DNA of 64,000 nt from an uncultured delta proteobacterium (lineage in GTDB: Bacteria; Myxococcota_A; Polyangia; Polyangiales; Polyangiaceae): contig CAWAIF010000003.1 of assembly GCA_963782055.1 (NCBI GenBank), positions 4,832,001 to 4,896,000 on the forward strand, given 5' to 3'. Below the pieces are notes generated by a model that had not been told where the DNA came from, searched no databases, and saw nothing but the letters and a program-made list of their open reading frames with translations. The position numbers and the translations under genes were made by a program. Below are positions 1 through 64,000 of the stretch, piece after piece. The first letter of the stretch is position 1. Every line of letters starts with the position of its first letter.

Positions 1-924
1 TACATGTCGCCGGAGCAGGCGCGTGGCCTGCGCAACGTCGACCACCGCACCGACCTCTGGTCGATGGGCGTCATCGTCTTCAAGTGCGTGACCGGCACCC
101 TGCCCTTCGAGGGCGAGTCGCTGGGCAATCTGCTCGTCAAGATCTGCACCTCTCCCATCCCTGTGCCCTCGCAGCGGCTGCCCGGTCTGCCGCCTGCGTT
201 CGACGCCTGGTTCGCCCGCGCGCTCGACCGCGATCCCAACCGTCGCTTCGGCAGCGCGCAGGAGCTCGCCGACGCCCTCGCCTACGCATGCGGCGTCAAC
301 CTGCGTCGCGGGCCGCAGATCAGCGCGTCGGCCGTCCCCGCGTACAACACCCCCGCGATGGTGCCCGCAGCGTCGGGGCCCGCCACGCCCTACGGCGTGC
401 CGGCGCAGTCGCCCTCGCCTTACGCGTCGCCCCCGCCCTACGGTAGCGGCGGGACGCAGCCGGGCTACGGCGCGCCCGGCGGACCGAGCGCGACGTCCGC
501 CCCCTTCGTCGCCACCCCCGCGCCGCCGCAGCGCTCCTCAGGACTCGTCGTGGCCGCGATCGGCGCGGCCATCCTGGGCGTCGGGCTGGGCGTCTTCGGC
601 GTCATCAAGCTCTCCGGCGCGGGCGAGAGCCACACCGCCGGCGCCGCGCAGGTGGACACGGTCAACACCGCCGAGCCGCCCACCACGACGGTCACCGCGC
701 TGGTGACGGCGCCGCCGCCTCCCACCGTCACCCCGCCGCCGGCGGACACCACCACCAAACCGGCCACGACGGCGAAGCCTGCGCACACCACGAAGGTGCA
801 GCATCGCGTGAAGCCGCCTCCGCCCCCGGCGACGACCACCGTCAAGAAGCCCCCTCCGCCTCCGCCCCCCGCGCACACCACGAAGAAGCCCCCCGGCGGC
901 GGCGATTTCGGCCCCGGCTTCTGA
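1..924 (+). CDS. Ser/Thr protein kinase, C-terminal part (5'-truncated by window), with TM helix and Pro/Thr-rich tail
   Basis: YMSPEQ...DHRTDLWSMGVI...PF kinase subdomains VIII-XI; hydrophobic LVVAAIGAAILGVGLGVFGVI. Confidence 0.9.
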   Translation, partial: YMSPEQARGLRNVDHRTDLWSMGVIVFKCVTGTLPFEGESLGNLLVKICTSPIPVPSQRLPGLPPAFDAWFARALDRDPNRRFGSAQELADALAYACGVNLRRGPQISASAVPAYNTPAMVPAASGPATPYGVPAQSPSPYASPPPYGSGGTQPGYGAPGGPSATSAPFVATPAPPQRSSGLVVAAIGAAILGVGLGVFGVIKLSGAGESHTAGAAQVDTVNTAEPPTTTVTALVTAPPPPTVTPPPADTTTKPATTAKPAHTTKVQHRVKPPPPPATTTVKKPPPPPPPAHTTKKPPGGGDFGPGF

Positions 925-1031
925 CCGCTTTCTCGCCCAGCAGGGGCGGAAAAGAGAATTGGGGGACACCGGGGCTCGTCTTTCGGTAGGCTGCCTCTTA
1001 CTCACGAGCTGACGCTCGTCCTGAGCTTCCC

Positions 1032-2420
1032 ATGCACACACGCGCCCTCGTCTTCTCCCTCGCCACCCTCACCGCCACCGTCTGCCTCGCCCCCCGTCCC
1101 GCCGTCGCCCAGCAAGTGAGCGACGCCGACCGACAGGCCGCGCGCGACCTGTACAACGCCGGCTGGGCGTTGCAGCAGCAGGGCAAGTACGCCGACGCGG
1201 TGGACAAGTACCAGCGGTCCCTCTCGGTGTACCCGGCGCCAACGACGGCGCTGCGCATGGCGCAGTGCAAGGCCGCGCTGGGGCAGCTGGTGGAGGCGTC
1301 GGAGGAGTACCGCGCCATCGTCAACACGCAGCTCCCGGCGGGCTCTCCAGACGCGTTCCAGAAGGCGAAGGAGGCCGCGGCGGGGGAGCTGGGGAAGGTG
1401 GAGCCGCGCATCCCCAAGCTGAAGATCTTCGTGCAGCCGTCCAACGCGCCGGGGCTGACGGTCACCGTCGACAACCAGCAGGTGCCCAACGCGCTGCTGG
1501 GCGTGGGGCGTCCGGTGGACCCCGGGCACCACAAGGTGGTGGCGATCGCGCAGGGGTACGATCAGGCGGAGCAGTCGCTCGACGTGCGCGAGAAGCAGAC
1601 GCAGGAGGTCCACCTGACGATGAAGGCGGGCAGCGGGGGGAGCGGGGTGACCTACGGGCCGCCTGGCGGCGGGGGCAACGGGGTGACCATCAGCGGCGGC
1701 GGTGGTGGGACGGCGACGGGCACCGGCACCGATACGGGAACGGGGGCCGGCACGGGCACGGGCACGGGCACGGGCACGGGCACGGGCGGCAAGTGGGTCC
1801 CCCCGTCGGCCCGGCCGAAGCCGAAGGTCTCCAGGACGGGCCTCCTGCTCGGCGGCGGCCTGGGCATCGCCTTCCCCAGCGGCGGCAACTTCACCGGCGA
1901 CAGCAACAGCCCCAGCCTCGCCGACAACGTGGGGGCCGGCGCGGCGTTCAGCCTGGATGCCGGCCTGCGCTTCGCCAACATCTGGGTCGTGGCGGCCACG
2001 CTGGAGGGCGACGCCTACTCCGACGGCGGCAGCCAGACCATCGTGGTCGGGACCAACTCGGTCCTCAGCCGATTGAGCACAGGTTCGCTCGTTGGCGCCA
2101 CCATCGGCGTGATCAGCAGCCCGGACCACTTCGGCTTCTACGGCAACCTCGGCTTCGGCTGGCGCACGACGAAGGTGAACTTCACCCTCGACGACCTCAG
2201 CACCGCGTACAACGTCTTCTCCGGCCCGGAGTTCCTGCTCACCCTCGGCCTCGCCATTCCCGCGGGCCCGCTCCGTATCCTGCCCAACGCCAGCTTCGGC
2301 ATCGGCTCCTATTCCAATTTCGAGGCCGGCGACGGCACGTCCCAGAGCGTCAGCAACGCAAGCATCCACATGTGGGGCGTGCTCGGCGTGAAGGTCTTCT
2401 TCGACATCAACCTGCGTTGA
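1032..2420 (+). CDS. Secreted TPR/PEGA-like domain protein with Gly/Thr linker and C-terminal outer-membrane beta-barrel-like domain
   Basis: Signal peptide; AARDLY..G..LQQQGKYADA TPR-like helices; VDPGHHKV PEGA-like motif; alternating beta-strand C-terminus. Confidence 0.7.
   Translation: MHTRALVFSLATLTATVCLAPRPAVAQQVSDADRQAARDLYNAGWALQQQGKYADAVDKYQRSLSVYPAPTTALRMAQCKAALGQLVEASEEYRAIVNTQLPAGSPDAFQKAKEAAAGELGKVEPRIPKLKIFVQPSNAPGLTVTVDNQQVPNALLGVGRPVDPGHHKVVAIAQGYDQAEQSLDVREKQTQEVHLTMKAGSGGSGVTYGPPGGGGNGVTISGGGGGTATGTGTDTGTGAGTGTGTGTGTGTGGKWVPPSARPKPKVSRTGLLLGGGLGIAFPSGGNFTGDSNSPSLADNVGAGAAFSLDAGLRFANIWVVAATLEGDAYSDGGSQTIVVGTNSVLSRLSTGSLVGATIGVISSPDHFGFYGNLGFGWRTTKVNFTLDDLSTAYNVFSGPEFLLTLGLAIPAGPLRILPNASFGIGSYSNFEAGDGTSQSVSNASIHMWGVLGVKVFFDINLR
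1716..1787 (+). repeat. Imperfect 6-bp tandem repeat (ACGGGC)n encoding a Thr-Gly linker
   Basis: cacgggcacgggcacgggcacgggcacgggcacgggc at about 1751-1787 with degenerate units upstream. Confidence 0.85.
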
Positions 2421-3136
2421 TGCGTCGCACGGCGCTCCTCTTCGCCCCGGCGCTCCTCGTCCCGGCGCTCGCCTTCGCGCAGGACGACGCCGGCGCGCCG
2501 GCGCCGGGGGACGCCACGGCCGACGGCGCCGACGCCGCCACGGCGACCACCACCGCGGACGCCGCGCCGACGATCGACCCGCACGAGCTGCCGCCCGAGT
2601 CGCCGAAGCTGGTGGTGAAGCAGCCCACCGAGTCCCTCTACAGCGCGATGGGCGGCTTCCGCGGCGGCTTCGCCCTCGCCGCGGGGGAGATGGGCGCCGA
2701 CGTCGGCCCGGCGGGCGACTTTGGCCTGGAGGGCGGCGCGCGCTTCCTCCGCAACTTCTATGGCGGCCTCATCGGCTCGGGCACGCTCTTCGTCACGCCC
2801 AGCAAGACGATGGCGCAGAGCGTCTCCAGCTTCCTCTTCGGCTTCGAGGCAGGGTGGTTCTCCAACCCCAAGGGCTTCGGCTTCTTCGGCGCCGCGGGCG
2901 CCGCCTTGCGCTACGTCTCCATCGGCGACTCCAATGGCACGTCCATCGGCCGCGGCGGCGGGGACTTCCTGCTGACGGTGGCGATGCACTTCAAGATCGG
3001 CCACCACGTGCGGCTGCTCCCGCGCATCGACATGCAGGCGGGCGCCGCCGGCGGCTACGGGCACGCGATCTTCGTCTTCGGCCTGTCCGCCTGGTACAAC
3101 CAGGACTTCGGCGGCTCGAAGAAGGAGACGGAGTAG
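2420..3136 (+). CDS. Hypothetical secreted protein, probable small outer-membrane beta-barrel
   Basis: ATG overlaps previous TGA (TGATG); signal peptide MRRTALLFAPALLVPALAFA; Gly/aromatic amphipathic strands. Confidence 0.65.
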   Translation: MRRTALLFAPALLVPALAFAQDDAGAPAPGDATADGADAATATTTADAAPTIDPHELPPESPKLVVKQPTESLYSAMGGFRGGFALAAGEMGADVGPAGDFGLEGGARFLRNFYGGLIGSGTLFVTPSKTMAQSVSSFLFGFEAGWFSNPKGFGFFGAAGAALRYVSIGDSNGTSIGRGGGDFLLTVAMHFKIGHHVRLLPRIDMQAGAAGGYGHAIFVFGLSAWYNQDFGGSKKETE

Positions 3137-3138
3137 CG

Positions 3139-3858
3139 CTACTCCGCGCGGCCCTTCGGGCCGACGCCGCTCACGTGCACCGCGCACACGCCCGCCGGTC
3201 GCGACGCCACGTCGAAGACCGGCGCGTCGCAGCGCTCGCACACGAACAGGGAGTGCTCGTAGCCCTCCGGGCGGAGCAGCGCGTCGACCGCGACGAGGGA
3301 CAGCACGCGATCGACGAGGCTCATCCGGCCGCGCGCGCGGGGCACCAGCGCGAGGTTGCCGTCGGTATCGCGGGCGCGGCCGACCAGCTCGGTCATGGCG
3401 GCGTGGGCGGCGAAGGCGGTGAGGCCCTCCGGCGTCATGAGCTCGCGCAGGACGAAGACCACGTCGGTGCGCATGTCGGCGAGCAGGCGCGAGACGCGAT
3501 CTTCCGGGACGGTCACGCCGCTCGCGGGGACGGGGGTGAGGTCCGACTCGGCGGGGGTGTCGGTCTCCAGCGTCAGCACCTGCGCGAAGACCGCGCTGCG
3601 CCGGAAGGAGGCGGAGTCGGGGACGCCGGCGCGCAGGCCGAGGGCGTGCTCGCCGGACATGGGCGCGTCACCGAAGGTGAGCGTGCGGTACGGGCCGCTC
3701 AGCCAGAGCGCGAGCTCGCGCTTGCCCCACCCGTCGCGGGCGCCGGCGAGGATCTGCAGCACCGCGCGGCGGCAGGTGTTGGCAAACTCGTGGGGCCCGA
3801 CGTCACCCGGGAAGTCCCCGAAGTCGACAAGCCGCTCCTCGGCAATCCCTCGCTCCAT
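3139..3858 (-). CDS. Hypothetical protein with C-terminal zinc-finger-like motif (CGNR-zinc-finger-like)
   Basis: CERC-x4-FDVASR-x4-CAVH; GAGGAG RBS upstream. Confidence 0.55.
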   Translation of the reverse strand: MERGIAEERLVDFGDFPGDVGPHEFANTCRRAVLQILAGARDGWGKRELALWLSGPYRTLTFGDAPMSGEHALGLRAGVPDSASFRRSAVFAQVLTLETDTPAESDLTPVPASGVTVPEDRVSRLLADMRTDVVFVLRELMTPEGLTAFAAHAAMTELVGRARDTDGNLALVPRARGRMSLVDRVLSLVAVDALLRPEGYEHSLFVCERCDAPVFDVASRPAGVCAVHVSGVGPKGRAE

Positions 3859-3978
3859 GGCTCCTCATCGGCCGCCCCGCAGAGGCGGTTCCGCGGACAG
3901 CCTTATCGAAGAATTCGAGCCGGAGCGCAAGACCCGGGGACTCCCTGCCCCCCCTTTCATCGACACCGCGCCACGCGC

Positions 3979-4004
3979 CGGAGTGCAAGCATGCTTGCAC
4001 TCCG
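3979..4004. promoter_or_regulatory. Perfect 26-bp palindrome, candidate operator
   Basis: CGGAGTGCAAGCA/TGCTTGCACTCCG, intergenic, ~120 bp upstream of the 3858 start. Confidence 0.7.
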
Positions 4005-4113
4005 ACGTTCGGGAGGGAAAAGCCGCGGGATGAGGGGGGGACCGCGGCGAGTGACCGAGCGACCGGTCTGCGGCCATTCCACCCGGCGTCGGGGTCATCA
4101 CTCGCCGAGGGGG

Positions 4114-4605
4114 TCACTCGTAGAAGCGGGAATGGATGGCGATGGCGGCGAGGACGGCCACCTCCGGCGGCACGTCGCGCTCCTCGCGCAGGTCCACCTT
4201 GAAGCGGTCGCGGATGCCAGGCTCCTTCATGACGATCAACGCGATCTTGCCGTCGTTGTTCTTGCACTCGAAGACGTCCTTCACGACGCCGACGACGCCG
4301 GCGTTGGCGTGGTAGCCCTTGCCGTTGACCGACATGGTGAGCGTCTTGCGGAAGGCGATGGCGGAGAAGTTGAGGGTCGCCATCTCCTCGTTGCCGGGGC
4401 CGCGCACCTGGAATTTCGTCTTGAGAACGTTGCCCTTGAGGGTCGCCAGAGGCTTGCCCTCCTTGACGTCGCTCAGGTGCAGGTGGGGCGTGGTCGTGAC
4501 GAGCTCGCCCTTGACCAGCATGCTCGGCTCGCCCTCGCCGTTCACCTTGACGTCGTACTGGGCCGACATGGACATCAGGCGTTGCACGATCTCGTAGCTC
4601 GGCAT
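4114..4605 (-). CDS. LURP-one/Tubby-C-like (scramblase-fold) protein
   Basis: YEIVQRLMSM..Y.V, beta-rich body, C-terminal hydrophobic helix VAVLAAIAIH. Confidence 0.7.
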   Translation of the reverse strand: MPSYEIVQRLMSMSAQYDVKVNGEGEPSMLVKGELVTTTPHLHLSDVKEGKPLATLKGNVLKTKFQVRGPGNEEMATLNFSAIAFRKTLTMSVNGKGYHANAGVVGVVKDVFECKNNDGKIALIVMKEPGIRDRFKVDLREERDVPPEVAVLAAIAIHSRFYE

Positions 4606-4645
4606 CGATCCTCCGATTGGCCATGGTAACCCCGCCCGCCCCCCA

Positions 4646-4688
4646 GAGAAAAAGAAAAGCCCGCGCCGAACGTGCCGGCGCGGGCTTT
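4646..4688 (-). terminator. Rho-independent terminator of hppA (possibly bidirectional)
   Basis: AAAGCCCGCGCCG-loop-CGGCGCGGGCTTT hairpin followed on the minus strand by a T-rich tract. Confidence 0.85.
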
Positions 4689-4707
4689 CCCTCGACCCCG
4701 GAGGGGC

Positions 4708-7248
<2,541 letters not shown>

Positions 7249-7378
7249 CGAGAGACCTCTCTGAGTGAGGGCCTCTCGCGTCCGTGTGGCGGTGCCGAAG
7301 CCTCGGTGCCCCAGCGGAGAGATGCGAGAGACCCGCGATCTCGAGGGGTTGGCCGCCTGCGTTCGCGCAGGACGCTTC

Positions 7379-7394
7379 AGCACGCCTCGTGCCG
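7379..7394 (-). promoter_or_regulatory. Putative sigma54 (-24/-12) promoter of hppA
   Basis: Minus strand CGGCACGAGGCGTGCT with canonical GG-N10-GC spacing. Confidence 0.6.
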
Positions 7395-7577
7395 GCCGGG
7401 CGTACCCGAGCGGCGGCGGCGATCTACCAGGATGGGGCGCCCCATGCAATGGATCGGAGGTAAAAGCGCGGAAACATTGGTCGAACCGGGATGGGCCCGC
7501 GGGGCGGGGCCGCCGGCCGCACGGACCGCGAGCATGCTGACAGTGGGGCCTCCGACGCCCCGGTCACCGCGTCCCGC

Positions 7578-8258
7578 TCACGGCGGGCCGAGCTCGTGCA
7601 TCGGGATGTCGTAGACGAAGGCCCCCTCCACCCCGGACAGCTCCACCCGGGCCCGGTCGTTCGGCTTGGCCCCCGGCTTGGCGGTGACGCGCCCCTCCGC
7701 CATCCACTGAAGCACGGTGCGCAGCAGGGCGTGCTCCGCGCCGAGGACGCGCTCGCGGAGCGACTCGTCGTCGTCGGTCCCGAGCACCGGCACCACCGCC
7801 TGCGCGATGATCGGGCCGGTGTCGGTGCCCTGGTCGACGAAGTGCACGGTGCAGCCCGTCAGCTTCACCCCGTAGTGGAAGGCCTGCGACTGGGCGTTCA
7901 GCCCCGGGAAGGCGGGCAGCAGGGCCGGGTGGATGTTGACGACGCGCATGGGGAAGGCGTCGAGCAGCTCGGAGGTGACGACGCGCATGAAGCCGGCGAG
8001 CACCACGTAGTCCACCTCGTGGCCGACCAGCACCTCCACCACCGCGGCGTCGAAGGCGGTGCGGCTGCCGTAGCGGCGGTGGTCGATGACCACGGCGGGG
8101 ATGCCGGCCTTCTTCGCCCGCGCGACGCCGCCCGCCGAGGCGACGTTGGAGATGACGACGGCGAGCCGCGCGTCGAGCTGGCCGGCGTCGATCCCGTCCA
8201 GGATGGCCTGAAGGTTGGTTCCCTCGCCGGAGAGCAGCACGCCGAGCTTGAGGGTCAT
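7578..8258 (-). CDS. purN: Phosphoribosylglycinamide formyltransferase
   Basis: LGVLLSGEGTNLQA, VLAGFMR, NIHPALLPAFPG, GCTVHFVD..DTGPII. Confidence 0.96.
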   Translation of the reverse strand: MTLKLGVLLSGEGTNLQAILDGIDAGQLDARLAVVISNVASAGGVARAKKAGIPAVVIDHRRYGSRTAFDAAVVEVLVGHEVDYVVLAGFMRVVTSELLDAFPMRVVNIHPALLPAFPGLNAQSQAFHYGVKLTGCTVHFVDQGTDTGPIIAQAVVPVLGTDDDESLRERVLGAEHALLRTVLQWMAEGRVTAKPGAKPNDRARVELSGVEGAFVYDIPMHELGPP

Positions 8259-9298
8259 GTGACGTCCCAGATGACGCGCGCCTCGAAGGGCGCTTCCTTG
8301 TCGACACGCACGACGCGGCCGAGATCGATCGGGGTCTCCCCGGCGTCGTGCAGGGCGCGGGCGGCGCCGGTCGCGGTGGACGCGGCGACCACGAAGACGA
8401 AGCCGACACCCAGGTTGAAGGTGGCGCGCATCTCCGGCTCCTCGACCGGGCCTCGCCGGGCGATGAGGTCGAACACCGGCGGACGCTGCCACGGCGCGCC
8501 CAGGCGCACCCCGAGCCCCTCCGGCAGCACGCGCGGCAGGTTGCCGGGGAGCCCGCCGCCGGTGACGTGGCTCATCGCCCGGACGTCCACGTCGCTGCGC
8601 GCGCAGAGCGTCCGGACGATGCGCGCGTAGAGGCGCGTCGGGCGGAGCAGCGCCTCCGCCACCGTGGCGCCGCCGAGCTCCTCCGGCCGCTCCTCGCTCG
8701 CGTCGCCCAGCACACGCCGCGCCAGGGAGTAGCCGTTGGAGTGCAGCCCGGAGGACGCGAGGCCCAGGACGTGATCGCCCTCGGCCACGCGCGAGCCGTC
8801 GACCAGGCGCGAGCGGGCGACGACGCCGACGCAGAAGCCGGCGAGGTCGTACTCGCCGGGCGCGTACATGCCGGGGAGCTCGGCCGTCTCGCCGCCGAGC
8901 AGCGCGCAGCCGGACTCCTCGCACCCGCGGGCGATGCCGGTGATGACCTTCTCCGCCACGGCGACGTCCAGCTTGCTGGTGGCGAAGTAGTCGAGGAAAA
9001 AGAGGGGGCGCGCGCCGGTCGTCACCACGTCGTTGACGCTCATCGCCACCAGGTCGATGCCGATGGTGTCGTGCACGCCCGTGGCGAAGGCCACCTTGAG
9101 CTTGGTGCCGACGCCGTCGGTGCCGCTGACGAGCACCGGCTCGTCCACGCCCTCCGGCACGCGGCAGAGTCCCGCGAAGCCGCCGACGTCGGCGAGGACC
9201 TCCGCGATGCGCGTCGCCCGCGCGAGGGGCTTGATGCGCTCGACCAGCTCGTCGCCCGCCTCGATGTCGACGCCCGCGTGCCGGTAGGTGACCGCCAT
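8255..9298 (-). CDS. purM: Phosphoribosylformylglycinamidine cyclo-ligase
   Basis: Y..AGVDI, SGTDGVGTKL, GGETAELPG, SSGLHSNGYSL, HVTGGGLPGNLPR. Confidence 0.97.
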   Translation of the reverse strand: MAVTYRHAGVDIEAGDELVERIKPLARATRIAEVLADVGGFAGLCRVPEGVDEPVLVSGTDGVGTKLKVAFATGVHDTIGIDLVAMSVNDVVTTGARPLFFLDYFATSKLDVAVAEKVITGIARGCEESGCALLGGETAELPGMYAPGEYDLAGFCVGVVARSRLVDGSRVAEGDHVLGLASSGLHSNGYSLARRVLGDASEERPEELGGATVAEALLRPTRLYARIVRTLCARSDVDVRAMSHVTGGGLPGNLPRVLPEGLGVRLGAPWQRPPVFDLIARRGPVEEPEMRATFNLGVGFVFVVAASTATGAARALHDAGETPIDLGRVVRVDKEAPFEARVIWDVT

Positions 9299-9526
9299 GC
9301 CGCGACGCTAAATCACCACCGCAGATTCGGCTACGCAGATCGTGAGGCCGCGAGCCTCGCTGCCAGGCCTCGGAGCGGGAGCATGCGAGCGGTCGCACGG
9401 TCCACGACGACCTCGGCAGGGACGCGCCATCCCGGCCGGGTCGCCACAATCGAGCCGGCCCTTCGTCACTCATCGAAGAGTCACGAGGGGCTTGCCCCAT
9501 CGCCCCACCTGTGCGATGGCGCGCCG

Positions 9527-11071
9527 ATGGCGCATCGCCGGACCGCCGGGGTCACCTTACCGCTCTTCTCCATCCGCAGCGCCCGCGACTGGGGGGTGGG
9601 CGAGATCGGCGATCTGCCCGCGTGCGCGCGCTTCGTACGCAGCGCCGGCTTCGGGATCTTGCAGCTCTTGCCCGTCTACGAGCTGGCGCGCGGGGAGACC
9701 TCACCCTACGGGGCGCGCACCGGCTTCGGCCTGGACCCGCTGTACGCGTCCATCGAGGAGGTGCCCGAGCTGGACCCGGCCGCCATCGACGAGGCGCTCG
9801 GCGCGGAGGGAATGGCGGAGCGCGAGCGCCTGCACGCCGCGCCTCGCGTGGACTACGAGGCGGTGCGCACCCTGAAGATGCGCGCGCTGGAGGCGGCGTT
9901 CGCGCGCTTCGAGGAGCGGGAGTGGTCTCGCGGCACGCGACGCGCCAAGGAGCTCGAGATGTTCGCCGGCCGCGAGGCCGGGTGGGAGGACGACCTGGCC
10001 CTGTACGTGGCGCTGCGCGACGAGCATCACGAGCACGGCTGGCGCACGTGGCCGACCGCCGAGCGGCTGCGCGATCCGGCGAGCCTCGACGAGGCGCGCG
10101 GGCGGCTCGCCCGCCGGGTCCGCTTTCACCAGTACCTGCAGTGGGTGCTGCACGATCAGTGGACGCGCGCCCGCAAGGCGGTGGAGGCGGAGAGCGTCTC
10201 GCTCATGGGCGACCTGCCCTTCATCGTGGGGCGCGAGAGCGCCGACGTGTGGGCGAACGCGCGCATCTTCCGCGACGACCTGGATCTGGGCGCGCCGCCG
10301 GACGGGTTCTCGGCGGTCGGCCAGTCGTGGGGGCTTCCGCCGTACGACTGGCAGGCGCTCGCGCAGGAGGGCCACGCGTGGCTGCGCGCGCGCGTGGCGC
10401 ACGCGGGGCGGCTCTACCACTCCTTCCGGCTGGACCACGTCGTCGGGTACTTCCGCCAGTACGTGCGGGCGGGCGAGGCGCTCGGCCGCTTCGACCCGGA
10501 GGAGGAGGCGGACCAGCTCGCGCACGGCAAGATGCTGCTGGGCGCCATCCTGGAGGCTGCCGGCGGCTCGGCGCTCATCGCCGAGGATCTCGGCGTGATC
10601 CCGGCGTTCGTGCGCGCGACGCTCGTGGAGATGGGCGTGCCCGGCTACAAGATCCTGCCCTGGGAGCGCGACGCCCAGGAGAAGCTGCGCGACCCGGCGG
10701 AGCTGCCTGCGCTGTCGGTCGCCTCGTACAGCACACACGACACCGCGCCCATCAACGCCTGGTGGCCAGAGCTGCCCGAGACGGACCGCGCGCGCCTCGC
10801 CGAGCTGGGCGGCTTCGAGCAGGACGCGCCGGCGGACGAGCGCGAGCGCGGCCTGTTCCGCCTGCTCTTCTCCGCGCCCTCCGAGCGGGCGCTGGTGCTC
10901 GCGCCGGAGCTCTTCGGCGAGACGACGCGCATCAACGTGCCGAGCACGGTGGGTAACGACAACTGGACGTACCGCATGCCCGCGCCCATGCAGCGGCTGG
11001 ACGCCGACCCGGCGATGCGCGCGCGGCTGGACGCCTTCGCCGCGATGCTGCGCGCGACCGGACGGGTCTGA
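9527..11071 (+). CDS. malQ: 4-alpha-glucanotransferase (amylomaltase, GH77)
   Basis: AGVTLPLFSIRS..WGVGEIGDL, GDLPFIV..SADVW, GAPPD.FS..GQSWG.P.Y, FRLDHVVG, AEDLG, STHDT, RINVP...NWTYR. Confidence 0.93.
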   Translation: MAHRRTAGVTLPLFSIRSARDWGVGEIGDLPACARFVRSAGFGILQLLPVYELARGETSPYGARTGFGLDPLYASIEEVPELDPAAIDEALGAEGMAERERLHAAPRVDYEAVRTLKMRALEAAFARFEEREWSRGTRRAKELEMFAGREAGWEDDLALYVALRDEHHEHGWRTWPTAERLRDPASLDEARGRLARRVRFHQYLQWVLHDQWTRARKAVEAESVSLMGDLPFIVGRESADVWANARIFRDDLDLGAPPDGFSAVGQSWGLPPYDWQALAQEGHAWLRARVAHAGRLYHSFRLDHVVGYFRQYVRAGEALGRFDPEEEADQLAHGKMLLGAILEAAGGSALIAEDLGVIPAFVRATLVEMGVPGYKILPWERDAQEKLRDPAELPALSVASYSTHDTAPINAWWPELPETDRARLAELGGFEQDAPADERERGLFRLLFSAPSERALVLAPELFGETTRINVPSTVGNDNWTYRMPAPMQRLDADPAMRARLDAFAAMLRATGRV

Positions 11072-11074
11072 ACG

Positions 11075-11479
11075 TCAGGCTTCGGAGGAGGCGGGAGGCG
11101 CTTCCTCGAGCTCCCACGCCACCTCGCCGAGCAGGCCCTCCAGGGTCTCGAGCGGCATGGGCTTCCAGGGCGTGCCCATGTCGACGAGATCGCCGCTGGC
11201 GTCCATCGGCAGGTTCGCCTCGATGGGGTAGTAGCGGTTGTGCGCCTCGATGAGCGCGTTCAGCTTCGTCAGGCGCTGGTGGACGCTGCGCATGAAGCGC
11301 TCGTCCGCGGAGGGCGCGCGCAGATCGCCGAGCAGCGACTCACGGAGGTCCTCGATGCGGCGGCGCCGGATCATGTAGGCGGGCGGCCCTGCGACGATGG
11401 CGCGCACGCGCTCGGCGGTGGTGAGGCTGAAGTTGCGCGCAGGCGCGGCGGTCTGGATGGGGCGGGGCTTCTTGGGCAC
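11075..11479 (-). CDS. Small hypothetical protein
   Basis: GTG-start ORF after the kinase with globular composition (GPPAYMIRRRRIEDL...HNRYYPIEANLPMD). Confidence 0.6.
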   Translation of the reverse strand: MPKKPRPIQTAAPARNFSLTTAERVRAIVAGPPAYMIRRRRIEDLRESLLGDLRAPSADERFMRSVHQRLTKLNALIEAHNRYYPIEANLPMDASGDLVDMGTPWKPMPLETLEGLLGEVAWELEEAPPASSEA

Positions 11480-11496
11480 GGCTCGCCCCCATCTTG

Positions 11497-12750
11497 TCAA
11501 AAGCCGGGCGTCGTCGCGACCGGCTTTGCCCCCCGCGGCGGCGCCGGCGCGGCGTGCGAGTGGCGGGAGGAGGCCGCGGGGCGGTGAGCCGTCACGCCCG
11601 CCTCTGCCACGGCGGAGGCGCTCGCCGGCGCGGCGGCGATTCGCGCGACGGCCGCGGTGGAGGCCGCCGCGGACGGCGCTGCGGGCGCGCTCGAGGTGGC
11701 GGGCGGGGTCCCCTCCGGCCCCCCGAGCGGCTCGGCCGCGGGCGAGGCGCGCCGGGCGGTGATCACCGCGGTGGCGGACGCGCCCAGCACGAAGGCCGCG
11801 ACGATGAGCCACGGGGTGCGGGAGGGTCGCGGCGGGGGCGAGGAGGGCGCGACCATGGGCCGGAGCTCGCCGCGCGTCTCGAGCTTGGGCAGCGGCGGCT
11901 TCGCCTCGCGCAGCAGCGCGGAGAGCTCCTCGTCGGTCTTGCCGACAGCCTGGGCGATCGCGGACGCGAAGGCGGCCGCGCCTGGGTGGCGGGCGTAGGC
12001 CTGCTTGGAGAGGGCGCGATCGATCTCCAGCCACAGCCGCGGGGGGATCCGCTCGTGGGGGTCCACCGTGGTCTCGAGCACCCTGGCGATGGCGCCGGCG
12101 GCGTCGGGGGCGGCGAAGGGCGACTCGCCGGTGAGGGTCTCGTAGAGGACCACGGCGCAGGAGAAGACGTCGCTGCGGCCGTCGAGGGTCTCGCCGCGCA
12201 CCTGCTCCGGCGACATGTAGCGCGCGGTGCCGAGCACGCGCCCGTCGATGGTCTTGACGGAAGAGACGGCGGCCTTCGCCACGCCGAAGTCGAGCAGCTT
12301 GGGCGTGACGCGACCATCGGGCTCGACCGCGAGCAGGACGTTGGCGGGCTTGACGTCGCGATGCACGACGCCGACCGCGTGCGCGTGCTCGAGCGCGACG
12401 AGGATGGGCGCGATGACGGCCACCGCCTCCGCGGGCTCGAGCGGCCCGCGCCGCAGCCGCTGCTCGACGGTCTCGCCGCGCAGGCGCTCCATCACCAGGG
12501 CGAGGGCGCCGTCCGGCTCCTCGAGCAGGTCGAAGACGCGCACGATGCTGCGATGGGAGAGCAGCGCGGACACGTGCGCCTCGTGGCGGAAGCGCAGGGC
12601 CACGTCCGGCTCGCCGGCGAGGCTCGGCTCGAGCAGCTTGACCGCGACGTCGGCCCCGGTGACCTCGTTGCGAGCGAGGTAGACGTCGCCCATGCCGCCG
12701 GAGGCGATCTTGGAGACGAGTCGGAGCTTGCCGCCGGACAGGGCCCGCAC
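11497..12750 (-). CDS. Ser/Thr protein kinase with TM helix
   Basis: GGMGDVY, VAVK, HRDVKPAN, LLDFGVAK, GTARYMSPEQ. Confidence 0.93.
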   Translation of the reverse strand: MRALSGGKLRLVSKIASGGMGDVYLARNEVTGADVAVKLLEPSLAGEPDVALRFRHEAHVSALLSHRSIVRVFDLLEEPDGALALVMERLRGETVEQRLRRGPLEPAEAVAVIAPILVALEHAHAVGVVHRDVKPANVLLAVEPDGRVTPKLLDFGVAKAAVSSVKTIDGRVLGTARYMSPEQVRGETLDGRSDVFSCAVVLYETLTGESPFAAPDAAGAIARVLETTVDPHERIPPRLWLEIDRALSKQAYARHPGAAAFASAIAQAVGKTDEELSALLREAKPPLPKLETRGELRPMVAPSSPPPRPSRTPWLIVAAFVLGASATAVITARRASPAAEPLGGPEGTPPATSSAPAAPSAAASTAAVARIAAAPASASAVAEAGVTAHRPAASSRHSHAAPAPPRGAKPVATTPGF

Positions 12751-12783
12751 GCCCGCAGTATCCCACGGCGGGCGCGGACGCGC

Positions 12784-14145
<1,362 letters not shown>

Positions 14146-14255
14146 GGTACTCCACCGGGTCTGACGGGACACCCCGGTCACGCAGCTTACCGGCGGTGGT
14201 CGCTCGGGGGACCGGGTGGCCGTCGTAGCTGCTCGACAAAGCACCACGTGGCGCG

Positions 14256-14270
14256 CGGCACGCGGCTTGC
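14256..14270 (+). promoter_or_regulatory. Putative sigma54 promoter of the 14284 lipoprotein
   Basis: CGGCACGCGGCTTGC, near-consensus; -12 C lies 14 nt before the ATG. Confidence 0.75.
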
Positions 14271-14283
14271 GACGGGCGTCGTC

Positions 14284-14862
14284 ATGCGCTCGCTCCACGC
14301 TCGTGGCCTCCTCGTCGGGGTCGCGCTCGTCCTCGTCGCCGCTTGCAGCGGCGACGGCGTCTCCTCAAAGGACCAGGCCAAGACGGCGTACCTCAGCCTG
14401 GACACTTCCATCGACCGGGCCATCAACCTTGGCTTCGCCGGGTTCAACGCGGCGCAGAGCGCCAACATCCCCACCCAGAGCGCCAGCGGCGACGCCTCCG
14501 GGACGATGAGCATCGACGGGCAGGTGGACCAGGGCGCCTCGGCGAACAAGACGATGCGCCTCAAGGAGACGCTCACCGGCTACTCCGACGACGGCAAGAT
14601 CGTCAACACGACGACGCAGCCGGCGGAGCTGGACATGGACCTCAAGGGCATCCCGAACGGGACGATGACCGGCACCCTCGCCGGCACCTACGCGATGGAG
14701 GGCGACCTGAAGGGGAACGTGACGCTCGACCTCACCCTCTCCAGCGCCCTGCAGCCGGATGCGCAGGACGCGAGCAAGGTGGTACGCAAGCCGGGAACCA
14801 CGCGGATCCAGGGCAAGGCGACCTCCGGGTCCGCCGTCTTCGACATCGACATCACGCGCTGA
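14284..14862 (+). CDS. Hypothetical lipoprotein (beta-rich)
   Basis: Lipobox LVAAC; host-like codon usage. Confidence 0.75.
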   Translation: MRSLHARGLLVGVALVLVAACSGDGVSSKDQAKTAYLSLDTSIDRAINLGFAGFNAAQSANIPTQSASGDASGTMSIDGQVDQGASANKTMRLKETLTGYSDDGKIVNTTTQPAELDMDLKGIPNGTMTGTLAGTYAMEGDLKGNVTLDLTLSSALQPDAQDASKVVRKPGTTRIQGKATSGSAVFDIDITR

Positions 14863-15415
14863 CCGCACACCACGGCGGGCGGGCACGTGCGCGGCGCACG
14901 CGCTCCTCCTCGCGGAGCACCCAGAACCCGCCTTCGGTGAGCCTGTCGAGTGTGGCCTCGTCGCCGAACCCGACGCGAATGCGCATGCACAGCGCCTCCA
15001 GGTGCCTGCGGGCGCGTACGCACGCGCGGGCGGCGGGCCAGCGGCGCTCTCCCGGCGCGAGCGCGCCATCGAGCGCGAGCCCCACGTGCCCGACGAGCAC
15101 CAGCCCGAAGAACGCGCGACGCACGCTGCGGCGGCCGTCGGGCGTGAGCGCGACGATGCAGTCGCGCCCATCGCGCCGCCGCTTGACGAGGCCAAGCTGC
15201 TCGAGGGATCGCATCATGCGGCTGATGGTGGAGCGGGCGACGCCGAGTCCGCGGCGAAGCTGGCTTTGCAGGGTGACGGTGCGCGTGCCGAGCCGGTAGA
15301 GCGCGTCGAGCAGATCGAAGCGCGCCGCCGTCAGGCCCACCGCCCGGAGCGCCCGCCGCGTCAGCCTGAGCGTGGCGTAGTACGCCCGCTTGATGGTGAA
15401 GAAGAGAGGGTCCAT
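14852..15415 (-). CDS. MarR-like winged-helix protein, copy 1
   Basis: GLTAARFDLL..., QSQLRRGLGVARSTISRMMRSLEQLGLVKR, VALTPDGR; paralog at 55260-55856. Confidence 0.85.
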   Translation of the reverse strand: MDPLFFTIKRAYYATLRLTRRALRAVGLTAARFDLLDALYRLGTRTVTLQSQLRRGLGVARSTISRMMRSLEQLGLVKRRRDGRDCIVALTPDGRRSVRRAFFGLVLVGHVGLALDGALAPGERRWPAARACVRARRHLEALCMRIRVGFGDEATLDRLTEGGFWVLREEERVRRARARPPWCAVSA

Positions 15416-15428
15416 TCCCCAGCCCAAC

Positions 15429-15497
15429 GCACCCCCCATGCCACCCCCCCCTCCCCAGAATTCCCGCGAAACGTCGCATTGCAAGCGCGCTAGCAAT
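15429..15497 (-). promoter_or_regulatory. Conserved upstream block of MarR-like copy 1: sigma54-type promoter, hairpin and dyad
   Basis: TGGCATGGGGGGTGC (15443-15429); GCGA-AACG-TCGC (15466-15477); ATTGCAAGCGCGCTAGCAAT (15478-15497); all positionally conserved in copy 2. Confidence 0.65.
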
Positions 15498-15508
15498 TGG
15501 ACGTTTGG

Positions 15509-15610
15509 TGTCCCCGGACAGGGAGGGGGGACAGAGGGGACAGGGGGGGACAGGGAGGCTGGGGGCGAGGAGAGAGGGTGTGGGGACAGGGGACACGGGC
15601 AACGGGGGGG
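15509..15610 (+). repeat. G-rich degenerate GGACA(G) direct-repeat array, copy 1
   Basis: GGACA at 15516, 15529, 15538, 15548, 15584, 15591, embedded in G runs. Confidence 0.8.
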
Positions 15611-15728
15611 CGAACGGCCACGAGGCGGGGTTGGGTGGCAGGCAGGGTGACCACCTCTTCGGGGCGAGGGTCGGCTCGTCCTTCGACGAATCCCGGGTTT
15701 CGTGAGCGGACGGCGGCGGCTTGGGGCC

Positions 15729-15743
15729 TGGTGCGGCGCTTGC
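15729..15743 (+). promoter_or_regulatory. Possible sigma54 promoter of the Cys-rich lipoprotein
   Basis: TGGTGCGGCGCTTGC with GG-N10-GC spacing, 15 nt before the ATG. Confidence 0.45.
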
Positions 15744-15757
15744 GTGCATGGGGGGGG

Positions 15758-16588
15758 ATGCGTGCTTCTACCCTCTTCGCGCTGCTGGCGGCGGGCGTCG
15801 GTCTGGTCGTCGCCTGCGGCTCCGACGGCACCGGGCCGGGCTCGGACTACTGCTCGCAGAATCCTTGCGGCAACAACCGGCAGTGTGATCCAAGCCTGGG
15901 TTGCGTCGAGTGCACCGGCGACTCCCAATGTCCCGCGAGCGCGAAGTTCTGTGTGCAGGGGAGCTGTGGAGCGTGCCGTACGTCCTCCGACTGCGGCGCG
16001 GGCGCCCCGGCCTGCTGGCCCTCCGACCACCAGTGCCACGCCGCATGCACGTCCAACGGCGACTGCCCACCGCAGGCAAAGATCTGCGACGCGCAGACGG
16101 GCATCTGTGTGGGGTGCAACGTCAACGCCGACTGCACCGACGGGCCGCGCGTCATCTGCGATCCGCAATCGTCACAGTGCGTGCAGTGCACGCAGAGCTC
16201 GGATTGCCCCGCCTCGGCGCCGAAGTGCTTCGCCGCGCGGGGCGATTGCGTCCAGTGCTTCTCCAACGGCGACTGCAGCGGCACCACGCCCGTCTGCGAC
16301 ACGCAGGAGTTCCGCTGCCGGTCCGGCTGCACCGGCGACGGCGACTGCCCCACGTCCGCGCCCAAGTGCGACACCGGGCGCCAGCGCTGCGTGCAGTGCC
16401 TGTCCGCCGGCGACTGCTCCGGCAGCACGCCGCTCTGCAACACCCAGGGCCAGTGCACGCCATGCCTCGCCGACACCGACTGCGCCGCCCCGACGCCCTT
16501 CTGCCGCAACGCCGAATCGTGCGTGGAGTGCCGCACGCCCAACGACTGCGCACAAGGGATGAAGTGCCAGAACGGCACGTGTAACTGA
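15758..16588 (+). CDS. Cys-rich repeat lipoprotein
   Basis: Lipobox VVAC; about ten CVxC-x4-C-x5-6-C repeats. Confidence 0.85.
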   Translation: MRASTLFALLAAGVGLVVACGSDGTGPGSDYCSQNPCGNNRQCDPSLGCVECTGDSQCPASAKFCVQGSCGACRTSSDCGAGAPACWPSDHQCHAACTSNGDCPPQAKICDAQTGICVGCNVNADCTDGPRVICDPQSSQCVQCTQSSDCPASAPKCFAARGDCVQCFSNGDCSGTTPVCDTQEFRCRSGCTGDGDCPTSAPKCDTGRQRCVQCLSAGDCSGSTPLCNTQGQCTPCLADTDCAAPTPFCRNAESCVECRTPNDCAQGMKCQNGTCN

Positions 16589-16661
16589 CCCCCAGCCCTG
16601 GCAGGCGCCGGACCGCAGCGACCGGGCACGCCGGCAGCACCGCGGTGGTAAGGTCGCCGCC

Positions 16662-17615
16662 ATGGCGTGCCGCGGTGGCCCCCTCTCGGCGAGCACATGG
16701 ACACTCGTCGCGTGCCTGATCGCGCTGGCGCCGGGCGCGTCGGCGCAGACGCCGGAGCTGGACCGCGCCCGCGCCCTCTTCACCGCGGCGCTCCAGCAGC
16801 AGCAGGATGGCCACCCCGACCTCGCGCTCGGACAGTTTCGCCAGGTCGCCGCGGTACGGGATACTTCGCAGGTGGAGTACCGCATCGGGACGTGCCTGGA
16901 GTCACTCGGCAAGCGGCGCGACGCCGTCGTCGCCTACGACCGCGCCGCGCACCTCGGCCGCGGCGACCCGAAGGCAGCCGACGTGGTGGACGCCGCCAAC
17001 GCGCGCATCGCGGCGCTCGCGCGCAGCATGGGGACGCTGGAGGTGACGGTGCAGGGCGCCGCCGCCAACCGGGCGGAGCTCGCCGTCGACGGCGAAGCGC
17101 TGACGCCCGACCAGCGGCGCGCGCCGCTCTTGCTGGAGCCGGGCAACCACGACGTGAGGGTGACCGCACCCGGGACGCTCCCCGCGTCCGCGAGCGTCGC
17201 CGTCGTCGCCGGCGGCCGCGCGGGGGTGACGGTGGTGCTCGCGCCGGTCCCGCCGCCCCCGCCGGCGGCGACCTGGAACGCGCGGCGCCTGGGCGGCGTC
17301 GTCACGATGGGCGCGGGCGTCGTCGCGCTCGGGGGGATGGGCGTGGCGCTTTGGGTGAGGCACGATCGCATCGCGCAGGTGCAGACCGACTGCCCGGGCA
17401 ACGTGTGCCCGTCGTCGCTGCGCGGCGAGGTGGAGAGCGCGCGCAGCGACGCGCATGCCATGGAGCCCGTCGCGGCGATCCTGGGCGGGGTGGGCGCCGC
17501 CGCCCTGGCGCTGGGCATCGTGCTCGTCGCCTGGCCAAGCCACGGACGCGCGGCGGCCCCCTCCGCCTGGCTCACGCCGACCCCTGGGGGACTCGCCGCG
17601 GGAGGCACATTTTGA
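16662..17615 (+). CDS. TPR/PEGA-like domain protein with C-terminal TM hairpin
   Basis: RARALF TPR-like N-terminus, LEPGNHDVRVTAPG, two hydrophobic segments flanking a CPGNVC loop. Confidence 0.75.
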   Translation: MACRGGPLSASTWTLVACLIALAPGASAQTPELDRARALFTAALQQQQDGHPDLALGQFRQVAAVRDTSQVEYRIGTCLESLGKRRDAVVAYDRAAHLGRGDPKAADVVDAANARIAALARSMGTLEVTVQGAAANRAELAVDGEALTPDQRRAPLLLEPGNHDVRVTAPGTLPASASVAVVAGGRAGVTVVLAPVPPPPPAATWNARRLGGVVTMGAGVVALGGMGVALWVRHDRIAQVQTDCPGNVCPSSLRGEVESARSDAHAMEPVAAILGGVGAAALALGIVLVAWPSHGRAAAPSAWLTPTPGGLAAGGTF

Positions 17616-17944
17616 CCTCCCGCGCCCCCCTCGTCGCGTGCCTCGCCGCCTCCCTGACGCTCGCCCTCGCTGCGCTCGCCGCGTGCGAGGCCGTACCCGA
17701 CGTCGTCTACGTCGGCGACGACGCCGGCGACGCGGGGGGCGACTCCGCCACCATCCCCGACGGCGCCAACACCTGCCCCGGCCTGGTTCCGCCGTATGCC
17801 ACCGCGTGCTGCGGGGCGATCCCCTGCAGCGGGGCCAACTGCGCGGCCACGTGCGCGGATTGCGCCAGGTGCTCGCTGCTCGACCTGTGCTGCCCCAACG
17901 CGCAGAACCGCGCCGTCTGCCGGCCCTCGCTCCGCTGCAACTGA
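17612..17944 (+). CDS. Small Cys-rich lipoprotein
   Basis: TTG overlapping previous TGA; lipobox LAAC; DAG linker; CC-rich C-terminus. Confidence 0.65.
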   Translation: MTSRAPLVACLAASLTLALAALAACEAVPDVVYVGDDAGDAGGDSATIPDGANTCPGLVPPYATACCGAIPCSGANCAATCADCARCSLLDLCCPNAQNRAVCRPSLRCN

Positions 17945-18116
17945 GGGCCGAAACGTCGGATTGGGAGCATGCTAGCGGTCGGGTGAAGGCGGGACCCCGC
18001 CCGGATCGCGCGGGGGCGCCCGGCCCCGCCCGGCGCGCCGGCACCGGGGCGCCGACCAATCGCAGCCGATTCCACCGAGGGGAGACGGATGAGGCGTCGC
18101 GGGTTATAGAGTCGCC

Positions 18117-21008
18117 ATGCGTCGCACGCTCCTTCTGGCCCTCGCCGGCGCCTCCGCGCTGGTCATCCCTTCCGCTTCCTCCCTCGTCGGGTGCAGCAGC
18201 GACAACGGCACCCCGCCCGTCGCGCGACCGCTCGGAGACACGCCGGGCATCGACGAGCACGTCCAGCTCGACCACCTGGAGGGCCCGGTCGACGTGGTGC
18301 GCGATCAGTACGGCATGGTCCACATCTACGCGACGACGGTGGGCGACGCGCTGCGCGTGGAGGGCTACCAGGTCGGCCGCGACCGCACCGCCCAGCTCGA
18401 GCTCATCCGGCGCACCGCCGAGGGCCGCACCGCGGAGGTGTTCGGCGCCGTGAGCCCCGGACTCGTCGACGACGACATCAGCGCGCGCACCATCGGCCTC
18501 ACGCGCGTGGCCCAGAAGATGTACGACGCGCTCGACCCGGGCGGCGACGAGCGCAAGTGGCTGGACGCCTTCGCCGACGGCGTCTCGCAGTTCTACGCGC
18601 GCATCCAGTCCGGCGACGAGCAGCTCCCCCGCGCGATGGTGGGGCTCCCGCAGGCCATCTTCACGCCGTGGACGGGCGTCGATTCGCTCGCCGTCGCGCG
18701 CTACCAGTCGGAGGCTCTCTCCTTCGACGCCGGCTCCGACATCTCCCGGCAGAACTTCCTCGACGTGCTGCAGAGCGTCTTCGTCGGCACCTCGCCGGAC
18801 GCCGAGCTCGCACGTCGCGCCGGCCTGGAGCGCGACCTCTTGCGCTTCGCCCCGCTCGACCCAACGACCACGCTGCCCGGCTTCCCGAACGACACGTCCA
18901 TGACGCAGTCCTTCGTCCCGCCGAACAAGAAGGTCGCTCGCTCGCGCCTCCCGGAGAAGCTGCGGAGCGTCCACGTGCCGCAGGCGCTGATCGACACCAC
19001 GAGCGGCTGGCTCGCCGCGCAGAAGGAGACCGAGCACTACTTCGGCGACCTGCTCACGCGCGGCTCCAACGACTGGATCGTCAACGCCGACAAGACGGCG
19101 TCGGGCAAGTCGCTGCTCGCCAACGACCCGCACCTCTCCCTCTCCTCGCCCCCCGTCTTCTGGACGGTGCAGCTGGACGTGCACGCCCCGCCCGGCGGGG
19201 ATAGCTCCAAGGACATGGACATCGCCGGCATCGCCTTCCCGGGCATCCCCGGCATCATCCTCGGCATGAACGAGCACGTCGCCTGGGGCGCCACGACGAC
19301 GGGCTACGACGTGACCGACGTCTACAAGGAGCAGCTCACCTCCGACGGGCAGAACGTGATCTTCAACGGGCAGAACGTCCCCATCCAGAAGGTCCACGAG
19401 ACCATCCAGGTGCAGGGCGGCGCGCCCGTCGAGTACGACGTACTGGAGGTGCCGCACCACGGGCCGATCATCCCGGACATCGTCAACCACGCCGTCGTCC
19501 CGCCCGACCCGGCGAAGGGCGCCCTCTCCTACCGCTGGACAGGCCTGGAGGTGAGCGACGAGGTCAAGGCCGTCATCGGCTTCTCCTACGCGAAGAACGT
19601 GGAGGACGCGCGCACCGCCATCCGGTCGTTCGAGGTGGGCGCGCAGAACTGGGTGTTCGCCGACGACTCGGGCAACGTCTTTTACAGCTCGCAGTCGCGC
19701 ATCCCCAAGCGCGACAAGCGCGCGTACACCTGGGACCCGGTCACCTACAAGGGCACGCTGCCCATGTTCGTGCTTCCAGGCGACGGCACCGCCGAGTGGA
19801 CCGGCAACCTGGAGGAGGCCTACATCCCCCACGTCAAGAACCCGAGCTGGGGCTTCGTGGCGACGGCCAACGGCGACCCGGTGGGCGTCACGCTGGACAA
19901 CGACCCCTCCAACGACAAGCTCCCCAACGGCGATCCGGTCTACATCGGCGGCGACTTCGACCTGGGCTCCCGCGTCGGCGAGATCACCAGGCGCCTGAAG
20001 AACCTGGGGCACCCCGCGACGCCGGAGGACATGGCCAGCATCCAGGCGGACGTCCACTGCCCCTTCGGCGAGATGCTCGCGCCCAAGCTCATCGCCGCGA
20101 TCGACGCGGCGGAGGCGGAGAAGACGACGCCGGGGACGCACACCGACCTGACGGCGGTGGTGGCCGACCCGCGCTATGCCGCCGCCAACGTGGCGGAGCT
20201 GCGGCAGTGGCTCGACAGCTGGGGCAAGGACAGCGACTACGCGTCGGAGTCCGGCGTCAACCCCGACGACAACAAGCCGCTGCCCGGCGGCACGCCGGAG
20301 GTCACCGCCAGCCAGGCCACCCTCCTGTTCGACGCGTGGCTGGCGCGCATGGGCATGCTCACCTTCGACGACGAGATCGCGCAGATGCAGGGCCACGCCT
20401 CCTTCGAGGTTCCGCGCGCCCTGGCCTACATCTGGACGGCCAAGCCGGCCGACCTCGCCACCCTCGACCAGACGACGGGCGAGAGCTCCCTCTTCGACGA
20501 CATGACCACCACCAACGTCACCGAGACGAGCGAGCAGCTCGCCATCGAGTCGCTGCTCGACGCGGTGGACTTCCTGAAGTCCAAGCTGGGGCCGGACCGC
20601 ACCGAGTGGCGCTGGGGCACGCTCCACACCCTGCGCTTCGACTCGCTCGTCTCGCTCTGGAGCACCCTGTCGGTGCCGCCGGTGGGCGACGCCACCTTCC
20701 CGAACGGCTTCCCCCGCCACGGCGATCTGCACACCGTCGACGTGGGCAACTGGGGCTCGCACCCCGGCACCTACGACAGCCTGCACTTCGACTACGGCAG
20801 CGGCCCGACGCAGCGCTTCGTGGCGAGCATGGACCCCGCCGGGCCCATCGCGAAGAACGCGCAGCCCGGCGGCAACGTGTGGGACAACGCCAGCCCGCAC
20901 TTCGCCGACGAGGCCGAGCGCTGGCGGCGCAACCAGAACCGGCCCGTCTACATCATGAAGGCGGACGTCATCGCCAACGCCGAAGAGCGCATCGCTTACG
21001 ACAAGTGA
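18117..21008 (+). CDS. Penicillin acylase family Ntn-hydrolase (peptidase S45), lipoprotein
   Basis: VVRDQYGMVHIYA, G|SNDW autocleavage site, LLANDPHL, WRWGTLH, PGGN...SPHFAD. Confidence 0.92.
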   Translation: MRRTLLLALAGASALVIPSASSLVGCSSDNGTPPVARPLGDTPGIDEHVQLDHLEGPVDVVRDQYGMVHIYATTVGDALRVEGYQVGRDRTAQLELIRRTAEGRTAEVFGAVSPGLVDDDISARTIGLTRVAQKMYDALDPGGDERKWLDAFADGVSQFYARIQSGDEQLPRAMVGLPQAIFTPWTGVDSLAVARYQSEALSFDAGSDISRQNFLDVLQSVFVGTSPDAELARRAGLERDLLRFAPLDPTTTLPGFPNDTSMTQSFVPPNKKVARSRLPEKLRSVHVPQALIDTTSGWLAAQKETEHYFGDLLTRGSNDWIVNADKTASGKSLLANDPHLSLSSPPVFWTVQLDVHAPPGGDSSKDMDIAGIAFPGIPGIILGMNEHVAWGATTTGYDVTDVYKEQLTSDGQNVIFNGQNVPIQKVHETIQVQGGAPVEYDVLEVPHHGPIIPDIVNHAVVPPDPAKGALSYRWTGLEVSDEVKAVIGFSYAKNVEDARTAIRSFEVGAQNWVFADDSGNVFYSSQSRIPKRDKRAYTWDPVTYKGTLPMFVLPGDGTAEWTGNLEEAYIPHVKNPSWGFVATANGDPVGVTLDNDPSNDKLPNGDPVYIGGDFDLGSRVGEITRRLKNLGHPATPEDMASIQADVHCPFGEMLAPKLIAAIDAAEAEKTTPGTHTDLTAVVADPRYAAANVAELRQWLDSWGKDSDYASESGVNPDDNKPLPGGTPEVTASQATLLFDAWLARMGMLTFDDEIAQMQGHASFEVPRALAYIWTAKPADLATLDQTTGESSLFDDMTTTNVTETSEQLAIESLLDAVDFLKSKLGPDRTEWRWGTLHTLRFDSLVSLWSTLSVPPVGDATFPNGFPRHGDLHTVDVGNWGSHPGTYDSLHFDYGSGPTQRFVASMDPAGPIAKNAQPGGNVWDNASPHFADEAERWRRNQNRPVYIMKADVIANAEERIAYDK

Positions 21009-21045
21009 GCGGAGCGGCCACCCAGCGGCGCTATGATGCGGGCCG

Positions 21046-23148
<2,103 letters not shown>

Positions 23149-23155
23149 GGGCCCT

Positions 23156-23617
23156 TCAGGCCGCCGGCGCGTGACGCGCCGCGACCCCCAGCGTCGCGGC
23201 CTGCTCCACCCACGCGCCCGCCGCCATCGCCAGCACGAAGAGGAGCGACGCGGGGTGGCCGTTGCCCAGGTCGACGATCCCCGGGCCGGGGCACACGCCC
23301 GCCAGGCCCCACCCCACGCCGAAGATCGCCGCGCCGCTCAGCAGTCGCGGGTCGATGCCCTGGCGCGTGGGCAGGTGGAAGCGACCGTCGAAGAGCGGGG
23401 CGGTGCGCGCGCGCAGGAGGGCGCGGCTGGTGACGCCGCACGCCGCGATGGCGCCCACCATCACCAGGGCGAGGCTGGGGTCCCAGTCGCCGGTGACGTC
23501 GAGGAAGCCGATGACCTTCGCCGGGCTGGTCATCCCCGCGACGACCAGCCCGACGCCGAAGAGCAGGCCCGCGACGAGCGCCGCCACACGCGGGAGCACC
23601 CCGCCTCGCGTCTTCAT
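23156..23617 (-). CDS. YeeE/YedE-family (PmpA/B-like) sulfur-compound transporter subunit
   Basis: FGVGL...GMT.PAKVIGFLD..G.WDPSL, GWGLAGVCPGP. Confidence 0.88.
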   Translation of the reverse strand: MKTRGGVLPRVAALVAGLLFGVGLVVAGMTSPAKVIGFLDVTGDWDPSLALVMVGAIAACGVTSRALLRARTAPLFDGRFHLPTRQGIDPRLLSGAAIFGVGWGLAGVCPGPGIVDLGNGHPASLLFVLAMAAGAWVEQAATLGVAARHAPAA

Positions 23618-24036
23618 GCGCCGCCCCAGAGATGACGGGTGAGGTACACGGTGAGAAATCCGGTCGCCATGAAGGTGCAGGTGGCGACGATGGACCGGGT
23701 CGACAGCCGGCTGATCCCGCAGACGCCGTGGCCGCTCGTGCAACCGGCGCCGCGACGCATCCCGAAGCCGACGAGCAGCCCGCCGGCCGCGACGAGGGGC
23801 AGCCGCACGCCCGCGCCGGCGAAGTGCGCGGGCCACGCCCCCGCCAGCAGCACGCCCGCGAGCAGCAGTCCCGCCAGGAAGTACGCGCGCACCGGCCGCC
23901 CGGCGTCGGCCCGCCACAGGTCACCGAACATGCCGCCGATGCCGGCGATGCGGCCGTGCGTGTACAGGAGCAGCCCGGCGGAGAGCCCCAGCATCGCCCC
24001 GCCGAGCAGGGCGGAGACCGGCGTGAAGTGCTGCAT
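23614..24036 (-). CDS. YeeE/YedE-family (PmpA/B-like) sulfur-compound transporter subunit
   Basis: FTPVSALLGG, GRIAGIGG, GCTSGHGVCGISRLSTRS. Confidence 0.9.
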   Translation of the reverse strand: MQHFTPVSALLGGAMLGLSAGLLLYTHGRIAGIGGMFGDLWRADAGRPVRAYFLAGLLLAGVLLAGAWPAHFAGAGVRLPLVAAGGLLVGFGMRRGAGCTSGHGVCGISRLSTRSIVATCTFMATGFLTVYLTRHLWGGA

Positions 24037-24042
24037 GACGCG

Positions 24043-24072
24043 TATCTTGTATATTGGATATTCGTCCGTCAA
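24043..24072 (-). promoter_or_regulatory. Sigma70-type promoter with AT-rich dyad (candidate repressor site) for the YeeE/YedE pair
   Basis: Minus strand TTGACG-17nt-CAAGAT-7nt-ATG; spacer contains TATCCAATATACAAGATA. Confidence 0.6.
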
Positions 24073-24161
24073 GACGAAATCCTCTCCCGGCGTCGGCACC
24101 CGGCCAGGATGTCCGGCGGCCCCGGGCGGGGCCTGCTCGCGAAGCCCGCAGGCCGGCGGGT

Positions 24162-25682
24162 TCAGCGACGGGTGGGGCGCGCGCGCTTGCGGCGAAGCAG
24201 GGCTAGCGCGAGGACACCGGCGCCGGCGCCGAGGCCCAGGCCGCCGCCGCGAGAGTCGCCCGCCGCGTCGCAGGCGCACCCGGTGTCCTGGGGCTGGTCG
24301 AAGAGGGGGCCGCCCTCCGGCACCGGGGTGCTCCCGTGCAGGGGCCGCAGCACGCAGCGGTGGTCGTCGCAGCGGCGGTCCGCCGGGCACTGCGTGTCGT
24401 TGTTGCAGGGCACGCACTGCCCCTCCAGCCCGTCCTTCGTCACGTCGCACACGGCCTCGGTGCACTCGTCGTCCTTGGCGCACGGGCGGCAAGCCTGCGA
24501 GGTCTGATCACACACCGGCCTGGTCGCGTCGGTGCAGTCGGCGCTGGTGAGGCACCCCACACACGTGTTCTTCGTGTCGTCGCAGACCGGCGTGTCGCCG
24601 GCGCACGCCTTGGCGTAGTCCTTGGTGCACGGCACGCACTGCCCCTGGCTCGGGCCGGCCGTCGCGCACGCCGGGTTCGGGCCCTCGCAGGCGTTGCCGC
24701 TGTCGTACGTGTTGCACGGCCTGCACGCCGGCGGCTGCAGCTTTCCATCGCAGATGGGGATCTCGGCGACGCACCCGGCGGCGTAGTTGGACCACACCTT
24801 CTGCACGGTGTAGCCCGCCACCTGCGCGCTGGTGCCCTGGCAGAGGTCCGCCGACTCGTAGGAGGCCCAGGCGGTGTTCGCGGCCGTCACCCACGCGAGC
24901 GGGCGCGCGCTCAGGTTGGTCTTGTTGTACTCGACGAGGCCCACGCCGGTGTCGGTCAGGGCCTCGGCCAGCTCGTGCGAGTGGATGAGAGTGGCCGTGT
25001 TGAAGCCGTAGCCGCAGTCCGGGTGGATGCCGTACGGGACGCTCTTGCCCTTGTAGGTGAAGGTGAAGTGGTACGCGCCGAACTGCTGGCACGACTTGAT
25101 GTCCAGCAGGGTGATGTCGTAGCCCGCGGGGAAGTCGATCATGTAGAGGGAGTCGACGTTGCCGTTCTTGTCCACCTCCGGCGGCGGCAGGTTGGCGGCG
25201 TCGAGCTGCGCGACGAGCTCCGCCTGGATGTCGGCGTCGAGCAGTGACTTGCTCTGGTTCGCCGGCGTGAGCGTGAACGTCCCGACGTAGCTGCCGCGCC
25301 CGATGTGCTGCTCGGTGCCCGGCAGGTTGTCGGCGTAGCCGCTCTGGCCGATGCTGTCGTACTCCGTCAGCCAGTCGATGAAGGGACTCTTCACGATGGC
25401 GGTGTAGAAGCCGGCGAGGTTCTTGAGGTACGTGGCGTCGACCGCGCTCGTCCACGCCACCTCCACGATCTTCACGTTGGAGATGACCGGGCCGCCGTAG
25501 TACTTGAGCTTGTCGTTGGGGGCGATGGGGAACGTCGGCGGTCCGCTGGGGATGGCGCCGTGATCCAGCCGGAAGACGAAGCTGGGCAGCGGGTCCGCGG
25601 CGGCGCGCGGCGCGCCGGCGAGGAGCGCGGCGATCGCGAGCGCTGCGGCGATGCCGGCGCGGGCGTGTGCGTGTCGAGCCAT
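24162..25682 (-). CDS. Secreted protein: N-terminal HExxE-motif domain, Cys-rich repeats, MYXO-CTERM-like anchor
   Basis: Signal peptide; YYGGPVISNV, AYH, SHELAEALTD; CxxC repeats; GCAC...LALALLRRKR. Confidence 0.75.
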   Translation of the reverse strand: MARHAHARAGIAAALAIAALLAGAPRAAADPLPSFVFRLDHGAIPSGPPTFPIAPNDKLKYYGGPVISNVKIVEVAWTSAVDATYLKNLAGFYTAIVKSPFIDWLTEYDSIGQSGYADNLPGTEQHIGRGSYVGTFTLTPANQSKSLLDADIQAELVAQLDAANLPPPEVDKNGNVDSLYMIDFPAGYDITLLDIKSCQQFGAYHFTFTYKGKSVPYGIHPDCGYGFNTATLIHSHELAEALTDTGVGLVEYNKTNLSARPLAWVTAANTAWASYESADLCQGTSAQVAGYTVQKVWSNYAAGCVAEIPICDGKLQPPACRPCNTYDSGNACEGPNPACATAGPSQGQCVPCTKDYAKACAGDTPVCDDTKNTCVGCLTSADCTDATRPVCDQTSQACRPCAKDDECTEAVCDVTKDGLEGQCVPCNNDTQCPADRRCDDHRCVLRPLHGSTPVPEGGPLFDQPQDTGCACDAAGDSRGGGLGLGAGAGVLALALLRRKRARPTRR

Positions 25683-25798
25683 CGGACCTCCTGCCGCGGA
25701 GGATTGTCGCAGCTCGCCTCCGGCCGGACCAGCGCGTCTGTCCGGCGCGGAAAGTTCCATCCGGGCGGCGCCGGTCGATTGGACTATGGTCGCGGCCC

Positions 25799-26893
25799 AT
25801 GGACGGACTCGTCGTCGGCGCCGGCGTGCTGGGCCTCTCCGCCGCGCTGCACCTCGCGCGGCTGGGCGCGCGCGTCACGGTGCTGGAGCGCTTCGCCCTC
25901 GGCCACGCGCGCGGCAGCTCGCACGGCGAGATACGCATCATCCGCAGCGCGTACCCCGAGTCGCTCTGGGTACGGCTCGTGGGCGAGGCGCGCGCGGAGG
26001 ACTGGCCGCGGCTGGAGCGCGATGGTGGCGCGACGCTGATCACGCCCGCCGCCGGCTGCTTCTTCGGCCCGCGCGGCGGCGACATCGACCGCGTCGAGGC
26101 GGCGGTCAGCGCGGCGGGCGCCGACGTGACGACGCTGGGGACGCACGAGGCGATGCGTGTATTTCCCGCGTTTCGTCTCTCCGCCGGAGACCTCGTCCTC
26201 TCCGATCGCACCGCGGGCGTCATCCGCGCGGCGGAGACGATGCGCGCGCTGGCTCGCCTGGCGCGCGCCGCGGGCGTCTCGCTGCGGGAGCACGCGCGCG
26301 TCGTCTCCTTCGAGTCCGCGCCGGCTCGCGTGCGCCTCGAGGACGGCGAGGCGGTGGAAGCCGACGTGATGGTGCTCGCGCCCGGCCCCTTCACCCCCGC
26401 GCTCCTCCCCGACGCGCCCCTCGTCCCCGCGCGCCAGCACGTCGCCTACTACGCGATGGAGGGCGGCGCGGCGCTGCCGGTGTGGGCGAGCTTCGACCAG
26501 GACCAGCACTACGGCCTGCCCGACGTCGGCGCGGGCGCGAAGGTCGCCCTCCATGGCGTGCACCCCGCGTCGCCCGACGACCCGGAGGTGGAGCTCGCGC
26601 CCGACCCTGCGGCGCTCGCCGCCGTGGACGCCTTCGTGCGCCGTCGCTTCACCGCACCGGCGCGCCGCGTCCACGCCGAGACGTGCTTTTACACGATGGC
26701 CCCGGGCGAAGACTTCGTCGCCGACGTGCTTCGTGAAGGCGTCGCCGCCGGCGCCGGCCTCTCTGGGCACGGATTCAAGCTGGCGCCGCTCTTCGGGCGG
26801 ATCCTGGCCGAGCTCGCGGTGAGCGGGCGCTCGACGTCCGCCGCGTTCGAGGGTGCGCGGGCGCGCTTCGCGCTGCGACGCCCGGCGGCGTGA
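25799..26893 (+). CDS. FAD-dependent oxidoreductase, sarcosine/N-methyl amino acid oxidase-like
   Basis: VVGAGVLG, GSSHGEIRIIR, CFYT, SGHGFKLAP. Confidence 0.85.
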   Translation: MDGLVVGAGVLGLSAALHLARLGARVTVLERFALGHARGSSHGEIRIIRSAYPESLWVRLVGEARAEDWPRLERDGGATLITPAAGCFFGPRGGDIDRVEAAVSAAGADVTTLGTHEAMRVFPAFRLSAGDLVLSDRTAGVIRAAETMRALARLARAAGVSLREHARVVSFESAPARVRLEDGEAVEADVMVLAPGPFTPALLPDAPLVPARQHVAYYAMEGGAALPVWASFDQDQHYGLPDVGAGAKVALHGVHPASPDDPEVELAPDPAALAAVDAFVRRRFTAPARRVHAETCFYTMAPGEDFVADVLREGVAAGAGLSGHGFKLAPLFGRILAELAVSGRSTSAAFEGARARFALRRPAA

Positions 26894-26934
26894 CCCCTGG
26901 CGCGTCGGGCGGGGAGTGCGCACTTTCCCCTTCG

Positions 26935-27351
26935 ATGATCCTCACGTGTCCCTCGTGCGGGCAGCAGAACCGTGTCCCCGCCGCCAGGCTCGGTGGCGGG
27001 CCGCGCTGCGGCCGCTGCAAGACGTCGCTCGCCGGCGCGCCTCTCCCCGTCGGCTCAGCCGCAGAGTTCGACGAGCTCGTCGCCGGCTCGCCCCTCCCCG
27101 TGCTCGTCGACTTCTGGGCGGCGTGGTGCGGGCCGTGCCGCATGGTCGCGCCGGAGCTCGAGCGCCTCGCCCGCGAGAAGAGCGGCCGCGTCGTCGTGGC
27201 CAAGGTGGACACCGAGGCCCTGCCCGACGTCGCCGGCCGCTTCGGCATCCGCAGCATCCCGACGATGGTCCTCTTCGCCGACGGCCACGAGTCGCGCCGC
27301 GTCAGCGGCGCGATGCCGGCCCCGCGTATCGCCCAGGAGTTCGGGCTCTAA
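26935..27351 (+). CDS. trxC: Thioredoxin 2 with N-terminal zinc site
   Basis: CPSC..NRV...CGRC zinc motif; WCGPC. Confidence 0.92.
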   Translation: MILTCPSCGQQNRVPAARLGGGPRCGRCKTSLAGAPLPVGSAAEFDELVAGSPLPVLVDFWAAWCGPCRMVAPELERLAREKSGRVVVAKVDTEALPDVAGRFGIRSIPTMVLFADGHESRRVSGAMPAPRIAQEFGL

Positions 27352-27356
27352 GACGA

Positions 27357-27567
27357 TCAGTTACAGCCGCAGCCGCTCTCGGCCATCGAGCCGCCGCCTG
27401 TCGCGCCCTCGTGGACGGCGCGGACGTGCGACGCCGCGGGGCCATCCAGAATCGCTGGTGGCCATCGTCGGCTGGGCGAGGGCGCCGCGCTCGTAGGGGG
27501 CGACGTGCGTGCACGCGCCGAGCGTGCCGAGAAGCAGGGCGAGGACCGCGAGCTTGGTGATGCGCAT
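27357..27567 (-). pseudogene. DUF4266-like small lipoprotein with apparent +1 frameshift near 27450
   Basis: LGACTHVAPYERGALAQPTM in one frame; H..AVHEGATGG...GCGCN-stop in the shifted frame. Confidence 0.8.
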
Positions 27568-27587
27568 GACGTGATCTCCGTGTTCCT

Positions 27588-28190
27588 TCAGTTGTTCGCG
27601 GCGCCGGCCGCGGCCCAGGCGTCCATGTCCTTCTGGGCGGCGCTGTAAGAGCCCGGCCCGCTCGGCGGCATGTTGCCGCCGTACCAGGAGAGGCAAGACT
27701 GGTTGGAGTCGACGAGCGGCGAGTTCGCGCCGCTGATGTAGCCGCGGCCCTGCAGCCAGCTGTAGCTCTTGCTCGCGGAGGAGCACTGGCTATGGCACGA
27801 GTTGCACCGGCCGGTGGTGCCGCTCCCGAGGTACGCCTTGTAGATGGCCGACCAGGTGGGCGACTGCGGAGGAGGCGGCGGCGGGTTGCCGCCGGCGTCC
27901 TTCGTGCTCGGCGGCGGGTTGCCGCCAGCGTCCTTCGTGCTGGGCGGCGGGGGGTTGGTCCCGCTGTCGTCGCCGGTGTTGGTCACCGTGCCGCCATCGT
28001 CCCCGCCGCCGTTCCCGTTCCCGGTGCCGTCGTTGTTGCCCCCGTTGGGACCGGGCACCCCACCGGCGGACCCGCCGTAAGGGCCACCGAACGGATGGTC
28101 GGCTCCGCTGCATCCGGAAGCGCCGACCAGCGCCAGGGCACCAGCGAGGACCAGGGAGAGGTGGTGCGCGGAGATTACGTTTGCCTGCAT
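27588..28190 (-). CDS. Lipoprotein with Gly/Pro linker and single CxxCH (putative c-type heme) domain
   Basis: Lipobox ASGC; repeated PPPSTKDAGGN; CNSCH and distal NMPP. Confidence 0.65.
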   Translation of the reverse strand: MQANVISAHHLSLVLAGALALVGASGCSGADHPFGGPYGGSAGGVPGPNGGNNDGTGNGNGGGDDGGTVTNTGDDSGTNPPPPSTKDAGGNPPPSTKDAGGNPPPPPPQSPTWSAIYKAYLGSGTTGRCNSCHSQCSSASKSYSWLQGRGYISGANSPLVDSNQSCLSWYGGNMPPSGPGSYSAAQKDMDAWAAAGAANN

Positions 28191-28340
28191 GGTAGTTTTC
28201 CGCCCGAGGTGGGTGTCAGGGTGCGGGGCTGTGGCCGATGGCAGACATGCCCGTCGAACGTGCGCCCTTTCTGTACCGTCAGCTCCACGCGACGCGTCAG
28301 GGAAGACCAAAATAAATGCCGTCTGGTAGGCTCTCGTAGC

Positions 28341-29486
28341 ATGTCGACCTACCTCTTCGAGACGGAGGAGCACGCCGCCCTCCGGGCGCAGGCCCGCCGC
28401 TTCGCCGAGCGCGAGATCGCCCCGCACGCCTTCGAGTGGGAGGAGGCGGAGGAGTTCCCTCGCGAGCTGTACGGGCGGGCCGCGGCGGCGGGGCTGCTCG
28501 GGGTCGGCTACCCGGAGACCGCGGGCGGCGCCGGGGGCGATGTCTCCCACGCGCTGGTCGCCAGCGAGGAGATGGTGCTGGCCGGCAAGTCGGTCGGCGT
28601 GGTGGTCGGGGTGGGCAGCCACGGCATCGCGCTACCCCCGATCGTGAGGTTCGGGACGCCGGAGCAGATCGAACGCTTCGCGAAGCCCGTGCTGCGCGGC
28701 GAGAAGATCGCCGCCCTCGCCATCACCGAGCCCGGCGGCGGCTCCGATGTGGCGTCGCTCCGCACGCGCGCGGTGCGCGACGGCGACAGCTACGTCGTCA
28801 ACGGCTCCAAGACCTTCATCACCAGCGGCGTGCGGGCGGATCTCGTCACCACCGCGGTGCGCACGGGCGGGGAGAAGCACGGCGGCCTCTCCCTGCTCGT
28901 CATCGAGCGCGGCACGCCCGGGTTCACCGTCTCGCGAAAGCTGAAGAAGACCGGCTGGTGGGCGAGCGACACCGCCGAGCTCTCCTTCCAGGACTGCCGC
29001 GTGCCCGCCGCCAACCTGGTCGGCGCGGAGAACTCCGGCTTCCTGGCCATCATGGCCAACTTCGTCACCGAGCGGCTGTACCTGGCGGGGCAGTGCGTGG
29101 CGATCGCCGAGCTGGCGCACCGGGAATCCGTGCAGTATGCACGCGACCGCCGCGCCTTCGACAAGCCCATCATGGGATTCCAGGTCATCCGCCACAAGCT
29201 GGCGGACATGGCGACGCGCATCGCCGCGGCGCGGGCGCTCGCGGGCGAGGTCGCCGCGCGCTACGTGCGGGGAGAGCAGTCGCCGCAGCTCGCGGCGATG
29301 GCGAAGAACACCGCGACCGACATGTGCACGTTCGTGGTGGACCAGGCGGTGCAGATCCACGGGGGGTACGGGTACATGCGGGAGATGGTGGTGGAGCGGC
29401 TGTACCGTGACGCCCGGCTGTACCCGATCGGCGGGGGCACGCGGGAGATCATGAACGAGATCATCTCCAAGGCGGAGGGGTACTGA
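28341..29486 (+). CDS. Acyl-CoA dehydrogenase
   Basis: LAITEPGGGSDV, NGSKTFIT, QIHGGYGYM, IGGGTREIM. Confidence 0.95.
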   Translation: MSTYLFETEEHAALRAQARRFAEREIAPHAFEWEEAEEFPRELYGRAAAAGLLGVGYPETAGGAGGDVSHALVASEEMVLAGKSVGVVVGVGSHGIALPPIVRFGTPEQIERFAKPVLRGEKIAALAITEPGGGSDVASLRTRAVRDGDSYVVNGSKTFITSGVRADLVTTAVRTGGEKHGGLSLLVIERGTPGFTVSRKLKKTGWWASDTAELSFQDCRVPAANLVGAENSGFLAIMANFVTERLYLAGQCVAIAELAHRESVQYARDRRAFDKPIMGFQVIRHKLADMATRIAAARALAGEVAARYVRGEQSPQLAAMAKNTATDMCTFVVDQAVQIHGGYGYMREMVVERLYRDARLYPIGGGTREIMNEIISKAEGY

Positions 29487-29491
29487 GCGCC

Positions 29492-30250
29492 ATGGCCCAT
29501 CCCCACGTCGGCACCTTCACCTGGCGCGAGCTGATGACCCCCGACGTCGACAAGAGCCGCCGCTTCTACGGCGAGCTGCTCGGCTGGACGACGAAGACCG
29601 TGCCGATGAGGGAGTCCAGCTACGACCTCGTCGAGAACGGCCCCGCCGGCGACCAGGTGGGCGGGATGATGCCCTTCTCGAAGGAGGGCGTGCCGCCGTG
29701 CTGGATGTCCTACGTGAGCGTGGAGGACGTCGACGCCTCGGCGAAGGTCGTCACGGGTGGTGGCGGCAACATGGTGGTGCCGCCGCAGGACATCCCCGAC
29801 GTCGGGCGGTTCGGCGTGGCGATGGACCCGCAGGGCGCGGGGATGGTCCTCTTCCGCAGCGCGCACCCTGCGCCGCAGCCGGCGAAGGAGCGGCCGAGCA
29901 TCGGGGAGTTCTGCTGGGAGCACCTGAGCACCACCGACACCGCCGCCGCCGCGGCGTTCTACGCCAGGCTCTGCGGCTGGACGAGGCGGCCGATGGACGG
30001 CGACGACGGGGGCCTGGTGTTGCTGAACGGCGGAGAGCCGGTCGCGTCGATGCGCAAGGCGCCGCCCGGCGTGCCGGCCCACTGGATGACCCACGTCGCG
30101 GTGGCGAAGCTGGGCGAAGCGTGCGATCGCGCGAGGCGCCTGGGCGGCAAGGTGCTGCTGGATCCCATGCCCGTGCCCGGGATGGGCTCGGTGGCGATCG
30201 TCCAGGACAACGTCGGCGCCGTCGTCGGCCTCTTCCAGTCCACCGGTTGA
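29492..30250 (+). CDS. VOC/glyoxalase family protein (two domains)
   Basis: FTWRELMT.D....FYGELLGW; WMSYVSVEDVD; duplicated architecture. Confidence 0.9.
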   Translation: MAHPHVGTFTWRELMTPDVDKSRRFYGELLGWTTKTVPMRESSYDLVENGPAGDQVGGMMPFSKEGVPPCWMSYVSVEDVDASAKVVTGGGGNMVVPPQDIPDVGRFGVAMDPQGAGMVLFRSAHPAPQPAKERPSIGEFCWEHLSTTDTAAAAAFYARLCGWTRRPMDGDDGGLVLLNGGEPVASMRKAPPGVPAHWMTHVAVAKLGEACDRARRLGGKVLLDPMPVPGMGSVAIVQDNVGAVVGLFQSTG

Positions 30251-30300
30251 ACGCGAGGCTCGCCGAGACGTCGTGAGAGGACGCCGCTAGGATGCCGGCA

Positions 30301-33300
30301 ATGACCACGCCCGTCGTCCCGCCCAAGGCCCGCGAGCGGCTCGCTCCCCGCCGCGGGCTGCCGGGGTCCTTCGTCGTCCGTACCGAGAAGGACGTGGCGC
30401 GCGAGCTCGCCGCGATGGGCAAGGCCTACGCGAAGGAGAAGTACGGCGACAAGCTCAAGACCGCGCTCTTCGCGAAGGGGTCGACGCTGAAGAAGGACGC
30501 CCCGCTCCACGCCGCCCGCGCGGAGGCCACCGCGTTGATCGCGGCGCTGTCGCTGGACGCGGTGCGCGGCGCGTCGAAGGACGCCCTCGCCGCCGCGCAG
30601 CTGATGCTCCAGTGGGGCGACTGGAAGCTCAAGCAGCGCTCGCTCGTGAGCGCCATCGCGATGACGCGCGGGCTCCCCTTCGCGGTCGACGTTCAGCTGC
30701 GCACGCTCGGCATGGAGGTGACCAGCTCGGTCGGCTACACGACGGCCGTCCACGTCGCCGCCCTGCAGAAGCCACCCACCAACCAGGACCGCGACAGGAC
30801 GCCGGAGTGGGCGCGGCTGCGCGCCGTGGTCTGCGCCGCGGACGAGGAGGCCTACCAGCGAGGCGCGGGCGCACGCCGCCGCGCTGCGCGAGAAGCTCCA
30901 GCCCCTGCCGTCGGCGCACCTGGCGTACGCGTTCCCCGACGAGCCGTGGTCCACCCAGGACCTGCGCGCCGTGCTCGCCGCCGCGGGCACGCCGCCCGAC
31001 TGGCACAAGTGCCACCCGTTCACGCCGCTGCTCGGGGCCTGCACCGACGTGGCGCTCATCCGCGCGTTCCTCCAGTTCCCGACGGGCTTCGGGTACATGC
31101 CGCACGCGACGCTGGCGAGCCAGTTCGCCGTCGACTGGGCGTGCCTGTTCCCCGAGGAGGCGGCGCTGCCGCTCCTGCGCGACGCGCTCCCGGCGGCGCT
31201 GCAGAAGCCGAGCTACGGGCCGCTGCTCAAGACGCCGCCGCGCGAGATCGCCGAGGCGATCGCCTGCTTCCGCACGCCGGAGGCGGCGGCGATCCTCGCG
31301 CCCTACTTCGGCCACGCGGTGCTCGGGCCCATCGTCGCCGCGTACTTCAAGGACGCGCCGGAGCTGCAGGGCGCGCTGCAGCAGCAGGCGAAGGGCAAGT
31401 CGCGCGCGGCGGAGGCGGCGGCGCGCCTGCTCGAGACGGCGAAGGCGAAGCGGCCGCGCGGGCCGACGGCCGCGACGCGGGAGGTGCCCGCGATCCTGCG
31501 CGAGCGTCCGTGGAGGCCGCGCAAGGGCGACAAGCCGGTGGTGCTGCGCCTCGCCATCCCGGCCGGCGCGGAGGAGCGGGTGGAGCTCACCGACGCGGAG
31601 CGCAAGGCGACGTTCGACGCGCGCGGGATCCCCATCCGCGACATGACGGCGAAGGAGCTCGGCGACTGGCGCGAGGCGGTGAAGAAGAACGAGTACGCCC
31701 ACGCTGACTTCGACCCGGACTGGCACCAGGGTGCGCAAATCTACCTGCGCGTCCCGGAGGAGGAGGGCCTGCGCGCCTGGAACGACGCCGGCGCGACGCT
31801 GCTGCGGGACGAGATGGCGTACCTCGCGCGGTACGGCGTCGCCGCCATCCCCGGCTTCCTGAAGCGCGACTGGGTCGGGTGGCTCAACTACACCGAGGTG
31901 GGCGACGACCCGATGGGGATCATGCACCACATCGTCTCGCCGCGGCTCGCGCCCCAGATGGCGCGGGTGATGGCGCGGCGGAAGAAGTTCCGCCGGGAGG
32001 GGCAGGCGTGGCTGCTCCGCCACCCGGCGGTCGCCGCGCAGGGCCTGATCCCCGACGCGTTCGGCCCGCCGGGGCAGGCGCGCGACGACGCCGCGCAGGC
32101 GCTCCTCTTCCTCGCGGCGAAGGGCGCGACGGAGACGCTGCGCGAGGGGGCGCGGGCGTACGGAGCGGCGGCGCGGGCGGCGCTCGACGCGCTCCTCGCG
32201 CGCGATCCGCTGGCGATCGAGGTCAAGCCGCCCAAGCTGCCGGACTTCCTGCGGCCAGACGACCTGCCGCCGGTGCTCACGCGCAGCGGCGCGCGCCTGC
32301 CCGACGACGCGATGGACGCGCTGGTGGAGCTGGCGAGCGTCGCGCCGCTCGACCCTCCGTACGCCGGCGTGACCGCGGCTCGTGATGCGCTCGACGCGAC
32401 GTCCCTCGCCGCCTTCGCCCGCGAGCTGCTCGAGCAGTGGCTGCTGGCCGGCGCGCACGGGCGCTTCGAGTGGATGCTCTTCGCCAGCGCACACTTCCCC
32501 GGCGACGACGCCACGCGCCGCGTCGCCACCCTCGCGCGCGACTGGGCCCGGCGCGACCGCGAGAAGGCGCGCCGGGCGTGCGCGGCGCTCGCCGCCATCG
32601 GCAGCGATCTGGCGCTGCTGCACCTCGGTCACGTGGCCCAGACCTCGCGCTTCGAGGACCTGCGCAAGGACGCGCGCGGCCTGCTCGACGAGGCCGCCGC
32701 GGCGCGGGGCCTCTCACGCGACGCGCTGGAGGACCGCATCGTCCCCGATCTGGACCTGGACACCGGCGGCACGCTGCACCTCTCCTTTGGCCCTCGCGAC
32801 TTCACCGTCGCGCTGGACGAACGGCTGCGCCCACGCGTACGCGACGCGAGCGGCGCGGTGCTCCCGTCCTTGCCGCGAGCGGTCAAGACGGACGACGCGG
32901 CGAAGGCGAAGGCGGCGCGGGCACGCTTCGATCTGCTCAAGCGCGACGCCTCGCACGTGGCCGACCGGCAGCTCCGCCGCCTCGAGGCGGCGATGGTGGC
33001 GGGGCGAGACTGGAGCTGGGAGGACTTCCAGGCGCGCGTCGCCACGCACCCGCTTCTGCTGCCGCTGGTGCGACGCCTGGTGTGGGAAGCGACCACGGCC
33101 AAGGGGACGCGGCTGCTACGCGTCGCGGAGGACGGCACGCTCGCCGGACAGGACGACACGCTCGTCGCGCCACCCGCCGGGGCACGCGTCCGCATCGCCC
33201 ACCCGGCGCGCATGACCGAGCGCGCGCGCGCGGCGTGGGCGCGCATCCTCGGTGACTACGAGCTGCTGCAGCCCTTCGAGCAGCTCGGCCGGGCGGTGCT

Positions 33301-33640
33301 GCTCCCCACGGCCGAGGAGCGCGCGGCGAGACGCGTGGAGCGCACCGCCGGCGTGCGCGCGGCGGCGAAGAAGGTGCTCGGCACGCTGGAGGCGCGCGGC
33401 TGGCGGCGCGACGACCGCGGGCACGTGAGCGCGTACCTGCGCCCGGTCCGGACCGCCGCCTTCGAGGTGTGCCTGCCCATCACCCCGGGCATCCCGATGG
33501 ACGACGTCGGCGACGCCCCCGAGCAGACGATCGGCGCCCTGGAGCTGCGGGGCGCCGGCGCGGAGGACGCCACCTTCGGGTCGCTGGACGTGGTGGACTT
33601 CTCCGAGGCGCTCCGGGACGCCCTCACGCTGGGGGGCTGA
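30301..33640 (+). pseudogene. Large DUF4132-like protein with apparent +1 frameshift near 30859
   Basis: LEDRIVPDLDLD, RRLEAAMV, HPLL..LVRRLVW, IAHP, DYELLQPFEQLGR; coding-like codon pattern switches frame near 30859. Confidence 0.75.
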
Positions 33641-33679
33641 CGCTTCCCTTCCCCCCGAGCCCGAGGCACGATCCGTCGC

Positions 33680-35141
33680 ATGAGACTTCACCCTTTCTTG
33701 ATGGCCGCCGCGGTGGCGTGCGCTTCGTGCTCCTCCGAGGACCCCGGCTCGACCTCCGACGCCGGGGCCGACGCCGCCGACGCGGCCCTCCCGGCTGTCA
33801 CCGGCATCACCGTGTCCACCGGCGATTCTCGTCCCGGCCTTCGACCCGAGCATCTTCGACTACGAGGTGACGTCGCTGACCACCATGGTGCCCGTCGCGG
33901 TGACCGTCACCGGCCAGGACGTCACGGTCGACGGCAGCCAGGCGCACGACGGCGTGCCGATCGACGTGGCGGTCCCCTCGCTGGACGACGCCACCTCCAT
34001 CACGATCCGGGCGGTGGACCCGGCCGGCCAGCCGCTCACCTACCGCGTCCACTCCGTCCCGCAGGCCCGCGCGCGCTACACCGTCGGGACGCTGAGCTCG
34101 CCGGTGAAGGGACAAATCCTCCTCGCGCCCAACCAGCTCGTGGGCGTGAAGGGCGGCCCGTCCTTCGTGTACATCGTGGACGAGACGGGGCGCCTCCTCT
34201 TCTACAAGGAGACCGCGCAGCTCTCCTTCGACTTCCAGCGCTACACGCTCCCCGACGGGACGGTGCGCTACGCATACATCACGCAGGACGGGCCGACCGA
34301 TCCCGACCTCTGGCCCATCGTCCCATCGACGGTCTTCGTGCTCGACGACCACTTCCGGCAGGTGCGCGAGGTGCGGCTCGCCGCCGCCGGCGCGCACGCG
34401 GACTACGGGACCGACGTCCACGAGTTCCGGATGCTCGACGACGACCACTGGCTGCTCGAGGCGTACATGGGCGAGACGGTCACCAACGTCCCCGGCTACT
34501 CCAGCGCCGGCGTGGTCTCGGCGGTGGTCCAGGAGGTGCAGGCGGGCAAGGTCCTCTTCGACTGGGAGACGACGAGCGTCCCCACCCTGTACACGCAGAG
34601 CTCCGACGGGAACGACTTCACCAACGCCAAGACGATGTATGCAGACTACAACCACCTCAACTCGCTGGACATCGACCCGTCCAACGGCAACATCGTGGTC
34701 TCCCTGCGCCACGACGACGAGGTGCTGGAGCTGGACCGCAAGACAGGCGCCGTCCTCTGGACGCTGGGGGGCGAGGGCGACGAGTTCGGCCTGGCGGACG
34801 CCGACAAGAGCTCGCACCAGCACTACGTCCGCTTCCTCGGCCCGGGCGACCTCATGATGTTCGACAACGGCAACGCCGGGAAGCTGACGAAGATCCGCGA
34901 GTACCGGATCGACGAGGCCGCGCACACCGCGAAGGTGCTGACCGCGTTCTCCGTGGACGGCCACTTCAGCGCGGCGATGGGCTCGGTGCAGAAGCTCGAC
35001 GGCCGTTACTTCGTCGGCTGGGGCTACCGCCAGGACACCGAGTCGGACGTCACCGAGATCGACGCCACGACGATGAAGAAGACCTTCGAGCTGAGCTTCC
35101 AGGACGGGTACTGCTCGTACCGCGCGCTCAAGTACCCGTAG
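33680..35141 (+). pseudogene. Arylsulfotransferase-like beta-propeller lipoprotein with apparent +1 frameshift near 33826
   Basis: Lipobox-like CASC; shifted frame gives LVPAFDPSIFDY; D.HEF, DYNHLNSL, SLRH, HQH, MFDNG. Confidence 0.75.
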
Positions 35142-35144
35142 GCG

Positions 35145-36074
35145 TCAGTTCGGCGGCTGCAGCGGGGCGCACGTCGAGACGCCCGCGCCGACGATGGTCA
35201 TGCCCGTGTCCTGCACGACGACGGAGAAGGACTTGTCCGTCGCATACTTGTAGCGAGTGACGTGGCTGTTGCCGAATCCGGGCGCGGTGTAAAACCAGAA
35301 ATCGCCGCCCCAGAAGGAGAACGCGTACGAAGAGGACGTGCCGACCTGGGTGAGGTCCACCGGGGAGGGCGTCGCGCCGCTGCTCTCGTTCATCTCGGCG
35401 AGCTTCGGCGGGTCGAGGATGGCGAAGAAGCCGAAGAGGCGTGCGTCGCCGGTGCCGGTGAGCTCGCACTCGTTGCCGCCCAGGCCGCTGGTGTAGTCGC
35501 CGAGGAGGCTCAGCTTGTAGCTGGGCAAGGAGATCTTGGCGAGGCCGCCTCCGGTGAAGTTGGCGTCGTCGGCGGTGCACGTGTAGAGCGTCTCGCTGGT
35601 GCCGCCGCCGGTGTCGGTGGCGAAGCCCATGCCACGGATGCGGCGACTGAGCTGGCCGACCTGGTAGCCGGTGGCGGTGCAGTGCGCGTTGGACGTGTCC
35701 ACGGTGAAGAGGGAGCCGTCGCTCATGTTGACGTAGGCGCGCGCGTCACGGTCGACGGCCATCGAGTTGGGCGAGGAGAGCGTGGGGCAGTCCAGCGTGC
35801 CGATCTTGACGAAGGTGAGGCTCGCCGGGTTGAAGCTGTACAGATCGTTCTGCGCGCTGACGACGTAGACCAGCTTGGCCGCGTCGGAGCAGTTGTCCTG
35901 CGCGCCGCCGTCGCCCCCGCCGCCGCCGTCGGTCTTGAACCCGCCGCCATCGTCGCCGAAGGGGGAGCCGCCGTCGCCGGCGGGGCCGCCGTCACCCTCG
36001 CCGAACCCGGACCCCGACCCCGGCCCGCACGCGAGCAGCGTACAGGCGACGATGACGATCGCGCGTGTGGACAT
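35145..36074 (-). CDS. Hypothetical lipoprotein, probable beta-propeller
   Basis: Lipobox LLAC; D/G linker; SMAVDR, ELTGTGDARLFGF, AFSFWGGDFW, IVGAGVSTCAP. Confidence 0.75.
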   Translation of the reverse strand: MSTRAIVIVACTLLACGPGSGSGFGEGDGGPAGDGGSPFGDDGGGFKTDGGGGGDGGAQDNCSDAAKLVYVVSAQNDLYSFNPASLTFVKIGTLDCPTLSSPNSMAVDRDARAYVNMSDGSLFTVDTSNAHCTATGYQVGQLSRRIRGMGFATDTGGGTSETLYTCTADDANFTGGGLAKISLPSYKLSLLGDYTSGLGGNECELTGTGDARLFGFFAILDPPKLAEMNESSGATPSPVDLTQVGTSSSYAFSFWGGDFWFYTAPGFGNSHVTRYKYATDKSFSVVVQDTGMTIVGAGVSTCAPLQPPN

Positions 36075-36157
36075 CGCGTCCCTCCAGCCCGTCATGATAC
36101 GGCCGCGGCCCCCGCGGCGCACCCGTAACGGCCGCGGTGCGGGCTGATAGGCTGGGT

Positions 36158-36184
36158 GTCACACTTCGCGCCTCCCGCGCGAAG
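36158..36184 (+). promoter_or_regulatory. Putative ECF-sigma promoter (autoregulatory)
   Basis: GTCACACTT-N7-CCCGCGCGAAG, repeated at 37933-37959 on the minus strand. Confidence 0.7.
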
Positions 36185-36197
36185 TACCGGCAAGCCC

Positions 36198-37094
36198 ATG
36201 CCCACTGCCCGCGATCTGCTCTCCGATCCGCGCCTGCGCGCCGACCTGACGCGCCTCGTGCGCCGGCGGGTGCCGGAGAGCGACGTGGACGACATCGTGC
36301 AGGCGGCCCTCGTCGAGGCGCTCGCCGGGAAGGCGCCGGAGGAGCCGGAGCTGCTCCGCCGGTGGATCTTCGGCGTGGTCAAGCACAAGGTCGCCGACTT
36401 CTATCGCCGCGCGCGCCGGGAGCGGCCGGGCGGCGACGTCGCCGACACCGCCGCGGACTCCAGCCCCGGACGCGCCCGCGAGCTGCTCGACTGGGCCAGC
36501 AAGGAGCTGCCGGATCAGGAGGAGGCGGGGCAGACGCTGGAGTGGATGCTGCGCGAGGGCGAGGGCGAGAAGCTGCAGACCATCGCCCTCCAGGAGAAGG
36601 TGCCCGCGCCGCGCGTGCGCCAGCGTGTCTCCCGCCTGCGGCGCCATTACCGCGCGCGGTGGGCCGCCCGCATCGCCGCGCTCGCCGCGCTGGGCGTGGT
36701 GGCGTTTTTGTTTGTGTGGCTGCTCCGCCGCAAGAAGCACGAGGACGTCATCGTCCGCGAGGCGCCGGCGCCCAGCGCCTCCACGCCCGGGCCGTTGCAG
36801 AAGAAGGCGGAGGCGGACCGCGCCCTCGCCTTCGAGGCGTGCGACCACCAGCGGTGGCACGAGTGCGTGCGCCTGCTCGACGAGGCCGCGGCGCTCGATC
36901 CCGCAGGGGACACCGCACCGGCGGTCACCCGCGCCCGCGAGCGCGCCCAGCGCGCCCTCACCCCGGCGCCCCCGCCGTCCGTCGCGCCGACGCACGCGCC
37001 GACGCCCACCCCCACGGTGCGGCCGAGCGCGATACCCACCGCGGTCCCGACGCCCGCCTCCACGCTCCCGCCCCCGAGCCCGGCCGCGTCCTGA
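36198..37094 (+). CDS. ECF-type sigma factor with fused TM helix and C-terminal extension
   Basis: Region 2 DDIVQ..L...RWIFGVVKHKVADFYRR; region 4 LQTIA...VRQRVSRLRR; IAALAALGVVAFLFVWLL. Confidence 0.75.
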   Translation: MPTARDLLSDPRLRADLTRLVRRRVPESDVDDIVQAALVEALAGKAPEEPELLRRWIFGVVKHKVADFYRRARRERPGGDVADTAADSSPGRARELLDWASKELPDQEEAGQTLEWMLREGEGEKLQTIALQEKVPAPRVRQRVSRLRRHYRARWAARIAALAALGVVAFLFVWLLRRKKHEDVIVREAPAPSASTPGPLQKKAEADRALAFEACDHQRWHECVRLLDEAAALDPAGDTAPAVTRARERAQRALTPAPPPSVAPTHAPTPTPTVRPSAIPTAVPTPASTLPPPSPAAS

Positions 37095-37100
37095 GGCGGC

Positions 37101-37925
37101 TCAGCCGCGGTCGCCGTCGGAGGCGCCCGCGCCGACGACGAAGTCGATCGCCTCGGCCATCAGCGCGTCGATGTCGGCCGAGTAGTTGTGCCCCGCCTTC
37201 TTCATCACCCAGAGCTTCGCCGGGAAGCCCTGCGCGCGCAGCCGCTTCACCGTGGCGCGCTCGCCGGCGATCTGCGTCCCCCACTCGCCCGCGAGCATCG
37301 CGACGGCGCGCACCCCCGCCTTGCGAAGCGACCCGGCGCTCAGCGTGACGTCCGCCTCGATCAGCACGAGGTAAGGCCAGCGGCCTGGGTGCTTCCGCGC
37401 CAGGTACGGCGCCATGTACGCGCCGCGGGAGAAGCCGGTGAGCACGGCGCCTTCGCGATCGATCTCGCCGGGGTAGCGCGCCTCGACGGCGGCGACCGCG
37501 CGCTCCAGGTCAGCGTCGGTCGCGTCGAAGGACTCGGTCCACGTCGGCGGGCCGCCCGCGCCGCAGGTCGCGTTGCCGGCGGGGCAGACGAGGAAGCCGC
37601 GCTCGGTGGCCGCGGGCACCCAGTAGCCGCACGCGTAGCCGGGCGGATTGCACAGTCCGTGCAGGTTGGCGATGAGGCGATGCTTGCCTCCGGCCTCCGG
37701 CGGGATTGCAAAGTAGACGTTCCGGTGCGTCGCGAAGGGGGCCTCGAAGGGCCCGACGGCGCGCGGCGGCGGCGGCTTCACCTCCGGCGGAGGCGGCGCG
37801 TGGGAGGCGACCGGTGCGGGGGCGCGGACGTCGGCCGCGGGGGGCGCGACGGTGACCGGCCCGCTGGAGGAGGTGCAGGCGGCGGAGAGGAGGGCACAGA
37901 GCAGCGCGGGAAGGTGGCGGTTCAT
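37101..37925 (-). CDS. Alpha/beta-hydrolase-fold lipoprotein (esterase-like)
   Basis: Lipobox SAAC; LHG, GFSRG nucleophile elbow, C-terminal GH. Confidence 0.75.
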   Translation of the reverse strand: MNRHLPALLCALLSAACTSSSGPVTVAPPAADVRAPAPVASHAPPPPEVKPPPPRAVGPFEAPFATHRNVYFAIPPEAGGKHRLIANLHGLCNPPGYACGYWVPAATERGFLVCPAGNATCGAGGPPTWTESFDATDADLERAVAAVEARYPGEIDREGAVLTGFSRGAYMAPYLARKHPGRWPYLVLIEADVTLSAGSLRKAGVRAVAMLAGEWGTQIAGERATVKRLRAQGFPAKLWVMKKAGHNYSADIDALMAEAIDFVVGAGASDGDRG

Positions 37926-37932
37926 ATCCCCT

Positions 37933-37959
37933 CTTCGCGCGGGCCCCCGAAAGTGTGAC
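37933..37959 (-). promoter_or_regulatory. Putative ECF-sigma target promoter
   Basis: GTCACACTT-TCGGGGG-CCCGCGCGAAG upstream of ATG 37925. Confidence 0.7.
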
Positions 37960-38066
37960 GCGCAGCGTCCGATCTCTTTGCTGCCTCCCGCGACGCGCGG
38001 AGTCGATCGGAGCGAGCGCGAGGACGTCATCGACTGGTGACGGGGCGCAGGGCTAAGCTTGGCCGC

Positions 38067-38699
38067 ATGACGCAGTCCGCCCCCACGCCCGAGAACGTGA
38101 CCTTCGACGACTACGTCGCGATGAGCGGCGCGGCCAAGGCCATGGGGATGGACGCGATGCTCCGCCACTACGGCCTGGACATGGCGCGCTGGGCGCAGAT
38201 CGCCGGCCGCTGGAACTCCACCATCCCGACCGACCTCCCGCGCTACGGGCAGTTCGGCATCCTGGTCGAGCAGGAGGGCGCGCGCATCGCCGCCGGCGGC
38301 GCGCCGCGGCCTCTCGGAGCGCCGGCGCCCGCCCCGCCCCCGGCCGGACCCCCGCAGGCTGGCGGGTACATCGCCACGCCCTACACCGCCACGCCCGCGG
38401 GTTATCCGCCGCCGCCGGGCCAGCCCTACCCGCAGCCGTCGCTGGACCAGCAGGCCCAGCATGCGGCGGGCGCCATCGGCAGCGCGGCGGTCGCCGGCTT
38501 CAACGTGCTCGGCTCGGCGCTGGGCGCGGTGGGCAAGGAGCTCGCCGGCATCGCCGTCGGCAGCCTGGTGCTGGTCACGTGGTCGGACGGGCAGCGCTAC
38601 CCGGGCACCGTCCAGCAGATCGGCGCGGGGCAGTACCTGGTGCGGATGACCAACGGCCAGCAGCACTGGATCCCGCAGGCGTACGTCGCGCGATCGTGA
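38067..38699 (+). CDS. Hypothetical protein with helical N-domain, Pro-rich linker and C-terminal Tudor/Agenet-like domain
   Basis: GSLVLVTWSDGQRYPGTV...YLVRMTNGQQHWIP. Confidence 0.7.
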   Translation: MTQSAPTPENVTFDDYVAMSGAAKAMGMDAMLRHYGLDMARWAQIAGRWNSTIPTDLPRYGQFGILVEQEGARIAAGGAPRPLGAPAPAPPPAGPPQAGGYIATPYTATPAGYPPPPGQPYPQPSLDQQAQHAAGAIGSAAVAGFNVLGSALGAVGKELAGIAVGSLVLVTWSDGQRYPGTVQQIGAGQYLVRMTNGQQHWIPQAYVARS

Positions 38700-38781
38700 G
38701 AGGGGCGGGCGGGGCCCCGCTCCACGCGGGCCCTCGGCGTTGCCCGTCGCCATGCGCGGCGGTACCGTGGGCGCAGCTGCC

Positions 38782-40035
38782 GTGAGACCTCACCTTGCGT
38801 GTCCCGTCTTCTTCTTGCTCGCCGGCTGCGCGGGCGCCGCGCAGACACCGGCCGACGCGCCGGGCCCCGGCGCCGCCGGCGAGGCGACGCCGTCCACCGC
38901 CACCGCGCCCGCCGGCCCCGCGAGTCCGGCCAAGGAGCTGCTGGTCCTCATGCCGGTGCGCCTGCGCGGGGCGGCCCTCTTCCCCGAGGAGACCGAGGTG
39001 CTGCGGCGCGCCGAGCGCGACTTCTTCGCCTCGCGACCGGAGGTGGGAAAAGACAAGATGGTCCCCCTCGATCAGGTGCGCGCGGTGGAAGCCGCGGCGC
39101 GGGGCGGACGCGCGCGCATCGGCGGGCCGGTCTGCGCGGCGGCGCCTGCGCTGGACGACGCCCTGTTCGACGCGTTCCCGGGCATGCCGGAGGCACGCGC
39201 GGTCGCCTCGTGCGACGCGGCCAATACGTGTAGTTTGCACGTTTCGGTGGTGCGCCCCTCCGGCGGGGCACGCGCCGACACGCTCGCGGTCTTCGAGGCG
39301 CCGGTGTCCGCGCCCGGGGCCGCGAGCGACTGGCAAGCCGCCGTCGCGCACCTCGCCTTCTCCAGGCAGCGCGGGGGCACCCTCGCCGCGGCGCCGGCGG
39401 CAGGCGGCGACGACCGGGTCACGGTGACGGCCGTCCACGCCTTCGGGCCCTGGGCTTCCGCGCCCGCGCCCGCCGTCTTCGCTCCGGCGCGGGACGCGCT
39501 GGACGCCTGCCACGATCCCGACGCCGCGCATCTGACGACGCCGGAGGCGGTGCTCGCGGTCGGCGCGGACGGGCACGTCGGGCGCTGCCAGAGCGACGCG
39601 CGTCTGGGCGCCGACTGCTTCTGCAAGGCGCTCGCGTCGGTGGCGCTGCCGGCGGGGCCGGACGGTCGCCGCCTGGCCGTCGACCTCTGGAGCGCACCCG
39701 CGCCGCTGCTGCGCACCGCGGCCGGCCTCACCATGAGCGCACGCCTGGAGGAGGTGCGCGCGGAGGACGGCACGACCATGACCGGCGCCATCGCGCCCTG
39801 GACGTCGCGGCTCGCGGTGTGCCGCGCGCTCGACCCGCAGGCGGGGACGATGACCGCGCGCCTTCACCTCTCCGTCGACGCGCAGGGCCACGTGCAGTCC
39901 GCGCGCGCCACCGGCCTGGGCGCGGCGATGAAGGCGTGCGTGGAGGTCAACGCGAAGCGCATCGCCCTCCCCTGCCCCCGCGGCGGCCTGCCGACGAGCG
40001 TCACGGCCACCCTGCTGCTCGACGCCTCCCGCTGA
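38782..40035 (+). CDS. Hypothetical lipoprotein with possible AgmX/TonB-C-like domains
   Basis: Lipobox LAGC; C...L.V...G.V....C motifs twice. Confidence 0.5.
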   Translation: MRPHLACPVFFLLAGCAGAAQTPADAPGPGAAGEATPSTATAPAGPASPAKELLVLMPVRLRGAALFPEETEVLRRAERDFFASRPEVGKDKMVPLDQVRAVEAAARGGRARIGGPVCAAAPALDDALFDAFPGMPEARAVASCDAANTCSLHVSVVRPSGGARADTLAVFEAPVSAPGAASDWQAAVAHLAFSRQRGGTLAAAPAAGGDDRVTVTAVHAFGPWASAPAPAVFAPARDALDACHDPDAAHLTTPEAVLAVGADGHVGRCQSDARLGADCFCKALASVALPAGPDGRRLAVDLWSAPAPLLRTAAGLTMSARLEEVRAEDGTTMTGAIAPWTSRLAVCRALDPQAGTMTARLHLSVDAQGHVQSARATGLGAAMKACVEVNAKRIALPCPRGGLPTSVTATLLLDASR

Positions 40036-40063
40036 AGCGCAAAGCTTCGCTATGCTGGCCGGC

Positions 40064-41554
40064 ATGTTCGCGTCCGCGCTGCTGGAGCACTCCATCGACA
40101 AGGCCACCTACCACCGGGAGGAGCCGCGCCTGCGCGAGGCCCTCCTCAACGCGCAGTACGACCTGAAGCAGACCGCGCGCTGTCCGGTCATCGTGGTCAT
40201 CGCGGGCGTGGAGGGCGCCGGCAAGAGCGAGACGGTCAACGTCCTCAACGAGTGGATGGACCCTCGCTACCTCAAGACGGTCGCCTTCCCGGAGCCCACC
40301 GACGAGGAGCGCGAGCGGCCGCGCATGTGGCGCTACTGGCGCGCGCTCCCGCCGCGCGGGAGCATCGGCCTGCTCTTCGGCGCGTGGCACACGCAGCCCA
40401 TCCTCGACCACGTGCTGAACGGCTCGACCAGCGACAATCTCGGCCGTCACACCGCCGAGATCCTCCGCTTCGAGAAGATGCTCTGCGACGAGGGCGCGCT
40501 CGTCCTCAAGTTCTGGTTCCACCTCTCCAAGGAGCAGCAGAAGAAGCGGCTCAAGTCGCTGGCGAGGGACCCGAAGACGCGCTGGCGGGTGACCGACCTG
40601 GACTGGAAGTACTTCAAGCTCTACGACCGCTTCTTCACCACCGCAGAGCGCTTCACCCGCGAGACGTCCACCGGGGAGGCGCCGTGGATCGTGGTCGCTG
40701 GCGCCGACCCGCACTTCCGCAACCTCACCGTCGGCAAGACCATCCTCGAGGCGATGCACGAGCGCCTGCGCGAGAAGCCGGTCAAGCGGCTACCCGACCG
40801 CAACCCGCCGCTCTTGCCGCCGGTCGACAAGCTCAACGTCATCCGCGCGCTGAAGCTGGACAAGCCGATGGCCAAGGCCCGCTACGAGAAGGAGATCGAG
40901 AAGTGGCAGGGCCGGCTGAACCTGCTCTCGCGCGACCGCAAGTTCAGGAGGTCGGCGGTCATCGCCGCCTTCGAGGGCAACGACGCCGCGGGCAAGGGCG
41001 GGGCCATCCGGCGCCTCACGCGCGCGCTCGACGCGCGCGTCTACACCGGCGTGCCGGTCGCCGCGCCCACCGAGGAGGAGCGCGCGCAGCCGTACCTGTG
41101 GCGCTTCTGGCGCCACGTCCCGACGCACGGGCGCTTCGTGCTGTTCGATCGCTCCTGGTACGGCCGCGTGCTCGTCGAGCGCGTGGAGCACTTCGCCAAG
41201 GAGCCCGACTGGATGCGCGCCTACGGCGAGATCAACGACTTCGAGCACGACCTCACGCACCACGGCATCGTGCTCACCAAGTTCTGGCTGGCGATCAGCA
41301 AGGCGGAGCAGCTCAAGCGCTTCAAGGCGCGCGAGAAGACCAGCTTCAAGCGCTTCAAGATCACCCCGGAGGACTGGCGCAACCGCGACAAGTGGGACGC
41401 CTACGAGGCGGCCGTGTGCGACATGATCGACCGCACCAGCACCGAGTACGCCCCCTGGACCATCGTCGAGGCGAACAACAAGTACTACGCGCGCATCAAG
41501 GTCCTGAAGACGATGTGCCGCGCGCTCGAGCAGCGCTTCGACTCCATGAAGTGA
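40064..41554 (+). CDS. pap: Polyphosphate:AMP phosphotransferase (tandem PPK2)
   Basis: Two PPK2 domains: GVEGAGK and EGNDAAGKGG, FDRSWYGRVLVERVE, EDWRNR. Confidence 0.92.
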   Translation: MFASALLEHSIDKATYHREEPRLREALLNAQYDLKQTARCPVIVVIAGVEGAGKSETVNVLNEWMDPRYLKTVAFPEPTDEERERPRMWRYWRALPPRGSIGLLFGAWHTQPILDHVLNGSTSDNLGRHTAEILRFEKMLCDEGALVLKFWFHLSKEQQKKRLKSLARDPKTRWRVTDLDWKYFKLYDRFFTTAERFTRETSTGEAPWIVVAGADPHFRNLTVGKTILEAMHERLREKPVKRLPDRNPPLLPPVDKLNVIRALKLDKPMAKARYEKEIEKWQGRLNLLSRDRKFRRSAVIAAFEGNDAAGKGGAIRRLTRALDARVYTGVPVAAPTEEERAQPYLWRFWRHVPTHGRFVLFDRSWYGRVLVERVEHFAKEPDWMRAYGEINDFEHDLTHHGIVLTKFWLAISKAEQLKRFKAREKTSFKRFKITPEDWRNRDKWDAYEAAVCDMIDRTSTEYAPWTIVEANNKYYARIKVLKTMCRALEQRFDSMK

Positions 41555-41557
41555 GGG

Positions 41558-42304
41558 TCACCACACCACCGCCTCCCCATCCCGAAACACGCCGCCCGTC
41601 GGCGCGCCCTCTCCGAGCGCCGCCGCCCACACCACCCCGCTCGCCCCCTCCTCCACCGTCCGCGGCGCCCCGCTGCCGCCCATGTCCGTCCGCACCCACC
41701 CGGGGCACACCGCGTTCACGCGCACCCCGTCCGCCGCCAGCTCCCGCGCGAGCACGCGCGTCATCGCGTTGAGCAGCGCCTTGGAGACGGCGTAGGGGTC
41801 CGGCCATCCGCGCTCGCCGGCGAGGAAGCGATCGGCCAGCGCGACCAGCCCCGCGCGATCCAGGTCCGGCGCGCCGATCTCCCGGCGCAGCGCCGCCGGG
41901 AAGCCGGAGAGCTCGCCCAGCCCGCTGGTGACCATCACCACGTTGGCCCCGCGCGCGAGGCGCCTGCGCAGCGTGTCGGTCACCCGGAGGGGGCCGTGGA
42001 AGTTGACGTCCATCGTCGCCCTCGCCGCGCCCGCCCCGCGCACGCGGTAGACGCCGGCGTTGTTGACCAGCGCGTCCAGCCGCACGTCCTCCGCCTCCAG
42101 GCGCCGCGCGAGGGCGGCGACGCTGCTCGCGTCGGTCACGTCCAGCGCGACCGCGCGCGCGCCCTCGGCCAGCCCGCGCGCCGCCGCCTCGCCCTCGGCC
42201 AGCTTGCGCGCGCCGAGGAGCACCGTCCACCCGCGCGCGGCCAGCTGCCGCCCGGTCTCCAGCCCGATGCCGCGGTTCCCTCCGGTGATGAGCGCCGTCG
42301 CCAT
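41558..42304 (-). CDS. SDR family oxidoreductase (carbonyl-reductase-like)
   Basis: TGGNRGIG, NNAG, YAVSK, VCPGWVRTDMGG. Confidence 0.92.
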   Translation of the reverse strand: MATALITGGNRGIGLETGRQLAARGWTVLLGARKLAEGEAAARGLAEGARAVALDVTDASSVAALARRLEAEDVRLDALVNNAGVYRVRGAGAARATMDVNFHGPLRVTDTLRRRLARGANVVMVTSGLGELSGFPAALRREIGAPDLDRAGLVALADRFLAGERGWPDPYAVSKALLNAMTRVLARELAADGVRVNAVCPGWVRTDMGGSGAPRTVEEGASGVVWAAALGEGAPTGGVFRDGEAVVW

Positions 42305-42306
42305 GG

Positions 42307-42798
42307 TCACCCCTCGCGCCGGGCGCGGGCGAACCTCTTCCACTGCTCCGGGAGCGGGGCGCCGAGCATCTTCTCCGCGCCCGCCTCGTCCAGGATGACG
42401 AAGGAGAGCTCACCGGTGAAGACCTCGGCGCCGGACTGCACCAGACGCACCGCGACCTGCACCACCCGGGAGGTCTCGCGGGTGAGGCGGCTGCGCCCCT
42501 CCACCTCCACGCCGGTGCGCACCGGTCGCAGCAGCTTGCCGTTCACCGCCGCGGTGAAGCCGAACTTGCCGAGCAGCCCGATCACGGCCCACGCGCCGAT
42601 CTCGTCGGCGAGGGTCATCACCAGCCCGCCGTGCATGATCCCTGGTGGCCCCTCGTAGCGGTCGTGCGGAAGGAAGGAGGTGACGATCTCCTCGTCCTGA
42701 CGCGAGAAGCGCAGGTGGAAGCCGATCGGGTGGTGCGGCCCGCAGGCGAAGCAGGGGCTCTGGGGGCCGAAGTACTCGGCGGGGTCGAGCTCGGTCAT
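42307..42798 (-). CDS. PaaI-family hotdog thioesterase
   Basis: CFACG, GPPGIMHGG...DE. Confidence 0.88.
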   Translation of the reverse strand: MTELDPAEYFGPQSPCFACGPHHPIGFHLRFSRQDEEIVTSFLPHDRYEGPPGIMHGGLVMTLADEIGAWAVIGLLGKFGFTAAVNGKLLRPVRTGVEVEGRSRLTRETSRVVQVAVRLVQSGAEVFTGELSFVILDEAGAEKMLGAPLPEQWKRFARARREG

Positions 42799-42851
42799 GG
42801 GCCAGGGCGGGGATAGCGTCGGCTCGGAGTGACGGCAACCCGCAGGCTGGA

Positions 42852-43373
42852 ATGCCGGGCGCCCTCCGCCCGTTGCGGGGCGTGACCCGCCGCGCCTCCC
42901 GCCTGCTCGTCATCCTGCTGGCCCTGATGACCGTCGGCTGCGATCACGTCACCAAGGTCGCCGCCGCCCGGCGCCTCGCCGCCCACCCGCTCCAGCTCTT
43001 CCACGGCATGCTGGACCTGCGCTACACCGAGAACCACGACGTGGCCTTCAGCGCGCTCTCGCGCCTCGCCTTCCCGGGCAAGGACGCGATCCTGCTCGCC
43101 CTCTCGGCGGTGCTGACGCTCGGCGTGGGGGTCGCCTGGTGGCGCGCGCGGAGCGCCCCGGTCGCCCGGCAGCTTGCCCTGGCGCTGGTCGCCGCCGGCG
43201 CGCTGGGCAACGTCCTCGACCGGGCGATGCGCGGGTACGTCGTCGACTTCATCCACCTGGCGCACTGGCCGGTCTTCAACGTGGCCGACACCGCCATCGT
43301 CGCCGGAGGCCTGCTCTGGGCCCTCTCCCGGCACCCGCCGAGGACGGCGGAGGCCTCGCCACAATTCCGTTGA
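42852..43373 (+). CDS. lspA: Lipoprotein signal peptidase II (start may be GTG near 42882)
   Basis: DHVTK, N..AFS, GALGNVLDR, VVDFI, WPVFNVAD. Confidence 0.9.
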   Translation: MPGALRPLRGVTRRASRLLVILLALMTVGCDHVTKVAAARRLAAHPLQLFHGMLDLRYTENHDVAFSALSRLAFPGKDAILLALSAVLTLGVGVAWWRARSAPVARQLALALVAAGALGNVLDRAMRGYVVDFIHLAHWPVFNVADTAIVAGGLLWALSRHPPRTAEASPQFR

Positions 43374-43404
43374 TCGCCTGTCACCCGGGTGTCACATTCA
43401 CCGC

Positions 43405-44457
43405 TTGGCGGCGAATGCAGGCGCACTGAGCATCGAGCAGCAGAGGGCGGTCTCCCGGTGGGCCTCCATCTCGGTGTGGTTCTACGCCTTCGGCTACTTC
43501 GCCTGCTACGTGCCGTACAGCGCGCTCACCAAGGCCCTGTCCAGCGGCCTCATCCATGGCGTGCGCAACGTCCCCACCGGTCTGGAGATGCTCCCGGTCT
43601 CCATCGCCGCGTCGACGCTCTCCATGGTGGCCACCATCTCGGCGCTGGGGTGGTGGAAGTATCCCAACCGGGTGAAGGTGGGCGGCGTCGGCGTCCCCAT
43701 CCCCGGGGTGTGGACCGGCCTCTCCGGGCTCGCCACCGCCGGCATCATCGCCACCACCACCCTGGCCTACACCTTCAACGGCGTCAGCATCCCCTTCGTG
43801 ATGCTCCTGCTGCGCGGCGGCGTGCTCGCCATCGCCCCGGTGGTGGACCGCATCAGCGGGCGGAAGGTGTCCTGGTACTCGTACGTCGCGCTCAGCCTGA
43901 GCTTCCTCGCGCTGCTCGAGGCCGTCTCGGAGCGCGGCGGCTTCCGCATGCCCCTGCTCTGCGGGGTGGACATCGCCTTCTACCTGCTCGGCTACGTGGT
44001 GCGGCTGCGCTTCATGACCCGGCTCGCCAAGTCGGACGATCTGGACCAGCGCCGCCGCTACTTCGTCGAGGAGCAGATGGTGGCCACGCCCGTCTGCATG
44101 ATCGTGCTCGGCGTGGCGGCGCTCGCGGGCGTGGAGCCCATCCGCCAGGGCTTCGTCGGCGTGTGGAACGGCCCCGCGGCCATCTACCTCGTGCTCATCG
44201 GCGTCTTCTCGCAGGGCACCGGCGTCTTCGGCGGGCTCATCCTGCTGGACGCGCGGGAGAACACCTTCTGCGTGCCGCTCAACCGCGCCTCCAGCATCCT
44301 GGGCGGCGTCTGCGCGGCCTTCGCCCTCTCCATGGTCTTCCCGCGGCCCTGGCCGGCGATGTCGGAGGTGCTCGGCGCCAGCGTGCTGGTCATGGCGATC
44401 CTCGTCTTGTGGGTCGGTCCGCGCCTGGGCAAGTGGACGTCGAAGGCGCAGGCCTGA
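43405..44457 (+). CDS. Multi-pass membrane protein (DMT/EamA-like); start uncertain
   Basis: About ten hydrophobic segments; host-like codon usage from ~43430. Confidence 0.7.
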   Translation: MAANAGALSIEQQRAVSRWASISVWFYAFGYFACYVPYSALTKALSSGLIHGVRNVPTGLEMLPVSIAASTLSMVATISALGWWKYPNRVKVGGVGVPIPGVWTGLSGLATAGIIATTTLAYTFNGVSIPFVMLLLRGGVLAIAPVVDRISGRKVSWYSYVALSLSFLALLEAVSERGGFRMPLLCGVDIAFYLLGYVVRLRFMTRLAKSDDLDQRRRYFVEEQMVATPVCMIVLGVAALAGVEPIRQGFVGVWNGPAAIYLVLIGVFSQGTGVFGGLILLDARENTFCVPLNRASSILGGVCAAFALSMVFPRPWPAMSEVLGASVLVMAILVLWVGPRLGKWTSKAQA

Positions 44458-44473
44458 GGTCCCGCGCAGGAGC

Positions 44474-47038
44474 TCAGCCGAAGGCGCGCGCGAAGATGCG
44501 CCGCTCCACCACGCGCACGAGCGCGAGGTACGTGATCGTCGCCCCGGCGAGGAAGGCGAAGTACCCCGCCGGGAGCGGCACGAAGCCGAGCGCCCCGGCG
44601 AGCGGCGTCCACGGCAGCACGAGCGCGACGGCCACCGAGACCGCGGTACTCACGATGAGCGCCCGGCTCGGCCTGCTGCGCCGCGGGCCACCCATCGTGC
44701 GGATGACGAAGATGACGAGCGTCTGCGTGGCGAGCGACTCGACGAACCACCCGGTGTGGAAGAGCCCCTCGCCGGCGTGGAAGACGCGCAGCAGGACCCA
44801 GAAGGTGAGGAAGTCGTAGAGGGAGCTCAGCGGACCGATGATCAGCATGAAGCGGCGGACCAGGCGGATGTCCCACCGGCGCGGCTTGCGCAGGAAGTCC
44901 TCGTCGACCTCGTCGCTGGGGATGGTGAGCTGCGCGGTGTCGTAGAGGAAGTTGTTGAGCAGCACCTGCGGCGGGAGCATCGGCAGGAAGGGCAGCACCG
45001 CGGACGCGCCCGCCATGCTGAAGACGTTGCCGAAGGCGGAGCTCGTGCCCATCAGCAGGTACTTGAGAACGTTGCCGAATGCGCGCCTGCCCTCCAGCAC
45101 GCCGGCGTGCACCACGCCCAGGCCGCGCTCGAGCAGGATGATATCGGCGGCGTCCCTGGCCACGTCGACGGCGCCGTCGACCGAGATGCCGACGTCCGCG
45201 GCGCGCAGCGAGGGCGCGTCGTTGATCCCGTCGCCCACGTACCCGACGACGTGCCCGCGTGAGCGCAGCGCCCGGATGACGCGCGTCTTCTGGGTGGGGG
45301 TGACGCGGGCGAAGACGTCGGTCGTCTCGGCGCGTCGCGCGAGCGCGGCGTCCCCCAGCCGCTCGATCTCCGGGCCGAGCAGCACCGCGGGGTCAGCGAG
45401 TCCGACGCGCCCGCACACGTGCGCGGCGACGTTGCCGCTGTCGCCGGTGACGATCTTGACGCGCACGCCGTCCTGCGCGAGCACGCGCAGCAGCTCGGCG
45501 GCGTCCTCGCGCGGCGGGTCGGCGAAGGCGAGGAAGCCGGCGAGGCGCAGGTCGCGCTCGTCCGCCCGGGTGATGGCGGCGGCGTCGTGCGCACGAGACG
45601 CCACCGCGACGACGCGAAACCCCTGCGCCCCGAGGGCGTCGACGGTGGCGGCGCACCGCGCGCGGGCCTCGTCGTCCAGGGCGCGCGCGCGACCGCCCTC
45701 GTCCAGCCACGCGCAGGCCTCGAGCACGTTCTCCGGGGCGCCCTTGACCACCAGCAACCGCTCGCCGGCGCGCTCCGCGACCACGCTGACGCGCCGCCGC
45801 TCGAAGTCGAAGGGGATCTCGTCCACCTTGCGCCACCCGGAGAGGTCGGGGTGCTCGTGCGCGAGCACCGCGGAGTCGAGCGGATCGAGCTTGTGCGCGC
45901 GAAGCACCGCCTCGTCCATCGGGTTGTCGACGCCGGTCTCGAAGTAGCTGTTGATGCACGCCAGCAGCAGCGGCCGCTCGGAGGACGCGCCGAAGGCGTC
46001 GACGTGGTCCTCCAGCACCATCGCCCCGGTCGTGAGCGTGCCGGTCTTGTCGCTGCAGAGCACGTCGATGCTCCCCAGGTTCTGGATGGCGGCGAGGTTC
46101 TTGACGATCACCTTGCGCCGCGCCATCCGCACCGCGCCGCGGGCGAGCGTCACCGAGACGATCATCGGAAGGAACTCGGGGGTCATGCCCACCGCCAGCG
46201 CCACGGCGAAGAGCAGGCCCTCCAGCGCGTCGCGCCGCATCACGGCGTTGGCCACCACCACGAAGAGCACCAGGAAGAAGACCGTCTTGGTGATGAAGAC
46301 GCCGAAGTCGTGGATGCCCCGCTCGAACTCGGTCTGGGCCGGCCGCCCGGAGAGGGCGCGGGCCACGTGCCCGAGCTCGGTCGCCATGCCGGTGCGCACC
46401 ACCACCGCGGTCCCCTTCCCGCTCACCACCGAGGTGCCCATGAAGACGACGTGCGAGGTGTCCTCGGCGCCGGCGGCGTCGCGCGGATCCTTCTCCACCG
46501 GCAGCGACTCGCCGGTGAGGGCGCCCTCCTGCAGGTGCAGGTCGGCGCCCTCCAGCAGCCGCGCGTCGGCGGGGACCACGTCGCCCGCCTCCAGGCGCAC
46601 CACGTCCCCGGGCACCACCTCGCGCCGCGGCACCTCGCGGTACGCGCCGCCGCGCAGGACGGTCGCCGTGGACGCCACGCGCTCGCGCAGGGCGCGGGCG
46701 GCGGAGTCGGAGCGGCGGGTCTGCACCAGGTCGATGGCCGCGCCGAGGACCACCATCAGGGCGATGATGGCGCTGCTCGTCGCCTCGCCGAGGAACGCCG
46801 ACGCGGCCGCCGCGACGAGCAGGATGGCGACGAGCGGGTTGACGAAGCGCCGCAGTACGGTGACGAGCAGCGACACGTGGCGCACCGGGACCGGCTCGTT
46901 CGGGCCCAGCGCCTCGAGGCGGCGCGCGCCCTCCGCGTCGTCCAGCCCGGCCGGCGTGGCGGCGAGCGCCTCCAGCGTCCGCGCCCTCGTCCAGGCGAGC
47001 CAGTCGCGGCCCTCCGGCGGGCGCGGCCCGTCGCTCAC
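44474..47038 (-). CDS. mgtA: Magnesium-translocating P-type ATPase
   Basis: LTGES, TPEFLPMI, DKTGTLT, FDFERRR, GDGIND, GWFVESL.TQ.L. Confidence 0.93.
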   Translation of the reverse strand: MSDGPRPPEGRDWLAWTRARTLEALAATPAGLDDAEGARRLEALGPNEPVPVRHVSLLVTVLRRFVNPLVAILLVAAAASAFLGEATSSAIIALMVVLGAAIDLVQTRRSDSAARALRERVASTATVLRGGAYREVPRREVVPGDVVRLEAGDVVPADARLLEGADLHLQEGALTGESLPVEKDPRDAAGAEDTSHVVFMGTSVVSGKGTAVVVRTGMATELGHVARALSGRPAQTEFERGIHDFGVFITKTVFFLVLFVVVANAVMRRDALEGLLFAVALAVGMTPEFLPMIVSVTLARGAVRMARRKVIVKNLAAIQNLGSIDVLCSDKTGTLTTGAMVLEDHVDAFGASSERPLLLACINSYFETGVDNPMDEAVLRAHKLDPLDSAVLAHEHPDLSGWRKVDEIPFDFERRRVSVVAERAGERLLVVKGAPENVLEACAWLDEGGRARALDDEARARCAATVDALGAQGFRVVAVASRAHDAAAITRADERDLRLAGFLAFADPPREDAAELLRVLAQDGVRVKIVTGDSGNVAAHVCGRVGLADPAVLLGPEIERLGDAALARRAETTDVFARVTPTQKTRVIRALRSRGHVVGYVGDGINDAPSLRAADVGISVDGAVDVARDAADIILLERGLGVVHAGVLEGRRAFGNVLKYLLMGTSSAFGNVFSMAGASAVLPFLPMLPPQVLLNNFLYDTAQLTIPSDEVDEDFLRKPRRWDIRLVRRFMLIIGPLSSLYDFLTFWVLLRVFHAGEGLFHTGWFVESLATQTLVIFVIRTMGGPRRSRPSRALIVSTAVSVAVALVLPWTPLAGALGFVPLPAGYFAFLAGATITYLALVRVVERRIFARAFG

Positions 47039-48039
47039 GACGTGCCGGGGACCAGCACCGCTGCTCCCCGGACGTCGCCGGCGCGCAGCCGCGCGAGCGC
47101 CGTGTTCGCATCGTCCAGGGCGAAGGTGTCGTACGCCGTGGTCACCTGGGCGCGCGCCGCGATATCCATGAACTCCACGGCGTCGGCGTGCGTGGTGTTT
47201 GCCACGCTCACCAGGTTGCGCTCCCACCAGAGCAGGTCGTACGAAAACTCCGGGATGCGATCGAGGTGGATGGCGTTGATCGCCACGGTGCCGCCCTTGT
47301 CGACCGCGCGCAGCGCCGCCACCACCACGTCGCCAACAGGGGCGAACGTCACCGCAGCGTCCAGCGGCTCGGGCACCTTCTCGTCGTAGCCGCCCGCCCA
47401 CTCCGCGCCGAGCTTGCGCGCCCGCTCCTGCTCCCCCTCCGAGCGCGTGCACACGAAGACGCGGCAGTCCCAGTAGCGTGCCACCTGGATGGCGAGCAGC
47501 GCGGAGGCGCCGAAGCCGAAGAGGCCCAGCTTCTGCCCCGGCTGGATGCCCGAGCGCCGCAGGGAGCGGTAGCCGATGACGCCGCCGCAGAGCAGCGGGG
47601 CGGCGTCGCGGTCGGTGAAGCGCTCGGGGATGGCGAAGGCGGCGTCGGCGCGGGCCACGACGCGCGTGGCGTAGCCGCCGTGGCGGTCCCAGCCGGTGAA
47701 GACGGCGTGGTCGCAGAGGTTCTCGCGGCCCGCCTTGCAGCGCGCGCAGGTGCCGTCGGCGCCGGCGAGCCAGCCGACGCCCACGCGGTCGCCCACCTTC
47801 CACTGGCGCACGCCTGCGCCGAGCGTGACGATGCGCCCGACGATCTGGTGGCCGGGGACGATGGGCAAGGCGTGCGCCTTCAGGTCCCCCTCGCAGATCT
47901 GAAGGTCGGTGCGGCACACGCCGCACGCGGCGACCTCCAGCGCCACCTCGCCCGGGCCGGGCGGAGCGTCCTCCAGCTCGGTCGCGTGCAGCGGCGCGCC
48001 GTCGATCGGGCCGGGGGAAGACAGGAGCATGGCTCGCAT
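47035..48039 (-). CDS. Zinc-dependent alcohol dehydrogenase family protein
   Basis: CGVCRTD, PGHQIVG, C..C..GRENLC, APLLCGG, GFGAS. Confidence 0.92.
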   Translation of the reverse strand: MRAMLLSSPGPIDGAPLHATELEDAPPGPGEVALEVAACGVCRTDLQICEGDLKAHALPIVPGHQIVGRIVTLGAGVRQWKVGDRVGVGWLAGADGTCARCKAGRENLCDHAVFTGWDRHGGYATRVVARADAAFAIPERFTDRDAAPLLCGGVIGYRSLRRSGIQPGQKLGLFGFGASALLAIQVARYWDCRVFVCTRSEGEQERARKLGAEWAGGYDEKVPEPLDAAVTFAPVGDVVVAALRAVDKGGTVAINAIHLDRIPEFSYDLLWWERNLVSVANTTHADAVEFMDIAARAQVTTAYDTFALDDANTALARLRAGDVRGAAVLVPGTS

Positions 48040-48187
48040 GGCGTCATCATGCGGGAGCAGGTCTCGTGCCGTCACCTCGCCGATCGGACGGCGCGTCGGC
48101 CCCGGGCCGGGGCTGGCGGCCCGGGGCCGGCGCCGCCCCCGGCGCGGGGAGCGCACCGGTTGCGGTCGCCACGAAGGCGCTGCGCCC

Positions 48188-48514
48188 TCAGCGGGCGCGT
48201 GCGGCCTTGCGCTTCACGGCGGCCTTGCGAGCCTTGACCTCGGGGGTGCCCCTCGCGCGCGCGTCGCGCGCCTCCAGGTTGGTGTCGAACTTCCCGCGGT
48301 TGTTCCCCTTGCGCGTGGACCGCCGGGAAGCCTTGTTGGCGGCGGAGCGGGGCTCCAGCTTCACCCCCATCTTCTTCGCGGCGCGCTTGTTCGGGTGCAG
48401 GGGGTTGCCCTCCTGATCAGTGCGCCGGTTCGTCGTGGGCTTCTTCGCCTTCCTGGGCTTGCCGGTCGGCTTGCGTTCCTGGTCGTGCCTGTACTGCTCG
48501 GCTCTCGTGGGCAT
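48188..48514 (-). CDS. Small very basic Lys/Arg-rich protein
   Basis: Open frame with AAG-rich host codon usage; KPTGKPRKAKKP...SRRSTRKGNNRGK. Confidence 0.65.
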   Translation of the reverse strand: MPTRAEQYRHDQERKPTGKPRKAKKPTTNRRTDQEGNPLHPNKRAAKKMGVKLEPRSAANKASRRSTRKGNNRGKFDTNLEARDARARGTPEVKARKAAVKRKAARAR

Positions 48515-48574
48515 ACCCCCAGCCATGCACGCGCCACACCAGCCGGGACGATCTTGCTGCTAGAGTCGCGCCCG

Positions 48575-49702
48575 ATGGCTTTGGCAACAGGCAGGAGGGG
48601 AGCGCTCTGGGCAATCGCGGCCCTCTTGGCGGTGCCGGCATGCGCGAAGGACATCGTGCTGCCGGACGAGGTGCGCGAGGACGTCTGCGGCGACGGCGTG
48701 CTCGGGCCGACCGAGGAGTGCGACACCTCCGGCCCGGGCTGCGCGGCGTGCAAGATCACCCCCGGCTACACCTGCGACGACGACGGGTGCTACGTGCCGT
48801 GCGGCGACGGCATCGTCGGCGACGGCGCGCGGTGCGACGGCGCGCACAAGGTCGACGACTGCGACATGACCGGCTACTGGGTGTCTCGCGAGACCGACTT
48901 CAGCCGCGACACCATCCTCAACGCGGTGCAGACCTCCAGCACCTGGTACGCCTACCACTTCACCCAGACGGGCGACGTCTTCCAGGTCGATCAGATGCTC
49001 CAGTGCGGCCTGCACGTCTCGGGCAGCGCCAACGTGGACTACACGCCGGGCTCGTATCGCGGCCTCATCTACGCCAACGATCAGAGCCCGAAGGGCGCTC
49101 ACGGGCCGCGCAAGGGCACCTTCAAGGCGCAGGGCGGCGGGTGCGGCTTCACCTTCGACCGCTGGTACACCGTCTTCGGGGTCACCGCCGACTTCGTCCC
49201 CCCGGATTTCAGCCAGAAGCCCGACCTCTCCTCCCTCCCGCCGCTCCCGTACGAGGACGATCCCGTCAACCCCCACGGCGACCACCTGCAGGGCGCCGAC
49301 GATCCGGACGGCGACGGGTTCGTCGGGTACGCGGTGCACATCGGCGGGATCACGCCGGGCACGCGTGAAGCGGCGCACCGTGACTTCAAGGAGTACTTCA
49401 CCGGCGGCGACGCCCCCGTCCCCCAGCAGGCGATCCAGTTCTCGGTGAACGGCGCCTTCGACCTTCAGGAGAACGTGCTCTCGGTCCACGATTGCTCGTC
49501 CTGGTGCTCCCTCGTCAAGACGTCGGCGGTGCCTGACCACACGCTCACGCCGCGCGTCACCCTCCGCTTCCTGGGCAAGACGCTCACGAGCCCGAGCGTG
49601 CGCGCGGTGTTCGCCGGCAACCCCGGCGACGACCTCACCACCGACCTGGCCACGTGCGCCAACGCGCGGCTGGCCCTCCCCCACGATCCCTCCAAGTCAT
49701 GA
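48575..49702 (+). CDS. Lipoprotein with myxobacterial Cys-rich (CGDG) repeats
   Basis: VPAC lipobox; CGDG....EECD, CGDG; DPDGDG. Confidence 0.75.
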   Translation: MALATGRRGALWAIAALLAVPACAKDIVLPDEVREDVCGDGVLGPTEECDTSGPGCAACKITPGYTCDDDGCYVPCGDGIVGDGARCDGAHKVDDCDMTGYWVSRETDFSRDTILNAVQTSSTWYAYHFTQTGDVFQVDQMLQCGLHVSGSANVDYTPGSYRGLIYANDQSPKGAHGPRKGTFKAQGGGCGFTFDRWYTVFGVTADFVPPDFSQKPDLSSLPPLPYEDDPVNPHGDHLQGADDPDGDGFVGYAVHIGGITPGTREAAHRDFKEYFTGGDAPVPQQAIQFSVNGAFDLQENVLSVHDCSSWCSLVKTSAVPDHTLTPRVTLRFLGKTLTSPSVRAVFAGNPGDDLTTDLATCANARLALPHDPSKS

Positions 49703-51219
49703 GCGCACGATGGACGGGCGCCGCCCTCGCGGCGGCGGTGATCACGGTGGCGGGGAGCGCGCGCGCCACGCCGGTGCTGGAGCTGCTCGGCGCGCCGGGC
49801 GGCACCGGCGGGCTGCAGGCGGGCTCCAGCGGCCCCTCGGCGGCGTCCGCCTACTTCAACCCGGCGATGCTCTCCGACGCCAGCGAGGACATGCTCATCG
49901 GCTTCGGCCTGCTGAGCGAGCAGGTCAGCCTGGAGCTAAACGGCCGGCGCGCCGGCGCGGACGTGCCGCTCTCGGTGGGATCCCGCGACGTGGTCGACAA
50001 GGACGGCAACCCGGTCCCCAACGACACCCTCCCCACGCAGTGGCTGCAGCAAGGCTGCACCGAGGGGCCCGCGCAGGGCCAGTGCCCGGCGCCGGCGATC
50101 GGCCCGCGTCCCCGCCAGGGCCAGGGCACGAGCAACAACACGCGCACCTACCTGCTGCTCGGCGGCGTCAAACACCTGGTGCGCGATCGCTTCTCGGTGG
50201 GGCTGTACATCGCGCTGCCACTCGGCAACCTGACGACGGCGCAGTCCTTCTACGCCGACGAGCGCGAGCAGCTCTTCTCCAACAGCCTGCACCCCGAGCT
50301 CTACGGGGACCGCCTCACCGCGGTCTCCATCGCCCTGGGCGGGAGCTTCCGCCTCTTCAAGTCGCTGTCGCTCGGGCTGGGCACCACCTTCGCGCTCGCC
50401 AACTCGGCGGTCTCCAGCACCTACATCCGCGACTCCACCAACTACGACACCCTGCTGCTCAACAACGACGTGCAGACCACCGCCGCCCTCTCGCCTCACG
50501 TCGGCGTCTACTGGACGCCCACGAGCTGGTTGCGGGTCGGCGGGAGCGTGCACGCGCCGCAGTCCTTCGAGATCGACGAGTCCATCTCGGCGACGCTCCC
50601 CGACGGCGTGCAGTCGGGCACCACCAAGAAGCAGGTGCACGACTTCATGCCCTGGCGCGCGCGTGTCGGCGCGGAGGTCGATCTGGTGCGCTCGTCCAGC
50701 TACACCTTCGGCGTGGCGGGTTCGCTCCTCTGGGCGAACTGGTCCAGCTACCAGGACCGCCACGGCGACTCGCCCGGCAGCTACTCGGGGCCCGGCACCG
50801 ACCTCTCCTGGAGCGACACCGTCACCTACACGATCGGCGTCCGGCACCGTTACAAGCGCGTGCGCGGCTACGCGGACTTCCAGATCGCGCCGTCGCCCGT
50901 GCCGCTCCAGGTCGGGCGGAGCAACTACGTCGACTGCGATCGCTACGGCTTCGCGGTGGGGGCGGACCTGGAGATCCCGCTCGGCAACGTGCGCCTGCGA
51001 CCGGGGCTGCAGCTCGTCGGCTACCGCCTCGCGTGGCGTCACCAGACCAAGGACGACCGCCTCATCACCGACGAGGTCCCCGACGGCTCGCGCTTCGGAT
51101 CGACGGGCGAGGCGGTGGTGGGCTCGCGCGGCTTGCAGACCAACAACCCGGGCTGGCCGGGGTTCGGCGAGTCGGGGTGGGTGTACGGCGGCACGGCGAC
51201 GATGGACGTGCTCTTCTAG
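49699..51219 (+). CDS. FadL/TodX-like outer-membrane transport protein
   Basis: Signal peptide; SAASAYFNPAML motif; beta strands; terminal Phe. Confidence 0.7.
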   Translation: MSARWTGAALAAAVITVAGSARATPVLELLGAPGGTGGLQAGSSGPSAASAYFNPAMLSDASEDMLIGFGLLSEQVSLELNGRRAGADVPLSVGSRDVVDKDGNPVPNDTLPTQWLQQGCTEGPAQGQCPAPAIGPRPRQGQGTSNNTRTYLLLGGVKHLVRDRFSVGLYIALPLGNLTTAQSFYADEREQLFSNSLHPELYGDRLTAVSIALGGSFRLFKSLSLGLGTTFALANSAVSSTYIRDSTNYDTLLLNNDVQTTAALSPHVGVYWTPTSWLRVGGSVHAPQSFEIDESISATLPDGVQSGTTKKQVHDFMPWRARVGAEVDLVRSSSYTFGVAGSLLWANWSSYQDRHGDSPGSYSGPGTDLSWSDTVTYTIGVRHRYKRVRGYADFQIAPSPVPLQVGRSNYVDCDRYGFAVGADLEIPLGNVRLRPGLQLVGYRLAWRHQTKDDRLITDEVPDGSRFGSTGEAVVGSRGLQTNNPGWPGFGESGWVYGGTATMDVLF

Positions 51220-51278
51220 CGCGCGGCGGTCGCGCGCAAGGCTGGGCAGCGGCGCTCGAGCGAGTATCCTCGCGCGTC

Positions 51279-52187
51279 ATGGACTTCGAGACCCTCCTCT
51301 ACGACGTCGACGGCCCCATCGCCTTCCTCACCCTCAACCGGCCGGAGCGACTCAACACCATCGTGCCGCCCATGCCCGACGAGGTGGAGGCGGCCATCCA
51401 CGCCGCGACGATCGACGAGCAGGTGAAGGTCATCGTGCTGCAGGGCGCCGGCCGCGCCTTCTGCGCGGGCTACGACTTCGGCGGCGGCTTCCACCACTGG
51501 GACCGCCACATGACGACCGACGGCGCGTGGGATCCGGGCAAGGACTTCGCCTTCTCCACCTACCCCGGCCTCGCCCCCACGCAGAAGCTGATGAGCCTCT
51601 GGCGCACGCCCAAGCCGGTCATCGCGCAGGTTCACGGCTGGTGCCTGGGCGGCGGGTCGGACACCGCCCTCTGCGCCGACCTGATCATCGCCAGCGAGGA
51701 CGCGCGCATCGGCACGCCCTACTCGCGCATGTGGGGCTGCTACCTCTCCGGCATGTGGCTGTATCGCCTGGGGCTGACGCGCGCGAAGGAGCACGCCCTG
51801 ACGGGCAAGCCGCTCTCCGGCAGGCAGGCCGCCGACGTCGGCCTCATCAACCGCGCGGTGCCCTTCGCCGAGCTGCAGGCGGAGGTGCGGCGGACCGCCG
51901 AGCAGCTCGCCAGCATCCCTTCCTCGCAGCTCGCCGCGATGAAGCTGATCGTCAATCAGGCCTACGAGAACATGGGGCTGGCCTCCACGCAGGTGCTCGG
52001 CCCCATCCTGGACGGGCTGATGCGCAACACGCCCGACGCGCGCCGCTTCATCGAGCGCGCGGAGAAGGAGGGTGTCGGCAAGCTGGTACCCGAGCGCGAT
52101 CGCGCCTTCGGCGACTACTCGGCCGCGCCGCCGGAGGAGCGGCCGGATCCGACGCACGTGATCCAGCCGCCCCACCGGTCCGCGTAG
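51279..52187 (+). CDS. Enoyl-CoA hydratase/isomerase family protein
   Basis: LTLNRPERLN, AFCAGYD, KPVIAQVHGWCLGGG. Confidence 0.92.
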   Translation: MDFETLLYDVDGPIAFLTLNRPERLNTIVPPMPDEVEAAIHAATIDEQVKVIVLQGAGRAFCAGYDFGGGFHHWDRHMTTDGAWDPGKDFAFSTYPGLAPTQKLMSLWRTPKPVIAQVHGWCLGGGSDTALCADLIIASEDARIGTPYSRMWGCYLSGMWLYRLGLTRAKEHALTGKPLSGRQAADVGLINRAVPFAELQAEVRRTAEQLASIPSSQLAAMKLIVNQAYENMGLASTQVLGPILDGLMRNTPDARRFIERAEKEGVGKLVPERDRAFGDYSAAPPEERPDPTHVIQPPHRSA

Positions 52188-52261
52188 GCCAGGCGGAGAG
52201 TCGGACGCGACGCCCCACGGCACGCGTTGACGCCCCTCCCGCCGGGGCATACCGTCACCTC

Positions 52262-53635
52262 ATGCGTAGGCTGGCGACTCTGGCAGTCATCGCGGCGGGT
52301 TCGGGGGCCCTGTTGGCAACGGCCTCCTGCGTCGGCGATTCCCCCGTCAACCCACCGCCGGGCGCGGACGGCGGGGACACGGACGCCCCGGTCACCCTGA
52401 CCGACGTCACCGGCAAGGTCGTGGACGAGGTACTGCAACCCCTCGCGGGTGCGGCGGTGCAGATTGGCGGGGCCATCGCGACGACGGACGCCAACGGCAC
52501 CTTCACCTTGCAGGCGCCGCCGAGCTACGTCGTCTCCATCGTCTACCCGTCGACCAGCACCAGCAGCGGCAAGCGAGTCGTCGTCTTCGAGGGGATCACG
52601 TCGCGGACGCCGACGCTGCAGGTCACCTACTCCAGACCCACCTTCTCCGCCAGCACGGTGCACGTCACCTTCACGACGCCCCAGGACACGCCGCTGGGGA
52701 GCGACGAGCGTTTCCTGATCAACGTCGCGGGGGACAAGAGCTCGAACACGCAGGGGTTCGTGAACGGCGGCGCCGTGCCACCGCTGGACATCCCCGGAAA
52801 CTTTCTCACCTGGTTCGGAGCCAACCCCCTGACGGGAAAGGCGTACGCCCTGCGGTTCAAGATGCCCTCGAACGCGGGCAGCAAGGGGGTCGCGTTGCCC
52901 GCCTCGCTGGAGAGCTTCTCCAGCGCGCCGTCCGTCAGCCTCACCGACGGCGCGAGCGAGACCATCGACTTCGGCGCTCCGCTCACCATCGATCCCGCGA
53001 CCATCAGCGGGACCATCGACTACGGAAGCTGGAAGCCCGGCTCGCTGCGCGTCACCTACCGCCCGCCGGGCGCCATCGCCGACGTCAACCTCCTGGGAGC
53101 GTGGTCGGACACCACCTTCAGCGTGCCCGCCATCAGCATCGCGAACCAGCCGAAGTTCACGACGGGCGTCGCCGTGCTGAGCGACTCTTCCGACCCGAAA
53201 GGGGCGAACGCGGTCGTGTGGAACGTCGGGCTCGCGGCCAACACAGCCAACGTCGCCCTCAAGCTGCCCGACCCGATCACGGCCACCGCGCCCGACGACG
53301 GCGCGACGGGCGTGGACTCGAGCAGCACGTTCTCCTGGTCACCGTCGACCCGCGGCGGCGGCTACATCCTGACGGTGAGCTGTGACACGCCGGTGAAGTA
53401 CGAGGCGATGGTGCTGACGGGCAGCACGTCCGCCACGCTGCCCGACACGTCGGCGCTGGGCTCGGCTCTTCCTCCCGGCGACGCGAACTGTCACTGGTTC
53501 GCGGCGGCGTTCGAGGGGTTGAACGCGAGCACGGTCGTGGGGCCCTCCGGGTGGCGGCGCTTCACCGGATTGCTCCAGAGCGACGCCAACGGCAGCTACG
53601 TCTCCACGCCGGTCCGCGGCTTCACCGCGAAGTAG
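52262..53635 (+). CDS. Lipoprotein with carboxypeptidase-regulatory-like and Ig-like domains
   Basis: TASC lipobox; VTGKVVD...PLAGAAV...TTDANGTFTL; P.DGATGV. Confidence 0.7.
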   Translation: MRRLATLAVIAAGSGALLATASCVGDSPVNPPPGADGGDTDAPVTLTDVTGKVVDEVLQPLAGAAVQIGGAIATTDANGTFTLQAPPSYVVSIVYPSTSTSSGKRVVVFEGITSRTPTLQVTYSRPTFSASTVHVTFTTPQDTPLGSDERFLINVAGDKSSNTQGFVNGGAVPPLDIPGNFLTWFGANPLTGKAYALRFKMPSNAGSKGVALPASLESFSSAPSVSLTDGASETIDFGAPLTIDPATISGTIDYGSWKPGSLRVTYRPPGAIADVNLLGAWSDTTFSVPAISIANQPKFTTGVAVLSDSSDPKGANAVVWNVGLAANTANVALKLPDPITATAPDDGATGVDSSSTFSWSPSTRGGGYILTVSCDTPVKYEAMVLTGSTSATLPDTSALGSALPPGDANCHWFAAAFEGLNASTVVGPSGWRRFTGLLQSDANGSYVSTPVRGFTAK

Positions 53636-54560
53636 CGCCCGACGCCCGCCGGCCGGCGAGCGGCTTCGCGTGGCGGCGCATCGAGGCCACGAGCTCCCGC
53701 AGCTCGGCGCTCTCCGGCAATCCGACGCGGCGCACCAGCCAGAAGGCCGAGGGCGCGAAGGCGCGCGACACGTCGCGCAGCACCACGCCCGGCGCGGTCA
53801 CGCGGTGGCGGGGCAGCAGGGAGAGGAAGGTGATGCCGAGCCCGCGGCGGACGTACTCGATCGCCGACGACTTGCCGTCCACCTCCACAGCGACCTCCGC
53901 GCCGTACGCGCCCAGCGTCGCGAGCACGCGCGCGCGCGTCTGCGAGGGGGAGGCGTAGAGGATCAGCCGCTCGCGCGCCATCCGCTCCGGCGAGGGCGCG
54001 CGTGACGCGAGGAGGGGGTGACGCCGCGGGAGGACGAGCCAGAGGCGGTCCTCGCAGAGTCGCACGGCGTCCAGACCTCTGGGCGATTCGCCGCCGCGCA
54101 TCACGCCGAGGTCGATCTCGCCCTCGTCCAGCCACCGGCGGCACAAGGCGCTGCCCGCCCGGCGCACCGAGACGATGAGCGGGGGCTGTCGGCGGTCGAG
54201 CTCGGTGAGCACGGGCGGGAGCAGCTCGGTGGTGACGGTGCCGGTGCACCCGAGCCGCAGTCGCCGCGGCCCGCCCACCGCCAGCGCGGGCAAGCCGTCC
54301 ACGTCGCGCAGCAGGCGGGTGGCCGCGTCGCGGAGGCGAAGCCCCGACGTGGTGGGCGCGAGGGAGGCTCCGCGCCCCTCCAGCAGCGGCGTGCCGACCC
54401 ACTCCTGGAGCGTCTGCATGCGCCGGCGCAGCACGCTGCGGTCGACGTGCAGCTCGGCGGCGGCGCGCTCGAAGACGCCCTTGCGGCGCACCGCCATGTG
54501 CCGGAGCAGCGCGCAGTACGACTCCAGGTGCAGGAGCAGCTCACCGGGGTACGGACGCAT
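53622..54560 (-). CDS. LysR-family transcriptional regulator
   Basis: FERAAAELHVDRSVLRRRMQTLQEWVGTPL; LRLG; GEIDLGV; VRRGLGITFL. Confidence 0.85.
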   Translation of the reverse strand: MRPYPGELLLHLESYCALLRHMAVRRKGVFERAAAELHVDRSVLRRRMQTLQEWVGTPLLEGRGASLAPTTSGLRLRDAATRLLRDVDGLPALAVGGPRRLRLGCTGTVTTELLPPVLTELDRRQPPLIVSVRRAGSALCRRWLDEGEIDLGVMRGGESPRGLDAVRLCEDRLWLVLPRRHPLLASRAPSPERMARERLILYASPSQTRARVLATLGAYGAEVAVEVDGKSSAIEYVRRGLGITFLSLLPRHRVTAPGVVLRDVSRAFAPSAFWLVRRVGLPESAELRELVASMRRHAKPLAGRRASGATSR

Positions 54561-54581
54561 TGATGCACAGCATGCACCAAT
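54559..54581. promoter_or_regulatory. Dyad between divergent LysR and NUDIX genes, candidate LysR binding site
   Basis: ATTGATGCA-N5-TGCACCAAT. Confidence 0.5.
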
Positions 54582-54649
54582 ATGGTTCGTAATGCGCGTG
54601 GAACACACCCTTGTCGGGTCGCATGCTGGGGGACGAAAGGAGGCGCCCG

Positions 54650-55132
54650 ATGTTCGACGCCGCATGCTTCGTGCTGGGAGTGTTTCGAGACCGGGGGACG
54701 TACCTCGTCGTGCAGGAGCGCGACGGCACCTGGTATTTGCCCGCCGGGAAGGTGGAGGACGCCGAGAACCTGGTGGCCGCGCTCGTGCGAGAGACGATGG
54801 AGGAGGCCGCGCAGCTCGTCGGCGTGCAGGGCATCGTCGGCGTGGACCACGAGTGGCGCGTTCAGCCGCGCCCGCACGCGCGCCTTCGCTTCGTCTTCGC
54901 CGGCTACCGCGGGGTGATGCTCCCGCCCAAGGACCGGGCCGACGAGCACTCGCTGCGCGCGGAGTGGATGACGCGCGAGGCCATCGGCGCCCTCCCCTTG
55001 CGCCACCCGGAGGTGCTCGCCTGGATCGACAAGGTCGACGCGGGCGCCCCGCTGCTGCCCACCGGCGCCTACGACTGGATCGGCCCCCCCGGCCCCGCCC
55101 GCCGCGTGGTCGCCGTCACTGGCCGCGCCTAG
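54650..55132 (+). CDS. NUDIX hydrolase
   Basis: Nudix box GKVEDAENLVAALVRETMEEAA; AAGGAGG RBS. Confidence 0.9.
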   Translation: MFDAACFVLGVFRDRGTYLVVQERDGTWYLPAGKVEDAENLVAALVRETMEEAAQLVGVQGIVGVDHEWRVQPRPHARLRFVFAGYRGVMLPPKDRADEHSLRAEWMTREAIGALPLRHPEVLAWIDKVDAGAPLLPTGAYDWIGPPGPARRVVAVTGRA

Positions 55133-55259
55133 CCATCGCGGCGCGCTGCTCCCGCGCTCGCTGGGTGGCGGACGTGGCTTCGGCGCGCGGGAGCTCACGT
55201 TGCCGCAATACGATCGGGGTTCACCAGGGTCCGCGGAGCGAGCGGGCATCTCGGAGTGA

Positions 55260-55856
55260 TCACCCGGAGGGCTCCTCCCCGGCGTAGGCGCCGTCGATCC
55301 GCCGTTGCTGCCGTTCCCGCTGGTTCCGTGCGCGGCGCGCGCGGTCCTCCGCGCGCCAGAGCCAGAAGCCTCCCTCGCTGCGCCGGTCGAGGGTCGCTTC
55401 GTCCCCGAAACCAAGCCGGATACGCAAGCAGAGCGCCTCCAGGTGTCTGCGCGCGCGTGCGCAGGCGCGAGCCGCCGGCCACCGCCGCTCGCCCGGCGCA
55501 AGGGTGCCGTCGAGCGCGAGCCCGACGTGCCCCACGAGCACCAGCCCAAAGAACGCGCGACGGACGCGCCGGCGGCCCTCCGGCGTGAGAGCGACGGCGC
55601 ACTCGCGCCCCACGCGGCGCCGCTCGACGAGCCCCAGTCGTTCCAGCGAGCGCATCATGACGCTGATGGTAGAGCGCGCGACGCCGAGCCCGCGCCGAAG
55701 CTGGCTCTGGAAGTGAACGACACCCGTCCCCAGACGGTAAAGGGCGTCGAGCAGATCGAACCGAGCCGCAGTGAGCCCCATCGCTGCGAGCGCCCGCCGC
55801 GTGAGGCGCAGCGTCGCGTAATAGGCCCGCTTGATCGTGAAGAACACAGGATCCAT
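55260..55856 (-). CDS. MarR-like winged-helix protein, copy 2
   Basis: About 26 differences in the first 177 aa versus 14852-15415 (manual count). Confidence 0.85.
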   Translation of the reverse strand: MDPVFFTIKRAYYATLRLTRRALAAMGLTAARFDLLDALYRLGTGVVHFQSQLRRGLGVARSTISVMMRSLERLGLVERRRVGRECAVALTPEGRRRVRRAFFGLVLVGHVGLALDGTLAPGERRWPAARACARARRHLEALCLRIRLGFGDEATLDRRSEGGFWLWRAEDRARRARNQRERQQRRIDGAYAGEEPSG

Positions 55857-55869
55857 CCCACCCCCCACA

Positions 55870-55938
55870 GCACACCTCGTGCCACCCCCCCCTCCCTCCA
55901 GATTCCAGGCGAAACGTCGCCGTGAAAGCGTACTTGCG
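55870..55938 (-). promoter_or_regulatory. Conserved upstream block of MarR-like copy 2: sigma54-type promoter, hairpin and dyad
   Basis: TGGCACGAGGTGTGC (55884-55870); GGCGA-AACG-TCGCC (55908-55921); TGAAAGCGTACTTGCG (55923-55938). Confidence 0.65.
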
Positions 55939-55950
55939 GTTCGACGCTGG

Positions 55951-56066
55951 GTGTCCGGGACGGGGAGAGGGGACAGGGGGGACAGGCGGGGAACGGGGGC
56001 CGGACAGGCGGGGAACGGCGGGGAACAGGGCCTGGACAGGCGGGTGAGGAGTGCGGGCGAGGACAC
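55951..56066 (+). repeat. G-rich degenerate GGAC(A)/GGAAC direct-repeat array, copy 2
   Basis: Units at 55958, 55971, 55980, 55990, 56002, 56012, 56022, 56034 and 56061. Confidence 0.8.
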
Positions 56067-56150
56067 CTGTTCATGGAGAGCGACGCTCGGCGGCGGGTGC
56101 CGCGCGCGCTGACTTCGACACCGGGCGGCGGGGTGTTATGAGAGGTCGCG

Positions 56151-56639
56151 ATGCCTCCGCCAAAGTGGCGCGCCAATCCGACGCGCACCGCCCTCCTCGC
56201 CCTCTACCGCCAGGCCGACGCCCTGCTCCGCCCGTTCTCCTGCCCCGGCAGCACAGACTGCTGCCGCTTCGCCGTGACCGGCCGCGAGCCCTACCCCACC
56301 TCCGCCGAGCTCGCCGAGCTCCTGGACGCGGCCGCCGCCTCCGGCGCCCTGCGCGCGCAGCGCCGCCGTCTCCCCCTGGCCGACCGCCGCTGCCCGCTGC
56401 TGGGTGCCGACGACCGCTGCCGCGTCTACGCGAGCCGCCCCTTCGGCTGCCGCACCTTCTTCTGCGACCGTGTGACCGGTCCGGGGCGCCTCCCGCGCGC
56501 CGAGCTGGCCGAGCTCGGCCGCCGCATCGCCGACCTCTCCGCCCGCGCCTTCCCGCGCGACCCGCATCCGCGGCCGCTCGGCAAGGCGCTCGCCGATGTC
56601 CCGGGTGCGGCGCGGCGCCTCGCCGCCGCCCGCGGCTGA
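56151..56639 (+). CDS. YkgJ-family cysteine-cluster protein
   Basis: CPGSTDCC, CPLL...CRVYASRPFGCRTFFC. Confidence 0.85.
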   Translation: MPPPKWRANPTRTALLALYRQADALLRPFSCPGSTDCCRFAVTGREPYPTSAELAELLDAAAASGALRAQRRRLPLADRRCPLLGADDRCRVYASRPFGCRTFFCDRVTGPGRLPRAELAELGRRIADLSARAFPRDPHPRPLGKALADVPGAARRLAAARG

Positions 56640-56660
56640 GCCCGGAAAGGCCACGCGCGT

Positions 56661-58946
56661 GTGGCCGCGCCACCGGATCCGCGCTATCGCCCAGGCGTGG
56701 CCAGACGGGCGCTCGCCGTTCGCAGAGCCGTGGGGGCAATCCTTGGGCGGCCGTCCGTCCTCGGCGCGGTGTACCTGCTCGCGCTGACGGCGTGGGCGTC
56801 CGCCGCGCCCATCGTCTCCGCCAACGATCGCGCGCTCGGCGCGCAGGCGCAGGAGGTGTCCACCTTCGTCGCGACGCGCTTCGCCGGGGAGATCCACCGC
56901 ATCGCCCTGGCCATCGCCGCGTGCGCCATCGCCGTCGGCGCCGTGCTCGGGGTGCTCGCGGGCCTGCTCGTGCAGGCGCGCCAGGCGGCGTGCGGGCGCG
57001 CTCCGCTGCGCGGTACGAGGCGCGCCGTGCGCACCGTCGCCACGCTCGCCGTGCTCCACGCGTGGCTCGTGCTCCACGCCATGGCGCGGACGCCGGAGCT
57101 GTACGCGCCCTCCTTCTACGCGCGCGGCGGCCTGCGGCGCACCGTCGAGGTCCTCGTCACCGACACGCTCGGCACCGGCGGCGTGAACGCGCTCGGCGTC
57201 GTGCTCCTCGTCGCGTTCTTCGCCGGCCCGCCCTCCGCGTGGCGCCTCTGGCCGCTCCGGTTCGCGTCCCTCTTCCGGCGCGCGCGCGGCGTGCTCTGGG
57301 GCACGTCCCGCACCGCGGCGGCCGCGGCCGCCATCCTCGTGGGCCTCGCCGCCGGCCTGCCCGCCGTTCGCCCGGCGCGCGCGGCCGCGTCACACCCGAG
57401 CCGCCCCAACGTGGTGATCCTCGCGGCCGACTCGCTGCGCGCCGACCGCCTCACCCCGGCGATCATGCCGCACCTCTCCGCCTTCGCCGCGCGCGGCACG
57501 CGCTTCGACCGCGCCTACGTCTCGCTCCCGCGCACCTTCCCCTCGTGGGTCACGATCCTCACCGGGCGCCACGCCCACCACCACGGCATCCGCACCATGT
57601 TCCCGCGCTGGGAGGACAGGGCGAAGGACTTCGACGCCGTGCCCGAGCGCCTCGCCCGCGCGGGCTACGCGACAGGCGTCGTCAGCGACTACGCGGGCGA
57701 CATCTTCTCCCGCATCAACCTGGGCTTCGGGTACGTCGACACCCCCAGCTTCGACTTCCGGCAGCTCATTCGCCAGCGCGCGCTCGAGCGGCAGACACCG
57801 CTCTTGCCCGTGCTCCACTCGCGCCTCGGGCGGGACGCCTTCCCGGTGCTGCGCGAGATGAACGTCGCCGCCGACCCGCAGATGCTCGCCGCCGACGCCG
57901 AGCGCGCGATCGACCGCCTCCAGGACCGGCCCTTCTTCCTCACCGTCTTCTTCTCCACCGCGCACTTCCCGTACGCCGCGCCCGCCCCCTACTACACCCG
58001 CTTCACCGACCCGGCGTACCGCGGTCCCTTCAAGTACGACAAGCCGGTCGGCCTGGGCGGTGACGACGAGGTCACCCCGCGCGACGTGCGGCAGGTCCGC
58101 GCCCTCTACGACGGCGCCGCCGCCGCCATCGACGACGCCGCGGCGCGCGTCCTCGCCAAGCTCGAGCGCGACGGCCTGGCGGACGACACCATCGTCCTCG
58201 TCACGGCCGACCACGGCGAGACCCTCTTCGACCACGGGCACGGCCAGGGACACGGCGACCACCTCTTCGGTGACGAGGGCACCCACGTGCCGCTCGTCAT
58301 CGTCGACCCGCGGCACCGCACGCCGGAGCGCGACGCGCGCATCGTGCGCGACGTGGACATCGCCCCCACCCTCTACGCGCTCACCGGCGTCGCCGCGCCG
58401 AAGGACCTGGACGGCGTCTCCCTCGCCCCTGCGCTGGACGGCAAGCCCACCCCGCCAAGCCTGGCCTACGCCGAGACCGAGCTCTGGATGGGCGACGTCC
58501 CCGCGCTGCCCGAGTCGCTGCGCCTCCCTTACCCCGGCGTGGCGCGGCTCACCGAGCTGGACCCGGAGCACGGCGACGAGATCGTCCTGCGCCGCGACAT
58601 GGAGCCCATCACCACCGTGGCGCGCCACCGCATGGTGCGTGACGAGCGCTACAAGCTCCTGTACGTGCCCACCCGCGCCCGCGTCGTCACCATGCTCTTC
58701 GACACCGTGGCCGACCCCGGGGAGGTGCACGACATCGCAGCGCAGCACCCCGACGTGGTGGCGCGCCTGCGCGGAGAGCTCTGGCGCTGGATGCTGCAGG
58801 ACCCCAAGATGGCCGAGCGCGACGGCTATCTCCTGCCGCGCGACGTCGCCTCCCTCGCCGAGCTGTCGGCGCCCGACGGCGCCATGCGCATCGACGCGCC
58901 GCCCCCCGCGACCGGGGCGTCGCGCGGCGGGGGAGCACGCCCGTGA
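56661..58946 (+). CDS. Membrane-anchored sulfatase/alkaline-phosphatase-superfamily protein
   Basis: N-terminal TM helices; PNVVILAADSLRAD, TFPSW...TG, HFPY, TADHGE, HVPL, D..PT. Confidence 0.85.
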   Translation: MAAPPDPRYRPGVARRALAVRRAVGAILGRPSVLGAVYLLALTAWASAAPIVSANDRALGAQAQEVSTFVATRFAGEIHRIALAIAACAIAVGAVLGVLAGLLVQARQAACGRAPLRGTRRAVRTVATLAVLHAWLVLHAMARTPELYAPSFYARGGLRRTVEVLVTDTLGTGGVNALGVVLLVAFFAGPPSAWRLWPLRFASLFRRARGVLWGTSRTAAAAAAILVGLAAGLPAVRPARAAASHPSRPNVVILAADSLRADRLTPAIMPHLSAFAARGTRFDRAYVSLPRTFPSWVTILTGRHAHHHGIRTMFPRWEDRAKDFDAVPERLARAGYATGVVSDYAGDIFSRINLGFGYVDTPSFDFRQLIRQRALERQTPLLPVLHSRLGRDAFPVLREMNVAADPQMLAADAERAIDRLQDRPFFLTVFFSTAHFPYAAPAPYYTRFTDPAYRGPFKYDKPVGLGGDDEVTPRDVRQVRALYDGAAAAIDDAAARVLAKLERDGLADDTIVLVTADHGETLFDHGHGQGHGDHLFGDEGTHVPLVIVDPRHRTPERDARIVRDVDIAPTLYALTGVAAPKDLDGVSLAPALDGKPTPPSLAYAETELWMGDVPALPESLRLPYPGVARLTELDPEHGDEIVLRRDMEPITTVARHRMVRDERYKLLYVPTRARVVTMLFDTVADPGEVHDIAAQHPDVVARLRGELWRWMLQDPKMAERDGYLLPRDVASLAELSAPDGAMRIDAPPPATGASRGGGARP

Positions 58947-61606
58947 GCCTCCTCGGTCGCGCCCTGCTCGGAGGCCTCACCCTCGCCGCCGGGATGCTCG
59001 CCTACCGCCTCGGCGGCGGCGCCGACGCCCGCATCCCGCCCCCCGCGCCGAAGCCTGCGGCCATCACCGCGCCCGCCGCCCCCGGCGGCGACGGCGACGA
59101 GGTGCGCCTGCGACTGCTCGACGCGATGAAGGACGCGCGCGTCGACGCGCCCCAGCTCCGGAGCGGCCTTCTGCTGCTGCGCGCCCACTGGCGCAAGATG
59201 CAGGCGCCCTGGGCCAATCTCTCCGGCACCGCGCGCGAGCTGGGCCTCTCCATCGCCCTGCGCACCAGCCGCCACGAGGCGCAGTGGGTCGTTCCGACCG
59301 GCAGCGGCAAGGTGTGGGCGCCGAGCGCGCGGGTCTGGAACCTGAGCGAGGGAAGCTACGACCAGCGCGAGGCCATCTTCGCCCCCACGCCGGCGAGCAT
59401 CACCTTCCACCTCACCGTCCCGCCCCAGGCGCGGCTCACCTTCGCGCCGGGCACCGTCAACGCGCGCGGCGACGCCACCGTCTTCTCGGTGAGCGTCGTG
59501 GACTCCCGCGGCACCCGCACGCGCGTCTACGAGAAGCGCTTCCTCCCCGAACAGACGGCGGCGTGGGGGGAGGAGCAGAGCGCCGACCTCTCCGCCTTCG
59601 CCGACCAAGACGTGGACCTGGTCCTGGAGACGCGCGCGGACCGCCGCGCTCCGGGCGAGCACCCGCCGCGCGAATCGCGGGACGCGGGCCCCCCCGACGC
59701 CGAAGGCCGACCGGGGCTGAGCCTGGCGCTCTGGGCCGACCCCACCGTCCTGTCGCACGGGCCGACGCGCCTGCCGTACAACGTGCTCTTCATCGTCATC
59801 GACGCCCTGCGCGCCGACGTGCTCTCCACCTTCCACGACGACGCCGAGGACCGCGCGAAGCGCGCCGCGCGTTACCCGCCCGGCGAGGCCCTCTTCCCGA
59901 AGGTGCCCGGCATCGTCCCCAACCTGGACGCCCTCGCCATGCGCGGCGTGCGCTTCACCCACGCCTACTCCGGCGGCGCGTGGACGCGGCCCGGCACCCT
60001 CGCGATGCTCAGCGGCGAGCGCTCCACGCAGCTCGGGATCGACCCGCTCTCCTGGGTGCTGGCCGACCCGATGGCCGACCGCTACTACCGCTCCGACCCG
60101 CCGCAGCTCGCCCTGCTCCTGCGGCGCGCGGGCGCCGAGACGCGCGCCTTCGTCAACAACTACTTCATGGTCGGCTACGCGCCCGTCGGCATCGACATGG
60201 GCTTCGAGCGCGTCGACGACCACCGCTACCGCACGCGCGACACGGCGATCATCACCTCGCGCGCCGTCGCGTGGCTGAAGGAGCACGCCGGGACGCGCTT
60301 CTTCGCCTTCGTCAACTACAACAGCCCGCACGCGCCGCTCGACCCGCCGCAGCGCCTGCTCGATCGCATCCCGCCCCCGCCCGTGGGCCCGAGCGACCCG
60401 ATGGCGCGCCGGTACATGGCCGAGGCCTCCAAGGACGACGAGGCCGTCGGCGAGCTGATGCAGACGCTGGATGCCCTGAAGGTCCGCGACCGCACCATCG
60501 TCGTGGTGACCGCCGACCACGGCGAGACCTTCTCCGCGGCGCACTCCGGCATCCTCAAGCTGGACCACATGCCCATCCGCTACCACCACGCGGCGAGCAA
60601 CTTCGAGGAGAGCACCCACGTCCCCATCCTGATGAGCCTGCCCGGCGTGCTGCCCGCCGGGAAGGTCGTCGCCGACCGCATCCGCAACACCGACATCGCC
60701 CCCACCCTCCTCGAGCTCCTCGGGCAGGACCCCAACCCGAAGATGACGGGCCGCTCCTTGATGCCGCTGGTGCGCGGCGACAAGGAGCAGGATCCCCGCC
60801 TGGTGGTCACCGAGGGCCGCGGCACCCGCGGCGTGCTCCACGGCCGCTACCGCGCCATCTTCCGGGAGGGCGCGGCGCGCACGACGATCCACGGCGACCA
60901 CGAGGTCACCGTCGCGCAGCAGCTCTTCGACCTGGACGAGGACCCCGGCGAGCGCCACGACATCGCGAGGTCACACCCGGAGATTGTCGCCGAGCTCCGC
61001 GCGCGCCTCGCGGCCGACAAGGAGCGCGTCCCCGCCGCCGACGCGCACGCCGGCGTCGCGAAGGCCGACCCTTCGGCCACGCCGCGCGTCCGCTTTCGCT
61101 TCGCCGGGGCCGGCCAGGCGCACCGCATCTCCGGCAGCTTGACGTTCGAGAGCGGCGGGCCCGCGCCTGCCGTCGTCACCTTCGATCCGGTCGGCATCGA
61201 CCGGAGCGCGCTGCGGCTGGAGGGCGCCAGCCTGGAGGTGGCCTTCTCCACCGCGCCGGACGCCCCCGTCGGCTTCGACGTGCGCGTCGACCCGCCGGCG
61301 GCCGCGATCGACTGGCGGCTCACCCTGGACGACGCCCCGTGGCCCGATCACGACGTCTTCGCGGGCCCCTTCGGCCTCTTCGACGGCAGCGTGCAGACCG
61401 GTCTCGCCGACGACATGGCGCGCGCCGCCGCGTACTCGCCGGTGCTGCCGGAGATCGATCCCGCGCGCGACCTCGGCATGTTCGTGACGCGGGAGAAGCG
61501 CGGCGAGCGCTCCGGCCCGGTGCGCGAGCAGACCGCGCAGGGCGCCGCGGAGATGAACCGCCTGCTCGAGGACTGGGGCTACGCGCACGGCAAGGGCGGC
61601 AAGTAG
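58943..61606 (+). CDS. Sulfatase/alkaline-phosphatase-superfamily protein with accessory domains
   Basis: NVLFIVIDALRAD, WTRPG, SPHAP, TADHGE, HVPI, DIAPT, LFDL..DPGE. Confidence 0.85.
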   Translation: MSLLGRALLGGLTLAAGMLAYRLGGGADARIPPPAPKPAAITAPAAPGGDGDEVRLRLLDAMKDARVDAPQLRSGLLLLRAHWRKMQAPWANLSGTARELGLSIALRTSRHEAQWVVPTGSGKVWAPSARVWNLSEGSYDQREAIFAPTPASITFHLTVPPQARLTFAPGTVNARGDATVFSVSVVDSRGTRTRVYEKRFLPEQTAAWGEEQSADLSAFADQDVDLVLETRADRRAPGEHPPRESRDAGPPDAEGRPGLSLALWADPTVLSHGPTRLPYNVLFIVIDALRADVLSTFHDDAEDRAKRAARYPPGEALFPKVPGIVPNLDALAMRGVRFTHAYSGGAWTRPGTLAMLSGERSTQLGIDPLSWVLADPMADRYYRSDPPQLALLLRRAGAETRAFVNNYFMVGYAPVGIDMGFERVDDHRYRTRDTAIITSRAVAWLKEHAGTRFFAFVNYNSPHAPLDPPQRLLDRIPPPPVGPSDPMARRYMAEASKDDEAVGELMQTLDALKVRDRTIVVVTADHGETFSAAHSGILKLDHMPIRYHHAASNFEESTHVPILMSLPGVLPAGKVVADRIRNTDIAPTLLELLGQDPNPKMTGRSLMPLVRGDKEQDPRLVVTEGRGTRGVLHGRYRAIFREGAARTTIHGDHEVTVAQQLFDLDEDPGERHDIARSHPEIVAELRARLAADKERVPAADAHAGVAKADPSATPRVRFRFAGAGQAHRISGSLTFESGGPAPAVVTFDPVGIDRSALRLEGASLEVAFSTAPDAPVGFDVRVDPPAAAIDWRLTLDDAPWPDHDVFAGPFGLFDGSVQTGLADDMARAAAYSPVLPEIDPARDLGMFVTREKRGERSGPVREQTAQGAAEMNRLLEDWGYAHGKGGK

Positions 61607-61628
61607 GCGCCCGCCGGGCCCGGCGTTC

Positions 61629-61985
61629 TCAGGAAGCGCGGCGCTCCGCGTCGTCGGTCGCCAGCGTGGTCCCACTGCGCGCGGGCAGCGGGAGGTTGAG
61701 CGCGGTGAAGATCTTCCGCCGCATCGCGTGGGCGGCGTCCTCGAACGCGTCGGCCATGCTGTCAGCGGCGCCCTTCGTCGCCAGCTCCGCGCCGGTCGTG
61801 AGCCGCACGCGCAGCTCGCACTGCTGCCGCGCGTCGTCGCGGCGCACGCCGAGCGTCGACCGGATGCGGAAGCGCACCGTCTCCAGGTGGGCGGACAGCG
61901 CGCCGAGCGCCTCGCGCACGACGACGTTGGCCAGGAGGCGACGCGCCTCCGAGACGGGACCGGTGCTCTCGATGACGACGGACAT
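61629..61985 (-). CDS. HPF/RaiA-like small protein
   Basis: Beta-alpha-beta-beta-beta-alpha pattern, QCELRV, DAFEDAA. Confidence 0.5.
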   Translation of the reverse strand: MSVVIESTGPVSEARRLLANVVVREALGALSAHLETVRFRIRSTLGVRRDDARQQCELRVRLTTGAELATKGAADSMADAFEDAAHAMRRKIFTALNLPLPARSGTTLATDDAERRAS

Positions 61986-62086
61986 GATCGACCCCTAGCC
62001 AGGGCACCGGCGGAGGGCCAAGTTTCCACCCCCGCGGGGGCCAGGAAGAAGGAAGCGGCGTCGCGCACCTCGCGTACCATCGGCCC

Positions 62087-63004
62087 ATGAGCCTCCGCGC
62101 CTTCGTCCTCGCGTCCACCTGCCTCGTCTCGACCCTCGCGATCCTCGCGTGCAGCGGCGGCGGCGACGGCGGCAACCCCGGCAGCGACGACGCCGGCGCG
62201 GGCAACGAGGGCGGCGGCGGCGACGCCGGGGGCGGGGGCGACACCGGGTCGAGCACCCCGAACAAGGGCGGCGGCGTCTACCTCACCAGCTACGACTACA
62301 CCGTGGCCAGCACGCCGGTGGTTGGCATGACCGCGTCGGCGGCCTTCTCCGGCACGTACTCGACAGCCCCTGGCCCGTGCACCGTCGCCCCGGCGGGCGA
62401 CGCGTGCACCATCACCCAGTGCACCGCCGGGAGCGGCGGCGACGCCGGCGCGCCCGTCGCGGTCAGCGCGGGCGCCATCACCATCACCGGCGGCACCACA
62501 CCGGTGAACCTGACGCCCAACGGCTCCGGGTACGACGCCGTCAACGGCAAGACGACGCTGTGGAACGGCGGGGAGGAGCTGCACGCCGTCGCCGCCGGCG
62601 CGGACGTACCCGCGTTCGACGTGAAGCTGACGGCGCCGTCCTACGTCACCATCACCGCGCCCGTCTTTCCTTCGCAGGGAGGCTCGGTCGCCATCGTGCG
62701 CTCGCAGGGCCTGAACGTGGCGTGGACCGGCGGCGCCGCCGGCGACGTGCGGGTGACGGTCTACGGCGGCTCCGCCCAGCAGACGGTCACCGTGACCTGC
62801 AACTTCCCCGCCGCAGGCGGCTCCGGCACACTGTCCGCTTCGCTGCTCGGCAACCTGCCCGCGGGCGGCACCACCAACGGCATCACCATGCAGGTGGTCA
62901 GCGAGACCAACACCGTCGTCTCCAACTGGGGCGTGCGTTTCTTCGCCGAGACGCTCGCGAAGACGAGCTCCGGCATCGCCAGCGGCAACGCGACGATCCA
63001 GTAG
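62087..63004 (+). CDS. Hypothetical lipoprotein (beta-rich)
   Basis: Lipobox ILAC; D/G linker; VSAGAITITG, GADVPAF, LNVAWTGG. Confidence 0.8.
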   Translation: MSLRAFVLASTCLVSTLAILACSGGGDGGNPGSDDAGAGNEGGGGDAGGGGDTGSSTPNKGGGVYLTSYDYTVASTPVVGMTASAAFSGTYSTAPGPCTVAPAGDACTITQCTAGSGGDAGAPVAVSAGAITITGGTTPVNLTPNGSGYDAVNGKTTLWNGGEELHAVAAGADVPAFDVKLTAPSYVTITAPVFPSQGGSVAIVRSQGLNVAWTGGAAGDVRVTVYGGSAQQTVTVTCNFPAAGGSGTLSASLLGNLPAGGTTNGITMQVVSETNTVVSNWGVRFFAETLAKTSSGIASGNATIQ

Positions 63005-63007
63005 CGG

Positions 63008-63310
63008 TTAGCTCTGCGCGAGACGCAGGCGCGTGCCGCTCTCCGGCGCCGGCATGGCCGAGGTCATCTCGCTCGCCGCCTCCCAGATCCGGCAACCCAG
63101 CCGCGCCAGCTCCTCGATGATCTGCTCGCCCACGAGGGAATCGCCCGCCGCGGCGCGATCCAGCTCGTCGAGGAGTGCGCGCACCACGGCCGCCTGGGAC
63201 CGGACCTCACGCATGCGAGCGCGAGCCTCCGAAGAGGCGTTGGCGTTGGGCGTCCACTCGCCATCCAATCGTTCCTCAGGCTGGCTGGAGCTGACCATCG
63301 ACATCGACAT
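63008..63310 (-). CDS. Small helical hypothetical protein
   Basis: GGAGG RBS; amphipathic helices. Confidence 0.6.
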   Translation of the reverse strand: MSMSMVSSSQPEERLDGEWTPNANASSEARARMREVRSQAAVVRALLDELDRAAAGDSLVGEQIIEELARLGCRIWEAASEMTSAMPAPESGTRLRLAQS

Positions 63311-63603
63311 GGGAGAACCTCCAAAGTGCGCCAAGCGACCAAAGCAATGGTTACGCCAGCGCGATCGGCCGGGAATCCGCGAGGAGCCCGCCCATGAATC
63401 CCGAGCGATCTGCGCCGGCCGCGCAAGGCGTTCGCGCGCGGGAGGCTCCTGGAACCTGTGGCGATCCGCCACGTGGGTCCCACTTTGGCCACACGACCTC
63501 GGCCACCTTCCCGCCGGGAGCGTAAAGCTTCCTTGCCGCGCTGAATGGTTCGTACCGAGCCATGGTCCATCAGGGGTCCGAGGGGGAAATGGAGGGTCCG
63601 CCT

Positions 63604-64000
63604 ATGCGCGTGCGCCAACTTGGCTTCGTCTTGCCTCTTGCCGTTCTTCTTCCTTCTTCCACGGCCGCCTGGGCTCAGGGCCCCGCGCCCGCGCCCACCG
63701 ACACGGCGGGCACCTCACCTCCGCCGGCCACCGGCACCGCGGGCGTCACGGTCACCTCGCCGCCACCCTCCGGCACCGCGCAGCGGGGCGCCGCGCAGCC
63801 GGGCACCGCGCAGCCGGAGCGCCGCCTGGGGGTCCCTCCGGAGCCCAAGGAGCGCGCCCGGTTCCGCTGGGGCCTCTCCTTCTTCGGCGGCCCCTACTTC
63901 TTCAACGGGTCGATGGGCGGCGTCGGCGGCGCCTCCGTCCGCGCCGGCGCGCAGATCACCAACCTCTTCGGCGTCTACGCGCAGCCGGTCGCCTTGCTGG
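63604..64000 (+). CDS. Secreted/outer-membrane protein, 3'-truncated by window
   Basis: Signal peptide ending TAAWA-Q; Pro/Thr linker with 15-bp repeats; RFRWGLSF beta strands. Confidence 0.65.
   Translation, partial: MRVRQLGFVLPLAVLLPSSTAAWAQGPAPAPTDTAGTSPPPATGTAGVTVTSPPPSGTAQRGAAQPGTAQPERRLGVPPEPKERARFRWGLSFFGGPYFFNGSMGGVGGASVRAGAQITNLFGVYAQPVALL

Follow-up and report, generated by a model that had tools for sequence, protein, structure and literature searches.

The stretch of DNA analysed here, 64,000 nucleotides long and referred to as the window, contains two copies of a unit that combines a MarR-fold gene with its 5′ DNA, both on the minus strand. Copy 1 (14852..15553, ~700 bp) belongs to subfamily A and is truncated at its 3′ end. 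Its ORF (14852..15415) encodes a winged-helix protein of 187 aa with Arg at position 66 and overlaps the last 11 nt of a convergent gene, in agreement with a preliminary description in which this copy ran into the last codons of its neighbour. Upstream of the ORF lie a sigma54-type -24/-12 box (GG-N10-GC, a consensus match only; 15428..15443, minus strand, the GG being 27 nt 5′ of the ATG), a long dyad (15469..15506) whose 22-bp core (15477-15498) is the predicted operator with a core of the C·G type, and a TGTCC/GGACA palindrome with direct half-site repeats (15508..15553, minus strand), which is the predicted host enhancer and the fixed 5′ end of the unit. Copy 2 (55260..55985, ~730 bp), also of subfamily A, is full length. 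It has a MarR-fold ORF of 198 aa (55260..55856) with Val66 and a predicted long C-terminal helix (161-192), a sigma54-type box (55869..55884, minus strand, likewise a consensus match), a dyad (55912..55949) with a degenerate operator core (55920-55941), and predicted host enhancer repeats (55951..55985, minus strand); degenerate repeats continue beyond the unit to ~56040. A gene for a cysteine-rich repeat protein without Pfam match (15749-16588, plus strand) lies divergent from copy 1.

The two ORFs share 151 of 177 residues, as expected from the ~85% identity reported initially, and the proposed purifying selection with many synonymous differences is reflected in a dN of 0.092 and a dS of 0.83 for the pair. 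Both proteins match Pfam MarR_2 above its cut-off of 27 bits (43 and 40 bits; E 4e-11 and 4.9e-10), which confirms their assignment as MarR-like winged-helix proteins. The neighbourhoods of the two copies are indeed unrelated, and the noted preference of copy 2 for T/A-ending codons corresponds to a GC3 of 0.844 versus a genome median of 0.957, within the lowest ~1%.

The unit was introduced as a two-copy cassette, but the 7.58-Mb genome holds 58 family loci (subfamilies A 43, B 7, C 6 and D 2), one ordinary MarR match having been excluded from this count. All follow the same plan: ~130 bp of 5′ DNA with TGTCC/GGACA repeats, a 22-bp palindrome and a sigma54-type box, followed by a MarR-fold ORF, with the 3′ end of the unit falling near the stop codon. 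Most A copies have a homologous tail of ~20 residues (total ~198 aa), and the near-identical B, C and D copies have common sequence up to the stop codon. The abrupt loss of similarity after ...RRAR, with unrelated ends beyond it, is peculiar to copy 1, because this copy is truncated. Few copies are damaged: frameshifts affect two of the 43 A copies and a truncation affects one B copy, sequencing error being possible. The copies of this genome form genome-specific clades, each a single branch, of 41 A, 6 B, 6 C and 2 D members. All six congeners searched contain the family, with 8-19 matches each, a few of which are ordinary MarR genes. Among 150 other genomes of the family Polyangiaceae, for which 24 candidates were scored per genome, 20 have 1 to 18 matches each. 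A profile search gave 431 clusters at E below 1e-30, and the titled records with the family are from Polyangiaceae, Polyangiales, Myxococcales, Deltaproteobacteria and uncultured delta proteobacteria, which makes a myxobacterial host probable. Homologs in other species and genera carry the same flank. Together with the empty orthologous sites described below, this bears out the view of a self-contained multi-copy unit and, overall, the initial reading of the unit is supported. A search of mostly open-access literature, in main texts, retrieved no published account, in line with the initial failure to match a described family. We conclude that the unit is real and widespread and represents a type of dispersed gene unit that has apparently not been described. 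The link to competence, the covariation of a protein residue with the operator and the solo operators, all presented below, go beyond the preliminary description.

The homology in the 5′ DNA exists and has the order that was described; its length, given as ~200 bp, is ~125-140 bp in most copies (range 121-165). The repeats and a consensus GG-N10-GC box, located 26-40 nt before the start codon, are present in 58/58 units, which upholds the sigma54-type promoter as a prediction. Other elements had been divided too finely. The GCGA-AACG-TCGC sequence is not kept across copies as a hairpin of its own and forms the outer arm of a single long dyad. The 16-bp dyad is real, but constitutes the core of that long dyad and not a separate element. 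One repeated element accounts for both the G-rich array and the TGTCC/GGAC inversion, which are its half-sites.

An AlphaFold model of the protein of copy 2 (pLDDT 89.9) displays a MarR fold with a long C-terminal helix. Its best matches are all MarR proteins, with a TM-score of 0.80 over the target for E. coli MarR (5H3R). Structure prediction, which had been suggested as a check, thus returned a MarR fold without a catalytic domain, and the window protein matched no NCBIfam family above cut-off. Searches with Pfam, the fold and NCBIfam detected no transposase or catalytic domain in the unit. A hidden catalytic domain was considered and rejected, as the fold search, NCBIfam and the ESM Atlas returned only MarR.

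The 22-bp palindrome is situated between the 5′ repeats and the sigma54-type box, and a dyad was found in 149 of the 150 copies scored. The core of the palindrome covaries with residue 66, a position in the predicted recognition helix that we take to be equivalent to R73 of E. coli MarR. Glu or Gln66 is accompanied by G·C at ±2 in 63 copies and Arg or Lys66 by C·G in 68; one copy is discordant. The remainder consists of eight Arg/Lys/Glu copies with other letters, nine Val copies and one whose site is too weak; the eight copies with other letters and the discordant ones appear to be mis-centred. On a tree of residue 66 and core there are ~4 switches, only two of them on starred branches (sign test p 0.5); the operator caller used with this tree mis-centred several sites, and the figures given here are those of the recount of 150 copies. 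Arginine-guanine and glutamate-cytosine contacts are established chemistry and fit the observed pairing. MarR dimers read palindromes through the recognition helix, according to the accessible parts of PMC11602129 and PMC5487221. Since the palindrome core tracks residue 66, the protein likely binds its own operator. We consider it very probable from this covariation that a MarR-fold dimer binds the palindrome of its own promoter, and that residue 66 reads the base pair at ±2; the protein would probably act as an autorepressor. Judged on sequence, self-recognition of the unit is well supported.

The combination of TGTCC/GGACA array and sigma54-type box is not restricted to the units. It is also present 5′ of comM (followed by recA, assigned by motif only), ssb, radC, comEC, a small gene upstream of comEA, genes for an XPB-like helicase and a HEPN protein, six Uma2 genes and three IS91-like transposase genes. 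There are 11 such palindromes, versus 0-1 for each of five control pentamers. In relatives whose units contain TGGCC/GGCCA, the same variant is found at comM in 5/5 and at comEC in 3/4, the comEC of the fourth having no match in the 1.5 kb examined. At dprA and the genes immediately preceding it, the 200 bp of 5′ sequence showed no enhancer. The repeats precede DNA-uptake and recombination genes and vary from one host species to the next, which makes it likely that they are a competence enhancer of the host, the array being the probable site bound by a host sigma54 activator of a competence-type regulon. By motif, about 27 proteins are candidates for this activator. Having the same cis-element as these DNA-uptake and recombination genes, the unit is probably expressed together with comEA, comEC, comM-recA, ssb and radC. 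Operators of the family occur at 2/19 promoters of the regulon here (3% expected) and at 0/9 comEC/comM loci of relatives; the idea that the family is a conserved repressor of competence genes was rejected on these counts. Strong operators adjoin the enhancers of comEC (21.7 bits) and the XPB-like helicase gene (27.9 bits).

The predicted regulon includes loci at C3:985106, 966551, 1251437, 1344354 and 2434200 and at C2:357458, and the literature searched gave no description of a sigma54-dependent competence regulon of this kind. Several further observations were made at enhancer-bearing loci. The small protein encoded directly 5′ of comEA under the enhancer (C3:966306-966551, minus strand) has no Pfam match; from its context we guess that it is a candidate single-strand DNA-binding competence protein. 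The six Uma2 nuclease genes (C3:6895000-6913000 and C3:1711916) each have a competence-type enhancer, and five of them are interspersed among unrelated genes within 14 kb. This island also contains the HEPN gene with its enhancer and a WYL-domain regulator. A tandem array of a ~42-bp unit lies just 5′ of the ssb enhancer (C3 near 1344000).

The genomic sites of the units were compared among species using copies from five congeners (60 of 72 matches taken, of which one was an ordinary MarR gene, giving 59 copies). Forty-two of these 59 copies have two-sided synteny in the present genome, and 39 of the 42 sites are unoccupied here. At 18 of these 39 loci (13 distinct sites) both flanks are close and the length difference, 524-731 bp, is about that of one unit. 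In the reverse test, two A sites of this genome were each empty in one relative, with gaps of 40 versus 1048 bp and ~200 versus 1300 bp (empty versus filled); other relatives carry unrelated genes at these sites. Twenty orthologous regions of relatives gave no family match, and relatives have unrelated DNA at the C3_2021208 site. Around copies 1 and 2 of the window, none of the five relatives retains unbroken synteny, so that there is no clean empty site. Aligned genes of the relatives are only about 65-88% identical, and because of this distance gain and loss are not polarised directly. The other three syntenic copies occupy a site after mglA (recognised by eye) that is common with a B copy here: this gap contains a Glu-type copy in three relatives and a recent B copy in this genome (C2:422293), which would be explained by either reuse of the site or replacement.

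Units are located in convergent gaps in 28/58 cases versus 19% of gene pairs (p 3e-7, with orientations from a simple in-house gene caller). Their neighbours are unrelated, the upstream gene being co-oriented in 41/58 and the downstream gene convergent in 40/58, and an adjacent regulated target operon as in the MarR family is absent. Another MAG contains seven close copies in unrelated flanks, with a single 5′ boundary at the repeats and nested 3′ ends that range from the stop codon to ~110 bp past it. The B copies and those of this other MAG are 97-100% alike from the enhancer to the stop codon and have unrelated flanks. On this comparative evidence mobility of the unit is well supported. The preliminary description left open whether the unit is a mobile element or a regulatory module, and both are partly true: the unit acts as an insertion, and its flank is regulatory and does not represent transposon ends. 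One DNA sequencing run with a 0.07 share gave no joint across the unit and was uninformative. Nothing scored above the Rfam gathering threshold in the 53 kb searched for RNA families at three loci with three units. The units are dispersed and carry a predicted promoter, and in these respects the unit seems unlike an integron cassette.

The coding sequences of the copies are under purifying selection. For the 41 intact A copies (820 pairs) the median dN/dS is 0.23; codons differ by 30 synonymous and 16 nonsynonymous changes in six young pairs, and by 30 and 3, respectively, in five B copies. Several young A pairs are near-identical from -125 to ~+505, yet diverge in their homologous tails, and compatibility between neighbouring sites exceeds that expected by chance (0/1000 permutations). 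A near-identical body combined with divergent tails indicates that copies overwrite each other; since near-identity then reflects conversion, it does not by itself date an insertion.

The reading we favour, although it falls just short of being probable, is that the unit is a selfish cassette without transposase that is induced in competence and likely copied by the DNA-uptake and recombination machinery of the host. The unit would be switched on by the predicted sigma54 competence enhancer of the host, the encoded dimer would repress its own promoter from the operator between enhancer and -24 box, and the unit would be copied into new gaps when recombination proteins of the host act on DNA that is taken up or displaced. 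New copies may arise by illegitimate integration in competent cells, old ones being overwritten later by gene conversion, a route that we propose tentatively.

Operator-like palindromes also occur without a unit. Two intergenic ones are present in the window (3981..4002, 32.2 bits, and 17959..17980, 21.9 bits, 2.4 kb from copy 1), and broader matrices indicate two weaker sites (7524..7545 and 9373..9394). Genome-wide, the Arg-type operator matrix at 16 bits gave 114 sites versus 2-25 for six shuffled matrices. Of these sites 77 lie away from units, and 71 of the 77 are intergenic, mostly 5′ of genes. Broader matrices, one of them partly trained on matches of the Arg-type matrix, gave 172 sites, or 151 once neighbours were merged. 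For the Glu-type 14-mer, counts were 36-83 in five congeners and zero here and in congener G003, with a single match in one of 18 genomes of other genera. Solo operators are enriched near units, both here (shift test p 0.003-0.02) and in relatives (12 versus 3.1 expected). B-type solos adjoin B copies (9 versus 1.8 expected, p 0.0006). The 44 solos within 8 kb of a unit are more similar to the operator of that nearest unit than to others (22.1 versus 19.1 of 38, p 9e-5), also within the subfamily (21.4, p 0.017), although the sites entering these local-matching tests are clustered and non-independent. Counter to a strictly local explanation, no solo lies within 6 kb of 37/58 units, and young units have one no more often than old ones (10/25 versus 11/33). 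Empty sites of relatives are likewise not enriched near the solos of this genome (12/30 versus 8.9, p 0.16), and in 3/3 relatives further operators are lacking within 4 kb of the unit at the mglA site. The intergenic region C3:4235038-4235261, between divergent genes, contains three tandem 101-bp repeats, each with a full A-type operator dyad. The possibility that the solos form a sigma54 regulon was discarded, boxes being present at 3/71 versus 2.9%.

Binding of the protein to phased solo operators located on both sides of a copy, at distances of a few kb, might hinder replacement by incoming empty alleles and, speculatively, thereby place selection on each copy; we regard this part of the proposal as doubtful. 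It would relate to the proposal that transformation cures chromosomes of inserts, which elements resist in several ways, according to the part of PMC12378983 that was available.

An alternative is that the protein is a regulator selected by the host, a competence-induced global repressor or chromosome organiser acting on ~150 intergenic sites, with copies kept for dosage and scattered as a by-product of recombination in competent cells. The intergenic location of 71/77 solos, some of which precede housekeeping genes (rpsA, rplM and carA, recognised by eye), would fit such a role, as would the strong operators beside the comEC and XPB-like helicase enhancers and the scarcity of broken copies (two frameshifts among 43 A). 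Also, 4/56 mapped solos of G001 and G004 (three distinct sites; these two genomes hold many solos in common) have a counterpart with switched core in this genome, versus 58/4176 gaps; switched-core solos at orthologous positions far from units fit a host function. Finally, the distances between paired solos cluster at 69-72, 80-82 and 101-104 bp (mean phase 0.79 turn; Rayleigh p 0.002), but relatives show no significant phasing of this kind (p 0.08-0.27). Against a host regulator, 130 of the 150 family genomes searched have no match, the sites of the units are species-specific, and the genes next to solos have no evident common function and no excess of sigma54 boxes. Moreover, few regulon promoters have an operator, here or in relatives, and a diffusible protein does not easily explain that solos match the nearest copy. 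We judge this alternative to be rather unlikely.

The ends of the unit bear on the manner of its movement. End similarity is at chance level for both terminal inverted repeats (p 0.90 here, 0.15 in relatives) and direct repeats (p 0.94 for 54 copies and 0.61 for 48 copies). Hence the target-site duplications that had been suggested as a check were not detected, nor were any seen by eye at recent copies; old copies may have lost theirs since. In relatives 29/48 copies have a stop triplet no more than 12 nt from the 5′ boundary of the unit, versus 7/48 for a control window; here 2/54 have one. In rolling-circle elements of the IS91/ISCR type one end is fixed and the other variable, and the target is not duplicated. 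The fixed 5′ end, variable 3′ end and lack of duplication of the units would accordingly fit a non-autonomous passenger that is moved in trans by a dedicated enzyme, for example by the enhancer-bearing IS91-like Y2 transposases in a one-ended rolling-circle reaction from the fixed 5′ end. Three IS91-like genes here bear the enhancer, and Y2 transposases are present in 5/6 congeners. However, G005 has 10-12 units and no Y2 match, no enhancer precedes the Y1 and Y2 loci checked in relatives, and the motif that ends Y2 elements was not seen at units among the matches listed. In addition, the fixed end of IS91-like elements is 3′ of the gene, a polarity opposite to that of the units, whose fixed end can be accounted for by a host site found in front of single-copy genes as well. 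A Y1/RAYT transposase is absent from this genome (0 PF01797 matches). Mobilisation in trans is thus, in our opinion, quite unlikely. Tyrosine recombinases, found by motif, were rejected as movers, having no enhancer array.

The same searches yielded observations on the Y2 elements themselves. The ~70-140 bp motif at their end is repeated 20 or more times at intervals of 0.4-18 kb, mostly on one strand, in C3:4.41-4.49 Mb, 5.20-5.27 Mb, 2.73-2.74 Mb and 6.18-6.33 Mb. These regions resemble repeat-delimited gene-cassette arrays headed by a Y2 transposase, of which no description was found in the literature searched, and they contain nine near-identical genes for tyrosine recombinases, several of which adjoin Y2 genes. 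Congeners G001, G002 and G006 have 15-31 divergent Y1-transposase-like genes per genome; this genome has none.

That the copies are old paralogs at ancestral sites, subject to differential loss and homogenised by conversion without ongoing insertion, is very improbable: conversion is evident and some sites are common among relatives, one also with this genome, but an ancestor with roughly a hundred filled sites would be required, genome-specific clades occupy unshared sites, and the B and other-MAG copies are nearly identical between unrelated flanks.

The unit can be placed next to known systems. With the MarR family (E. coli MarR, HucR/PecS/MftR) it shares the fold, the MarR_2 domain and a palindrome in the promoter of its own gene, the latter as given in the accessible part of PMC5487221, which also counts about 7 unrelated MarR paralogs in an average genome. 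It differs in its 58 related copies, the lack of a linked target operon, its species-specific insertion sites, and an extra C-terminal RxxFGD motif and long helix. The toxTA operon of Haemophilus influenzae is a competence-regulated two-gene operon under CRP-S that was acquired horizontally and is patchily distributed (PMC6957337, as far as the accessible part of this source goes). The unit is likewise a patchy, acquired element under a competence promoter of the host, here a predicted one; unlike toxTA as described there, it has a single DNA-binding gene, tens of dispersed copies, a predicted sigma54 enhancer and no toxin partner. The Uma2 (PF05685) expansion in the same genome also consists of dispersed single-gene paralogs without transposase, six of which have the same enhancer and box, but the protein of the unit lacks the nuclease domain, has its own operator and is present in many more copies. 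By analogy, and within what that part of the toxTA source covers, the unit would work most like toxTA and this Uma2 expansion.

Other mobile elements are less similar. IS91/ISCR elements resemble the unit in pairing a fixed with a variable end and in leaving the target unduplicated, and local IS91-like genes use the same enhancer; the unit, however, has no Y2 transposase, no ori-end motif and the opposite polarity. The transposase, terminal inverted repeats and target-site duplication of DDE-type IS elements, MITEs and transporter IS elements were not detected in the unit, nor was the Y1 HUH transposase of IS200/IS605 elements and REPtrons in this genome. The solos are similar to REP/BIME sequences in being intergenic palindromes of 20-40 bp, some in short arrays and often edged by CGTC here, whereas the gene linked to them encodes a winged-helix binder with a residue that covaries with the palindrome, CGTC is not kept in relatives, and solos favour upstream and not convergent gaps; for REP sequences and REPtrons we relied on the accessible part of PMC3733652.

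The mobile elements known to us encode a transposase, integrase or reverse transcriptase or make use of one from elsewhere. In the present case a gene resembling that of a transcription factor has reached 58 copies with no such enzyme in sight. It is conceivable, though on balance we think it improbable, that the unit represents a new class of selfish DNA, an enzyme-less cassette of binder plus operator within the competence regulon that is copied by the transformation machinery, tunes or seeds nearby operators and shields its locus; protein and operator would then switch specificity together, and ~150 sites would follow the dominant copy type. If the transformation machinery of the host is the mover, the unit would directly exemplify the spread of a selfish gene by competence, while the literature, as represented by the accessible part of PMC12378983, mainly describes competence removing such genes. 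The switch of one residue and one base pair over 150 natural copies constitutes a ready test set for protein-DNA co-evolution and for the genome-wide turnover of binding sites. In uncultured myxobacteria-like genomes, a predicted sigma54-dependent competence regulon emerges from the shared enhancer.
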